Assembly: GCA_937928585.1 (NCBI GenBank)
Contig: CALEZK010000361.1
Location: forward strand, 1 to 51,022
From: an uncultured bacterium
GTDB taxonomy: Bacteria > Hydrogenedentota > Hydrogenedentia > Hydrogenedentales > SLHB01
Direction: 5' to 3'
DNA: 51,022 bases
In this document: positions 1 to 51,022 of the stretch, piece after piece
Layout of the letters: each line of letters starts with the position of its first letter
Position numbering within the stretch: the stretch's first letter is position 1
Made by a program: the position numbers and the translations under genes
Notes under the pieces: model-generated
What the model saw: the letters and a program-made list of their open reading frames with translations, nothing else
What the model was told of the DNA's origin: nothing
Databases searched by the model: none

Positions 1-1037
1 GGTATGGTCCCGCGCTTTTCATCGAAGGGAAGCCCGGAGATTGGAATGCCGCGATATCCGACGCTGCGAAAGACAAGACCGCATGCGAGCGTTTCGAACT
101 CACCGGTTCCGACGGCACGCACAGTGTGGGCTTGACCTTCGAGGCGATTGCGCTCGAGCGTCATCGATTGAACGCGGCCATCGCCGTTGAGCGCCACGGG
201 GCTTTTCAAAAAGTGGAAAACAAACTTCCGCGCGCGGCCCGCCGAAGTCTTTTCGGAGAAGGCGCGGAGAATCGCGAGATTTTTCTGCGCATTCTGGTTT
301 TCGCGATCATCGTGCTCTGCCTGGCTGGCGGGATCCAACGCGAGATCCTCGTGGCGCACAATCACATCGCAATCGGCGAGTTCGCTCAACTCACGCGCTT
401 CGGGGGGTGTAAACTTCGCCTGAATGGGACCGCGACGGCCTATCAAGTGAATTTCCTTCACCTTGCTTTCGGCCAGGGCATCCAGCGCGTGCGCTGCGAT
501 GTCGGTGTCGCGCAGTTCATCCACGGTCTTGGCGAGAATACGGCTTACGTCCATTGCGACATTGCCCTGGCCGACAACGGCGACAACTTCCTGTGACAGA
601 TCGAACACGCGATCGCGGTAGTCTGGGTGTCCGTTGTACCAACCGACGAATTCCGTCGCGGTGTGACTTCCGGAAAGGTCTTCGCCGGGAATGCCGAGCC
701 GGTTATCGCTTTCGGCGCCGCTGGCGATCAGGATTGCATCGTAGAACTGCTGCAATTCTTCGATTGTGATATCGCGGCCGATGGTGACGTTTCCGAAGAA
801 GGCGCAGCGATCGTTAGCGGCGATCTTGTCGTAGACCTTCGTAACGCTCTTGATCTTCGGGTGGTCGGGTGCAACGCCGCCGCGCACAAGGCCAAAAGGC
901 GTGGGCAGGCGATCGAAAATATCGACCTGCGTAACTGTTTCCGATTTTAGAAGTGCTTCCGCCGCATAGAAACCGCTCGGACCACTTCCCACAATCGCGA
1001 CACGCAAAGGACGCTCCGCCGTGCCGATGCTACTCAT
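1..1037 (-). CDS. FprA / adrenodoxin-reductase-type ferredoxin--NADP(+) reductase (N-terminal about 345 codons; C-terminus runs off the left edge)
   Basis: Absent from the ORF track because it has no stop in the window. The reverse-complement translation from ATG (complement of 1035-1037) reads [100 protein letters not shown] and stays open to position 1. The GxGxxG motif and [10 protein letters not shown] block are typical of the FprA/AdR family. The + strand ORFs at 126-950 are antisense shadows. Confidence 0.85.
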
Positions 1038-1229
1038 GCGCTCTCCCACATTCCGGTCCCCAACACGCTGCGGGGAACCGCATCCCAAGTGCCCAAGTAT
1101 CAGGAAGGAAAGCCAAAGATACGGGGCCACCGGGTACAAGTCAAGGGATTGCATGGTTTGCTGGCGCTGTGCAACTATTGGCCGCGACCGCGGCAAATCC
1201 CATACAAAAAGACGAGGAAGTAATTCGAG

Positions 1230-2192
1230 ATGTCGACAGCAATCTTACGCGAGGCCGATTTGACGAACGCGACATGGTACGAGGGGTCGCGCTACAGCTA
1301 CCCGATTCGCGGGGAGGACACGGCAGGCACGCTGGCATTTCTCGACGTATTGAAGCGCAAAGGCACCGAACCGCCACCCCACATTCATCACCGCGAACAT
1401 GAAATGTTTGTGGTGATGGACGGCGACACCGCGTTTCATGCCGGGAGCGAGAGCACCGTTGGCAGGAAGGGGGCCTTTGCCTTTTTGCCGAGCGGGGTTC
1501 CGCATCGGTTCGCGTTGGAAAGCGATTGGGCCAAACTTGGCATTGCGCTGACGCCGAGCGGTTTCGAGAAATGCCTCTTGCCGTTCAGCAAGCCGGCTAC
1601 GCACATGGGCGAGCCCCCATTGCCGGACGCGCCGCTGGACATCGCCGCGCTGATCGCCAGTTGCGCGGAGCATGAAATCGAATTCCTTCCGCCGGGGGCA
1701 GACCTGCGCACTGCGCCGTATACGCAACCGCAGGGGCTGCGGCCAATCGTTCGTCAAAGAAACGAGGGAGAATTGTTGAACGTACTCGGCATACCCGTGC
1801 ATGTAAAAGTCTCGAAGGTTGAATCCGGCGGCGCGGTATCCGCATTCATGACGACGGATCTGCCGGGGTACGGGCCGCCCTTGCATATCCACCATAACGA
1901 AGACGAAACGTTCCTGGTCATGGAAGGCAATTACAAAGTCCGTGTGGGTGATACGATGCACGATGTCGGACCCGGACAGTTCACATTCTTTCCGAGGGGC
2001 GTGCCGCACGCGTATGTGAATGCGGGTGATGCGCCGGGAACCTTGCTGGTCGTCTGCACGCCCGGTGGTTTTGAAGAATATTTTCGCGCACTGGATGCGC
2101 TGGCACGAACCGGCGCACCGGCAGAGGCTGATGTGATTCGCGTATCAAAAGAGCACGGGCTTGATATCATCGGCCCACCGATTACCGTGTGA
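1230..2192 (+). CDS. bicupin (two cupin_2 domains) protein
   Basis: 320 aa with two copies of the cupin metal motif ([26 protein letters not shown] and [26 protein letters not shown]). Confidence 0.8.
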
Positions 2193-2262
2193 CGTGCGCT
2201 TCGTTGCTCAAATCCGCCGCGCAGTGCGGCACCCGGACGAAATCCTCCCGGCTATTGTGTGC

Positions 2263-2808
2263 ATGTTTACGCGTTTTCAGGTGAAGCGCGTCGTCCAGGA
2301 TGGAAAAGTATTTCACGCGTATAAGGGCGCGCTTTATCCCGATACCATCACCCACGGCAATGCCGCCTCGCACGTTCTAGAGACGGCGAAGCAGTATTGT
2401 TGCGGCGCGGGCATCGATATCGGCGCGAACCAATGGCCTTTTCCAGGCGCAATCCCCATCGACGACAATTCCGGGGAGAATGCGTATGCGCTGGACCAGA
2501 TCGCTGATGGCAGCCTTGATTATGTTTTCAGTTCACACTGCCTTGAACATCTTGCGCGTTGGCAGGACGCCCTTCGTCTCTGGATTGGCAAACTCAAGCC
2601 CGGCGGTATACTGTTCTTGTATCTGCCGCATGAATCGTGCGCGCTTTGGCGGCCCGGCGCGCCGTGGGTTGGCGGCGCGCACAAATGGTCGCCGACGTGG
2701 CAGGTCCTGGCACCGTTTCTCGAAAGCTGCGGAATGACGGTTGTCGATTACAATGCCGGCCGCGACGACTATTGGAGTTTTCACATCATTGCCCGACGCA
2801 GGCCGTAA
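2263..2808 (+). CDS. class I SAM-dependent methyltransferase-like protein
   Basis: ORF 2161-2808. I prefer the internal ATG at 2263 because 2161 overlaps the cupin gene. GIDIGAN (motif I-like), DYVFSSHCLEHL and LKPGGILFLYLP resemble the Methyltransf_11/23 fold. Confidence 0.6.
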   Translation: MFTRFQVKRVVQDGKVFHAYKGALYPDTITHGNAASHVLETAKQYCCGAGIDIGANQWPFPGAIPIDDNSGENAYALDQIADGSLDYVFSSHCLEHLARWQDALRLWIGKLKPGGILFLYLPHESCALWRPGAPWVGGAHKWSPTWQVLAPFLESCGMTVVDYNAGRDDYWSFHIIARRRP

Positions 2809-3472
2809 ACCGGCGCGCACGCGCGCATCGCGCAAGCAGGCGAAGTTAATCTCCGTCGTCATTCCCGCGTTTAACGAAGAACAGAATTTGCGGCACATTT
2901 ACGAGCGCCTCGTAAAGGTGTTCGTTGAGCTTGATGAACGCCTGGAAGTCATATTTGTAGACGACGGCAGCAGCGACAACTCGCGCGCGCTGCTGACGCA
3001 GTTGCACGAAGAAGACCCGCGCGTGAAAGCAATTTTTCTCTCCAGAAACTTCGGGCAGTCGCCCGCGCTAAGCGCGGGCATAAAGGCCGCCACCGGCGAC
3101 GCTGTCGTGGTGATGGACGCGGACGGACAAGACCCGCCCGAAGTTGTGCCTGCGATGATTGCCAAATGGAAACTCGGCTATGAAGTGATTGGTGGGCGAC
3201 GCACGGATCGTCACGTTGATCCGTTGCTCAAGCGCGCCAGCGCGTTTGTGTGGTATCGGATCATGCGCCTGCTCGTGGGTTGGGATATGCCGGTCGATAC
3301 CGGCGAGTTCCGATTGATCGACCGTCGGGTTGCCGATGTGTTCTGCGACTGCCCGCAATTGCACCGGCTGGTGCGCACGCTCACGTCATGGCCGGGATTC
3401 CGGCAGACAACAGTCGAGTATGCGCACGGAAAGCGCCATGCGGGAGTGACGAAATACACCCTGCGATCATGA
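2741..3472 (+). CDS. family 2 glycosyltransferase, catalytic part (polyprenyl-phosphate sugar transferase type: DPM1/GtrB/ArnC-like)
   Basis: KLISVVIPAFNEEQNL..VIFVDDGSSDNS..VVVMDADGQDPPE..GYEVIGGRR..FRLIDRR..GVTKYTLRS-stop. The start is uncertain: ATG 2741 or 2753 overlaps the upstream gene. The ORF ends where the family normally continues into its TM region. Confidence 0.8.
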   Translation: MSITMPAATTIGVFTSLPDAGRKPARTRASRKQAKLISVVIPAFNEEQNLRHIYERLVKVFVELDERLEVIFVDDGSSDNSRALLTQLHEEDPRVKAIFLSRNFGQSPALSAGIKAATGDAVVVMDADGQDPPEVVPAMIAKWKLGYEVIGGRRTDRHVDPLLKRASAFVWYRIMRLLVGWDMPVDTGEFRLIDRRVADVFCDCPQLHRLVRTLTSWPGFRQTTVEYAHGKRHAGVTKYTLRS

Positions 3473-3759
3473 GCATCACCGGGTTTTCTCTGGTGCCTTT
3501 GCGAATGGCGTTTGTCGTCGGCGCGCTTGTTATTTTTGGCGCGCTTGCCGCGGGCGGAATCATTCTGTGGAATGGATGGCGGGGGGGCGCGGTCGATCTG
3601 ACTGCGCTCGCAATTGCGGGGTTGTGGCTTTTTGGCGGTGCGCAGTGCATTTTGCTGGGCATTGTCGGGGAGTATGTGGGCCGCACCTATATAGAAACGC
3701 AGCAGCGGCCGCTCTACGTGGTGCGCGATACGCTGGGTGTTGACGAACCGACGAAATAG
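3469..3759 (+). CDS. C-terminal two-TM segment of the same GT2 family, in a different frame (split or frameshifted gene)
   Basis: The internal ATG at 3469 of ORF 3250-3759 gives MSITGFSLVPLRMAFVVGALVIFGALAAGG..LFGGAQCILLGIVGEYVGRTYIETQQRPLYVV, the conserved tail of GtrB/ArnC-like GT2 enzymes. ATG 3469-3471 overlaps TGA 3470-3472 (ATGA). Confidence 0.65.
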   Translation: MSITGFSLVPLRMAFVVGALVIFGALAAGGIILWNGWRGGAVDLTALAIAGLWLFGGAQCILLGIVGEYVGRTYIETQQRPLYVVRDTLGVDEPTK

Positions 3760-3762
3760 TTC

Positions 3763-3796
3763 GGGCTGCGGCATACCCGCGAGATAGCCGCAGCCC
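3763..3796. terminator. GC-rich hairpin between convergent genes
   Basis: GGGCTGCGGC (3763-3772), a 14-nt loop, then GCCGCAGCCC (3787-3796), giving a perfect 10-bp stem. There is no clear T-run. Confidence 0.4.
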
Positions 3797-3936
3797 AAAC
3801 TGCGCGCACCAGGTTCACGAATAAATTCGCGATAGCGCTACGTTCAGACAGGCGCAGAATACACTTCACGCATTGGGTATATGTTAGTCGTTTTCTCCCA
3901 CGCGGCGCGCGCGCGAGACCTTTGGGACAGTCGTTC

Positions 3937-4752
3937 TCACGGTTGGAAAGGTGAACTGCATTCGACCAAAAAAGTTTCGTCGAGAGTATCGGCGCGAATG
4001 CCCAGTCTTGTCAAGGCGAAGTCGTATCGGACGGGATCGTGCGGCGCGATCAAGCGAAACGCGGCGGTAATCTCGCGCGCGGTGCGTATGTCGGCGGCGC
4101 GGCGCTCGGTGATGCCCAGCTGCGTCGCGATGCGGTGGATATGCGTGTCCACCGGCATCAGCAGCAAACGCGGCGAAACAAGATTCCATCCACCAGGATC
4201 GACTGCATCCGCGCGCACCATCCATCGGAGGTACAAGTGCAAGCGCTTGCACGCGCTGCCCCGCAGGGGCTCAGGCACGAGATAGTTTTTCGTCCCCGCG
4301 CCATTCAATGTGACAACGAACATGCCGAGCGCATTGCATACGTCCACATCATCCGCATTTATGTAGTGGCCGAGACAGGCTCCAAGGCTGCCGTGTTTCT
4401 CCCGAATGCGCTTTGCTCCGATCAGCATTGCCGCTAATTCATGTCCCGTGACGTAACGATGGCGAAAGCCTTGAAATGATGACCGGATCGTTCGCGGGGA
4501 TGCGGCAGCTAACCAGCGCGACGGCTGTGGCATTTGCGCGAGCACCAGTTCGATACTTCGAACAATCTGCTTCACATTGCCGAAAGCGAGGCTCGATGCA
4601 ACAAGGCCTACGATTTCCCTATCGGACGGATCGGGATACTCGCGCAAGAATTGCAAGGGGTCCGGCGAGACATATTCCGGTCGGTTCCAGCGCAAATAGA
4701 GCCGTTCCAAATGCGGATGAAGTGCCTTCATTCGTGTCGCCAGCGAGCTCAT
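3937..4752 (-). CDS. TIGR02757 / DUF2400 family protein (HhH-GPD-like fold)
   Basis: ORF 3937-4833, with the probable start at MSSLATRMK (4752). The blocks PDPLQFLREYPDPSDREIVGLVASSLAFGNV, KRLHLYLRWMVRADAVDPGGW, PVDTHIHRIATQLG and DPVRYDFALTRLGI match the family as I remember it. Confidence 0.75.
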   Translation of the reverse strand: MSSLATRMKALHPHLERLYLRWNRPEYVSPDPLQFLREYPDPSDREIVGLVASSLAFGNVKQIVRSIELVLAQMPQPSRWLAAASPRTIRSSFQGFRHRYVTGHELAAMLIGAKRIREKHGSLGACLGHYINADDVDVCNALGMFVVTLNGAGTKNYLVPEPLRGSACKRLHLYLRWMVRADAVDPGGWNLVSPRLLLMPVDTHIHRIATQLGITERRAADIRTAREITAAFRLIAPHDPVRYDFALTRLGIRADTLDETFLVECSSPFQP

Positions 4753-4881
4753 ATCCGGATCATATCCATTTTCGATACGCCGTTTCTCGCGCGGATGCCG
4801 GAAGATACACCCTTTTCGCGCGGACACGCACAACGATACAATGCGCTGGGCCTACACTTTGCTAAATGAAAGGACCTTTCA

Positions 4882-5742
4882 ATGTCGAAGGAAACCGGCG
4901 GAGCCGTCGTCGTTACCGGCGCATCGACAGGCATTGGCGCAGCCTGCGCGCTTTACCTTGACCGCATAGGATTTCGGGTCTTCGCCGGGGTGCGAAAGGA
5001 AAGCGACGGCGAGGCGCTGCGAAGCAAGGCCTCGTCACGGCTGAGCACGCTTCTACTCGACGTCACCGATGGCGAGTCCATCGCGGCGGCACGCGACACT
5101 GTCGCCGAGGTTGTTGGAGACGATGGCCTGGCCGGTCTGGTAAATAACGCGGGCATCAGCGTAAATGCTCCGCTCGAATTCATTCCGCTGGACAAACTTC
5201 GGCTTCAACTCGAGGTGAATGTCGTTGGGCAGATTGCCGTGACGCAGGCGTTTCTCGAAATGCTGCGCGTGGCAAAAGGCCGGGTAGTCAACATCGGTTC
5301 GACCAGCGGACGACTTTCCATACCCATGGGCGGGCCCTATTGCGCGTCCAAGTTTGCCATGGAAGCATTGAGTGACTCGCTGCGCATGGAGCTTTTGCCC
5401 TGGGGAATCGAAGTCTCGCTGGTGCAGCCAGGGGCCATTGATACGCCAATCTGGGAGAAATCGCTGGCAGCCGGAGACGCGCTGCTCGAATCGCTTCCCG
5501 CGCGCATGATGGAACTCTATGAACCGCTCGTGGAGAAAATTAAGAAAGGAGCGAGCCAATCCGCCAAAGGCGCGGTCCCTGCCCAACATGTCGCCGACGC
5601 AGTAGCCCACGCGCTGACCGCGCACAAACCGAAGACCCGATACCTCGTCGGGAAAGATGCGCGCATTCAAATGCTGCTCACGTGGTTGCCAGACCGCTGG
5701 CGCGATTCGATAATTCTGAAAATGATCGACAAAGCAGTGTAA
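4882..5742 (+). CDS. SDR family oxidoreductase
   Basis: VVVTGASTGIGAA (TGxxxGxG), NNAG, and YCASK (YxxxK). Confidence 0.9.
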   Translation: MSKETGGAVVVTGASTGIGAACALYLDRIGFRVFAGVRKESDGEALRSKASSRLSTLLLDVTDGESIAAARDTVAEVVGDDGLAGLVNNAGISVNAPLEFIPLDKLRLQLEVNVVGQIAVTQAFLEMLRVAKGRVVNIGSTSGRLSIPMGGPYCASKFAMEALSDSLRMELLPWGIEVSLVQPGAIDTPIWEKSLAAGDALLESLPARMMELYEPLVEKIKKGASQSAKGAVPAQHVADAVAHALTAHKPKTRYLVGKDARIQMLLTWLPDRWRDSIILKMIDKAV

Positions 5743-5772
5743 GCACGCGCTACGGACTCAATTCTGTTAGAC

Positions 5773-8700
5773 ATGCGCAACGCAGGTTGGGAATTTTGGA
5801 TTGACAGAGGCGGCACGTTTACCGACGTGATTGTGCGGGAACCGGGCGGCGCGCTTCGCACAATCAAGGTTCTGAGCGAGAACCCTTCACAGTACGACGA
5901 CGCGGCGGTGCACGTGATTCGTTCCGTGCTCCTGGAATCAAACACGATTCGGCCTGATGGCCGTATTCCGCCGGGAGTGGTGGAACAGGTCTTGATTGGT
6001 ACCACCCTTGCGACGAATGCGCTGCTGGAACGCAGAGGCGCGCAAACCGGGCTGATCATCACGCGGGGTTTCCGCGATCTCCTCGAGATTGGATACCAGA
6101 ACCGTCCGGACCTGTTTGCGCTCGAGATAGTTAAACCCAAATCGCTCGCGCATACGATTGCGGAAGTGAATGAGCGCGTTCTTGCGGACGGTAGCATTGA
6201 TATGCCGCTTGATCCCGCGGATGCGCGCAAGGCAATTGAATCGATCCGAGAATCGGGAGCGGATTCGCTGGCGATTGTGTTGTTGCACAGCTACCTGAAT
6301 CCGGAACATGAACTCGAGATTGAACGCATAGCCGGTGCGTTTGGGTTTCGGAATATCAGTTTGAGCCATCGCGTTGCCCGCGAGATCAAAGCGGTTCCCC
6401 GCGGATTCACTACGCTCGCCGATGCGTACCTCACGCCCGTGCTGCGCGACTACGTAACCAGACTTCGCAAGGAGCTCGGCCCGGATGTGCCGCTACGCTT
6501 CATGCAATCCGCCGGCGGTCTCGTGGATGCCGATAGTTTCTCGGGAAAAGACGCAATTCTCAGCGGCCCGGCCGGTGGCGTATCGGCGCTGCGCAACTTG
6601 CAGGAACGAACACCGTTCAAAAAACTCATTGGCTTTGACATGGGCGGTACATCGACGGACGTATCGCGCGTGGATGATGGGGCCGCGCTTGTATACGAGA
6701 AAGAAGTGGCTGGTGTGCGCGTGCGCGCGCCGATGTTTCGCATCGAAACCGTGGCCGCGGGAGGCGGAAGCATATGCGCGTTCGATGGACATCGCCTGGT
6801 GGTCGGTCCGCAAAGCGCGGGCGCTATCCCGGGCCCGGCGTGCTATCGCAACGGCGGCCCGGCAACAATAACCGATTGTAACCTTGTGCTGGGCCGCATT
6901 AAGGCGGAGCATTTTCCGGCATGCTTCGGACCCAACGCCAACGAACCGCTCGACCCTTTTGCTGCGCACAGTGCCTTGGAGCGCATCACCGACGCCGCAA
7001 ATCATTCGGCGCCCCGTAAAATGTCTGTAAAGGAAGTCGCCGAAGGGTTTGTGCGTATCGCAACCGAAAACATGGCCCGGCCCATAAAGGCCATCAGCGC
7101 ACAAGAGGGAATCGATGTACGCGAGTATGCGCTGGTCTGCTTCGGAGGCGCGGGAGCGCAGCACGCGTGTGCAGTTGCCGACGCGCTTGGCATCACGAAA
7201 GTTCTTGTGCACGAGTACGCCAGCGTTTTCAGCGCGTATGGAATTGGACTTGCAAACATCGAACAGAACGAAGTGGAGGCAGTCCTCCTGCCTTTGGATG
7301 AAAACGCGCCGACTCGACTCTTGGAATGCATGGATAGACTGCGGGCGCAGAACTCCCGATCCTTGATGAGACAGGGAATCGCGCCGGAGAGAATCGACCA
7401 CGAAACAAGCATCGAACTTCGTTATGCGGGGACGGACGCGACGCTGACAATATCCTACAGCGCAACCGGGCTGCGCGACGCGTTCGAGCGGATGCATGAA
7501 CGCACCCATGGCTACACGATGCCCGAACGCGGTGTCGAAATTCTGAATGTGCGTGTTCGGTCAAGCGGCTCTCGTCATGCCGATGCCGCCTCGTGGACGC
7601 GAACCGGTGAATCTGTGCGCGGCGGGATGTTGAACGAGCCACTTTCAGGACCAGCGTTGATTACAAGGCCCGACACGACCATCGTCATAGACCCAGGCTG
7701 GCGGGCAGAATCGATCCCAGTAAATCACGCGCATGTGGTGCGCTTGGTGCGCGAGGAGCAGCGTCCGTCGCTTACCTCGCTTGCAACGACGTGTGATCCC
7801 GTTTTGTTGGAGATCTTCAATAACCAGTTCATGAGCATTGCGGACGACATGGGCATCGCCCTCGAACGCACTGCGCATTCCGTGAACATCAAAGAGCGTC
7901 TGGATTTTTCCTGCGCCATTTTTGACTCTCTGGGGAGGCTTGTTGCGAACGCGCACCACATTCCCGTGCATCTGGGCGCCATGGGTGAATCGGTTGCCGC
8001 AATCCTCGCGGCGCACGGTGAATCGATGCGACCCGGCGACGTATATGCAACCAATGATCCGTATCGCGGCGGGTCTCATCTTCCCGATATTACGGTCGTT
8101 TCACCGATTTTTGATGATGCGGGCAATCGAATCTTCTGTGTGGCAAGTCGGGGCCATCACGCGGACATCGGCGGGATCGCGCCGGGATCCATGCCGCCCT
8201 TTTCAAAGACCCTCGAAGAAGAAGGGGTGGTGATACGCAATCAATTGATCGTGCGCGAGGGGAAATTCCGAGAGGCGGAAATTACCGGGCTGTTGCGTAG
8301 CGGAGCACACCCGGCGCGAAATGTACCGGAGCGGTTGTCCGATCTGCGGGCGCAGATCGCCGCGAACACCAAGGGCGCACAGCTACTCCATGAACTTTGC
8401 GCAAAGTATTCCGTGTCCGTCGTGCATGCTTATATGGAACACGTGCGCGCCAACGCCGCGGACTGTATGCGTGACGCAATCGCAGTGCTACCGGATGGCG
8501 AGCACTACTTCGAGGATACCCTCGATTGCGGCGCGCGCATCTGTTGCACGATTGCAATCGATCGCGATCAAGCACGAATCGATTTTAGTGGAACGGATCC
8601 CCAGCTCGATTCCAATCTAAATGCACCACCAGCGGTCACTACGGCCGCCGTGCTTTATGTATTCCGCACGTTGATTGCAAAGTCCATTCCGCTGAACAGC

Positions 8701-9315
8701 GGCTGCCTCGAACCCATACAGATTCACATCCCCGACGGATGCCTGCTGAAGCCAAAGTATCCGGCCGCGGTCGTGGGCGGCAATGTCGAGACTTCGCAAC
8801 GCGTGTGCGACGTACTCTACGGCGCATTGGGTAAACTGGCCGCCGGACAGGGCACAATGAACAATTTCCTTTTTGGCACGGAGCACTTCGGGTATTACGA
8901 AACGATCTGCGGCGGCGCAGGCCCAGGAAGCGGCTTTCACGGCGCAAGCGCGGTGCATACTCACATGACAAACACCCGCATCACCGACCCCGAGGTACTG
9001 GAGCATCGGTATCCAGTGATCGTGCGTGAATTTTCCATCCGTGCCGGCTCCGGCGGGAGTGGACGATGGCATGGAGGCGATGGCGTGCGACGGTCCATCG
9101 AGTTCCGCGAACCCATGCATGTGTCGCTGCTGACTGAACGGCGCGAAACGCGGCCCTTCGGTCTCGCAGGCGGAGCGCCAGGCGCACCCGGTCGCAATTT
9201 GCTTACACGACACGGCCAGACCGAAACGCTCCCGGGCCATGCAGCGTTCGACGTGCACCCGGGAGACATCGTCACCATCGAAACGCCAGGGGGCGGGGGA
9301 TATGGCGCATGGTGA
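5773..9315 (+). CDS. fused hydantoinase A/B family protein, 5-oxoprolinase (ATP-hydrolysing)-like
   Basis: 1180 aa. The N-terminal half is HyuA-like (WEFWIDRGGTFTDV..DMGGTSTDV). The C-terminal half is HyuB-like (DPVLLEIFNNQFMSIADDMG..NDPYRGGSHLPD). Confidence 0.9.
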   Translation: MRNAGWEFWIDRGGTFTDVIVREPGGALRTIKVLSENPSQYDDAAVHVIRSVLLESNTIRPDGRIPPGVVEQVLIGTTLATNALLERRGAQTGLIITRGFRDLLEIGYQNRPDLFALEIVKPKSLAHTIAEVNERVLADGSIDMPLDPADARKAIESIRESGADSLAIVLLHSYLNPEHELEIERIAGAFGFRNISLSHRVAREIKAVPRGFTTLADAYLTPVLRDYVTRLRKELGPDVPLRFMQSAGGLVDADSFSGKDAILSGPAGGVSALRNLQERTPFKKLIGFDMGGTSTDVSRVDDGAALVYEKEVAGVRVRAPMFRIETVAAGGGSICAFDGHRLVVGPQSAGAIPGPACYRNGGPATITDCNLVLGRIKAEHFPACFGPNANEPLDPFAAHSALERITDAANHSAPRKMSVKEVAEGFVRIATENMARPIKAISAQEGIDVREYALVCFGGAGAQHACAVADALGITKVLVHEYASVFSAYGIGLANIEQNEVEAVLLPLDENAPTRLLECMDRLRAQNSRSLMRQGIAPERIDHETSIELRYAGTDATLTISYSATGLRDAFERMHERTHGYTMPERGVEILNVRVRSSGSRHADAASWTRTGESVRGGMLNEPLSGPALITRPDTTIVIDPGWRAESIPVNHAHVVRLVREEQRPSLTSLATTCDPVLLEIFNNQFMSIADDMGIALERTAHSVNIKERLDFSCAIFDSLGRLVANAHHIPVHLGAMGESVAAILAAHGESMRPGDVYATNDPYRGGSHLPDITVVSPIFDDAGNRIFCVASRGHHADIGGIAPGSMPPFSKTLEEEGVVIRNQLIVREGKFREAEITGLLRSGAHPARNVPERLSDLRAQIAANTKGAQLLHELCAKYSVSVVHAYMEHVRANAADCMRDAIAVLPDGEHYFEDTLDCGARICCTIAIDRDQARIDFSGTDPQLDSNLNAPPAVTTAAVLYVFRTLIAKSIPLNSGCLEPIQIHIPDGCLLKPKYPAAVVGGNVETSQRVCDVLYGALGKLAAGQGTMNNFLFGTEHFGYYETICGGAGPGSGFHGASAVHTHMTNTRITDPEVLEHRYPVIVREFSIRAGSGGSGRWHGGDGVRRSIEFREPMHVSLLTERRETRPFGLAGGAPGAPGRNLLTRHGQTETLPGHAAFDVHPGDIVTIETPGGGGYGAW

Positions 9316-9317
9316 TT

Positions 9318-9348
9318 CGATTACGGGCGCGATTACCATTACGATTAC
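9318..9348 (+). repeat. three CGATTAC direct repeats at 12-bp spacing in a 65-bp intergenic region
   Basis: CGATTAC occurs at 9318-9324, 9330-9336 and 9342-9348, just after the TGA at 9313-9315 and before the ATG at 9381. Confidence 0.6.
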
Positions 9349-9380
9349 GGAATCGGTGAACGCTTTGGGGGGTCCTTTAG

Positions 9381-10598
9381 ATGCAGGCAGTGATCATGGC
9401 GGCGGGGCAGAGCATGCGGACGTATCCGTTGACGCTGACGCGTCCGAAGCCGCTGTTGAAAATTGCGAACAAGCCGATACTCGAACATCAGCTTGATACA
9501 TTGCGCGGGTTGGTGGACGAAGTGGTGCTGATCGTCTGGTATCGCAAGGATATGATCGAGTCCCATTTCGGCGCGGCATACAATGGCCTGGCAATCAAAT
9601 ACGTCTATCAAACGGAGCAGCTCGGCACGGGCCATGCCATTTTGCAATGTAAGGACGTCATTCAGGGACCATTTCTCGCGATGAACGGCGATGACCTCTA
9701 CGATGGCGCGGACCTGAAGCGGCTATTGGAAGTGGAGCAGGGCGCACTCGCCAAACATGTTGACGACCCGCGCCTATATGGCATTTTCGATGTGGATGCG
9801 ACGGGCTGCGCCACGCGGATTGTCGAGAAGCCCGTGGATGTGTTCTCCCACCTTGCGAACGTGGGTGTCTACAAGTTTCAACCGGACATTTTCGACATAC
9901 TGGCCAACACACCGAAATCCGAGCGCGGCGAGATCGAGATAACTTCGGCGGTGCAGACGCTCGCCGAGCGCGGCGCGTTTCGCGTCATTGAAATGGACGG
10001 ATACTGGCTACCTATCGGGTATCCGTGGCACTTGCTGGCGGCGAATGAGTACTGGCTTGAAAATTTTCTTGAGCACCGGGTCGAGGGCGAGGTAAGCCCT
10101 CATGCCCACCTTAATGGGCGGGTGTATATCGCAACAGGCGCGGTGGTGCGCAGTGGCGCGGTGATCGATGGTCCGGTGTACATTGGCCCGGGCGCAACGG
10201 TGGGTCCGAACTGTTTCATCCGCCCATGCACAACGATAGGGAATAAGTGCAAAATTGGGCACGCGGTTGAGATTAAGAATTCCATTTTGTTTGATTATGC
10301 CGCGGTGCCGCACCTGAGTTATGTCGGCGATAGCGTCATAGGCGAACGCTCGAATCTCGGCGCCGGTACAATCACCGCGAATTTCCGCCACGACGGAAAA
10401 AACATTACTGCGATGGTCCGGGGTGCGCGCGTGGATTCGGGGCGCAGAAAATTTGGCGCAATCATTGGGGACGATGTGCACACGGGCATAAACACGGCGA
10501 TTTACCCTGGCCGGATGCTCTGGCCCCATACCGTTACCTTTCCCGGCGAATCCATCCGAAAAGACGTAACGGAGGTTAGGCGGACGCCACAAACCTGA
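9381..10598 (+). CDS. sugar-1-phosphate nucleotidylyltransferase with a C-terminal left-handed beta-helix (archaeal-type GlmU/ST0452-like bifunctional enzyme)
   Basis: The N-terminus reads AVIMAAGQSMRTYPLTLTRPKPLL (G-x-G-x-R..K-P-L motif). The C-terminal about 170 aa carries hexapeptide repeats (VRSGAVIDGPVYIGPGATVGPNCFIRP..). Confidence 0.85.
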   Translation: MQAVIMAAGQSMRTYPLTLTRPKPLLKIANKPILEHQLDTLRGLVDEVVLIVWYRKDMIESHFGAAYNGLAIKYVYQTEQLGTGHAILQCKDVIQGPFLAMNGDDLYDGADLKRLLEVEQGALAKHVDDPRLYGIFDVDATGCATRIVEKPVDVFSHLANVGVYKFQPDIFDILANTPKSERGEIEITSAVQTLAERGAFRVIEMDGYWLPIGYPWHLLAANEYWLENFLEHRVEGEVSPHAHLNGRVYIATGAVVRSGAVIDGPVYIGPGATVGPNCFIRPCTTIGNKCKIGHAVEIKNSILFDYAAVPHLSYVGDSVIGERSNLGAGTITANFRHDGKNITAMVRGARVDSGRRKFGAIIGDDVHTGINTAIYPGRMLWPHTVTFPGESIRKDVTEVRRTPQT

Positions 10599-10706
10599 CT
10601 GCTGGAGCGGGATTGCGAAATTTCGATTAAACTTTCATACTGGTCAGCGCGTCAAACGATGACAGATACACTGTAGAGCGGGAAATCCAATGGGAGTGGT
10701 GCATTC

Positions 10707-11225
10707 ATGAAACATTTAGCAGTGGCGGCAATGGCAGTGGCATTCGCGCTCGGTTCGGCATTCGCCGAGACGGGCGAGGACGATGTCGTGGGAACCTGGT
10801 ATACCGAGAACCAGGGTTCCAAAATTGAAATCGTGAAGGATGGCGATACCTACAGCGGGAAAATCGTCTGGCTGAAGGAACCCAATTACGAGTCCACGCA
10901 CGCGGAGGCCGGCAAGCCCAAACGCGACAGCAACAATCCTGACGTGGCGAAGAAGAATGATCCGATCGTCGGCTTGAAGCTGTTGAATGGGTTCAAATGG
11001 GACGGCGCTGGCGCGTGGAGCGGTGGCACGATCTATAACCCTGAGGACGGCAAGACGTACAAGTGTGTGCTGAAGACACCGGTAAACAAGGACACGCTGG
11101 ATGTGCGCGGTTATGTAGGCGTGCCGGCGTTCGGCAAGACCCAAACGTGGAAGCGTGCGCCGAAAGATGACGCGGAGAAAGCGGAAAGCGCGCCTGCCGT
11201 AAGCGACGAACAAAAGGCCGAATAA
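10707..11225 (+). CDS. DUF2147 domain-containing secreted protein
   Basis: Signal peptide MKHLAVAAMAVAFALGSAFA. The blocks VGTWYTEN..IEIVKDGDTYSGKIVWLKEP..GGTIYNPEDGKTYKCVLK..LDVRGYVG are the DUF2147 pattern. Confidence 0.8.
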   Translation: MKHLAVAAMAVAFALGSAFAETGEDDVVGTWYTENQGSKIEIVKDGDTYSGKIVWLKEPNYESTHAEAGKPKRDSNNPDVAKKNDPIVGLKLLNGFKWDGAGAWSGGTIYNPEDGKTYKCVLKTPVNKDTLDVRGYVGVPAFGKTQTWKRAPKDDAEKAESAPAVSDEQKAE

Positions 11226-11241
11226 GACTCAATTCACGACA

Positions 11242-11273
11242 CATGGGCGCATCACTTTTGTGATGCGCCCATG
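11242..11273. terminator. bidirectional hairpin terminator between convergent genes
   Basis: CATGGGCGCATCAC-TTTT-GTGATGCGCCCATG, a perfect 14-bp stem, lies between the stop at 11225 (+) and the stop at 11282 (-). Confidence 0.75.
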
Positions 11274-11281
11274 TGCTTTGA

Positions 11282-13021
11282 TCACTTCTCGATCACAAAC
11301 TGATCTTTCAGCTCGCCTTGCAGGTCGTGTGAAAGATATTCGAGGCGATTGCCATTGATATGAATCGTCTGGCTGTGTCCCGGCGCGGATACGACGTAGT
11401 AGGTGCCTTCGCTGGCTGATTCCACTTCCTTGCCGTCACGAATGGGTTTCGTTCGATTGTACCGGTGAGTATGGCCGGTAAACATCACGTCCAGGCGATA
11501 TTTGTCGAAGAGTCCGCCCCAGATTTCGCGTTGAAGATCGTAGTCGTTCTGGTATCGGGCGGAACTTGTGTAGACGGGGAAGTGGTAAAACGCGAACTTC
11601 CACTTGGCGTCCGTTGTGGACAATTCTTTCTCCATCCACTTGCCGAGCGTCTCTATGGAAATGCCGATTGGCAACGACAGGAACAATGCGTTTGCGTATC
11701 GCACGGAATACGCGCGTTCGGTTGGAATACCATCAACTTGAATGTCCGGCAGGGCGAACTGTTTCAGGTAGGTTCCAGGGCCCAGGCCATCCTGATCGTC
11801 GTGATTGCCGATTGCGGGAAGCGTGGGGAAACGCGCCAGCGGCTCACCCATGTGGAAGAAAAACTTGTCCCAATCATCTCTGCGCAGGCCAAAGTCCACG
11901 AGATCGCCGGAGATCAACACGAATGACGGCTGAGGGTTCCGGCCATAGGCCGCCGCCAACGCTTTTCCAGCGATGTCTTTGTTGTGGGTGTCGGTCAGGA
12001 ATGCGAACGAGAAGGTATCTGCGTTTTCCGGGGCAGTTGTAAACTCGTGCGTATTGCTCCATACGTCGCGGCCAGGATCGCCCACTTGGTATTCGTACGT
12101 GGTCCCGGGTTTCAGTCCGTCCAGCACGGCGGTAAAACGGTGTGACGTGCGATCATTTGCCAACATTCGATCGTCAATCTTCTCCATCGAAGCATTCACG
12201 ACGCGGCGCGCTTCCGAACCTTTTTCGTTGAATCGCGCAGCGCCTGTTGTTACCGACAAATTGGTGCGCCATAACACCGCCTGCGTTGTCTTCGGGTCAC
12301 CGTTCCAGGTCAAGGTAATCTGATCCGGTTTGTCCGTCGCCGGATAGGGTGTTTCGCGGAAACCGCCCCCGGTGAGGTGTGTCTCGCGGGCGCGACCGCG
12401 GAAGGTGGTGAGCAAATGGTGCCCGCGCAGGGCCTCCGGCACTTCCGTGAGCACGAGTTCCGTCCAATCGATATACGTCATCGAGCCCGGTTCCATCTTC
12501 AGCACTGGCGGATGCGCGGGTGACAGGTTCTTAATCTCGACGGTATCTCCGGGATTCTTGGGACCGACTGCAGCGAAGTAAGAGAAGCGATGACCATCGA
12601 ACCCGTTCATTCCGAGACCGACGGGGCCCGCTTCAAACTCCTTTTGCCACACTGCATAGTTGTTTTGCTCGTTCTTCACGACGAGATCGGTCTTCTTGAA
12701 CCCTTTTTCTTCCAGCCAGAAGGGAACATGGGCCTGGTCCATATGGCGCATAACGGACACAACGACAGGCACGTTTACGTCGAAGGTCCAGTACGCAGTT
12801 GCCAGCGCATCGCGATCTTCGGGTGTAATGTACGGTTCGAGCTTCTTTTCGTCGAGCGCCTGCAGTTCTGCCAGGTCCATCTTCTCGTACAGGCGCGTGA
12901 CGATGGCGTCCATCGCGGCGTCGAGCCGCTGGTCCGCATTGGCTGCTATAGCCAGAACAACAAGAACAATCGCTACACGCATTGGGAATCGATTTGCGGT
13001 CATGGGGAAACTCCGTGACAT
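11282..13021 (-). CDS. secreted metallophosphoesterase (purple-acid-phosphatase-like, with a long N-terminal extension)
   Basis: It has a signal/TM segment (RVAIVLVVLAIAANA). Phosphoesterase motifs are LTDTH, SGDLVD, GNHDD and TGHTHRY. Confidence 0.8.
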   Translation of the reverse strand: MSRSFPMTANRFPMRVAIVLVVLAIAANADQRLDAAMDAIVTRLYEKMDLAELQALDEKKLEPYITPEDRDALATAYWTFDVNVPVVVSVMRHMDQAHVPFWLEEKGFKKTDLVVKNEQNNYAVWQKEFEAGPVGLGMNGFDGHRFSYFAAVGPKNPGDTVEIKNLSPAHPPVLKMEPGSMTYIDWTELVLTEVPEALRGHHLLTTFRGRARETHLTGGGFRETPYPATDKPDQITLTWNGDPKTTQAVLWRTNLSVTTGAARFNEKGSEARRVVNASMEKIDDRMLANDRTSHRFTAVLDGLKPGTTYEYQVGDPGRDVWSNTHEFTTAPENADTFSFAFLTDTHNKDIAGKALAAAYGRNPQPSFVLISGDLVDFGLRRDDWDKFFFHMGEPLARFPTLPAIGNHDDQDGLGPGTYLKQFALPDIQVDGIPTERAYSVRYANALFLSLPIGISIETLGKWMEKELSTTDAKWKFAFYHFPVYTSSARYQNDYDLQREIWGGLFDKYRLDVMFTGHTHRYNRTKPIRDGKEVESASEGTYYVVSAPGHSQTIHINGNRLEYLSHDLQGELKDQFVIEK

Positions 13022-13263
13022 GATGTTTCTTTACGCTGCAAGCCAAGCGAGATACTATCACGTCGAACGCTGGTTCGGCTGCGAGAACGCTGTGTGGATA
13101 TGTTTGCTCGCAGGATACTCGCCCTGCGAAGGCCCATTCGAATCGCCAAATTTAATTCGCACTCTCTAGGTTCGTAAGCTCGAATGGGCTCGACGTATTC
13201 GATTGTTTGATCGAATGCGATTACGATTATGGCCGGGTGCATCAATTGATATGCGGGGGGACT

Positions 13264-13629
13264 GTGGTGGCGGCGAGGAAGAAAAAACCTGTGAAGCGGC
13301 GTGAACCCGCCAAGCTTGAGGGCGTGGGCGACATCCTGGCCTCGCTTACAAAGAAGACGCCTCTGGGCAAGCGCCTCAAGGAGGCGCAGATTTGGCAACA
13401 GTGGCCCAGCCTGGCAGGCCCGCGGCTCTGCACGCACGGTCATCCGGTCACTGTGAAAGATCGCACGCTCCACATCGAGGCCTACAGCCCCGTATGGGTC
13501 AACAAGTTCGCCTATCACAAGTGGGACATCATCGGCCGGGTCAACCGCATGGCGGGGCAAGAGCTGATATCGGAGATTTACGTGACGTTGGAACAAGACA
13601 AAGTCGAGAGCGAGGAGGGAAAGAAGTAG
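13264..13629 (+). CDS. DUF721 (DciA-family) protein
   Basis: ORF 13207-13629 starts at TTG. I prefer GTG at 13264 or 13267, which follows GGGGGG. The blocks ILASLTKKTPLGKRLKEAQIWQQWPSLAGPRL..HPVTVKDRTLHIEAYSPVWVNKFAYHKWDII..EIYV follow the DUF721 pattern, and the gene sits directly upstream of gyrB as is usual. Confidence 0.7.
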   Translation: MVAARKKKPVKRREPAKLEGVGDILASLTKKTPLGKRLKEAQIWQQWPSLAGPRLCTHGHPVTVKDRTLHIEAYSPVWVNKFAYHKWDIIGRVNRMAGQELISEIYVTLEQDKVESEEGKK

Positions 13630-13740
13630 GAAATTGAATGGCCCGATCGGGCGAATTCGGCTGCGTAGGTCAGCCTGATCCGACGTTTTTCCGGCACATG
13701 GAAAACCGTTTTTTTTCCTTCAAAACCCCTGAAAAAATAA

Positions 13741-16293
<2,553 letters not shown>

Positions 16294-16352
16294 TAGTGCG
16301 GTATCGCCATTAATTAATTTGATTAATCAAAGGCAATCAACCGGTTTGCTTC

Positions 16353-16808
16353 ATGATAATCAGAATCGACGATCTGAATGGGTCTGAGATAGCCGCGTTT
16401 CTCAATGAGCATCTCATGGAAATGAAATCTATATCGCCTCCCGAGAGCGTGCATGCGCTTGACCTGGAGGCATTGCGTCGGCCGGAGATAACGTTCTGGA
16501 CGGTGTGGGACGAGAACACGCTGGTTGGGTCCGGAGCGCTAAAAGAGCTAAACGTTGAACATGGCGAGATCAAGTCAATGCGGACGGCCGCGGCATTTAA
16601 GAAAAAAGGCGTCGCGTCCATGCTCTTGACGCATATTCTCGCCGAGGCTCGGAATCGCGGGTATCGCAGGCTTAGTCTTGAAACGGGGTCAATGCCGTTT
16701 TTCGAACCGGCTAGAATGCTCTACTCAAAATTTGGTTTTTCGATATGCGCGCCGTTCTCGAATTATCGCGAAGACGCGAACAGTATATTCATGACTATTG
16801 AGCTTTGA
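16353..16808 (+). CDS. GNAT family N-acetyltransferase
   Basis: 151 aa. The segment GEIKSMRTAAAFKKKGVASMLLTHILAEARNRGYRRLSLETG is the acetyl-CoA binding core. Confidence 0.85.
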   Translation: MIIRIDDLNGSEIAAFLNEHLMEMKSISPPESVHALDLEALRRPEITFWTVWDENTLVGSGALKELNVEHGEIKSMRTAAAFKKKGVASMLLTHILAEARNRGYRRLSLETGSMPFFEPARMLYSKFGFSICAPFSNYREDANSIFMTIEL

Positions 16809-16869
16809 GACCGCACATATTATTTGCGCGATCGATTTTGCGATTTGTAGAGACAAAGGATGCTGGTGA

Positions 16870-19380
16870 ATGCTAGAGAAAACTAACGAGAAAATACTGC
16901 CGATCGCGATTGAGCAGGAAATGAAGACCTCGTTCATGGACTATTCCATGAGCGTTATCGTGAGCCGCGCGTTGCCGGACGTGCGCGATGGTCTGAAACC
17001 CGTGCACCGGCGCATTCTGTATGCAATGCACGAGTTGGGCCTGGTGCATAACCGGGCGTACCGCAAATCGGCGTCGATCGTCGGTGAAACGATGGGTAAC
17101 TACCACCCCCACGGCGATCAGGCCATTTACGACACGCTTGTTCGCATGGCGCAGCCTTGGTCGATGCGGTATCCGCTGATTGACGGTCAGGGTAACTTCG
17201 GATCCGTGGACGGCGACAGCCCAGCGGCGATGCGATATACCGAATCGCGCATGGCCGGTATCACGGCGCAGATGCTCGCGGATATCGAGAAACAGACCGT
17301 CGACGTGACGGACAACTACGACTCGCGCCTCAAAGAACCCACGGTGCTGCCGTCAGCGATTCCGAATCTCTTGGTAAACGGCTCGTATGGTATCGCGGTC
17401 GGCATGGCCACGAGCTGCCCGCCGCACAACATCACTGAAGTTTGCGATGCGGTGATTCACTACATCGACAATCCCGAGTGCAACACGAACGATCTCATGC
17501 GATTCGTGGAAGGGCCGGACTTCCCAACGGGCGGCATCATCTACGGGCGCGAGGGCCTGCCCGAGGCGTATCACACCGGCCGCGGCAAGATTACCGTGCG
17601 CGCGAAGGTGGTGTTTGAGCACGACAAGGCTTCCGGCAAGGACCGCATCATCGTTACGGAAATCCCGTATCAGGTGAACAAATCCCGTCTGATCGAAACC
17701 ATCGCCGGGCTCGTGCGCGAGAAAACGGTTGAAGGCATCACCGACCTGCGCGATGAATCCGACCGCGACGGCATGCGCATTCTTATCGAGGTGCGGAAGG
17801 GCGACGAACCGCAGGTCATTCTCAATCAGCTCTACAAGCACACCCAGATGCAGGAGACGTTCAGCATTCTTATGCTGGCGCTGGTAAACAACCAGCCGCG
17901 CGTCCTGTCGCTGTATGAAGTCATTCATTACTACGTAAAGCACCGCGCGGAGATTGTGAAGCGGCGCACCGAGTTCGATCTGCGCAAAACCGAAGAACGC
18001 GCCCACATCGTCGAAGGCTTGCTGAAGGCGATCGACCATATCGATGAAGTCATCAAAATTATCCGCGCGTCGGAGACACCGGAATCCGCGCGCGACGCGT
18101 TGATTGCGCGATTCGACTTCACGCACATCCAGGCGAACGAAATCCTGGCGATGCGCCTGCGCCGATTGACGGGCCTCGAACGCGAAGAGCTTGAGAAGGA
18201 ATATGCGGAACTGCTGAAGTTGATCGAGATGTATAAGCGCATCCTCTCGAGCGAGCGCACGATTCTCGCCGAAGTTCGCAAGGAACTGCTGGCGGTGAAA
18301 GAAAAGTACGGCGATGCGCGCCGGACGCAGATCCTCGGTGAACGCACCGAATTCAGCGTCGAAGACCTGATCGCTGATGAAGAGATGGTCGTGACGGTAT
18401 CCAACATGGGGTACATCAAGCGCGTTCCGGTGGCGGCTTACCGCAAACAAAAGCGCGGCGGCAAAGGCATCACCGGCATGGACACGAAGGAAGAAGATTT
18501 TGTTTCTGACCTTTTCGTGGCGTCCGCGCACCAATACATGCTGTTCTTCACCAACAAGGGCCGCGTCTACTGGCGCAAAGTCCACGAACTCCCGAAGGCA
18601 AGCCGCACTGCGCGCGGTCGCGCGATTGTAAATGTGCTTGACCTGTCCGGCGACGAGATTGTGACCGCGTGCCTTCCCGTGCGTAACCTCGAGGAAGAGA
18701 ACAAATACATCTTCATGGTCACCGCGATGGGCACCGTCAAAAAGACGGAACTAAAAGCGTTTAGCAACCCGCGCGCGACCGGCATTATCGCGATCAACCT
18801 CGAGAAGAGCGATACGCTTATCGATGTACAGATCACCTCGGGCGAAGACAACATCCTCATCGCCACATACCTCGGCATGTCAATCCGCTTCCCCGAGAAA
18901 GACGTGCGGCCCATGGGTCGCACCGCGGGCGGCGTGATTGGCATCCGTCTGGAAGAAGGCGACCGCGTCATCGGCGTATCCACTGCCGGCGACGACAAGA
19001 CGGTCCTCAGCGTTGTCGAGAACGGTTATGGTAAGCGCACGCAAGTGGGCGAGTATCGCCTGCAGCACCGCGGCGGTTCCGGCATCATCAACATCAAGAC
19101 GACGGAGCGCAATGGAAACGTCGTCGCGATGATGACTGTGGATGACAGCGATGACATCGTCGTGGTCAGCACTGACGGCATCGTGATGCGTTGTTCGGTG
19201 AAGGATATCCGCACCATCGGCCGCAACACGCAAGGCGTGAAGGTAATGACACCCGGAACGGGCGCGAAGGTAAGCGCCGTTGCGCGCGCCATCCCGGAAG
19301 AGAAGGCCGACGAAGCCGCCGAGGCGGCCGCACCCGAAGGCGCGGTGACAACGGACGACGCCGGGGACGAAGAAGAATAG
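16870..19380 (+). CDS. gyrA: DNA gyrase subunit A
   Basis: Motifs are [27 protein letters not shown] and AMRYTE (active-site Tyr), with C-terminal beta-pinwheel repeats and an acidic tail. Confidence 0.97.
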
Positions 19381-19442
19381 GTATCGCCCGTTGACGATTA
19401 CGAATGGCAGGCAGGAAGTAACTTGGACAAGGTTGAGTTGGA

Positions 19443-20837
19443 ATGACTGTGCAATACCGAATTGAACGCGACACCATGGGCGAGATGCAGGTCCCTTCGG
19501 ACCGTTATTACGGCTGTCAGACTGCGCGGTCGCTCGTGCACTTCGCGATCGGTACCGAGAAAATGCCACGTGAGCTGATTCGCGCGCTGGGCATTCTGAA
19601 AAAGGCCGCCGCGCTCACGAATCTCGACTTGGGCCTACTCAAGCCCGAGCTGTGCACAATCATCTGCGCGGCAGCGGACGAAGTCATCGACGGGAAACTC
19701 GACGAACACTTTCCGCTGTCCGTATGGCAGACGGGCAGTGGCACGCAGACGAACATGAACGCGAACGAAGTGATCTCGAACCGCGCCATCGAAATGGCCG
19801 GCGGCGAGATGGGCAGCAAGAAGCCCGTGCATCCCAATGACCACGTGAACATGTCGCAATCGTCGAACGATACCTTTCCCACGGGCATGAGCATCGCCGC
19901 TTGCGAACAGATTCACCACCTGCTGTTGCCAGCGCTGCGCACGCTGCGCGACACGCTGGCGAAGAAAGCGAAATCGTTCGATGGCATCATCAAGATTGGC
20001 CGCACGCACCTTATGGACGCGACACCGCTCACCCTGGGGCAGGAATTCTCGGGCTACGTGCAGCAGCTTACCAACGGCATTGAACGCGTCGAATCCACGA
20101 TGCCGCGCCTGTATGAACTCGCGCTCGGCGGCACCGCTGTCGGCACGGGCCTGAACACGAAGAAGGGGTATGACGTGAAGGTCGCCGCGAAGATCGCGGA
20201 ACTCACGGGCCTGCCGTTCGTCACCGCGCCGAACAAGTTTGAATCACTCGCCGCGCACGACGCCCTGGTTATGACGCACGGGGCATTGAAGACCGTCGCG
20301 TGCAGCCTCATGAAAATCGCGAACGACGTGCGCTGGCTCGCCAGCGGTCCGCGCTGCGGCCTCGGCGAGATTACCATCCCTGAAAATGAACCGGGATCCT
20401 CGATCATGCCGGGGAAAGTAAACCCGACACAGAGCGAGGCGATCACCATGATCGCCGCACAGGTGATTGGTAACGACGTTGCGGTAAACGTCGGCGGAGC
20501 ATCCGGCAATTTCGAGCTGAACGTGTTCAAGCCGGTGATCATCTACAACGTCCTGCAATCCATCCGCCTTATCGCGGATGGCGCGCACTCTTTCAACGAA
20601 CATTGCGCCGAAGGCATCGAGCCGGATAAAGCGCGCGTGGACGAACTACTTCATAAATCGCTGATGCTCGTCACCGCGCTGAACAGCAAGATCGGCTACG
20701 ATAACGCCGCCAAAATCGCCAAAACAGCGCACAAGAACGGCACCACGCTCAAGGAAGAAGCAATTAACCTCGGCCTGCTCACCGCAGCCGAGTTCGATGC
20801 AACGGTCGACCCGTCGAAGATGATAGGGCCGTCGTAA
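19443..20837 (+). CDS. fumC: class II fumarate hydratase
   Basis: 464 aa, with the [16 protein letters not shown] signature and the SSNDTFPT block. Confidence 0.97.
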
Positions 20838-20945
20838 GACCTCCGACAGGAAGCCTAAATACGTTGGACAGAAGCCGACATCGCCGAAAACTTAGCCCGC
20901 CAAAATCGGGTTATCGGTTATGTCGAGAACGCGTGATCAAGTCCG

Positions 20946-21392
20946 ATGAGCACGAATCAGCAACAGTATAAGCCTGCCGATTATGCCGGCTGCTTTGGCT
21001 GCGCGATTACCGTAGTCTTCCTGCTGAGTTCGATTGGAACTATGTCCGCCTTCCTCCACCGCATGTTTGAGTATAACCCAACCGTTAGTCCTGAGTTTGA
21101 AGCTGCGCTCAGTCTGATCTTCTTGGTTATCGGGCTCGGCATATGCATTGCCTCTTGTGTCCCCTTCTTGGTGCCCTCAGACAAGCTAAGATCTGAAAAG
21201 TATAAGAATGCAATAAGCGATACCTTTGAGTTCGCAATACTCGCGCAGTTTATTCCTCCGGTTATCTCCGTAATAAATGGGCTAACTACAGGTGACCCCA
21301 TGACTTCGATCATTCTCGGTTTGGTATCAATCTTTGCCCTAGTTTTTCAGTCGTCGCGTTTGGATTCGTTGCGCAGCATCAAACCAGAGTAG
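20946..21392 (+). CDS. small 4-TM membrane protein, paralog 1 of 3 (no family recognised)
   Basis: 148 aa with four hydrophobic segments. It shares MFEY-x-P-x-(V/I)SPEFE and (F/L)IP..(I/L)S(V/F)(I/V)NG(L/I)(T/L)T blocks with ORF 21621-22079. G+C looks lower than the flanks. Confidence 0.6.
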   Translation: MSTNQQQYKPADYAGCFGCAITVVFLLSSIGTMSAFLHRMFEYNPTVSPEFEAALSLIFLVIGLGICIASCVPFLVPSDKLRSEKYKNAISDTFEFAILAQFIPPVISVINGLTTGDPMTSIILGLVSIFALVFQSSRLDSLRSIKPE

Positions 21393-21439
21393 ATAAGATA
21401 ACAGCCAGAACGTACATTTATCGGGTCCACGCGCGAACG

Positions 21440-21562
21440 ATCGCAAGGACAGTGCACGATAATGGCGCCACGCTCAAGAAAGAAGCAATTAACCTAGGCC
21501 TGCTCACCGCAGCCGAGTTTGATGCAACGGTTGACCCGTCGAAGATGATTGGGCCATCGTAG
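21440..21562 (+). repeat. relic duplicate of the fumC 3' end (non-functional gene fragment)
   Basis: 21454-21562 aligns base for base, without gaps, with 20729-20837 (the last 36 codons plus the stop of fumC). Similarity fades upstream to about 21430. Confidence 0.9.
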
Positions 21563-21620
21563 AAAATGCGGAGCTTGGCTTAGAGTAGAAGTTTCTCCAA
21601 AAAACGGGCAGAGAATTTCG

Positions 21621-22079
21621 ATGGACACGATCCAGTCTCCAGCCGAACCAGCGGATAGTGGGCCGATTTTGGGTTGTACCTTGTCAGTGCTAATACTGTT
21701 GCTGGTCGTAACGTTTACGATTCTCGGAACTTTCTCCGCGTTATTGAACGGAATGTTCGAATACCACCCCTTCATCAGTCCGGAGTTCGAAACCAATCTC
21801 GCCTTCGTTATCCTAGTCACAGGAGCAGGCGTCAGTATTTTGACCTGTACACTATTTTGGATGCACAACCGTAGAACGGTTTCCATTTACAATCGGCGGG
21901 CAACTAACGATGCGGTAGCTTTTGCCCTGTTTGGGCAGCTAATCCCCACGTTCCTATCTTTCGTAAATGGAATTCTTACTGTCGAATTCTTGAATTCTTG
22001 GCTGCTCGGCACTATTTCCCTCACGGGCATTCTTCTTGTGCTTTATATCAGTTCGGATCGCCCGCAATCAAAACAATGA
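21621..22079 (+). CDS. small 4-TM membrane protein, paralog 2 of 3
   Basis: ORF 21549-22079 starts at a TTG inside the fumC relic. I prefer ATG 21621 (MDTIQSPAEP). LNGMFEYHPFISPEFETNLAFVILVTGAGVSILTC parallels paralog 1. Confidence 0.6.
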   Translation: MDTIQSPAEPADSGPILGCTLSVLILLLVVTFTILGTFSALLNGMFEYHPFISPEFETNLAFVILVTGAGVSILTCTLFWMHNRRTVSIYNRRATNDAVAFALFGQLIPTFLSFVNGILTVEFLNSWLLGTISLTGILLVLYISSDRPQSKQ

Positions 22080-22156
22080 GCGTCTACAAGCCACTGGACG
22101 ACATTTAACGGAAGCAGCTCTACGGCTTAAGACAACAACGAATCCACGGAGACAGT

Positions 22157-22561
22157 ATGTCCGAGAAAAGAACGCAAACTCCCCTGGCACGCGCGCAAAT
22201 TGTGGCCATTGGCATACTGATGTCCATGATTTCGATGGCCGCGTTGGGTGTTGTCTTTGCAATTGGGTTAATCGATTCGAATGCAGCCATTGAAGACGTT
22301 GCTACATCAAAGATTGTCGCAAACGTACTGCTTGCGGTTGGGTTCATCGCCTTGGGTCTTTCTTACGGCTTGCGCACCAAACTTGCTAAAAAAGACCAAT
22401 TCACAAGCGTGGTCATCGGCATGGCGGTGGGTGAGTTTCCCGCGGTACTCGCGCTGGCGAACGGTCTCCTTACAGAAAACTACGTCGCTTCACTTGTGCT
22501 GGGGGTAACCGCTATTGCTTCGGCGCTCCTGCACTTTCCTCGCGCTTCGGAGTTTCGGTAG
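22157..22561 (+). CDS. small 4-TM membrane protein, paralog 3 of 3 (most divergent)
   Basis: 134 aa with the same TM layout. FPAVLALANGLLTENYVASLVLG parallels FIPPVISVINGLTTGDPMTSIILG of paralog 1. Confidence 0.5.
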   Translation: MSEKRTQTPLARAQIVAIGILMSMISMAALGVVFAIGLIDSNAAIEDVATSKIVANVLLAVGFIALGLSYGLRTKLAKKDQFTSVVIGMAVGEFPAVLALANGLLTENYVASLVLGVTAIASALLHFPRASEFR

Positions 22562-23303
22562 CAGAACTTTCCACTACGATTTTGCCGTGAGACTTCCTGG
22601 CAAGGTGGCTTTCGGTGAAATCAATCGCAATCTGAACCTCATTTGTCGCTTTCACGGACAAGTCGCCCTCAGCAATGAGCCCCCCGTCCGGTTGCTGAAC
22701 GACAACGCGATACACACCCGCCGGCACGTTTGGAATTCTGAAGCCACCATCTTCATCGGTTACGGTAAACAGATCATGCTCGAAAACGTAGATCCACCCG
22801 ACCATCCACGGGTGAATATCGCAAAGTAGTTGGATTGGTCGACCTTCCCGCTCGCGCTTAATCGCGTGCTCGTACTTTCCTTCCGCAGGGGTCATCACAT
22901 TGAACAGATTCTCCACGGTCGTAGTAACGCTCCGAACATTGTGATTCGCGGGTTCCTCATTCGAAATGGAAACCACTTGACCCGCGCGAACCGCCACAAC
23001 CCGTGGCACAAACTCGCCGTCAACTTGAGAGATACGTGCAGGGAGCGGCAGCTCTGTGGACGAAGGCGCGCTAACAGCGGCTTGCAGGAACACGACGGCC
23101 TGTGGAAGGCCGCTGTTCCTTCTACTCACTTCGAAAAGCGGTCGGTGCCGGCCATCGTTGTCGGCAAACGTGCGGGTCGGGATTGTTCCTGTGAATCGAA
23201 CTATGCCCGCCACCGCTGAAAATTCATCCGCCGCAAACGCGGAGCACGACGCGCATAGGAATCCAATTCCAACAAGATGTCTTACACGAAGCGGCTTAAA
23301 CAT
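22512..23303 (-). CDS. secreted cupredoxin-like protein with a C-terminal carboxypeptidase-regulatory-like (transthyretin-fold) domain
   Basis: It has a signal peptide (LVGIGFLCASCSAFA). FVPRVVAVRAGQVVSISNEEPANHNV..CDIHPWMVG resembles a type-1 Cu site (His..Cys-x2-His-x2-Met, as in amicyanin CTPHPFM). TDEDGGFRIPNVPAGVYRVVV is CarboxypepD_reg-like. Confidence 0.6.
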   Translation of the reverse strand: MFKPLRVRHLVGIGFLCASCSAFAADEFSAVAGIVRFTGTIPTRTFADNDGRHRPLFEVSRRNSGLPQAVVFLQAAVSAPSSTELPLPARISQVDGEFVPRVVAVRAGQVVSISNEEPANHNVRSVTTTVENLFNVMTPAEGKYEHAIKREREGRPIQLLCDIHPWMVGWIYVFEHDLFTVTDEDGGFRIPNVPAGVYRVVVQQPDGGLIAEGDLSVKATNEVQIAIDFTESHLARKSHGKIVVESSATETPKREESAGAPKQ

Positions 23304-23319
23304 GCGATTGTGACTTTCA

Positions 23320-23342
23320 TGGTAAGTCGAATGAGTTTACCA
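23320..23342. promoter_or_regulatory. inverted repeat TGGTAA-N11-TTACCA, candidate operator (possibly NikR)
   Basis: TGGTAA is at 23320-23325 and TTACCA at 23337-23342. The repeat lies in the 137-bp divergent region between the cupredoxin-like gene (start 23303) and nikR (start 23441). Confidence 0.3.
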
Positions 23343-23440
23343 AAGTTTCCCGGAAAGACCGTGTTCAATACCGCTCCGGATGGTCTGTGCGGTATCATTT
23401 CGGTAGGCGACATTGAGCATGCAACCAAGCGAGGAAGGCC

Positions 23441-23857
23441 ATGTCCGATCTTGAACGTTTGAGTATATCCCTTGAAAAGCCGCTGCAGGCGCGGCTCGAA
23501 AAGCTGGTGAAGGACTCGCACTACACCAACCGTTCGGAATTCATCCGCGATCTGATTCGGAACAAGATCGTCGAGCGGGAATGGGAACGCGACGAGGAAG
23601 CGCTGGGCACCGTGACCCTGCTCTACGACCACCACACGCGCGGTCTGAGCGATCGGCTGACGCATCTGCAGCACGATCACCATAGCAACATCCTCGCCAC
23701 CACCCACGTGCATCTCACCCACGAACTCTGCGCGGAGATGATCATGATCAAAGGGAAGGCAAAACTCATCCGCGCCATGGCGGACGCAATGTCCGGCGAA
23801 AAAGGCGTGCTCCACGCCGCGCTATCGCTCAGTTCGATCGGAAAGAAATTTTCGTAA
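23441..23857 (+). CDS. nikR: nickel-responsive transcriptional regulator NikR
   Basis: The N-terminus is ribbon-helix-helix (RLSISLEKPLQARLEKLV..YTNRSEFIRDLIR). The C-terminal domain has LQHDHH..THVHLTHELCAEMI, containing the His/Cys residues expected for the high-affinity Ni site. Confidence 0.9.
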   Translation: MSDLERLSISLEKPLQARLEKLVKDSHYTNRSEFIRDLIRNKIVEREWERDEEALGTVTLLYDHHTRGLSDRLTHLQHDHHSNILATTHVHLTHELCAEMIMIKGKAKLIRAMADAMSGEKGVLHAALSLSSIGKKFS

Positions 23858-23870
23858 GCCTGTGTTGACT

Positions 23871-23892
23871 GCGGTAGCTTGCTACCGCTTTT
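23871..23892 (+). terminator. rho-independent terminator after nikR
   Basis: GCGGTAGC-TT-GCTACCGC followed by TTTTCC. Confidence 0.55.
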
Positions 23893-23961
23893 CCTGAGCA
23901 AGCTTGCGCGCGGATTTCAAACCAATGGCGTTGCGAACTGTCTCGCAGTCAGCAAATCGTA

Positions 23962-24498
23962 TTAGAAATCATCCCGGGCATTTAATTCGTCAATCGGAAA
24001 CGACAAGATTGCTCTCAGAAATACAGGATTGGATTCCCGAAGAAAGTTTGCCTTTGAACACCATTCATGATTCGTGGCGCGGTCAATCACTTCGTGCTTG
24101 ACGGGGTTTACATGCGTGTGGTACAGGCGTGCAAAATAGCTCCGCTCATGTGTGAGGCAAGTGTTGCGATACCGAATCATTCTCCCTTGTATCTTGTCTT
24201 CGGAATTTACGGCGCGCGCCGTAATTGAGTGCACTGCTTGCATCATCGATTTCAAAGACTCCGGATTCTCAAGTGCCTTTGCAACGAAGTGATAATGATT
24301 CTGAAGGACTGTCAACGCGTATAGGCGCCATGAATATTTGTCGGCCTGTCGTAGAAGTTCGTTTCGCAGTTAGGAGAACCTGCTAGGAGAGCTGAAGAAT
24401 CGCTCTTTGTAGTAGGTGCCGCCTGTCACAAAATAGAGAGCGTTCGGAACAAATAGATGCGTCGGGCCATGCGCCCATTCCGTGTATTCAGTTTTCAT
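23962..24498 (-). pseudogene. IS200/RAYT-like Y1 (HUH) transposase homolog interrupted by an in-frame TAA
   Basis: Reverse-strand reading from ATG (complement of 24496-24498) gives MKTEYTEWAHGPTHLFVPNALYFVTGGTYYKERFFSSPSRFS-stop(TAA, complement of 24370-24372)-LRNELLRQADKYSWRLYALTVLQNHYHFVAKAL..YHTHVNPVKHEV.. in one frame. The HUH motif is HYHFV and the Tyr block is Y-x-H-x-NPVKH. The ORF track shows only the 3' part (23962-24315, TTG start). Confidence 0.7.
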
Positions 24499-24606
24499 GC
24501 AATACGAACCGATTCGTTGGCCCCTTCTCCGCGCATTTGGTTCAAGTTACGTCACTAGCTTCGAAACCGCGAGCTACCGCAATCCCACATGGTGGGTTTA
24601 TGAATT

Positions 24607-25428
24607 TCAGCGACGCCGTGCGTGCTTTCGCGACTGGTTTCGGAGCAGGTGCCAGAGTTTTGGTTCGAGTGCGCGGGGGCCGGCCTCCAGGACTACGAAG
24701 GTCACATCATCGTGGGTGAATTCGGGGGCGCCCGTGTGTTGCGCCAGTAGTCCTTCCAGGTTGCGTGCGAGCACGTCGATTGGTTTGTCGCGCACCGTGT
24801 CCAGGGCCTCGGCGAGCCGTCCGCTGCCAAACAGTTCGTGATTGGCGTCTGCCGCTTCCAACACGCCATCGGAATAGACAAACAGGCGGTCGCCCTCTTG
24901 GAGTGTGCGCGTGCCTGTATCGAACGCGGCGGTATCAGACACGCCGAAGGGCACATTGCGCACGCCCTTTCCAACATTGTCGACTTCCAAGGGCAACCAG
25001 CGCGATTCGCCACGCGGCAGAATAAAGGCCGGCGGATGACCCGCGTAGCAGAAGCGAAGTTCCGCCTTCATCATGTCGTAGCTGAGGCAGACCGCGGTGG
25101 TGAGCGCTTCGAGTCCGAACAGGGACGCGCGCTCGTTCATCGTGTGAAATACGCGCGCGGGATCGTGCCGGCCCATGTTACGGCGCATGGTGCCGTGCAG
25201 CCATGCGCCCACCTGCGCGACCTGTTCGCCGTGGCCGGCGACATCCGCGAGGCACATGCGCGATATTACGCCTGCCGCGCAAGCGGAGGAGTAGTAGACG
25301 TCCCCGCCCTTCTTTCCGCCACAGGCGCGCGAGAACAGCACTCCGCGCAGCCCCGGCATCACCAATTCGGTGTACACGCTGCCGTTGCCGCCCCAGATTT
25401 CGCTGCAGATGAGTTCTTGTGTGGGCAT
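24607..25428 (-). CDS. PP2C-family (SpoIIE/RsbU-type) serine phosphatase with no sensor domain
   Basis: GGDVYY, LADVAGHGEQVA, FCYAGHPP, LFVYSDGVLEA and THDDVTFVVL are the standard SpoIIE-domain blocks. Confidence 0.85.
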   Translation of the reverse strand: MPTQELICSEIWGGNGSVYTELVMPGLRGVLFSRACGGKKGGDVYYSSACAAGVISRMCLADVAGHGEQVAQVGAWLHGTMRRNMGRHDPARVFHTMNERASLFGLEALTTAVCLSYDMMKAELRFCYAGHPPAFILPRGESRWLPLEVDNVGKGVRNVPFGVSDTAAFDTGTRTLQEGDRLFVYSDGVLEAADANHELFGSGRLAEALDTVRDKPIDVLARNLEGLLAQHTGAPEFTHDDVTFVVLEAGPRALEPKLWHLLRNQSRKHARRR

Positions 25429-25503
25429 GACGTCAGGTGAATTCGCGGCAGGGGCGAAACGATGTCTGAAACCGCGACGAAAGAGACCCAGCGACCGGAA
25501 AAA

Positions 25504-27018
25504 CTACGCGAGCATCTTGTCTACCACCTTGCCCGCGACATCCGTCAACCGGAAATCGCGGCCTTGGTAGCGGTAGGTGAGTTGTTCGTGGTTCATGCCG
25601 AAGAGGTGCAAGAGCGTAGCGTGGAGATCGTTGATATGGATCGGATCTTTGGTAATGTTCCAGCCGATTTCATCGGTCTCGCCGATGACCTGTCCGCCTT
25701 TGATGCCGCCGCCAGCGCACCAGATGGTGAATGCGAAGGGATGGTGATCGCGGCCCGTGTTCGGCTTGCGGAAGCCCGCGCGGTTCTCGCCGAGCGGCGT
25801 GCGCCCAAACTCAGAAGCCCACACCACGAGCGTAGACTCGAACAGTCCGCGCTGCTTGAGATCTTTGATAAGCGCGGCGATCGGCTGGTCGCACATCATG
25901 CAGTTAAGCGGCAGCCGCTCGCTGATGCCTTCGTGGTGGTCCCAGGTCTCGTGGTAAATGCTGATGAAGCGCACCCCGCGCTCGACCATGCGCCGGGCCA
26001 GCAGGCAGTTGAACGCGTAGGTCTGAAACTCGTCCGGTCCGCCGCTACGATACTTTTTCCAATCCTCCGGCTCGCGCCGGTTGACGCCATAGGCTTCGAT
26101 GGTCGCATCGCTTTCGTTGGAAATGTCGATCAGGTCCGGCGCTTCCGCCTGCATGCGCCCCGCGAGCTCGTACGACGCAATGCGCGAGAGAATTTCGGGA
26201 TCGTTCACGTAGTCGTAGCGCATCTGGTTCAGATCGCGGATCGCGTTAAGGCCCAGGCGCTGGCAGTCGTGCGGCAACCCGCCCGGATTGCTCAGGTTGA
26301 GGATCGGATCGCCCTGGTTTCGCAACAAAACGCCTTGATAGGTGGAGGGCAAGAAACCGCTCGACCAATTCGAAGCACCACCGCTCGTGCCGCGGCCCGC
26401 GGTAAGCACGCAATACCCCGGGAGGTTGTTGCTCTCTGAACCCAGGCCGTAATTGATCCACGAACCCATCACGGGCCGGCCAAAAGTCTGCACGCCCGTA
26501 TTCATCATCAACTGGCCGGGGTGGTGGTTGAACGCCTCCGTATGCATCGAGCGCACCCAGCAAATATCGTCCGCAACGGTGGAGAGGTGCGGCAACAGAT
26601 CGCTAAGGTCGATGCCGCAATCGCCGTACTTTTTAAACTGCCGGTGCGTGCCTTTGAGCACCGCCGTATCTTTTTGGATAAACGCGAACCGGACATTCTC
26701 CGTCATTGAATCCGGCAGGGGCTGGCCATCAAGTTCGTTCAACTTGGGTTTTGGATCCCACAGGTCGAGCTGACTTGGCGCGCCAGCTTGGAAGAGGAAT
26801 ATGCAGGCCTTGGCCTTTGGCGCGAAGTGCGGCGGCTTCGGCGCGAGTGGATTCACGATCTGCGGCACTTCCGCCGCATGCGCCAGCACGCCGTCCTGCA
26901 GCAGCATGGACGTCAACGCCAAACCGCCAAGTCCGCTCGCCGCCGAGTTCAAAAACTCGCGGCGGGACTGCACGACACGCTCAATTCGCGGATCCATCGC
27001 TAAACCCTCAATTGACAA
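25504..27018 (-). CDS. DUF1501 domain-containing protein (Tat-exported, sulfatase-fold)
   Basis: The N-terminus has a twin-arginine signal (SRREFLNSAASGLGGLALTSML). Length and block pattern (GGASNWSSGFLP, WDHH, EFGRTP, GRDHHP) fit DUF1501. Confidence 0.85.
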   Translation of the reverse strand: MSIEGLAMDPRIERVVQSRREFLNSAASGLGGLALTSMLLQDGVLAHAAEVPQIVNPLAPKPPHFAPKAKACIFLFQAGAPSQLDLWDPKPKLNELDGQPLPDSMTENVRFAFIQKDTAVLKGTHRQFKKYGDCGIDLSDLLPHLSTVADDICWVRSMHTEAFNHHPGQLMMNTGVQTFGRPVMGSWINYGLGSESNNLPGYCVLTAGRGTSGGASNWSSGFLPSTYQGVLLRNQGDPILNLSNPGGLPHDCQRLGLNAIRDLNQMRYDYVNDPEILSRIASYELAGRMQAEAPDLIDISNESDATIEAYGVNRREPEDWKKYRSGGPDEFQTYAFNCLLARRMVERGVRFISIYHETWDHHEGISERLPLNCMMCDQPIAALIKDLKQRGLFESTLVVWASEFGRTPLGENRAGFRKPNTGRDHHPFAFTIWCAGGGIKGGQVIGETDEIGWNITKDPIHINDLHATLLHLFGMNHEQLTYRYQGRDFRLTDVAGKVVDKMLA

Positions 27019-27077
27019 CGGGTAACAGCTAAAACCATCACCTTACATGCTACTGCAAAGCAGAATTTGGCGCAAAC

Positions 27078-27893
27078 CTACCCCATCGCGCTCATCATCA
27101 CATGCGTCATGTAGCCGGAGCCGGGCAGATTCTGTCCGCCATCGGCGACAATGACGGTGCCGGTGAGGTAGGTGGAGAGCGGGCAGGTGATATAGGCGCA
27201 GAGGTTGCCGATATCCTCCACTGTGCCGAGGCGCTGCAGCGGGATGGCCTCAATCATTTTTTCGCGGCACCCTTCCGGCAACAGGCGCTTCACGCCTTCG
27301 GTGCCGTCGATGGGACCCGGGGCGACGCTGTTGCAGCGGATGCCGTACTTGCCCCATTCGAGCGCGAGATTTTTCATCAAGTTGTCGATGCCCGCCTTTG
27401 CCGCGCCAACATGACACTGCATCGCGTAAGGAAGGAAGGCCTGCCCCGCGGAAATGAAGATGATGCTGCCGCGCGTCTTTTGCAACTGCGGAAACGCCGC
27501 ACGGCATGAATTGAACGAACCGAGGAGATCGATGTCGATCACCGACTTGAATCCGTTCGGACTCAGCACTTCCGCCGGGCATGGAAAATTGCCCGCCGCG
27601 CCGCAGATCAACACGTCCATCGGGCCAAGTGCTTCTTCGCTCTGCTTCATGGACGCCTCGAGTGCGCTGAAGTCGCGCACATCAGCGGCAACACCACACA
27701 CTTTCGCGCCGAGGGCTTTCAATTCCCCCGCGGCCGCGTCGAGCTTTTCCTGCGTGCGCCCGCACAGGCCAATGTTCGCGCCGAGCATGGCGTAGGTCTT
27801 TGCGATGCCAAGATTGATGCCGCTTCCGCCCCCGGTGATGAATACGGTTTTACCCTTGAACAGATCTTTGGAAAATACATCGGTGATCTTCAT
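27078..27893 (-). CDS. SDR family oxidoreductase (2,4-dienoyl-CoA reductase-like subgroup)
   Basis: KTVFITGGGSGINLGIA, CGAAGNF, and YAMQCHVGAAKAG. Confidence 0.85.
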   Translation of the reverse strand: MKITDVFSKDLFKGKTVFITGGGSGINLGIAKTYAMLGANIGLCGRTQEKLDAAAGELKALGAKVCGVAADVRDFSALEASMKQSEEALGPMDVLICGAAGNFPCPAEVLSPNGFKSVIDIDLLGSFNSCRAAFPQLQKTRGSIIFISAGQAFLPYAMQCHVGAAKAGIDNLMKNLALEWGKYGIRCNSVAPGPIDGTEGVKRLLPEGCREKMIEAIPLQRLGTVEDIGNLCAYITCPLSTYLTGTVIVADGGQNLPGSGYMTHVMMSAMG

Positions 27894-28024
27894 TGTAGCG
27901 TCCCCAGATAAGTGGCCCAGTTAATCATGCATTGGAAAACGTGCACGAGCAGTATAGACAGAATGGTGCTCGCTTAAACAGGCATCGGACTTGAACCCAG
28001 GCGGGCCAGGGAAATGCCGGCGAT

Positions 28025-28849
28025 TTACTTCAGGAAATACCGCCCGCGTATGGTATGGGTGTCGCCGTCTTCAACCGGCACCATGCGACTGTTCGGCGTG
28101 GTGAACCCAGGAACTTCCTTCCACTCGACAAAATGCTCGCCCACCAGCAGGTCCGTTACGGTGGCGCCGCGTTTCAGCCAAGGGCCGCCGTTTACGCGCC
28201 AGCGCGCCTTTTTCCGCGCGGCCTTCGGCTGAATCTTGCACGTGATCGAACCCGAACCATACTGCGCCTCAAGATCATAGTCTTGGTCCATCGTGATATA
28301 GGCGATATGGAAGTTCGAAAGCACTTCGCCATTCAACAACCATCGCGAGAAAGGCCTGCCGTTGTGAATCAACGGCGCGCGCACGATCGCTTCGTACGGT
28401 TCCTCTTCGCTGAATACGCGCTCATAGGGCGTCACGAATGGAAATATATCTTCGTTATCAAACTGAATGCCGACTTCAGGCGAGCTTGTTACGTTCAACG
28501 TCACCTGTGGCGGGCCATACACGGCGAGGTAGGTCAGCGAAGAATTCTCCATTGTATCTTCGATGACCGTACTCGTTGAATGAGAGCTGCCGTTAAGTTT
28601 CCATTCGATAAACGGGCGCTTCTGCCAAATCGCCGGCGCTTCCAGGCGATAGTCGAAGCGGTTCTCGATATTCGTGGAAAAACTGGTAGTTATACTCATC
28701 GAAGATCCGCCGTCGACAGAGAGCAGCATCTGAACTCCGGAGATCGGCGTAGATTGAACGTTGAATGGAGCGCCCGCCCATGCACTGCTCACCGCGAAAA
28801 GCAGAAGAAAAAAATGGATACAGGACCCAGCACGAACACGGTAACCCAT
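28025..28849 (-). CDS. secreted hypothetical protein with repeated beta-rich modules
   Basis: It has a signal peptide (FFLLLFAVSSAWA). The internal repeat RPF-x-x-W-x-LNG occurs twice (RPFIEWKLNGSS and RPFSRWLLNGEV), followed by a third ARWRVNGGPW..VGEHFVEWKEVPGFTTP module. Confidence 0.55.
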   Translation of the reverse strand: MGYRVRAGSCIHFFLLLFAVSSAWAGAPFNVQSTPISGVQMLLSVDGGSSMSITTSFSTNIENRFDYRLEAPAIWQKRPFIEWKLNGSSHSTSTVIEDTMENSSLTYLAVYGPPQVTLNVTSSPEVGIQFDNEDIFPFVTPYERVFSEEEPYEAIVRAPLIHNGRPFSRWLLNGEVLSNFHIAYITMDQDYDLEAQYGSGSITCKIQPKAARKKARWRVNGGPWLKRGATVTDLLVGEHFVEWKEVPGFTTPNSRMVPVEDGDTHTIRGRYFLK

Positions 28850-29126
28850 TGCAGCACTCCCTCACATCGCAATCCCGCGACTCACACCAAACATCCGCCA
28901 TAACGTCGCAGACGCCCCAACTCCCGGAACGAGCGAATTCTGCTCCACCATAGCACGGTACTATTCGACGGTAAAGATCGCCAAGCAGTGAACAGAACCC
29001 GCACTTTCCTGTTGTCAATTAACACCCGAATGCACGATTTGTTTCGTCGCGCTTTTTTAGCAGCGATTTGACAATAATTTACTTGGCTCGTCATTCGTGC
29101 GGCGGTTGGTTTACCATGCCGCTCTC

Positions 29127-30668
29127 ATGAGCGAGTCATACCAAAACCAAGGTGCGACCCCTGTGCGCTTAGCGGGACTCGTCGCGGGCCTGGCCGCGTT
29201 TATTGTAGTTCTGCTTGGACCCACGCCGGACGGACTGCCGATTCTCGCGCAACGTGTTGCCGCAGTGGCCGTTCTCATGGGAATTTGGTGGGTAACGGAA
29301 GCCATTCCAATCGCGGCGGCATCCTTGCTTCCCTTGGTTCTGTTTCCGCTTCTGGGCATCTTGCCCGCCAAATCAACCTCAGCGTGTTACGGCGATTCCA
29401 CCATTTTTCTGTTTGCCGGCGGTTTTTTCATCGCAATGGCGATGCAACAGTGGCGGCTCCACGAACGCCTTGCCTTGCACGTCATCAGCGTGACCGGCAC
29501 GAACCCCCGCCGACTGGTGCTGGGATTCATGATCGCGTCCGCCGGGGTTTCGCTCTGGATCTCGAATGCGGCTACCACGATGATGATGATCCCCATCGCG
29601 CTCGCCGTGATTCAACAGCTCGAGCGCGAACGCCAGGCGCCTTGGGTCGCCGCATTTGGGACGACGGTCATGCTCGGGATTGCGAATGCGTCCAGCATCG
29701 GCGGCGTAGGCACCATAGTGGGTACGGCGCCAAACGTGATCTTCATCGGGCAAATGGCAAAACTGTTTCCCGACGCCCCGCGCATCACCTTTGGTCAGTG
29801 GATACTCTTTGGCATCCCCTTGGTCGTCATCTTTGTTCCGTTGGCGTGGTTCATCATGGTGCGTATCGTTTTTCGCCTCCCCAACGTCGCGGGAGACGAA
29901 GCCATCGGCCGCAAGGTCATCTCTGAAAAGCTCGCGGAGCTGGGGCCCATGCAACGCGGCGAGAAGATCGTCGCGACCGTCTTCGTTGCGACGGCCTTGG
30001 CCTGGGTGTTTCGCCAGGAAATACCCCTTGGCGCGGTCACGATTCCGGGATGGACCGGGCTTATCCCCACAGCAAACGGGGTGGAAGACGGCACTGTGGC
30101 GATCATGGGGGCGCTGCTGCTGTTCATGATCCCCGTGAGCCTGCGCGAAGGAAAATTTGCACTGGAATGGGAATGGGCAAAGCGTATCCCCTGGGGCACG
30201 TTGCTCCTGTTCGGCGGCGGTATGGCGCTGGCAGAAGGCTTTGAAGAATCTGGGCTTGCGCGGTGGGTTGGGGAACAACTGGGGGGCATCAAAGGACTGC
30301 ATCCGATCCTGCTTGTGTTGGTCATCTGCACCGTAGCCATTGTGCTGACCGAATTCATGTCTAACACCGCGCTAACGATGCTCATGGTTCCCCTGCTGGC
30401 GGTGGCCGCGCCGAGCGTGCTTCACGTTAATCCGCTGTTTGTGCTCATACCCGCCACACTCAGCGCGTCACTCGGATTCATGATGCCCGCGGGCACGCCG
30501 CCGAATGCGCTCGTCTTCGGCACCGGCTACATCACCATCCCACAGATGATGCGGGCGGGCGTTCTGCTGAACCTTGTCGGAATCGTATTGGTCACCCTCC
30601 TCGCTTACTTTGTCATTGTTCCCGTCTTCGGAATAGACATCGGCGGTATTCCGGAATGGGTTCCGTAA
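29127..30668 (+). CDS. DASS/SLC13 family anion:sodium symporter
   Basis: ORF 29097-30668 starts at GTG; the first ATG is at 29127. The protein is polytopic, with blocks typical of DASS (WWVTEAIPIAAASLLP..; SNTALTMLMVPL..; GFMMPAGTPPNALVF). Confidence 0.85.
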   Translation: MSESYQNQGATPVRLAGLVAGLAAFIVVLLGPTPDGLPILAQRVAAVAVLMGIWWVTEAIPIAAASLLPLVLFPLLGILPAKSTSACYGDSTIFLFAGGFFIAMAMQQWRLHERLALHVISVTGTNPRRLVLGFMIASAGVSLWISNAATTMMMIPIALAVIQQLERERQAPWVAAFGTTVMLGIANASSIGGVGTIVGTAPNVIFIGQMAKLFPDAPRITFGQWILFGIPLVVIFVPLAWFIMVRIVFRLPNVAGDEAIGRKVISEKLAELGPMQRGEKIVATVFVATALAWVFRQEIPLGAVTIPGWTGLIPTANGVEDGTVAIMGALLLFMIPVSLREGKFALEWEWAKRIPWGTLLLFGGGMALAEGFEESGLARWVGEQLGGIKGLHPILLVLVICTVAIVLTEFMSNTALTMLMVPLLAVAAPSVLHVNPLFVLIPATLSASLGFMMPAGTPPNALVFGTGYITIPQMMRAGVLLNLVGIVLVTLLAYFVIVPVFGIDIGGIPEWVP

Positions 30669-30685
30669 GTGCTTGTTCAAAAACC

Positions 30686-30714
30686 TTTACGAAACGCGGG
30701 TCGCGCCCTATAAT
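30686..30714 (+). promoter_or_regulatory. candidate sigma70 promoter upstream of the PilB/GspE-like gene
   Basis: TTTACG (30686-30691), a 17-nt spacer, then TATAAT (30709-30714). This implies a leader of about 235 nt before the ATG at 30956. Confidence 0.5.
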
Positions 30715-30955
30715 GCCGTTGCACCCGTTTTCGCACTTCAAACTTGGGAACAGCGAGATACCGGGGCTGAGAGGGAAGGACTCTGGCGACAACGGCAGCA
30801 GTAATCAATTCCAGCGCAGACAACCACTGACGATTCGATTACGGTGTTGGCGTGCTTTACGTGAACGCCGATGCGTATGTGCGTTTGGCCAGATCAGACG
30901 CAATAGTTGTTACGAACTCGGGCTATTGAGAGTTTAGGGGAGGGGTTGAACGGCC

Positions 30956-32941
30956 ATGGCGGAAGAACAGCGTCAAGCACACCTGGGTGATGCGCTTGTC
31001 AAAAGCGACATTATTACGCGCGCGGAATTGGACGACGCAAAGGCGCGCGAGAAAGAATCTGGCGTTCCGTGGTATCGATCCTTGTTGCAGGTGGGTAAAG
31101 TCACTTACGACATGATCGATCAGGGATTGCGTACTGAAATTCATGTTCCGGGAATGGGCGGCGGATCCAAGTCGAAAGATCAGTCATCGCTCGGCAAAGC
31201 TTTGCTCGACATCAAGGCGATCACGCAATCACAATTGAACGAAGCTTTGGCGGAACAAAAGAGCACGGGGCGACTCCTCGGCGAAATACTGATGAGTCGC
31301 GGACTGGTTACGCGCCGAATCATCAATGTGGCGCTCGCGAAACAATCGGGCATGGAATTCAGCGAACTGGATGAAACGCCGAGCTATCAGAACGCGCTCG
31401 ATGCGATTCCGGAAAGTTATGCGCTGAAGTATCAGATGATACCGATCCAGTTGGAAGGCGATCGGTTGACGTGCCTCATCAGCAAGCCGCAATTGCGCAA
31501 CAGCATCGGCGATCTGGGCGTCTTGCTCGGCAAGCGCATGCATCCGATGATGACAACGTGCGACGACATCAAGGCCGAAATTCGCGCGCGGTATAAAGGC
31601 AAATCCATCGTTTCGGGCTCGCGCAAAACTGCCGCGCCCGAAGCGCCGACATTGACAGTGAAGAAAGACAAGGAACGCACTGATGCCGTCGCGAAAGGCG
31701 GCAAAAAGAAAGCAGCCAAGGAGGAGAAAGCAGCCGTGGCCACAGCGCAGGAACCAAAAGAAAAACGCCGCTTCGACGAGATAGCGAAAGAAGCGCAGGG
31801 CGCACCGGTCATCAAGCTGGTGTCGACAATAATTGAAGGCGCAATCAATTCGGGTGCAACAGACGTTCACATGGATCCGCAGGAACCGGAAATGCGCGTG
31901 CGGTACCGAATCGACGGCGTCCTGCACGACGTCATGAGCATTGCGCCGGACATCGAAGCCGCGGTGATATCCCGTATCAAGATCATGTCCGATCTCGACA
32001 TCACCGAAACGCGCCATCCCCAGGACGGCCACATTCGCATCGATTCAAAAATGGGCGAATTCGACGTGCGCGTCGCAACCTTGCCGACGTATCTTGGCGA
32101 ACGCGTTGTGCTGCGCCTGCTGGATCAGTCTTCGGTGCTCTCTGGTATCAAAGATCTTGGTCTTGAACCGGAAGATGAGAAAATTCTCACTCGGATGGTT
32201 TCCCAACCCTACGGCATGATTCTCGTGACGGGTCCGACCGGCAGCGGAAAGACTACGACGCTGTATGCGGCACTGAATCAGAAGAACGTGTTGACGGACA
32301 GTATCGTCACCATTGAAGATCCCGTCGAGTATCAGTTGTCGGGAATTAATCAGGTCCAAATAGATCCGGATATTGATGTGACCTTCGCGAGCACCTTACG
32401 CGCGTCGCTGCGGCAGGATATCGACGTGCTGCTTGTCGGCGAAATCCGCGATGCGGACACCGCCCGCATTGCCATTCGCGCGGCCATGACCGGACACCTC
32501 GTATTCAGCACCTTGCATACCAATGATGCGCCGGAAACGATTTCAACCCTGCGCAACATGCAGGTGCCGTCCTATCTCATTGCAAGTGCGCTTACGGCGA
32601 TTGTCGCACAGCGCCTGGTCCGCAAGATTTGCCCGGATTGCAGAGAAGCCTTTGTGCCCGCGAAGCCTCTGTTGAAGTCCCTTCACCTGCCGGAAACCAC
32701 GAAGAAACTGTATCGCGGCAAGGGCTGTGACTCCTGTTATCACACGGGAAACAAGGGCCGCACCGGTATTTTCGAGATTGTCGAGATTACCAATGAGGTC
32801 CGCAAGATGATTGCCGCCGATGCGGCGATTGAATCCATCACCAAGGCGGCCAAGCTAAAGACCATGGCGGACCGGTGCCGCCAAAAGGTAAAGGACGGAG
32901 TCGTCGCTCCGGAAGAATTCCTGCGCGTAATCCGCACGTAA
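30956..32941 (+). CDS. GspE/PilB-family secretion/pilus ATPase with tandem N-terminal MshEN/T2SSE_N-like modules
   Basis: Walker A GPTGSGKTTTL, Walker B DVLLVGEIRD, His box GHLVFSTLHTN, and tetracysteine CPDC..CDSC. N-terminal residues 78-130 read SLGKALLDIKAITQSQLNEALAEQ-KSTGR-LLGEILMSRGLVTRRIINVALAKQ. Confidence 0.92.
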   Translation: MAEEQRQAHLGDALVKSDIITRAELDDAKAREKESGVPWYRSLLQVGKVTYDMIDQGLRTEIHVPGMGGGSKSKDQSSLGKALLDIKAITQSQLNEALAEQKSTGRLLGEILMSRGLVTRRIINVALAKQSGMEFSELDETPSYQNALDAIPESYALKYQMIPIQLEGDRLTCLISKPQLRNSIGDLGVLLGKRMHPMMTTCDDIKAEIRARYKGKSIVSGSRKTAAPEAPTLTVKKDKERTDAVAKGGKKKAAKEEKAAVATAQEPKEKRRFDEIAKEAQGAPVIKLVSTIIEGAINSGATDVHMDPQEPEMRVRYRIDGVLHDVMSIAPDIEAAVISRIKIMSDLDITETRHPQDGHIRIDSKMGEFDVRVATLPTYLGERVVLRLLDQSSVLSGIKDLGLEPEDEKILTRMVSQPYGMILVTGPTGSGKTTTLYAALNQKNVLTDSIVTIEDPVEYQLSGINQVQIDPDIDVTFASTLRASLRQDIDVLLVGEIRDADTARIAIRAAMTGHLVFSTLHTNDAPETISTLRNMQVPSYLIASALTAIVAQRLVRKICPDCREAFVPAKPLLKSLHLPETTKKLYRGKGCDSCYHTGNKGRTGIFEIVEITNEVRKMIAADAAIESITKAAKLKTMADRCRQKVKDGVVAPEEFLRVIRT

Positions 32942-32954
32942 CAGTCACGTTAGA

Positions 32955-32994
32955 ACTCCCGGGCCTCACTTCCGTGACGCCCGGGAGTTTTTTT
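32955..32994 (+). terminator. rho-independent terminator
   Basis: ACTCCCGGGC (32955-32964), a 14-nt loop, GCCCGGGAGT (32979-32988), then a T-run to 32994. Confidence 0.85.
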
Positions 32995-33110
32995 GTCCGT
33001 CCGCATCACGCAATGCTCAGAATTTTAGGGTTTCGCACGGCGGATCGCTTGCAATTCCACCCACCCTCTGCTACATTGCCGCGCGGGGAATCCGCCTGGG
33101 ACACAGCGGT

Positions 33111-33130
33111 TGTGAATAAGGTGTGGATAA
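33111..33130 (-). promoter_or_regulatory. two adjacent DnaA boxes, one helical turn apart
   Basis: TGTGAATAA (33111-33119, one mismatch) and TGTGGATAA (33122-33130, a perfect complement of TTATCCACA). Confidence 0.6.
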
Positions 33131-33393
33131 GTGAATGTGTCCGGTCCCATCCAAACCTTTCCTCAACTGCCGCTACGAAGAGTAAATCCGTATCAATACG
33201 AGACTTCCGTACGGATTCGCGCCCGGGGATATGCGCTCTTGATTAGCGCTTAAGTTATTACATTTGAATATGATACCAACTATTTTCACCGTGGCAACAT
33301 CCATCGTATTCTCGGAATCAGGCATTCACTATACTTTCGAGGTTTCGACGAGGGAAATACAGATTCTCCGCACGTAAGTCTATTAGATTGGCG

Positions 33394-33402
33394 TGTGGAT
33401 AA
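33394..33402 (-). promoter_or_regulatory. perfect DnaA box
   Basis: TGTGGATAA at 33394-33402. A weaker TTATCCCCG lies at 33481-33489 in the opposite orientation. Confidence 0.55.
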
Positions 33403-33729
33403 ATGTAAATATAGGCTCGGTGGAAGAAGTAAGGGATAAGACCCAAATTCCGGTGGAAAGTTGTTGGAAAAGGCTTTGGGTTATCCCCGAAATTGGTGCG
33501 CTATTCATCCTGTTTTACAGGAAAGATCGGGGTACGGGTGAATACCAGTAAACTGAAATACGATGCGTGCAGAAGTTATTCAGGTGAGATCCTTCGGCCA
33601 GTATTGATGAAGACGTGGCTTTCCACAGTTTCCACAATGTCTACTGTGACGGCTACTTTTCTTATATCTAAATAGATAAGAGTAAATACCCGAAAACTTT
33701 CACATACTTCTTGAAGTGGAGACGACCGA

Positions 33730-34836
33730 ATGAAGATTCGCATTCCCCGGCAAGACCTCCTTGAAGCGGTCAATAAAGTAAAGACGGTGGTTTCGCCAAA
33801 ATCGGCCTTACCCATCCTTTCTCATATTCTCATGGAAGCCGAGGAGAACGCGCTTAAACTCACTGCAACGGATCTCAAAGTCAGTATTGAGTGCACAGTT
33901 GACTGTACCGTCAAGGAAGCGGGCTCGCTTACCGTATCGTCGCAACGACTCTCGTCCATTCTCGCAGAACTTCCGGAAGGGGAGATATCTCTCGATTTGG
34001 CGGGCAATAGCGTAATCAATCTTGAATGCGGCAAGATCAAGACCAAACTATTCAGCATGAGCGCAGACGAGTTCCCGCCCGTCCGGACCTTTGAGGGAGT
34101 GGAACCACTCACGATTGAGCAAAAGGTCTTGAAAAAGATGTTTCAGAAGACCAGCTTTGCCATTTGCTCTGATCAGGCGCGATACAATCTCACTGGTTTG
34201 CTGTGTGAGATTGCGGACGGTAAATTTACTGCTGTAGCCACCGATGGACGCCGCATGAGCCTCTATTCCGAAAAGGAAGGGATTCCCCGCGGCGTAAACA
34301 TTAAAGTGATTATTCCTGGAAAGATGATCACTGAGCTTGAGCGCCTTCTTGCTGAAAATGGGGAAGTGCTGGTCTATCTCGATGAAAGCCAAGCCGCGTT
34401 CCAGTTCGATTCGCTGCGCCTTGTTACAGCCCTGATCGAAGGCAATTTCCCGAATTACGACATGGTGATTCCCAAGAAGCACGACAAGGAAGGCGTAATC
34501 CCCACTGCCACGTTTATGGAAGCCATGCGTCGTACACGCACCATGACCAACGACAAGTTTAATTCCGTCCGCGTCACGGTCAGCGGAAACCAAATGAAAT
34601 TGAACGTGGTGACGCCGGAAGTGGGTGAGTACGAGGAAGAGTTGGAGTGTGAGTTTGAAGGTGGCACCATCGATATCGCGTTCAACCCGGACTTCGTAAT
34701 CGAGGTACTCCGACGTATCGACACGGAAAAACTCTCCCTGGTTCTGAAAGACGCATCCAGCCCGGGCCTTTTGAAGCCCTACGAAGAAAAGAGTTCACAC
34801 CAGTACTTGAACGTCATCATGCCGATACGGATCTAA
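33730..34836 (+). CDS. dnaN: DNA polymerase III subunit beta (sliding clamp)
   Basis: 368 aa. MKIRIPRQDLLEAVNKVKTVVSPKSALPILSHILMEA..LKLTATDL fits the clamp, and the length suits three domains. Confidence 0.95.
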   Translation: MKIRIPRQDLLEAVNKVKTVVSPKSALPILSHILMEAEENALKLTATDLKVSIECTVDCTVKEAGSLTVSSQRLSSILAELPEGEISLDLAGNSVINLECGKIKTKLFSMSADEFPPVRTFEGVEPLTIEQKVLKKMFQKTSFAICSDQARYNLTGLLCEIADGKFTAVATDGRRMSLYSEKEGIPRGVNIKVIIPGKMITELERLLAENGEVLVYLDESQAAFQFDSLRLVTALIEGNFPNYDMVIPKKHDKEGVIPTATFMEAMRRTRTMTNDKFNSVRVTVSGNQMKLNVVTPEVGEYEEELECEFEGGTIDIAFNPDFVIEVLRRIDTEKLSLVLKDASSPGLLKPYEEKSSHQYLNVIMPIRI

Positions 34837-34929
34837 CTTACTGCTGGCAGTGAGACATCGACCCACATCGGATACCCGGTATCTTTGATCCAAGGCGTTT
34901 TTCTGGAATACAACATCCCGAATTCACCC

Positions 34930-34938
34930 TGTGGATAA
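34930..34938 (-). promoter_or_regulatory. perfect DnaA box downstream of dnaN
   Basis: TGTGGATAA at 34930-34938. Confidence 0.5.
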
Positions 34939-35040
34939 CAATCGATCCAGTGAAGCCATGGAACCTTGTTCCACGTAATGATTGGACGAATCGTTCAGAG
35001 ATGAATCATAAATTATCACCCGAAAGCATGCGGTAAACAT

Positions 35041-35100
35041 ATACTATCACTTGATTTAACGTTTAGATCCTTATATGGAAGTGATTTTATTGATTTTGAA
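35041..35100. other. AT-rich tract with TGATTT-type short repeats (candidate DNA-unwinding element)
   Basis: ATACTATCACTTGATTTAACGTTTAGATCCTTATATGGAAGTGATTTTATTGATTTTGAA. TTGATTTTG recurs at 35251-35259. Confidence 0.35.
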
Positions 35101-35293
35101 AGTTAAAGAAACTGGCAAGTTTAGGGTGTCCTGAAAAGAGTGGAAAACTTGTTGATAGACGGGTTTTTGGTTACGAAATCCGGATTCAGCCAAGCTGGCA
35201 GATTCACTACGGTTTCGCCCAATGAATAGAATCTTGGCTTCCTTTTCCTATTGATTTTGCAACCACGGGATGGCAGCATATCGCGAATCTTCG

Positions 35294-35376
35294 CCTGCCG
35301 AAACTGGCGATGCGACGTGGAACTAACCACGGGGAATCGGCAGGGATTCTTCAATAAACGCCGTTCGCCTGGGCAC
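35294..35376 (+). ncRNA. ZTP riboswitch (pfl motif)-like aptamer in the gcv operon leader
   Basis: P1 is CCUGCCG (35294-35300) paired with CGGCAGG (35338-35344). The conserved ACUGGCG is at 35303-35309. P2 is GUGG-AACUAA-CCAC (35317-35330), followed by GGGGA (35331-35335). After a 15-nt linker, the 3' subdomain GCC-GUUCGCCU-GGGCA (35360-35375) offers a CGCC/GGCG pseudoknot. Confidence 0.8.
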
Positions 35377-35447
35377 TTTGGCACCGCTGGTGTGGCATGC
35401 CATGGAAGTACGATCGCAGGTAATACTGCTGACCCGGAGGCGGAAGA

Positions 35448-36530
35448 ATGCGGCGCACTCCTCTCTATGATGAACATATTGCTTTGGGAGGCAAGGTAGT
35501 CGACTTTCACGGTTGGGCCTTGCCTGTGCAGTTCGCCGGAATTCTGGACGAACATCACCATACGCGATCCAAAGCAGCGCTATTCGATTGTTCGCACATG
35601 GGCGAGTTCATTGTGACAGGTCAGGATGCCGTGCAGGCATTCAGCGATCTCGTTTGTCTCGACCCTTTCAAAATCCCAATTGGCCGCGGAAAATATGGCG
35701 CCATTCTACAAGAAGACGGCGGTATCATCGATGATGTTATTGCATTCCGATTGGGTGAGTTTGATTTGTTTGTCGTGACGAATGCTGGGCCGCTGGATAT
35801 CGTTTCTAAAAAGTTGTGCGCTGAACAGGCCAAGTTCGCATCTGATTCCGTATTGCGAGATGTTTCCAACGACACCGCGAAAATTGATATTCAGGGTCCC
35901 ATCGCTCGAGATGTGCTTTTGTCCGAGATTCCGGAATGTGGATCATTGAAGTATTACCAGGCGCGTCGCGCTCAATGGAAGGGTATCGACATCGTATTGG
36001 CGCGGACCGGCTATACCGGCGAGATGGGTTTTGAATTATTTGTGCCGAATCGAATCGCTGTGGATCTCTGGCGTGCATTACTGGCATATCCAAACGTGAA
36101 GCCCGCGGGGCTCGGGGCGCGGGACACCTTGCGTACAGAAATGTGTTACGGATTGTCTGGACAGGATTTCGATACCTCGCGAACACCCTTGGAAGCTGCC
36201 ATGGCATCGTTTATCGCGTGGGATAAAGATTTCGTTGGTAAACAGTCATTGGTTGCGCAACGCGATTCCGGAAACTATGCAGTCCTGACACCAATCAAGA
36301 CGGCAGATCGTCGTGCCCCTCGACATGGATTCGATGTACAACATAACGGTTCCGTTGTAGGCGTTGTTACCAGTGGAACCTTTGGGCCCAGTGTGGGTCA
36401 CGGCGTCGGCCTCGCTTATCTGCCGCAAGAACTTTTGCATCCAGGAACGAAACTTACCGCTGGACCAAAAGAACTCGAAATAGAAGTTACTTCCGTTCCC
36501 ATATATACCGCCGGTACCTGCAGAAGCTAA
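35448..36530 (+). CDS. gcvT: glycine cleavage system aminomethyltransferase T
   Basis: RRTPLYDEHIALGGKVVDFHGWALPVQF..ALFDCSHMGEF..ARTGYTGEMGFE. GGAGG lies 7 nt upstream of the ATG. Confidence 0.95.
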   Translation: MRRTPLYDEHIALGGKVVDFHGWALPVQFAGILDEHHHTRSKAALFDCSHMGEFIVTGQDAVQAFSDLVCLDPFKIPIGRGKYGAILQEDGGIIDDVIAFRLGEFDLFVVTNAGPLDIVSKKLCAEQAKFASDSVLRDVSNDTAKIDIQGPIARDVLLSEIPECGSLKYYQARRAQWKGIDIVLARTGYTGEMGFELFVPNRIAVDLWRALLAYPNVKPAGLGARDTLRTEMCYGLSGQDFDTSRTPLEAAMASFIAWDKDFVGKQSLVAQRDSGNYAVLTPIKTADRRAPRHGFDVQHNGSVVGVVTSGTFGPSVGHGVGLAYLPQELLHPGTKLTAGPKELEIEVTSVPIYTAGTCRS

Positions 36531-36542
36531 GGAGCCCAGACC

Positions 36543-36926
36543 ATGTATCCCGATGACTGTAAATACACCAAAGAACACGAATGGATTCGCGCAGAGGGGG
36601 GCTTGTATGCCGTGGGCATCACCAGCTTTGCCGCGGAACAACTTGGCGACGTAACCTACGTTGACTTGCCAAAGCCGGGTAAGCAAGTAAAGCAGGGCGA
36701 ATCCACCGCCGCCGTCGAATCCGTTAAAGCTGCGAGTGACATATACGCGCCTGCGGGGGGCCGCGTCGTGGAAGTAAATACCGCGCTGGGAGATGCGCCT
36801 GAATTGGTCAATGAGGGACCATTCGAAGCAGGTTGGTTTTTTAAGCTCGAAGGGGTCGATGCCGCCGAACTTTCCAATTTGATGGATGCTAAAGCATACG
36901 CCGCATATGTGGAGGCGCAACACTAA
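36543..36926 (+). CDS. gcvH: glycine cleavage system protein H
   Basis: YTKEHEWIR..GITSFAAEQLGDVTYVDLP..ESVKAASDIYAP (lipoyl-Lys motif). Confidence 0.95.
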   Translation: MYPDDCKYTKEHEWIRAEGGLYAVGITSFAAEQLGDVTYVDLPKPGKQVKQGESTAAVESVKAASDIYAPAGGRVVEVNTALGDAPELVNEGPFEAGWFFKLEGVDAAELSNLMDAKAYAAYVEAQH

Positions 36927-38212
36927 TGTCGTGGGCTCCAGCGACCGCCTCAGAGCGGGATGATATGCTTTCCGTCATCGGCGTAAAGACGATCGAAGAT
37001 TTATTTACCTCCGTGCCGGCGCACCTGCGTCCGAAATCGTGGAACCTTCCTGCGGGGATCTCGGAAATGGCCGTGCGCGATGAGATGGCAAAGATCGCCG
37101 CGAAGAATGCCGCAGCACATACCAGTTTCCTCGGTGGAGGTGCATACGATCATTACATCCCCGCGGCGATTGATGCGCTCGTTTCGCGCGGAGAGTTTTA
37201 TACCGCATACACGCCGTATCAACCTGAATGCGCGCAAGGAACCCTGCAAAGCATTTACGAATACCAATCCGCGATTTGTCGATTGACAGACATGGAATTC
37301 GCGAACGCTTCGCTGTATGACGGCGGAACGGCGGTCTTCGAGGCAACGACCATGTCCGTGCGTATCACAGGTCGCAGCAAGATTGTCGTTCATGATTCGC
37401 TTAGTCCCATATACCGCCGTATGCTTGACACGCACACTGCACACCTGCAACTGGATATAGTTACCGGGGACGATCCGACCGACGCCGCGTGCGTTATCGT
37501 TCAGAACCCAAGTTTTCTCGGTACGATTGCCGACTACACTGCGCTGGCGAAGCGTTGCCACGATGCCGGCGCGCTCTTGGTTATCTCCTTCTATCCGATT
37601 TCACTGGGACTCGTGAAGTCGCCAGGGGAAATGGGAGCGGATATCTGTATCGCAGAAGGACAGTGTCTCGGCGTTCCCCTTGCTTTCGGCGGTCCGTGGT
37701 TGGGAATTATGGCTACTCGAAAGGAACACGTTCGGAAGATGCCCGGCCGCATCGCCGCGGAAACTTCGGACGCGCAAGGCCGACGAGGATTCGTCCTCAC
37801 GTTGCAGGCACGCGAACAGCACATACGCCGTGACAAAGCCATGTCCAACATTTGCTCGAATGAAGCGCTTTGCGCGCTTCGGGCGCTGATGTATATGTCG
37901 CTGATGGGCAAGGAAGGATTCCGGGACGTTGCGCGGCATTGTTATTCAAAAGCCGAGTACCTCAAGTCGAAGCTTACCTTCGCGACAGTATTGAACGAAG
38001 GTCCGACCTTTAATGAATTCGCGGTGCGCCTTCCAAAGAATGCGGAAACAGTGATTGCCGAGATGGCGAAACGCGGATATCTCGCGGGATTGCCTCTCTC
38101 TTCGCTCGACGCAGGTGCGGATACCGACTTGCTCATTGCCGTTACCGAACGCCGTTCACGCGCCGAACTCGACGCGTTTTCCGCAGCGTTGGAGGAAGTT
38201 TCATGCAATTAA
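36926..38212 (+). CDS. gcvPA: glycine dehydrogenase (aminomethyl-transferring) subunit 1
   Basis: 428 aa. FLGGGAYDHYIPAAID..YTPYQPECAQGTLQ fits subunit 1, and a TAATG overlap joins it to gcvH. Confidence 0.93.
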   Translation: MSWAPATASERDDMLSVIGVKTIEDLFTSVPAHLRPKSWNLPAGISEMAVRDEMAKIAAKNAAAHTSFLGGGAYDHYIPAAIDALVSRGEFYTAYTPYQPECAQGTLQSIYEYQSAICRLTDMEFANASLYDGGTAVFEATTMSVRITGRSKIVVHDSLSPIYRRMLDTHTAHLQLDIVTGDDPTDAACVIVQNPSFLGTIADYTALAKRCHDAGALLVISFYPISLGLVKSPGEMGADICIAEGQCLGVPLAFGGPWLGIMATRKEHVRKMPGRIAAETSDAQGRRGFVLTLQAREQHIRRDKAMSNICSNEALCALRALMYMSLMGKEGFRDVARHCYSKAEYLKSKLTFATVLNEGPTFNEFAVRLPKNAETVIAEMAKRGYLAGLPLSSLDAGADTDLLIAVTERRSRAELDAFSAALEEVSCN

Positions 38213-39642
38213 TCTACGAAAAATCCGTGCGCGGACGCCGTGCAATCACGCTCGATCCGCTCGATGTTCCCGAGGCTACGCTGCCGGCATCCGTCGCGCG
38301 TACCAAATCCGCGGAACTGCCGGAGTTGGCGGAGATCGATATAGTCCGTCATTTCACCAATCTTTCGCGGCGAAATTTCGGTGTCGACTCGCACTTCTAT
38401 CCGCTAGGTTCCTGCACAATGAAGTACAACCCGAAGATTGCGGAAGTAGTCGCGGCCATGCCGGGCTTTGCCCACATTCACCCGCAACTTTCCACTTCGT
38501 CCGCGTATTGGCCTATTTGTCAGGGTGCCTTTGAACTTATCTATGAAACGGAGAAGTGGCTCGCCGAAATCGCGGGCATGAAAGAGACCTGTCTCCAACC
38601 CATCGCGGGCGCGCATGGCGAACTTGCGGGAACGCTGCTCATTGCAGCGTACCACCGGGAACGAGGCCAAACGCACAAAGATACGATACTCATCCCCGAC
38701 TCAGCGCACGGAACGAATCCCGCAAGTGCCGCCATCGCGGGATTCAAAGTACTTGAAGTGCCTTCGCATGAAGATGGCACGATGCGGCTGGACAGCGTCA
38801 AAGCGGTGATGAACGAAAACATTGCCGGACTGATGATGACGTGCCCCAATACGCACGGACTTTTTGAACCGGCCGTGGGCGAAATCGCGGAGTACATGCA
38901 CCAGCACGATGCACTGCTTTATTACGATGGCGCAAACCTGAACGCGATCATCGGCAAAGCGCGGCCTGGCGATCTCGGTTTCGACGTGATGCATTACAAC
39001 CTGCACAAAACCTTTGCGACACCGCACGGCATGGGCGGTCCGGGTTCCGGGCCTGTCGGCGTTGGCGAGCGACTTGTTAAATATCTCCCGGGACCCCGTG
39101 TCGTGAAACAACAGGGCGGTTTCGCGCTTGAGATGCCGGAAAAATCGATTGGGCGATTGTCACAATTTTTCGGGAACTTCGGTATGGCGGTACGCGCATA
39201 CGCGTACATGCGTCATCTCGGGAAGGACGGCCTCCGCGAAGTCGCGGAGAATGCCGTGCTCAATGCAAACTATATCTGGGCGCGTTTGAAGGATACCTAT
39301 ACGCCTGCATTCGACTTGCCCTTCATGCACGAGTGCATTTTCACGGCAGCGCCAGAGGCGAGAGATGGGGTCCGCGCGCTCGACATCGCGAAAGCCCTGC
39401 TCGACTATGGTTTCCACGCGCCGACCGTGTACTTCCCGCTGACGGTGAAGGAAAGCATCATGATTGAGCCAACGGAAACGGAATCGCGCGAAACGTTGGA
39501 TTCGTTCTGCGATGCCATGCTCGAAATCGCTCAGACGATCAAGTCGAACCCCGACGCCCTGCACGACGCGCCGATAACGACACCGGTTGGCCGTTTGGAC
39601 GAGGTAAAGGCCGCTCGGCAGTTGAATTGTGCGTGTCTGTGA
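38203..39642 (+). CDS. gcvPB: glycine dehydrogenase (aminomethyl-transferring) subunit 2
   Basis: 479 aa. PLGSCTMKYNP..HYNLHKTFATPHGMGGPGSGPVGV contains the PLP-Lys region. Confidence 0.93.
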   Translation: MQLIYEKSVRGRRAITLDPLDVPEATLPASVARTKSAELPELAEIDIVRHFTNLSRRNFGVDSHFYPLGSCTMKYNPKIAEVVAAMPGFAHIHPQLSTSSAYWPICQGAFELIYETEKWLAEIAGMKETCLQPIAGAHGELAGTLLIAAYHRERGQTHKDTILIPDSAHGTNPASAAIAGFKVLEVPSHEDGTMRLDSVKAVMNENIAGLMMTCPNTHGLFEPAVGEIAEYMHQHDALLYYDGANLNAIIGKARPGDLGFDVMHYNLHKTFATPHGMGGPGSGPVGVGERLVKYLPGPRVVKQQGGFALEMPEKSIGRLSQFFGNFGMAVRAYAYMRHLGKDGLREVAENAVLNANYIWARLKDTYTPAFDLPFMHECIFTAAPEARDGVRALDIAKALLDYGFHAPTVYFPLTVKESIMIEPTETESRETLDSFCDAMLEIAQTIKSNPDALHDAPITTPVGRLDEVKAARQLNCACL

Positions 39643-39653
39643 CAACTTATTGA

Positions 39654-39914
39654 CTATCGGTGTTCCGTACCGCTTCTGACTTTTACATCTCGTTTGTCTG
39701 CAGCGTGCCACCGTAGAACGATGGACTGGCAGATGTACTCGAGCACAAGAGCGAAGAGAAACATCCAAACCAACAGGTTCTTGTAGTCGTGATTGGCAAC
39801 TGAGCCTATCTTGTTCGGTATGTCGAAGAAGAAAGCAACTATTTTCCAGGAAACAGTTGTCCCGAGCAGAGAAGCCACCTCGACTACGTAGAAGGCAAAG
39901 ACTAGAATGCGCAA
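39654..39914 (-). CDS. hypothetical small membrane protein
   Basis: 86 aa with two or three hydrophobic segments in a visibly lower-G+C spacer. I recognise no family. The longer overlapping ORF 39160-39942 is an antisense shadow of gcvPB. Confidence 0.35.
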   Translation of the reverse strand: MRILVFAFYVVEVASLLGTTVSWKIVAFFFDIPNKIGSVANHDYKNLLVWMFLFALVLEYICQSIVLRWHAADKRDVKVRSGTEHR

Positions 39915-40129
39915 GAATAAAAGAGAGGAAGACGCTTTGCACGAAGCTTACGAGAAGGGATCGTTGGTTTCAGCTAAACCCTCAAAAGCAGTGCTGCGGA
40001 AATTCAAAAAGTCGGTCCAAGCCACTTTTGTTATGGAGAAGCGCTCGGGCATGATTAGAAAGTAAAGAATTGTCGCGTTCCCACGGTGTTGTTAAACAAA
40101 GCATTTGCCTTTCAAGGAGGTTGGCCCGA

Positions 40130-40996
40130 ATGTCAGAATCAGACGTATCAAGAAGGACCGCCCTGGCGACGACGGTAATTGGCGCCGCTATGGGTCTTGT
40201 CGCAACGCGGGCCAATGCCAACGAACCCGTAGTACCCCTGAAGGGCCGGCTCAAACAATCCGTATGCAAGTGGTGCTACAAGGACATTTCGCTCGAAGAC
40301 CTGTGCAAGGCATCCGTCGAAATCGGACTTAAGTCAATCGATCTATTGAGCGTTGACGAACTGCCGGTTGTGAAGCAGCATGGTCTTGTGTGCGCGATGG
40401 TAAATGGCCCGGGGCCCATTCGCGACGGATGGAATGAAGTGTCGCGTCACGACGAGCTCGTGAAGAAGTCGGAAGAAATTCTGCCAGTCGTTGCGGAGTA
40501 TGGTTATCCGAACATGATCGTGTTCAGCGGCGATCGCCGCGGCATGAGCGATGCCGACGGCATCAAGAATTGTGCGAAAGGCCTCAAGCGCATTACGCCG
40601 CTGGCCGAGAAGCTGGGTGTCACTATTTGCATGGAACTGCTCAACAGTAAACGCGATCACAAAGACTACATGTGCGACCATACCGCGTGGGGCGTCGCGC
40701 TCGCAAACGAAGTTGGTTCCGATCGCTTCAAGTTGCTCTATGACATCTACCACATGCAGATCATGGAGGGCGACGTGATCGCGACGATTCGCGAGTTCAA
40801 GGATTACATCGGCCACTACCACACGGGCGGCGTGCCTGGCCGGCACGAAATCGACGAGACGCAGGAACTGCAATACAAGACAATCTGCCAGGCAATCGTT
40901 GACACTGGATTCGAGGGTTATCTCGCGCAGGAATTCATACCCGAGCGAGATCCCCTTACCTCATTGGCGCAGGCCGCGCGAATCTGTGACGTGTGA
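40130..40996 (+). CDS. Tat-signal xylose-isomerase-like TIM-barrel protein (hydroxypyruvate isomerase / sugar phosphate isomerase family)
   Basis: ORF 40070-40996. ATG 40130 is preceded by AAGGAGG. The signal SRRTALATTVIGAAMGLVATRANA is twin-arginine type. LKQSVCKWCY..ICMELLN..LYDIYHMQIMEGD..HYHTGG are family blocks. Confidence 0.85.
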   Translation: MSESDVSRRTALATTVIGAAMGLVATRANANEPVVPLKGRLKQSVCKWCYKDISLEDLCKASVEIGLKSIDLLSVDELPVVKQHGLVCAMVNGPGPIRDGWNEVSRHDELVKKSEEILPVVAEYGYPNMIVFSGDRRGMSDADGIKNCAKGLKRITPLAEKLGVTICMELLNSKRDHKDYMCDHTAWGVALANEVGSDRFKLLYDIYHMQIMEGDVIATIREFKDYIGHYHTGGVPGRHEIDETQELQYKTICQAIVDTGFEGYLAQEFIPERDPLTSLAQAARICDV

Positions 40997-41000
40997 TTCG

Positions 41001-43214
41001 TTACCAATTATACGCGCGCAACACCGAGTCGCCCTGAACGATCACATATTCGGAATTGGAATCGCCGTCGAGTTCGCAAAGCGTACGATTGCCAATAGCA
41101 GGCCAACTTGTTGATTGCAAAGAGGATTCGTCAAGTTCAACTCGTTGGCCGTTTTCGGTTGTGATCGCAATTACGGAGGCATCTTCAAGCACGACGACAA
41201 CAACCTCGCCGTGGACTGGCGTTTGAAGTGTATCGGATGGCGTGCCGTCAATAGCTCCAGGCAGTGTTTCCTCCCATACGACGTTGCCATGAGGGTCGAT
41301 AAGCGAGATGCGATCGCGTTTCTTTCCGCCTACAACAATAAGATCATTCCTCGAATCGCCGTTTCGATCAGCGCGAACGATTCGGTAAACAGGCCCTTCC
41401 ACGCTGGCTGTCCATAATTGGTTGCCGTCCGAGCGAAATGCTACGACCGCTCCATTCTCCATACCCACAACAATTTCTTCGCCCCGCTTCGGATTCAAAT
41501 TAGCGAATAGCGGTGGCGCAGTCGGTTCGGAAGGCAATTGCCTATGCCAGAGCCTTTCCCCAGATTCGTCCAGCAGAACCAACGAATCACCATTTACAGA
41601 CCCAACTATGGTTTTCTTGTTCCAGTAGCGCCCAGTCACCGGCCAGAAAAGAAAGCCATGGTTGGGAGCTTCCCAAAGCACGCCATTCAAGGCACTCACG
41701 CACATCATGTCACCGTTCGCCGTGTTGCCTATCAGTTCCTCGATTCCATCCCGATCGAAATCTACCGCCGTCCAGCGACTCTCCAGTTTTGTGAACGTGT
41801 TGAGCCGCCAGAATGGGGCATCCATCGCCTCAATGCTGAAGGTCCGGGACACTGGTGTCATGCCTGTCGCGGCGTAGACAAGACGAATCGATACAGACTC
41901 GTTTGGACGCGTATTCGTCCGGAGCGACGCCCGTGATTCGAGAGTTTCCCCCGGAGCGAGCGATGCGGACACAGTGTCAGGTTGTATGGACGCGCGACCC
42001 AATGGCACTGCGGCAAGAGAGCCGGATAGGGTCGCCCCGGTATGGTTTATCCAACCAAAGCGCACGGGTGTGGTGGAATTGCCTGAGACGATTGGGACTT
42101 CCGGTTCGAACCAGAGCGCTGCGGGCGTGACCCAGTCGCGCAGTGGTAGGTGCTCAATGAGCATCGGGACTTCGCTGGGTTCAATTCGTGCCATTCCGTT
42201 CGATGCCGCGACAACGCTTCTTTCGCCGTTCAGAAGATTGACGACCGAAACGGAGGCATCGCTCGTAGCGAAATCAAGAGGTTTATCAGAACCTTCCAAT
42301 ATCGCAACACTCGCGCCTTGCTCGTCACGATAGACATAGGCAAGTGTGTCCCCGACAAGTAACGAGCCAACTCGCGACGGAGAGGTTAACTCTGTGGGTA
42401 TCGGCGCAAACTGCGGCGAAGCAGGATTGCACCATACCGCCTGCTGCGATGTGGCCATCGCGCGCAGCGCGCTAGTGCCGCTCGTCAGTAGCGGAACGAC
42501 TGTGCAATGTCGCGCGATCGCGTCCCATGTGCTATCGCGAAACTGATCCCGAACTTGCGCGAGGTATTGTTGCGAATCAACATCTGCTTCAGCGAGAAGA
42601 TAGATAGGGTTCAGCGAATCATGCGCCACGGTTTCGACAAAGCCACCAAAACACTCCAACCATAGGGGTGAATCTTCACTCGGCATGACGAGACACAGTT
42701 CGAGCGATGGCGTCGTCCTTCGCAATTCCCGACCTACGGCCTCGCCCAACGCGCGCGCGCCCGCGGCGAGGGTGAACATCGAGACTCCGTCATACTTTCC
42801 CGAATCCAGTGTCTCTTGATGTTCCAGCAAAAGTAAGACGAGCCCGCCCAACTTATTGTCATGGGTGCTCTGGGCCACGCGCATGATCGCATCAACGGCG
42901 TTTGCCCGCGCCTGTGGATCTGTCAACAGCAAGGCGTCCGATGCAATCTCTGCAGGCACAAACACCGTTTCGATTCCATGCGCCTGTTGCGCGGCGCGCA
43001 ACACTGCAAAATCTTTCGCGCGGTGTTTCAGAATCAACTTATCGGGAGAGTGGAGCAGATAGCGCGCCATGACAGACGCGTCCAGAAGATCCGACTCGGT
43101 TATGAGTGCGAGAATCTGGACCTTGGGAAACAAGGGCGGCGCCGACTCACCCTCAAATGTCAGAGTGAGCAGCGCCGCCAGAAATATGATGTTACGCCAT
43201 CCGGACTTCTGCAT
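41001..43214 (-). CDS. large secreted hypothetical protein with a C-terminal FG-GAP-like beta-propeller
   Basis: 737 aa with a signal peptide (NIIFLAALLTLTF). The C-terminal about 240 aa has four D/N-x-D/N-x-D/G..(L/I)(I/V)V(G) motifs: DFDRDGIEELIG, NLNPKRGEEIVVG, DRNGDSRNDLIVVG and ELDGDSNSEYVIV. I recognise no family for the N-terminal about 450 aa. Confidence 0.6.
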   Translation of the reverse strand: MQKSGWRNIIFLAALLTLTFEGESAPPLFPKVQILALITESDLLDASVMARYLLHSPDKLILKHRAKDFAVLRAAQQAHGIETVFVPAEIASDALLLTDPQARANAVDAIMRVAQSTHDNKLGGLVLLLLEHQETLDSGKYDGVSMFTLAAGARALGEAVGRELRRTTPSLELCLVMPSEDSPLWLECFGGFVETVAHDSLNPIYLLAEADVDSQQYLAQVRDQFRDSTWDAIARHCTVVPLLTSGTSALRAMATSQQAVWCNPASPQFAPIPTELTSPSRVGSLLVGDTLAYVYRDEQGASVAILEGSDKPLDFATSDASVSVVNLLNGERSVVAASNGMARIEPSEVPMLIEHLPLRDWVTPAALWFEPEVPIVSGNSTTPVRFGWINHTGATLSGSLAAVPLGRASIQPDTVSASLAPGETLESRASLRTNTRPNESVSIRLVYAATGMTPVSRTFSIEAMDAPFWRLNTFTKLESRWTAVDFDRDGIEELIGNTANGDMMCVSALNGVLWEAPNHGFLFWPVTGRYWNKKTIVGSVNGDSLVLLDESGERLWHRQLPSEPTAPPLFANLNPKRGEEIVVGMENGAVVAFRSDGNQLWTASVEGPVYRIVRADRNGDSRNDLIVVGGKKRDRISLIDPHGNVVWEETLPGAIDGTPSDTLQTPVHGEVVVVVLEDASVIAITTENGQRVELDESSLQSTSWPAIGNRTLCELDGDSNSEYVIVQGDSVLRAYNW

Positions 43215-43275
43215 GACCCCAATAGTACTTGCCGAAGTATTGATGCGTAAAATGAGACAGATTCAATTTTTAGGA

Positions 43276-43308
43276 GGACGCGCTCACCCGCCCCAACGGG
43301 TCGCGTCC
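43276..43308 (-). terminator. strong hairpin downstream of the csp gene (no U-run)
   Basis: On the + strand it reads GGACGCG-CTC-ACCCG-CCCCAA-CGGGT-CGCGTCC. It lies 22 nt past the csp stop. Confidence 0.4.
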
Positions 43309-43329
43309 ATGAATCGGGCGCCGTGTGGA

Positions 43330-43545
43330 TTACGGGCGCGAAACGTTCACGGCCTGAAGGCCTTTCGGACTCTCCAACAGTTCAAACTCGACTTCTTCTC
43401 CTTCGCGCAACGTGCGAAACCCCTCCATCTTGATCGCACTGTGATGCACAAACACGTCCGGGCTGTCGTCACGCGTGATGAAACCATAGCCCTTTTGGTC
43501 ATTAAACCACTTCACGCGCCCCTTGAGATGTCCGTTACCACTCAT
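43330..43545 (-). CDS. CspA-family cold-shock protein
   Basis: [15 protein letters not shown] (RNP1) and DVFVHHSAI (RNP2). The start is taken at MSGNGHLKG (43545). Confidence 0.93.
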
Positions 43546-43646
43546 ACAACTATTCCCTCTCACTAATGGAACACTACACCCACACAGTAAATCCAGACGA
43601 AAGCGACGGCGCTTTCGGTCCCTCCACGGATTTACCCTGCAAATTC

Positions 43647-43675
43647 TAGAATATCCCGAAATGCGGAATCTGTCA
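43647..43675 (-). promoter_or_regulatory. candidate sigma70 promoter of the csp gene
   Basis: On the minus strand: TTGACA (complement of 43670-43675), a 17-nt spacer, then TATTCT (complement of 43647-43652). This gives a leader of about 100 nt containing a two-tier hairpin (43586-43634). Confidence 0.5.
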
Positions 43676-43723
43676 ATCCCTCGTATCTGAAAGAAGACAA
43701 GGAAGCGGCGGAAGGCCGGGGTA

Positions 43724-44794
43724 CTACTTGCGCTTGAGGAGGCTAGTGATGAAGTTGAGGATTTTCGAGACTAGAGAATCTGGTGGCTGGTGTGTCGGTT
43801 CCACTGGAATTGGCGTCGCATCTCCGCCGGAAACGGGCAGCGGGGTCTGCTGTTGGACGAGTTCCTCTTCCGAACCAGGGATGGCCACGCCGGTGGAAGA
43901 CTTGTACAACTGTGCGAGGGCCTGCCGAAACTCCCGGGCATCCTGGTACCGCGCAGTGGGGTCCTTGGCCATCGCCTTTGCCACGAAGGAATTTGCCTCC
44001 GTCGAAAGTTCGGGCACCAGATCGGTGATTTTTATGTCGCCTTTTGGCAATTGGCCCGTCAGCAATTCGTAGAACATGACGCCGAGCGAGTAGATGTCCG
44101 CCCGCTTGTCGACTTCCGCGGCGCTCATGCGCTGCTCCGGGGCCATGTACTGTTGCTTGCCCAAGCTCACGCCAATCATTGTGAACTGCGATTCCACGTT
44201 CGTCAGCTTGGCCAATCCGAAGTCCAACAGCTTGATGTTGCCGTTTGCCAGCACCATGACGTTGTCTGGCGACAAGTCGCGATGCACGGCATACTGGTGG
44301 GCATGTTCAAGGGCGTGACAGAGCAGGCTGAGAATGCGCACCACGGATCCCAACCCCAGCTTGCCCTTTTTCTTCATCCACTTGTAGAGGCTGGTACCGT
44401 CGACGTATTCCATCGTGTAATACAGCATCGAACCAACTTGCTGCGCATCGAAAATCCTTACGATACAAGGGTGGTCCAGTTGCCGGACCGCGCTGACTTC
44501 GCGCACAAAGCGTTTCACCGCATGGCTACTCGACAGGTACTGGGGCAGGAGCGTCTTCAACGCCATGGGCTGCTGCATTTCTCTGTCCCACACGAGGTAA
44601 ACCATTCCCATCCCGCCGCGGCCCAGCATCTTCTGCACTTCGTACCGATTCACGATAACATCGCCAGGCTTGAACCCGGCCGTAAGCTTCTTGAGGGTTT
44701 CTTTGTCTGGATGGGTGGTGGCATGGCTCGGATGGCTAGGCAGGCCCGATGAGCCAGTGGTTTCAGGCTTGGATTGGTCGCTCACAGTCCCCAC
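43724..44794 (-). CDS. Hanks-type serine/threonine protein kinase, cytoplasmic, with no TM or sensor domain
   Basis: GRGGMGMVY (Gly loop), ALK (VAIK Lys), HRDLSPDN (catalytic loop), DFG and APE. The C-terminal tail is Pro-rich and ends in [17 protein letters not shown]. Confidence 0.9.
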
Positions 44795-44962
44795 CCCTTT
44801 GAGCCGCGTGTGCGTACGCTGCGCATTCTAGCACAAGAGGAAGAGAATAGGTGAGAATCGCTCACTAAGGTTCGGGCGTAATGCTGGAATTCGAAACGCG
44901 GCCTGCGAAATCACTCGCCCTGCGGGGTTCTCAGTCTGCCAATGCGTGTCCGGCGCGTGCTG

Positions 44963-45415
44963 CTACTTCCCCGTATGGCCGAATCCACCTTCGCCCCGAA
45001 CGGTCTCGTCCAGTGTGTCGGCGATGGACCACTCCACCCGCGTGACCGGAGCGACGACCATCTGCGCGATACGGTCTCCCCGCTGGATTACAAAGGGCTC
45101 TTGTCCGAGGTTTGCCATGATGATGCGAATCTCGCCGCGGTAGTCCGCGTCGATAGTCCCCGGGGTATTGAGCAGGGAGATTCCGTGCTTCAACGCGAGG
45201 CCGCTACGCGGACGAATCTGTGCTTCATACCCTTCCGGCAGGGCGATTCGGAGGCCCGTGGGAATTAGGGCGCGCTCTCCGGGTTGCAAGGTTTGCGGAA
45301 CGGTAACGGAAGCCCGCAGGTCCATGCCTGCCGCGTGCTCCGTTTCGTAAGCAGGAAGCGGGATATCGTCGCAGTTGGGCTCGCGCAGAATTTGTACGGT
45401 CACGGTACGGCTCAC
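44963..45415 (-). CDS. dut: dUTP diphosphatase
   Basis: ORF 44963-45496. I prefer GTG 45415, which overlaps the upstream stop as GTGA. Motifs are [27 protein letters not shown] and [10 protein letters not shown]. Confidence 0.9.
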
Positions 45416-46686
45416 AGCGGCACTTCCTCCAGAATTACGCCATCGATTGGCCCGAGTGACACCAGCGCGCACTGATCCGCGGTGTAGCGGTCGCACGCCA
45501 ACTCCTGGATTTGCTCGGCAGTCACGGATTCGACACCGGCGATAATTTCATCCACGGTGATAATGCGCCCGTGATACATATACGATTTCGCCATGCGCGT
45601 CATGCGATTAAACGTGCTCTCGAGTGTCATCAAAACACTGCCCTTAAGCTGTTCGCGGTTCAACTCGAGTTCCTGTTGCGGGAGCGGTTCCTCGCGCATT
45701 TTCCGGATTTCCGCGAATGCCAACTCATACGTCTTCTTGAGGTTTTCCGGCGCGACAGCTGCGTAGACACCCATCGAGCCGGTCCGCCAGTACGTCGAAT
45801 TGTATCCGTAGATGGAGTAAGCCAGGCCTTCCTGCTCGCGAATCGATTCAAACAACCGCGATGTAGATCCGCCGCCGAGCGCATTCGACAACATGTTGTA
45901 CACAAACCTGCGCGGGTCGTGCACGCCCGGGCCGGGAAACGCGAAACACAGATGGTTCTGTGTGATATCGCTGTCGAGTTGCTGGATGCCCGCGGTGAAC
46001 GCCGGCGCGCCGTCCGGTTGTTTCGCGCCGCCGGGTTCCAGCGCGCCAAACTCGCGCTCAATCTGCGCAAGCACGATTTCCGGGTCAAACGATCCCGCGA
46101 CCGAAACAATCAGATTGTCCGGGCGATACCAATGCCGGTAGTACGCGCGCACATCGTCGATGGTCATGCCAGACATTGTCTCTTTGGTGCCCGTTATCGG
46201 CATGCCGAGCGCGTGCGATGGCCAGACATTCTTGGTCAGCACGTCATGGACATGGTCCTCGGGAACATCGTCAATGCTCGCGATCTCTTCGAGAATGACA
46301 TTGCGCTCTTTCTCGAAATCGAACAGCTGCGAGTCCTTCAGAATATCCGCGAGAATCTCAATGGCCGTGCCGACGTGTTCGCCCAGCATCTTCGCGTAAA
46401 GACAGGTGTAATCACGCGAGGTAAATGCATTGAGGTGGCCGCCTTTCGATTCGATGGCCTCCATCAACTGTCGGGCAGAGCGCGTGCTGGTGCCTTTGAA
46501 GAACAGGTGTTCGAGAAAATGCGATACACCCGCCAGCGCCGGTTCTTCGTTTGCGGAGCCTGTGGCGATCCAGATTCCAGTGGACGCCGTGCGCAGATAG
46601 GGCAACGGTTCCAACAACACGGTTAGCCCGTTCGGAAGTTTGTGGATGGATGAAGTGTCGACGGTTATCGAGGGTGCTATAGCCAT
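45412..46686 (-). CDS. M16 family (insulinase-like) zinc peptidase
   Basis: ORF 45412-46854, with the likely start at MAIAPSITV (46686). [14 protein letters not shown] contains the HxxEH zinc motif. Confidence 0.88.
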
Positions 46687-46813
46687 AAGAGCGTCTGCGC
46701 AATGTCCTTGTTGTGTGCCGCTGCCAGATTCGAAAGATCGGATTGTAGCGAGGCCCGTCCGGCACACCATTTTCGCGGGGTAACCCGGCCGCCGCGGAAC
46801 TTGTTCGTGATAA

Positions 46814-46848
46814 CACACACGGCGCTGGGGGTGCCAGCGCCGTGTGTG
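46814..46848 (-). terminator. perfect 15-bp GC-rich hairpin immediately after pnp
   Basis: CACACACGGCGCTGG (46814-46828), loop GGGTG, CCAGCGCCGTGTGTG (46834-46848). It lies 12 nt past the pnp stop. On the transcript the trailing sequence is UUAUCAC, only a weak U-run. Confidence 0.55.
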
Positions 46849-46859
46849 AAGCAAGCTTA

Positions 46860-49133
46860 CTAGTAGCGGTCGCGTCCACCGCCGCCACGGCCGCCGCGAT
46901 CGCCGCCACGGCCACCGCCGCCGCCACCGCCACGACCTCCACGGTCGCCGCCACGACCGCCGCGATCACCGCGGTCGCCACGCTCTTCACGCGGCCGGCG
47001 CTGCGCATAGTCTTCGTCGCTGATCAGACCAAGCTCACGATCCGCTTCCACCTTCGACAGGTTGACGCGGCCCATCTTGTCGATCTCGATCACTTTCACG
47101 TTCACGTCGTCACCGACATCAACGACGTCAGTAACTTCGTTCACGCGGCCCACAGCCAGTTCGGAGATATGTACGAGGCCTTCCTTGCCGCCCATGACCG
47201 CGACGAATGCGCCGAACGGCATAATGCGCGTGACCTTGCCTGCGTACACCTGGCCGACTTCCGGCTCGGCAGTGATGCTCTGAATCCACTTGATAGCGGC
47301 TTGGGCGGATTCGTTGTCCACCGCGGCAACGTTGACCGTGCCGTCGTCCTGGATTTCGATTTCCGCGCCGGAGGTGCGCTGAATCTCCCGAATGACTTTG
47401 CCGCCCGGTCCGATGACTTCGCGGATTTTGTCGACGGGAATGTGAATGGTGATGATTCGCGGCGCGTACTGCGACATTTCTCTGCGCGATTCCGCCAGAC
47501 ACTCGCGCATCTTCTCGAGGATATGAAGACGGCCTTCGCGTGCCTGATGCAGCGCCTTGGACATTACCTCGCGCGGCACGCCCATCACCTTGCAGTCCAT
47601 CTGGAATGCGGTGATGCCGTTTGCCGTCCCGCACACCTTAAAGTCCATATCGCCGAGGTGATCTTCCGCGCCGAGGATGTCGCTGAGGACGGCAACGCGG
47701 TCGCCCTCTTTAATCATGCCCATCGCGATACCCGCGACCGGGGCCTTGATCGGCACGCCGGCGTCCATCAGAGCAAGCGTCGCGCCACAGGCCGACGCCA
47801 TCGAGCTGGAGCCGTTGCTTTCCGTCACGTCCGACACGACGCGAATCGTGTAGGGGAACGGCGATTCGTCACCGTCAATCGGGATGATGCTCTCGACCGC
47901 ACGCTCCGCCAACTTGCCGTGGCCAATCTCGCGACGGCCAGGGCCGCTGATGCGGCGCACTTCGCCGACAGACCAGCTCGGGAAATTGTAGTGCAGCATG
48001 AAGCGCTTGAACTCTTCGCCGGACAACTCGTCCGTGCGCTGTTCGTCGCGGCTGGTGCCGAGCGTTGCCGTCACAATCGCCTGCGTTTCGCCTCGGGTAA
48101 ACAGGCATGAGCCGTGCACGCGCGGAAGAATGCCGACTTCAATCGAGATCGGGCGGATGGTTTTCGTATCGCGACCATCGAGGCGAACGCCATCGGTCAA
48201 CACCTGTTCGCGCATCATTTTTTTCTCGAGCGAACTGAACACGCCGCCGATCATCGCTTCGCGTTGAAGATACACTTCTTCGCCATACTTCGCTTTTAGA
48301 TCGTCGAGCATCTCTTTTTTCAACGCAGCAAGACCTTCGGCGCGTTCCTGTTTCTGCTGCGGGGCAAGCAGGTTCTTGAGCTTGGTCGCCGCGACGCCTT
48401 CGACATCCGCGACGATGGTCTCGTCCTGCTTCGGGGGTTCGTAAGTCATCTTCTCGACGCCAACGCGCTTGCGGAAGGCTTCGATAGCATCGCAGATCTG
48501 TTTGATGTAGCCGTGTCCGAATTCCAGCGCTTCGAGCATCTTCTCTTCCGAGAGTTGCTTTGCGGCGCCTTCCACCATCGTGATGGCATCCTTGGTGCCC
48601 GCGATCACGAGGTCGAGCTCGCTGTCTATCATCGAAGACATTGCGGGATTGACGACAAGTTCACCGTCGATAAGGCCGACGCGCACCGCGCCGATCGGTC
48701 CGTCAAACGGCACCTTCGAAATGTGCAACGAAGCAGACGCGCCGATGATGCTGAGCACGTCCGGGTTGTTCTCGTTGTCGGTCGAGAAGACCGTCGAGAA
48801 GACCTGCACTTCGTTGTAGAAGCCTTTTGGAAACAAAGGGCGCAGCGGACGATCCGTCAGGCGGCACACGAGCACTTCGCGCTCGCTCGGACGCCCTTCA
48901 CGCCGGAAAAAGTTTCCGGGAATGCGGCCAGCCGCGAAGCTTTTCTCGCGGTAGTCCACCGTCAGCGGGAAGAAATCCTGCCCTTCTCTAAGTTCGGTCG
49001 CGACACAAATCGCCGAAAGCACCATGGTTTCCCCGCAGGTAACCATGACGGCGCCTTGCGCCTGCTTTGCGATTCTGCCGGTTTCCAGGATGATCTCCGT
49101 GGAACCGACAGGAATTGAGAGACGTTCTACCAT
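46860..49133 (-). CDS. pnp: polyribonucleotide nucleotidyltransferase (PNPase) with an RGG-rich C-terminal extension
   Basis: ORF 46860-49178, with the likely start at MVERLSIPVG (49133). It has two RNase PH domains, KH and S1 (GQVYAGKVTRIMPFGAFV). It ends ..RRPREERGDRGDRGGRGGDRGGRGGGGGGGRGGDRGGRGGGGRDRY. Confidence 0.95.
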   Translation of the reverse strand: MVERLSIPVGSTEIILETGRIAKQAQGAVMVTCGETMVLSAICVATELREGQDFFPLTVDYREKSFAAGRIPGNFFRREGRPSEREVLVCRLTDRPLRPLFPKGFYNEVQVFSTVFSTDNENNPDVLSIIGASASLHISKVPFDGPIGAVRVGLIDGELVVNPAMSSMIDSELDLVIAGTKDAITMVEGAAKQLSEEKMLEALEFGHGYIKQICDAIEAFRKRVGVEKMTYEPPKQDETIVADVEGVAATKLKNLLAPQQKQERAEGLAALKKEMLDDLKAKYGEEVYLQREAMIGGVFSSLEKKMMREQVLTDGVRLDGRDTKTIRPISIEVGILPRVHGSCLFTRGETQAIVTATLGTSRDEQRTDELSGEEFKRFMLHYNFPSWSVGEVRRISGPGRREIGHGKLAERAVESIIPIDGDESPFPYTIRVVSDVTESNGSSSMASACGATLALMDAGVPIKAPVAGIAMGMIKEGDRVAVLSDILGAEDHLGDMDFKVCGTANGITAFQMDCKVMGVPREVMSKALHQAREGRLHILEKMRECLAESRREMSQYAPRIITIHIPVDKIREVIGPGGKVIREIQRTSGAEIEIQDDGTVNVAAVDNESAQAAIKWIQSITAEPEVGQVYAGKVTRIMPFGAFVAVMGGKEGLVHISELAVGRVNEVTDVVDVGDDVNVKVIEIDKMGRVNLSKVEADRELGLISDEDYAQRRPREERGDRGDRGGRGGDRGGRGGGGGGGRGGDRGGRGGGGRDRY

Positions 49134-49351
49134 ACTGTTTTCTTTTCTCCGTTTTGGATGTGGTGGAACACCTCTCAAAGCGCTCCACGCCGTTCTTATT
49201 TATTTCTACTTTCGTTAAACGTGTTTTCAGACGCGCCACTGTTTCAGCGCACAACTCTTAACTCGTTCCCAGGCTCGTGCCTGGAAACGCGCTCTTGCAA
49301 AGCTCCGCTCGGCGCACGGGAAGCAAAGCTTCCACCCCGCCGACGCAGCGA

Positions 49352-49624
49352 CTACTTGCGCAATCCGAGGCTCTTCACCAATGCGCGATAGCGCTCGACG
49401 TTCTGCTCGCGCACGTAGTTCAAGAGGTTGCGGCGGCGACCCACCAGCTTCAGCAACCCGCGACGGCCCGCGAAATCCTTCGCATGCGTCTTAAAGTGCT
49501 CGGTAAGGTCGTTGATGCGGGCCGTGAGCAGCGCGATCTGCACTTCCGCCGATCCCGTGTCGCCCTCGTGCTTCGCATTCGTTTTGATGATTTCGGTCTT
49601 GCGGTCTTTCGTCAATGTCGACAT
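49352..49624 (-). CDS. rpsO: 30S ribosomal protein S15
   Basis: 90 aa. [50 protein letters not shown]. Confidence 0.96.
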
Positions 49625-49709
49625 GATTCACCTTGTCCTTTCGGTTCGCCCGGCCCCAGTGCGGCATCGGTGAGTTTGCTCGACCGAGCGCCGGGTAGGT
49701 ACTTCACAA

Positions 49710-49732
49710 TTCGCGAAAACCATTTTCGCGAA
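49710..49732 (-). terminator. perfect 10-bp hairpin after the Ntn-hydrolase gene, upstream of rpsO
   Basis: TTCGCGAAAA-CCA-TTTTCGCGAA (49710-49732) lies 21 nt past the stop at 49753. Alternatively it could be an operator in the rpsO promoter region. Confidence 0.45.
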
Positions 49733-49752
49733 GAAAACGCGGAAACAATTCG

Positions 49753-50601
49753 TCAAACTGCCACAGGCAGTAATTCGTCAATCTGGTATGTTGCCTTCCC
49801 CTTTTTCAGGAATTCGGCGACGTTTACCTTCAATCCCTGTCCGAAATCGTATCGGTTATACAAATACACGACCCCATTCGTAAGGTCGTAAACATTAGAG
49901 TATAGCGTGCCGCCGTATCGCTTGTCTTGCTCCGAATACGTTTTCGGCACCGCAACCGACTGCAGAATCCCCTTGAAACCTTCGACTGTGGCAGGGCCCG
50001 CTTTGACGGCATCCCGCATCTTCGTAAAGCGGGAACAGGGATAATTGCCCAGTTCCGGCTTTGTCACGGAGAAATTGGTCACCCCGATGGCTTTCTTGTC
50101 TGTTTCTTTGCGAATGACCTTCATTTCACCGTCGATCAGCTCGATAACCGCCGCATCGCCAGCCGCATCCGCTATCAGCAGATGCCCGCCATCCAGCAGT
50201 GTCAGCCGGTACTTGCCCAGCCACGTAATCGTCTCTTCAACTGTCGCGCATTCCGCCAGCATTCGGTCGCCCATATTCTTCGGCGGTACGGGCTTGTTCT
50301 TTTCTCGCGGTGGCGGACCCTTGGGCGTCACAGCCGCGTCAAAAAACAGACCTTTGTCGTTCATTCCGCCCTGGGCGAAGTCATAACGGCGATTCTGATC
50401 AAACCCAAAAGTGACGCGCCCGTGTTCGCCTTTTTTGCCCGGCGTCACCCACATCTTCGCGTTTACATCGAGATAAAAGTCTTCGTTGTTGCCCGCGAGC
50501 ACGATTCCATCACCCTCGGCCATGAAAATCGTGCAGGCATTCGACAACGGCACCAAGCCCATTCCTAGCAAAAGAAAAACAGATACGAATCGTAAGAGCA
50601 T
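49753..50601 (-). CDS. secreted Ntn-hydrolase superfamily protein (C45/C59 type: choloylglycine hydrolase / acyl-CoA:6-APA acyltransferase-like)
   Basis: The signal peptide ends ..LVPLSNA, directly followed by Cys ([20 protein letters not shown]). An N-terminal nucleophile Cys plus a downstream N-x-D block is the family hallmark. Confidence 0.65.
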
Positions 50602-51022
50602 TTACTTGTCGGTCAACGCCGCGAGGCCCGGCAACACTTTGCCCTCGAGCATTTCGAGAGAAGCGCCACCGCCTGTCGAGACGTGCGACATCTTGTCCGC
50701 AAGGCCGTATTGAACGACCGCGGCCGCAGTGTCGCCGCCGCCGATCACGCTGATGATGTTCGGGGAAGATGCCAGCAGGTCCGCAATGGTGCGCGTGCCC
50801 ACGCCAAACTTCTCGAACTCGAACACGCCGAGCGGACCATTCCACACGACAGTTTTGGATCGCTTGATGGCTTCACTGAACAGCGCAACAGTCTTAGGCC
50901 CGATGTCGAGGCCTTCCCATCCCGCTTCGATCTCGCCCAAGCCGACAACTTTCGAATTTGCGTCTGCCGCGAACTTATCCGCTACGACAGTGTCAATCGG
51001 GAGCAGGAGTTCAACGCCCTTT
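50602..51022 (-). CDS. pgk: phosphoglycerate kinase (C-terminal about 140 codons; N-terminus runs off the right edge)
   Basis: The frame stays open to the window edge: ..[67 protein letters not shown]. The track lists only the part from an internal Met (50602-50940). Confidence 0.93.

Follow-up and report, generated by a model that had tools for sequence, protein, structure and literature searches.

The duplicated 3' end of fumC in this Candidatus Hydrogenedentes MAG is most likely an ordinary duplication scar and not a mobile element. On balance, we regard it as probable that the scar goes back to an old tandem duplication and that its 3' part was homogenised later by recombination with functional fumC sequence.

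Direct repeat of the fumC 3' end

The window, that is, the whole stretch of 51,022 nt analysed, contains an intact fumC on the forward strand (19443-20837) which encodes a class II fumarate hydratase of 464 aa (Pfam Lyase_1, E = 4.6e-115, plus FumaraseC_C) and whose orthologues in genomes of the same genus are 92-94% identical. The final 44 codons of the gene with its stop (20704-20837, forward strand) constitute the live copy of a direct repeat, the only long one in the window, and the second copy is a pseudogene fragment of 134 nt on the same strand (21429-21562), referred to as the relic throughout. Pairwise alignment of 20715-20836 with 21440-21561 gave 122 nt without gaps at 89% identity and a spacing of 725 nt, bearing out the ungapped fumC-tail repeat of the original prediction; weaker homology reaches back to 20704/21429 and then fades. 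When the two copies were read codon by codon, the differences over the final 26 sense codons and the stop were CTC/CTA, TTC/TTT, GTC/GTT, ATA/ATT, CCG/CCA, and TAA/TAG, exactly the five third-position synonymous changes and the stop-to-stop change listed beforehand. The first difference upstream of this stretch is non-synonymous (GAA/AAA) and more replacements occur beyond it, in line with the claim that replacements appear only further upstream, where homology was said to fade near 21430 (recognisable end at about 20704/21429).

The mechanical ORF of the relic runs from a GTG at 21452 to the TAG at 21562. The relic translation scored 41.3 bits against Pfam PF10415 (FumaraseC_C; gathering cut-off, 32.5 bits), covering profile positions 14-53 out of 54. 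The genome as a whole, assembled into 696 contigs (4.95 Mb) and 87.5% complete, was searched and has just these two copies of the fumC tail. By the names given to fumC homologues, the organism belongs to Candidatus Hydrogenedentes/Hydrogenedentota. The region 21429-21562 should be annotated as a fumC pseudogene fragment, and not as the 40-aa gene given by one pipeline.

Two collinear units beside fumC

The repeat belongs to a larger duplicated structure, in which positions 20704-21428 (725 nt) align with 21429-22115 (687 nt). Both units share the same order (fumC tail, spacer, a small membrane-protein gene of the 4-TM type, and a short post-stop block), with identities of 93% in the 3' part of the tail, 45-62% at the nucleotide level in the membrane genes, and 19/24 in the post-stop block. 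All the components are on the forward strand. In the first unit, a spacer of 108 nt (20838-20945) precedes memA (20946-21392; 148 aa), which is followed by post-stop block A (AGCCA..ACATTTATCGG; 21403-21424); in the second, the relic is followed by a spacer of 58 nt (21563-21620), memB (21621-22079; 152 aa), and post-stop block B (AGCCACTGGACGACATTTAACGG; 22089-22111), which marks where the second duplicated unit stops. The products of memA and memB are paralogues (38% aa identity, E = 2.8e-23), each with four hydrophobic segments; memB as a paralogue of memA had been overlooked in the first reading of the sequence. The post-stop blocks, of the common form AGCCA..ACATTTAWCGG, are found at like offsets, 10 and 9 nt past the respective stops (local alignment score 20; shuffle p = 0.012), and the similarity between the two spacers was not significant (p = 0.5). 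Within spacer 1, a run of 12 nt (20896-20907) matches fumC positions 20706-20717 exactly (p = 0.01).

At the novel junction, homology of the relic begins at 21429, 4 nt past the end of block A (21424). Judged from this layout, the two units appear to have the anatomy of a tandem duplication of the form A-[B-C]-[B-C]-D, with the left breakpoint 134 nt inside fumC. Tandem duplications of this form leave a partial-gene fragment at the novel junction. As in such cases, the units are head-to-tail and collinear, with a first copy that makes the gene whole and a second that stands headless before the duplicated gene; the present case departs from them in that the fumC fragment resembles its source far more than the remainder of the unit resembles its counterpart.

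Downstream of the second unit, memC (22157-22561, forward strand; 134 aa) encodes a distant paralogue, also with four hydrophobic segments (E = 1e-29 to the G002 gene). Searches of Pfam, NCBIfam and PHROG gave no family match for memA, and memB and memC likewise fall in no known family. A gene of the memC type follows fumC in three relatives, with gaps of 7, 12, and 126 nt, which indicates that fumC plus a small membrane gene is an old arrangement of the clade; memC is the ancestral fumC-adjacent gene. One genome of the same genus has no memC-type gene after fumC, and others have unrelated neighbours; overall, the DNA after fumC in relatives holds a memC-type gene, a carboxypeptidase-regulatory-like gene, or unrelated genes. 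Since the membrane gene adjoins fumC, a duplication keeping the start region of this downstream gene would readily include the end of fumC. The memB-memC spacer was searched for an older relic before memC and was unlike the fumC tail (p = 0.8).

The distribution of the membrane genes is narrow. Genes of the memA/memB type were absent in the 40 relatives searched. In a word-index search of 5.8 billion proteins no variants of memA were found elsewhere, this protein being known from this species only, and the sole match of memB was itself. When 1.84 billion proteins were searched with a profile, the whole family came to five members; among their sources is a metagenome contig of 790 nt, on which two memA/B-type genes adjoin with no piece of fumC separating them. 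The memC-type alignment, run against the genome collection, yielded 87 pattern matches, none of which was confirmed. Every pairing of the L034 tandem pair with memA and memB was 34-40% identical, which singles out no orthologous pairs. We propose to treat memA, memB, and memC as a lineage-specific tandem family grown beside fumC.

Uneven divergence along the duplicated unit

Synonymous divergence between memA and memB is saturated (pS 0.75) and their dN is 0.64. For comparison, dN was 0.61 between memC and its orthologue in a species with a fumC dS of 1.04. As the dN of memA and memB thus matches that of memC orthologues (fumC dS about 1.0), the duplication would date from about the time at which the species of the genus split, and on these sequence distances the memA/memB duplication appears to be old. 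The rejection of a simple recent tandem duplication, made at first on the dissimilar spacers, is consistent with this saturation of membrane genes and spacers.

Within the relic, divergence from the live tail falls into two zones. The first 39 nt (zone 1; 21429-21467, paired with 20704-20742) are 36% diverged, whereas the last 95 nt (zone 2; 21468-21562, paired with 20743-20837) are only 7% diverged. For the first 17 relic codons dS was 0.75 and dN 0.28, values which fit those expected when a neutral copy is paired with a constrained one, whereas the last 26 codons gave a dS of 0.30 and a dN of 0 between relic and live copy. The maximum chi-square procedure placed a breakpoint after 20742 (14/39 vs. 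7/95 differences; permutation p = 0.002). By Fisher's test, the contrast between zones had p = 1e-4, 0.017 with adjacent changes collapsed, and 0.03 with third positions only, the excess in zone 1 consisting in part of adjacent multi-base changes. These values uphold the view that the high-identity part of the relic is younger than the DNA surrounding it. The expectation for a unit of a single age failed, with a zone 2 dS of 0.30 beside saturated membrane genes and spacers, and since divergence is uneven along the unit a later homogenising event is needed.

Both copies carry a GCC (Ala) codon in the motif 'TAAEF', where all the relatives examined (17/17) have Glu. This derived codon, absent from relatives and common to both tails, indicates that the relic came from the fumC of this very lineage, and that the tail was homogenised after the lineage-specific substitution had taken place. 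Taken together, the mosaic divergence and the common Ala codon point to a homogenisation of zone 2 long after the duplication.

A scar of one age, with no conversion at all, would have to owe its pattern to chance, to multi-base mutations clustered at the 5' side, and to GC-to-AT pressure on third positions. In favour of such pressure, almost all states specific to the relic are GC-to-AT changes at third positions, which hold 19 of the 47 G/C sites; moreover, the heterogeneity weakens once adjacent changes are collapsed into events (p = 0.017, uncorrected for the choice of breakpoint), and the finding was picked for its odd look. However, a neutral copy of the age of memA and memB would be expected to match the live tail at only about 55-60%, and zone 2 is 93% identical next to spacers and genes which are saturated; with the result of the mosaic test added, we hold this explanation to be unlikely.

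Proposed course of events

In the course of events that we infer, a small 4-TM membrane gene would have been located directly 3' of fumC in the clade. A duplication with its left end 134 nt inside fumC and its right end about 35 nt past the membrane gene would have generated the product fumC-[tail-spacer-mem-post]-[tail'-spacer'-mem'-post'], the first tail staying within the live fumC and the second remaining as a fragment with neither promoter nor head. Divergence to saturation would have followed in the spacers and in both membrane genes, and the 3' 95 nt or so of the fragment would have been overwritten later by functional fumC sequence, which would explain why zone 2 is just 7% diverged and mostly at synonymous sites. 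The likeliest route for this overwriting would be gene conversion within the genome, with the live tail, at a distance of 725 nt, as donor. As a possible extra step, the live tail could have been replaced by the allele of another strain through homologous recombination. Almost purely synonymous fumC imports of around 10% divergence are in fact seen between strains, as exemplified by a tract at 19629-19685 with six SNPs in 57 nt, five of them synonymous, in strains otherwise about 1% apart; an allelic import of this kind into the live tail after conversion may account for the synonymous bias with no need for a function of the relic. The fragment itself is probably without function.

The tufA/tufB genes of enterobacteria are a case of interlocus conversion and concerted evolution. 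The fumC tails resemble cases of this kind in their mosaic with a significant breakpoint, their common derived substitution, and their proximity (725 nt), and differ from them in that the target is a non-functional fragment of 134 nt instead of a second functional gene and in that conversion variants were not seen directly. Interlocus gene conversion depends on the identity between paralogues (review, PMC3924818). The longest identical run between the two tail copies is today just 23 nt, and conversion would for this reason be inefficient at present. Other points also weigh against a converted scar: conversion alone does not predict that homology ends exactly at the stop codon, and a neutral relic produces the zone 2 pattern at p = 0.012-0.045 in simulations, which is not decisive but leaves some tension. 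The end of homology at the stop codon would nevertheless be expected if only the constrained partner retains enough identity to recombine.

Cassette capture as an alternative explanation

In the original prediction, the 3' end of fumC received a cassette of about 0.7 kb which stemmed from a different genome or allele and brought memA and its own fumC tail, the displaced native tail becoming the relic; the route could be site-specific (att-type, as for e14 in icd) or a homology-facilitated illegitimate recombination. According to PMC13626634, which cites and re-analyses Hill et al. (1989), prophage e14 of Escherichia coli K-12 integrates in the 3' end of icd, as phage 21 also does, and supplies a replacement end. 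The element spans 15 kb, encodes an integrase and excises. Among known cases, icd and icdC come closest to fumC, a TCA-cycle gene having its 3' end directly repeated and the downstream pseudogene copy differing mainly by conservative or synonymous changes. This precedent apart, capture would agree with the synonymous-only differences of the last 26 codons and with homology breaking off sharply at the stop. Zone 1, being diverged, could be an element arm never used for coding, the G+C content of the membrane-gene cluster is lower (46-50 vs. 57-62%), and the DNA after fumC is variable among relatives.

The direct repeat of a gene 3' end bounding a piece of DNA is, indeed, present in fumC as in icd. 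In contrast to the e14 case, the repeats enclose only 590 bp with one membrane gene which is paralogous to the flank, so the cargo is not unrelated to it, and the unit is collinear with the next one over its full length, post-stop block included. The 725-nt segment holds memA alone, and the search for a recombinase between the repeats and in the ORFs scanned up to about 10 kb away (gyrB, GNAT, gyrA, NikR, PP2C, DUF1501, SDR and similar) found none. Inverted repeats of at least 30 nt were absent from the window and no integrase was found among the scanned neighbours, neither of which speaks for an integron cassette. The downstream region of fumC was compared in relatives, as had been suggested, and an empty site (spacer 2 plus memB after a single tail) was found in no relative or metagenome searched, this being a weak test given that the closest relative is at a fumC dS of about 1. 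In addition, memA and memB have diverged like orthologues of different species (dN 0.64, against a tail dS of 0.30), and variants of memA do not appear elsewhere in the protein collection mentioned above. The lineage-specific Ala codon in both tails requires a donor of nearly the same lineage; two degenerate-codon pattern scans of JGI metagenomes, a set which may leave out records very near this genome, gave 0 matches to sister lineages with the TAAEF tail. An insertion of this sort thus fits poorly with memA/memB paralogy, collinear units and the common codon, and we consider it improbable.

Synonymous bias and possible function of the relic

The original prediction held that a neutral fragment should not show differences almost restricted to synonymous sites. 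In zone 2, six out of seven differences are synonymous or stop-to-stop. Evolution of a neutral relic alongside a constrained live copy was simulated under several transition and GC-bias settings, and one replacement or fewer among seven differences arose with p = 0.012-0.045 in the objectively delimited zone (20745-20837) and with p = 0.002-0.009 in the post-hoc window of the first reading. The statement was therefore too strong, the deviation being marginal, and the synonymous bias of the relic is suggestive but not established on these sequences. The pattern is the less surprising because the live partner contributes synonymous changes only, and in genome scans synonymous-only differences between a relic and a live gene should be taken with caution, as they are far less surprising than they look. 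At five of the six synonymous or stop differences, the closest outgroup (fumC 94% aa identity) has the state of the live copy, so that the zone 2 changes appear to have occurred on the relic lineage, where derived states are mostly GC-to-AT, which makes the pattern somewhat odder; the calling of derived states is subject to an outgroup dS of about 1 and to a codon preference which favours the live states. As for the proposal that both tails diverged while being parts of functional fumC genes, the synonymous bias lends it some weight, whereas its corollary of capture from a separate genome found no support.

Selection could alternatively keep the relic, above all its last 26 codons. It might act directly, on a translated uORF or leader for memB (an upstream ORF of 36-44 codons, terminating 58 nt before memB and mimicking the end of fumC before its downstream gene), or indirectly, if relic replacements copied by conversion into fumC, a gene of an essential pathway, were purged. 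The dN of 0 against a dS of 0.30 in the last 26 codons, with changes apparently on the relic lineage (p = 0.002-0.045), would be in keeping with such constraint, as would a frame without stop or indel over 89 codons, the end of the relic 58 nt upstream of memB, and its calling as a 40-aa gene by one annotation pipeline. Against these, the frame has no start other than a GTG, whose AAGGA is poorly spaced (2 nt upstream), the N-terminal third of the relic has replacements at invariant fumarase residues, and no role suggests itself for 36 aa of a helical domain on their own. A hairpin predicted at the tail, with one compensatory pair (C-G to U-A), is not conserved in relatives. From these sequence features, we judge selection on the relic to be quite improbable; if true, either directly or through conversion, it would illustrate neatly, if on a small scale, that a bacterial pseudogene can be constrained.

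The RNA hairpin was discarded as a candidate as it was no better than shuffled sequences (z = -1.1); by eye, its key pair was kept in about half of the relatives. Rfam had no matches at E <= 1 in 19000-24500, and promoter and terminator scans gave no match in the relic. As regards a frameshift fusion of memA with the relic, the relic frame is open from 21296, but no canonical slippery heptamer was seen by eye. In the pilS/pilE system, silent partial cassettes donate sequence to the expressed gene by gene conversion, resulting in antigenic variation. The relic is similarly a promoterless partial copy near an expressed gene with its frame kept open, but fumC encodes a housekeeping enzyme and has a single partial copy only; unlike in pilS/pilE, donation from the relic would bring no protein variation, as the differences are synonymous.

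Occurrence of the arrangement in independent assemblies

At least 12 contigs (JGI, NCBI, ENA, and Logan) from at least six sample sets, obtained with differing assemblers and including a JGI contig of 318 kb, have the order gyrA-fumC-memA-(relic)-memB-memC, and on account of this recurrence misassembly of the repeat is effectively excluded. An artefact joining strain variants might be suspected in a fragmented MAG of 696 contigs, and one Logan contig does stop at the repeat, but with an identical arrangement in so many assemblies, and with zone 1 replacements at residues invariant in all the fumarases examined, which means that the relic is not a strain allele of fumC, it is extremely improbable. 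No SNPs were found in 20571-21844 among the available strains: this segment is identical in sequence across the contigs, and a second strain, about 1% diverged, had 0 differences within it. Most of the independent contigs differ from the window by one base.

Variation between strains

The end of fumC and the entire cluster of small membrane-protein genes that follows it lie in a region almost devoid of single-nucleotide polymorphisms (20571-22712), where the two strains compared presented only 2-3 differences over about 2.1 kb. Divergence between the same strains was 0.8% in gyrA and reached 4.4-4.7% in the adjacent gene (22512-23303). These strain differences suggest that the membrane-protein cluster was recently swept or transferred, and that the neighbouring gene received a separate, divergent import. 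Within fumC itself (19443-20837), six strain differences were clustered in 57 nt (19629-19685), five of them synonymous and one exchanging Leu and Met, the rest of the gene being about 0.2% diverged. This short tract looks like a recombination import from a donor lineage about 10% diverged.

The membrane-protein family

The products of memA (20946-21392), memB (21621-22079) and memC (22157-22561) belong to a tiny, fast-evolving family of mini-proteins with four transmembrane segments (cluster at 20946-22561), for which a profile search of 1.84 billion proteins returned only five representatives. Identity between orthologues was only 40-45% for this family vs. 92-94% for fumC, and in several Hydrogenedentes genomes a memC-type gene was located directly 3' of fumC. 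Two genes of the memA/B type also stand side by side on a metagenome contig (ERZ27298572, positions 1-790; G+C content 46.7%), the stop codon of one overlapping the start codon of the next (ATGA) and no fumC fragment being found between them.

Features of the duplicated fumC end

An exact 12-nt repeat, CCGCCAAAATCG, occurs in fumC (20706-20717) and in the spacer between fumC and memA (20896-20907; P = 0.01 by shuffling), the fumC copy coinciding exactly with the left edge of the segment duplicated in the relic (21429-21562). It could be a rearrangement microhomology, the trace of an older fragment, or a chance match.

A hairpin ending at the fumC stop codon was predicted in both copies (20802-20835 and 21527-21560). 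Two of the six synonymous or stop-to-stop differences between the live fumC tail and the relic (GTC/GTT and CCG/CCA) together form a compensatory change from a C-G to a U-A pair in this predicted structure; the fold was not significant and its pairing was not kept in relatives.

The reading frame of the relic is free of stops over 89 codons (21296-21562), its first 97 nt coinciding with the 3' end of memA, which is read in a different frame, and the probability of such an accidental absence of stops was about 0.08. From 21296, no ATG, GTG or TTG codon was present in this frame upstream of 21452, and no frameshift signal was recognised in the open stretch, which includes a run of five T (21343-21347).

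Downstream region

About 1.6 kb (23858-25503) separates a nikR homologue from a DUF1501 gene in the window, and contains a short ORF (23962-24315) and a PP2C/SpoIIE phosphatase gene. In a genome of the same genus, the DUF1501 gene follows the nikR homologue almost directly; in another relative, the phosphatase gene is present and adjoins DUF1501.

Follow-up and report, generated by a model that had tools for sequence, protein, structure and literature searches.

A ZMP/ZTP riboswitch aptamer upstream of the glycine cleavage operon in Hydrogenedentota, with a predicted translational expression platform

Introduction

Riboswitches of the ZMP/ZTP class, for which a 2015 study by Kim, Nelson & Breaker is reportedly the founding paper, are built from helices P1 and P2 with an ACUGGCG junction, a variable linker, a P3 hairpin carrying CGCCUGGGC, and a GGCG:CGCC pseudoknot. 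They are located in the 5' leaders of one-carbon metabolism genes and follow an ON-switch logic. Upstream of gcvT, a different element is said to operate, the glycine riboswitch (gcvT motif, RF00504), reportedly described as an ON switch by Mandal et al. in 2004.

The aptamer of the ZTP class corresponds to the pfl motif, RF01750 (Weinberg et al. 2010), and ZMP/ZTP has been described to build up under 10-formyl-THF shortage (Bochner and Ames 1982, as summarised in PMC9481103). Two described systems are of particular interest for the comparison made here. In the ZTP riboswitch of Pectobacterium carotovorum rhtB (Kim et al. 2015), control is translational, with the start codon and the ribosome binding site acting as the invading strand (PMC11754884, Nat Commun 2025). 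In Bacillus and Oceanobacillus, tandem ZTP/glycine riboswitches place two aptamers before a serine-biosynthesis gene (Sherlock et al. 2022, PMC9481103).

The locus analysed here lies in a 51 kb stretch of DNA, referred to as the window at its whole length, from the uncultivated phylum Hydrogenedentota. Its aptamer has the architecture of the ZTP class and, as a prediction, the same ON-switch logic, and it differs from the class members in host phylum and in preceding a glycine cleavage operon. With P. carotovorum rhtB it would share the type of platform, the Shine-Dalgarno (SD) sequence and start codon being predicted to invade P3 with no intrinsic terminator involved; in the model the partners are U35364 for G35450, the P3 5' strand for CGGCG, and the pseudoknot strand for the SD region. 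The gene downstream is however gcvT rather than an rhtB-type exporter, the linker of the window is longer (~55 nt, with two hairpins), and the P. carotovorum platform has been characterised whereas that of the window is predicted. Genomic position, regulated operon and predicted ON direction are common to this locus and to the glycine riboswitch, but the two aptamers are unrelated, and a ZTP signal reports one-carbon demand where glycine reports substrate excess. The tandem ZTP/glycine switches similarly tie ZTP signalling to the glycine/serine one-carbon supply within one leader; in the window, by contrast, a single ZTP aptamer precedes the glycine cleavage genes themselves. Neither the class of aptamer nor its one-carbon logic is new, and translational platforms of this type are established as well. 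The association of ZTP aptamers with gcvT is unnamed in the ZTP literature searched, which comprised full text and the supplements of Weinberg 2010, the gene tables of the founding paper lying outside that search; the association has perhaps not yet been written up, and it fits the known regulon logic anyway.

The aptamer in the gcvT leader

The initial annotation, made by reading the sequence, had placed a ZTP/ZMP aptamer in the gcvT leader, and covariance-model matching agrees with it. When the whole window was scanned with Rfam 15, RF01750 matched at 35290..35381 on the forward strand, end to end over model positions 1-86, with 58.1 bits where the gathering score is 39 and an E-value of 6e-7 over the whole window (8e-9 when restricted to the local region); this was the sole Rfam match across the 51 kb. 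A full-length match so well above the gathering score makes a chance match remote, and by every sequence-based criterion tested the element belongs to the ZTP riboswitch class as a genuine member.

All of the aptamer elements that had been listed are present, and the positions given for GGCG, CGCCUGGG and CCCGGAGGCG are exact. In the Rfam alignment, sub-domain 1 (35294..35344, forward strand) comprises P1, the junction, P2 and a G-rich strand. P1 is formed by CCUGCCG at 35294-35300 pairing with CGGCAGG at 35338-35344, and the alignment extends it to 35294-35301 / 35337-35344. The junction ACUGGCG occupies 35303-35309 and contains the 5' strand of the pseudoknot, GGCG, at 35306-35309. The P2 hairpin, GUGGAACUAACCAC, at 35317-35330, fits the Rfam consensus GUGGA...ACCAC and is directly followed by GGGGA at 35331-35335 (GGGGAA in the Rfam alignment). 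A linker of ~15 nt separates sub-domain 1 from sub-domain 2, the P3 hairpin GCC-GUUCGCCUG-GGC (35360..35374, forward strand), which also fits the consensus and within which CGCC at 35366-35369 provides the 3' strand of the pseudoknot, complementary to the GGCG of the junction. The uppercase consensus positions of RF01750 are all intact in the window, those of the junction, P2, the pseudoknot and the CGCCUGGGC core included.

The conserved cores of the glycine riboswitch had been reported missing from this leader. RF00504 indeed gave no match in 34900-35600, even at E<=10, and at its gathering threshold no match either in the window or in 80 related loci.

Gene context

The aptamer ends 66 nt 5' of the gcvT ATG, on the same strand. 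The glycine cleavage operon named in the initial annotation is recovered by protein family models, each gene exceeding its NCBIfam cut-off: gcvT, encoding the aminomethyltransferase (T protein), at 35448..36530 (NF001567, 339.8 bits, cut-off 300; TIGR00528, 291.7, cut-off 235.85); gcvH, encoding the lipoyl carrier H protein, at 36543..36926 (NF002270, 161.5 bits, cut-off 117); gcvPA, for glycine dehydrogenase subunit 1, at 36926..38212 (NF001696, 564.5 bits, cut-off 364); and gcvPB, for subunit 2, at 38203..39642 (NF003346, 698.3 bits, cut-off 441), all on the forward strand. A consensus scan returned a weak, tentative candidate for a sigma-70-like promoter, TTCACT-18-TAGAAT, at 35203..35232 on the forward strand, ~58 nt 5' of the aptamer; it is the one site seen where 2.2 are expected by chance, and it is not conserved in relatives.

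Upstream of the leader lies dnaN (33730-34836). The ~450 nt between dnaN and the aptamer (34837-35289) hold no Rfam match and no convincing ORF; among the relatives an upstream dnaN is common only to L004, and nucleotide conservation in this interval is almost nil. Two long ORFs that overlap the leader, 35121-35561 (reverse strand, 146 aa) and 35251-35499 (forward strand, 82 aa), are probably spurious. The remaining genes of the window are housekeeping ones (gyrB, gyrA, fumarase, PNPase and a PilB-like ATPase), and no one-carbon or purine gene besides the gcv operon is found in the window. In this neighbourhood gyrB and gyrA are adjacent (13765-19380), dnaN lies 14 kb downstream of them without a neighbouring dnaA, and dnaN is preceded by a PilB/MshE-like ATPase (30956-32941) with a c-di-GMP-binding N-terminal domain.

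Conservation across Hydrogenedentota gcvT loci

Relatives were collected by a GcvT protein search with one genome per GTDB species, from which the 80 closest loci (49-78% identity) were retained; most are labelled Candidatus Hydrogenedentota and the rest 'uncultured' or Nitrospirales/Nitrospiraceae, taken here as mislabels. These relatives make membership of the window in the same phylum most probable. Upstream DNA is available for 78 of the loci, and 71 of them show a match to RF01750 at the gathering threshold (41-69 bits) directly 5' of gcvT and in the same orientation. Nine of the 80 loci are negative, two of them being without upstream DNA, and the seven others still gave no match when rescanned at E<=1; gcvT is closely preceded by another gene, with a small or nil spacer, in four of these seven.

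For scoring the alignment of 69 aptamers (68 distinct sequences), the pseudoknot was added to the Rfam structure. Of the cells scored, 88.8% are paired; shifting the 3' partners by one to three columns lowers this to 40-51%. Changes on both sides were observed in 9 of the 12 pairs of P1, as illustrated by column pair 10-56, where 54 sequences have CG, 14 have UA and no sequence lacks the pair. P2, the junction and the P3 core GCCG..CGCCUGGGC are invariant or nearly so, and the pseudoknot GGCG:CGCC is paired in 99.6% of cells, three of its four pairs never varying and the fourth varying on one side only. Covariation consequently says nothing for or against P2, the pseudoknot and the P3 core, whose invariance is typical of the ZTP class. 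The initial annotation had looked to relatives for conservation or compensatory changes in P1, P2 and the pseudoknot, and the aptamer stands when judged in this way: it is conserved, P1 covaries, and P2 and the pseudoknot are conserved with too little variation for covariation to bear on them.

One of the aptamer-negative loci deserves separate mention. In L015, also from the Hydrogenedentales, positions 2357-2437 are homologous to the aptamer of L026 and appear to be a decayed copy, with no Rfam match at E<=1. It is changed at otherwise invariant positions (ACUGGCG to AGUGGCG, the P2 3' strand CCAC to CGCG, and CUGGGC to CUGAGC) and keeps the SD and start region GGAGGCG...AUGCGGC. This element would be a pseudo-riboswitch or, less likely, a variant of altered function. 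In two other Hydrogenedentota loci, L003 (1408-1453, reverse strand) and L051 (1661-1709, forward strand), an Acido-Lenti-1 RNA (RF01687) scoring above its gathering threshold lies a few hundred bases 5' of the gcvT riboswitch.

Predicted expression platform in the window

It had been proposed that the 3' part of the aptamer, CGCCUGGG, pairs with the SD region of gcvT, CCCGGAGGCG, which spans 35433-35442 and includes GGAGG seven bases 5' of the ATG at 35448. This pairing is present in the minimum free energy (MFE) fold computed with ViennaRNA, where it is extended to a helix of ~17 bp (35359-64/35450-55, 35365-70/35438-43, 35371-73/35433-35 and 35374-75/35430-31). The anti-SD/anti-start segment of this fold, 35359..35375, corresponds to the P3 5' strand, the pseudoknot strand and GGG, and its partner, 35430..35455, comprises the SD GGAGG (35436-35440), the ATG (35448-35450) and codons 2-3 (CGGCG), both on the forward strand. 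Within the partner strand the predicted helix engages three of the five GGAGG bases, the G of the AUG codon and the five coding bases that follow. Pairing of P3 and the pseudoknot and pairing with the platform strand are predicted to be mutually exclusive. Between the two strands, the linker (35379..35429, forward strand) folds in the MFE structures into two local hairpins, 35379-35402 and 35416-29, which bring both strands of the sequestering helix together; its sequence is not conserved among relatives.

With sub-domain 1 enforced, the OFF fold has a predicted energy of -61.8 kcal/mol, and the ON-constrained fold, in which P3 is enforced and the pseudoknot bases are withheld, one of -54.7 kcal/mol. 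The gap of 7 kcal/mol is close to the contribution of the pseudoknot, whose duplex energy is -8.1 kcal/mol, and the predicted states would therefore be near balance, as a switch needs. The energy of the whole-leader fold is unremarkable (z = -1.2 and -0.5). In the ON-constrained fold, 35436-35461 form a weaker local hairpin between the SD GGAGGCG and GCGCACUCC, through a CUCC in codons 4-5; GCGCACUCC represents codons 2-5 and spans the conserved Thr-Pro codons of GcvT. Such a hairpin, if it forms in the ON state, could set the basal translation level. Neither the promoter/terminator scan nor a scan for hairpins with a U-run returned an intrinsic terminator in the window.

Generality of the platform and controls

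The related leaders were folded from P3 to +17, scoring the pairing of the 15-nt P3/pseudoknot segment with the start site (-20..+9). At least five expected pairs between the two were found in 51 of 72 leaders, ~28% of the related leaders showing little predicted SD pairing. The start sites of the other genes of the operon served as controls: at least five expected pairs were obtained in 72% of 71 leaders, compared with 27% when the start site of gcvH, gcvPA or gcvPB of the same genome was swapped in and 36% when the gcvT start site was shuffled (MWU p ~1e-8 to 4e-10 over the controls, values that overstate independence since the loci are related by descent). Mean duplex energy was likewise -17.1 kcal/mol for gcvT start sites vs -10.7 to -12.9 kcal/mol for those of the other gcv genes (p 2e-17). 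Motifs of the GGAG type are comparable at the gcvH, gcvPA and gcvPB start sites of the same genomes (94%); what gcvT has in addition is complementarity beyond the SD core, contributed by AGGC(G) and by the CGGC that follows the start codon. AGGC 5' of the start is seen in 56% of ZTP-linked gcvT vs 13% of other gcv genes, and NTGCGGC, which matches the P3 strand GCCG, in 35% vs 0%.

Duplex energies hardly differ between non-cognate and cognate gcvT start sites (-16.7 vs -17.1 kcal/mol), which means that the support for the anti-SD pairing consists of conserved complementary motifs and not of lineage-specific covariation. Shuffled gcvT start sites still gave duplexes of -14.3 kcal/mol, and GC-rich composition therefore accounts for part of the signal. 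An apparent covariation between the P3 loop dinucleotide and the bases after AGGCG (12 doubly complementary cases vs 5.5 expected, p ~6e-4, uncorrected for phylogeny) was set aside, as the register differs among leaders and cognate and non-cognate duplexes are alike.

An intrinsic terminator was also considered as the platform of the Hydrogenedentota leaders and rejected, a convincing terminator-like hairpin with a U-run having been found in only one of the 72 leaders, that of L033. The translational ON switch with SD masking put forward in the initial annotation is supported, at the level of modelling, by the folding, by the start-site controls over 71 leaders and by the essential absence of terminators.

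ZTP-like aptamers before gcvT in other lineages

Metagenomes were scanned with a pattern joining CGCCTGGG to the GcvT N-terminus, and the 99 matches were searched with our own covariance model and with Rfam. The pattern spans one leader length class, so that the count outside Hydrogenedentota is a lower bound. Among the matches, 37 loci are further ones of Hydrogenedentota type, and at least two additional groups of loci carry a ZTP-like aptamer 5' of gcvT.

The first group consists of at least three loci (L136:485-620; L109:1208-1363, reverse strand; L092:74-207), and the GcvT of L136 is identical in sequence to an NCBI entry labelled Candidatus Omnitrophota. In their aptamers P2 is set apart from the ACUGGCG junction by an insertion of 60-75 nt, and P3 is A/U-rich (AAAAACC...GGGUUUUU) with U residues after it. 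Their scores, 34-38 bits, lie slightly below the gathering score of 39 for RF01750, for which reason routine Rfam annotation would miss them.

The second group, of at least six loci (L170:7102-7178, reverse strand; L125, L179, L106, L138 and L111), represents a lineage apart from Hydrogenedentota, with a GC content of ~0.6 and a GcvT 42-45% identical to that of Hydrogenedentota. Here a TTTACA-N17-TATAAT promoter precedes a compact ZTP-like aptamer (~30-33 bits), in which CUGGCC or CUGGCU replaces CUGGCG in two members; a classic terminator, GCCUGGGUUUUCUUGAAACCAGGC plus a U-run, comes after the aptamer and overlaps CGCCUGGG. In L180, from the third lineage, the divergent upstream gene is thyX, another methylene-THF consumer.

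The link between ZTP-like aptamers and gcvT thus recurs in at least three lineages with differing platforms, a recurrence that strengthens the functional reading and lowers any claim to uniqueness.

Discussion

Taken together, the data make it probable that the 5' leader of gcvT-gcvH-gcvPA-gcvPB contains a functional ZMP/ZTP riboswitch, most likely a translational ON switch; we infer the identity of the ligand, the direction of the switch, and an action on translation rather than on transcription. In the mechanism proposed, the 3' half of the aptamer (35359-35375) would pair, in the absence of ligand, with 35430-35455, masking the SD and the start codon, and the 30S subunit would be unable to load. 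A shortage of 10-formyl-THF would lead to accumulation of ZMP/ZTP, which on binding at the interface of the sub-domains would lock the GGCG:CGCC pseudoknot and P3; the anti-SD strand would thereby be withdrawn and the ribosome binding site freed. The resulting glycine cleavage would load THF with a methylene unit, giving 5,10-methylene-THF, a precursor of 10-formyl-THF.

The aptamer may be functional and yet exert its control mainly at the level of transcription, with ligand-dependent structure or ribosome loading modulating Rho-dependent termination in the leader or in early gcvT, and SD masking being secondary. A block of translation commonly exposes mRNA to Rho, the phylum leaders are long (31-227 nt from aptamer to ATG), and the gcvT leaders of the second group described above, from another lineage, have a clear intrinsic terminator overlapping CGCCUGGG; transcriptional control is moreover the mode of most studied ZTP riboswitches (Weinberg 2010; PMC11754884). 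Hairpins with a U-run are however missing from the window and from all but one of the 72 related leaders, and the 3' half of the aptamer finds its complement in the ribosome binding site with the start codon, a complementarity that directly predicts control of initiation. We give mainly transcriptional control a small, though appreciable, probability. A lower one is assigned to the idea that the SD complementarity is a mere by-product, regulation by a real aptamer working through, for example, mRNA stability. A CCU resembling an anti-SD is part of the invariant CGCCUGGG, the GC content of the leaders is high, and shuffled start sites still reach the duplex energy and pairing frequency given above; the equally good pairing of cognate and non-cognate sites and the unremarkable z-scores of the leader point the same way. 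Against this, the gcvH, gcvPA and gcvPB start sites pair much less well despite their comparable SD motifs, and the extra complementarity outside the SD core is directed at GCCG of the P3 5' strand, a sequence that does not resemble an anti-SD, so that given these controls the by-product account is unlikely.

It may finally be asked whether the RF01750 match arose by chance, is a relic, or represents an aptamer that has come to recognise something other than ZMP/ZTP. Binding of ZMP is a prediction from the conserved consensus core here, and the decayed copy of L015 indicates that loss occurs in the phylum. The score lies 19 bits over the gathering threshold, though, the aptamer is retained phylum-wide with compensatory changes in P1, and the consensus positions are intact in the window; a chance or relic match is effectively excluded, and a shifted specificity is included in the same very low probability. 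The translational ON switch is accordingly kept as the preferred reading of the window.

The result leaves the general understanding of riboswitch action unchanged. If the platform is as predicted, the ribosome binding site and the first codons of gcvT may have evolved complementarity to the invariant core of the aptamer that binds the ligand, and the more than 70 natural leaders of this kind would form a set of predicted translational ZTP platforms useful for studying how one aptamer is wired to varied platforms. On the ZTP-control reading set out below, variants scoring under the Rfam threshold, among them the Omnitrophota form with its insertion, would be overlooked by Rfam annotation.

Sequence evidence suggests that a candidate phylum without a cultured model uses the ZTP alarmone. 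It is possible, and proposed here with reserve, that the gcv operon came under ZTP instead of glycine control in Hydrogenedentota and did so separately in Omnitrophota and in a third lineage. Only tentatively can it be suggested that one-carbon-demand sensing has replaced glycine sensing at the gcv operon throughout the phylum, and that this replacement is as yet unreported; should gcvT be absent from the published ZTP regulon, the association would constitute a new, phylum-wide regulatory link. Glycine cleavage would then be tied to 10-formyl-THF shortage and not to glycine excess, which would offer a clue to their physiology: in these organisms the pathway would be a source that delivers one-carbon units on demand, instead of a means to dispose of surplus glycine.
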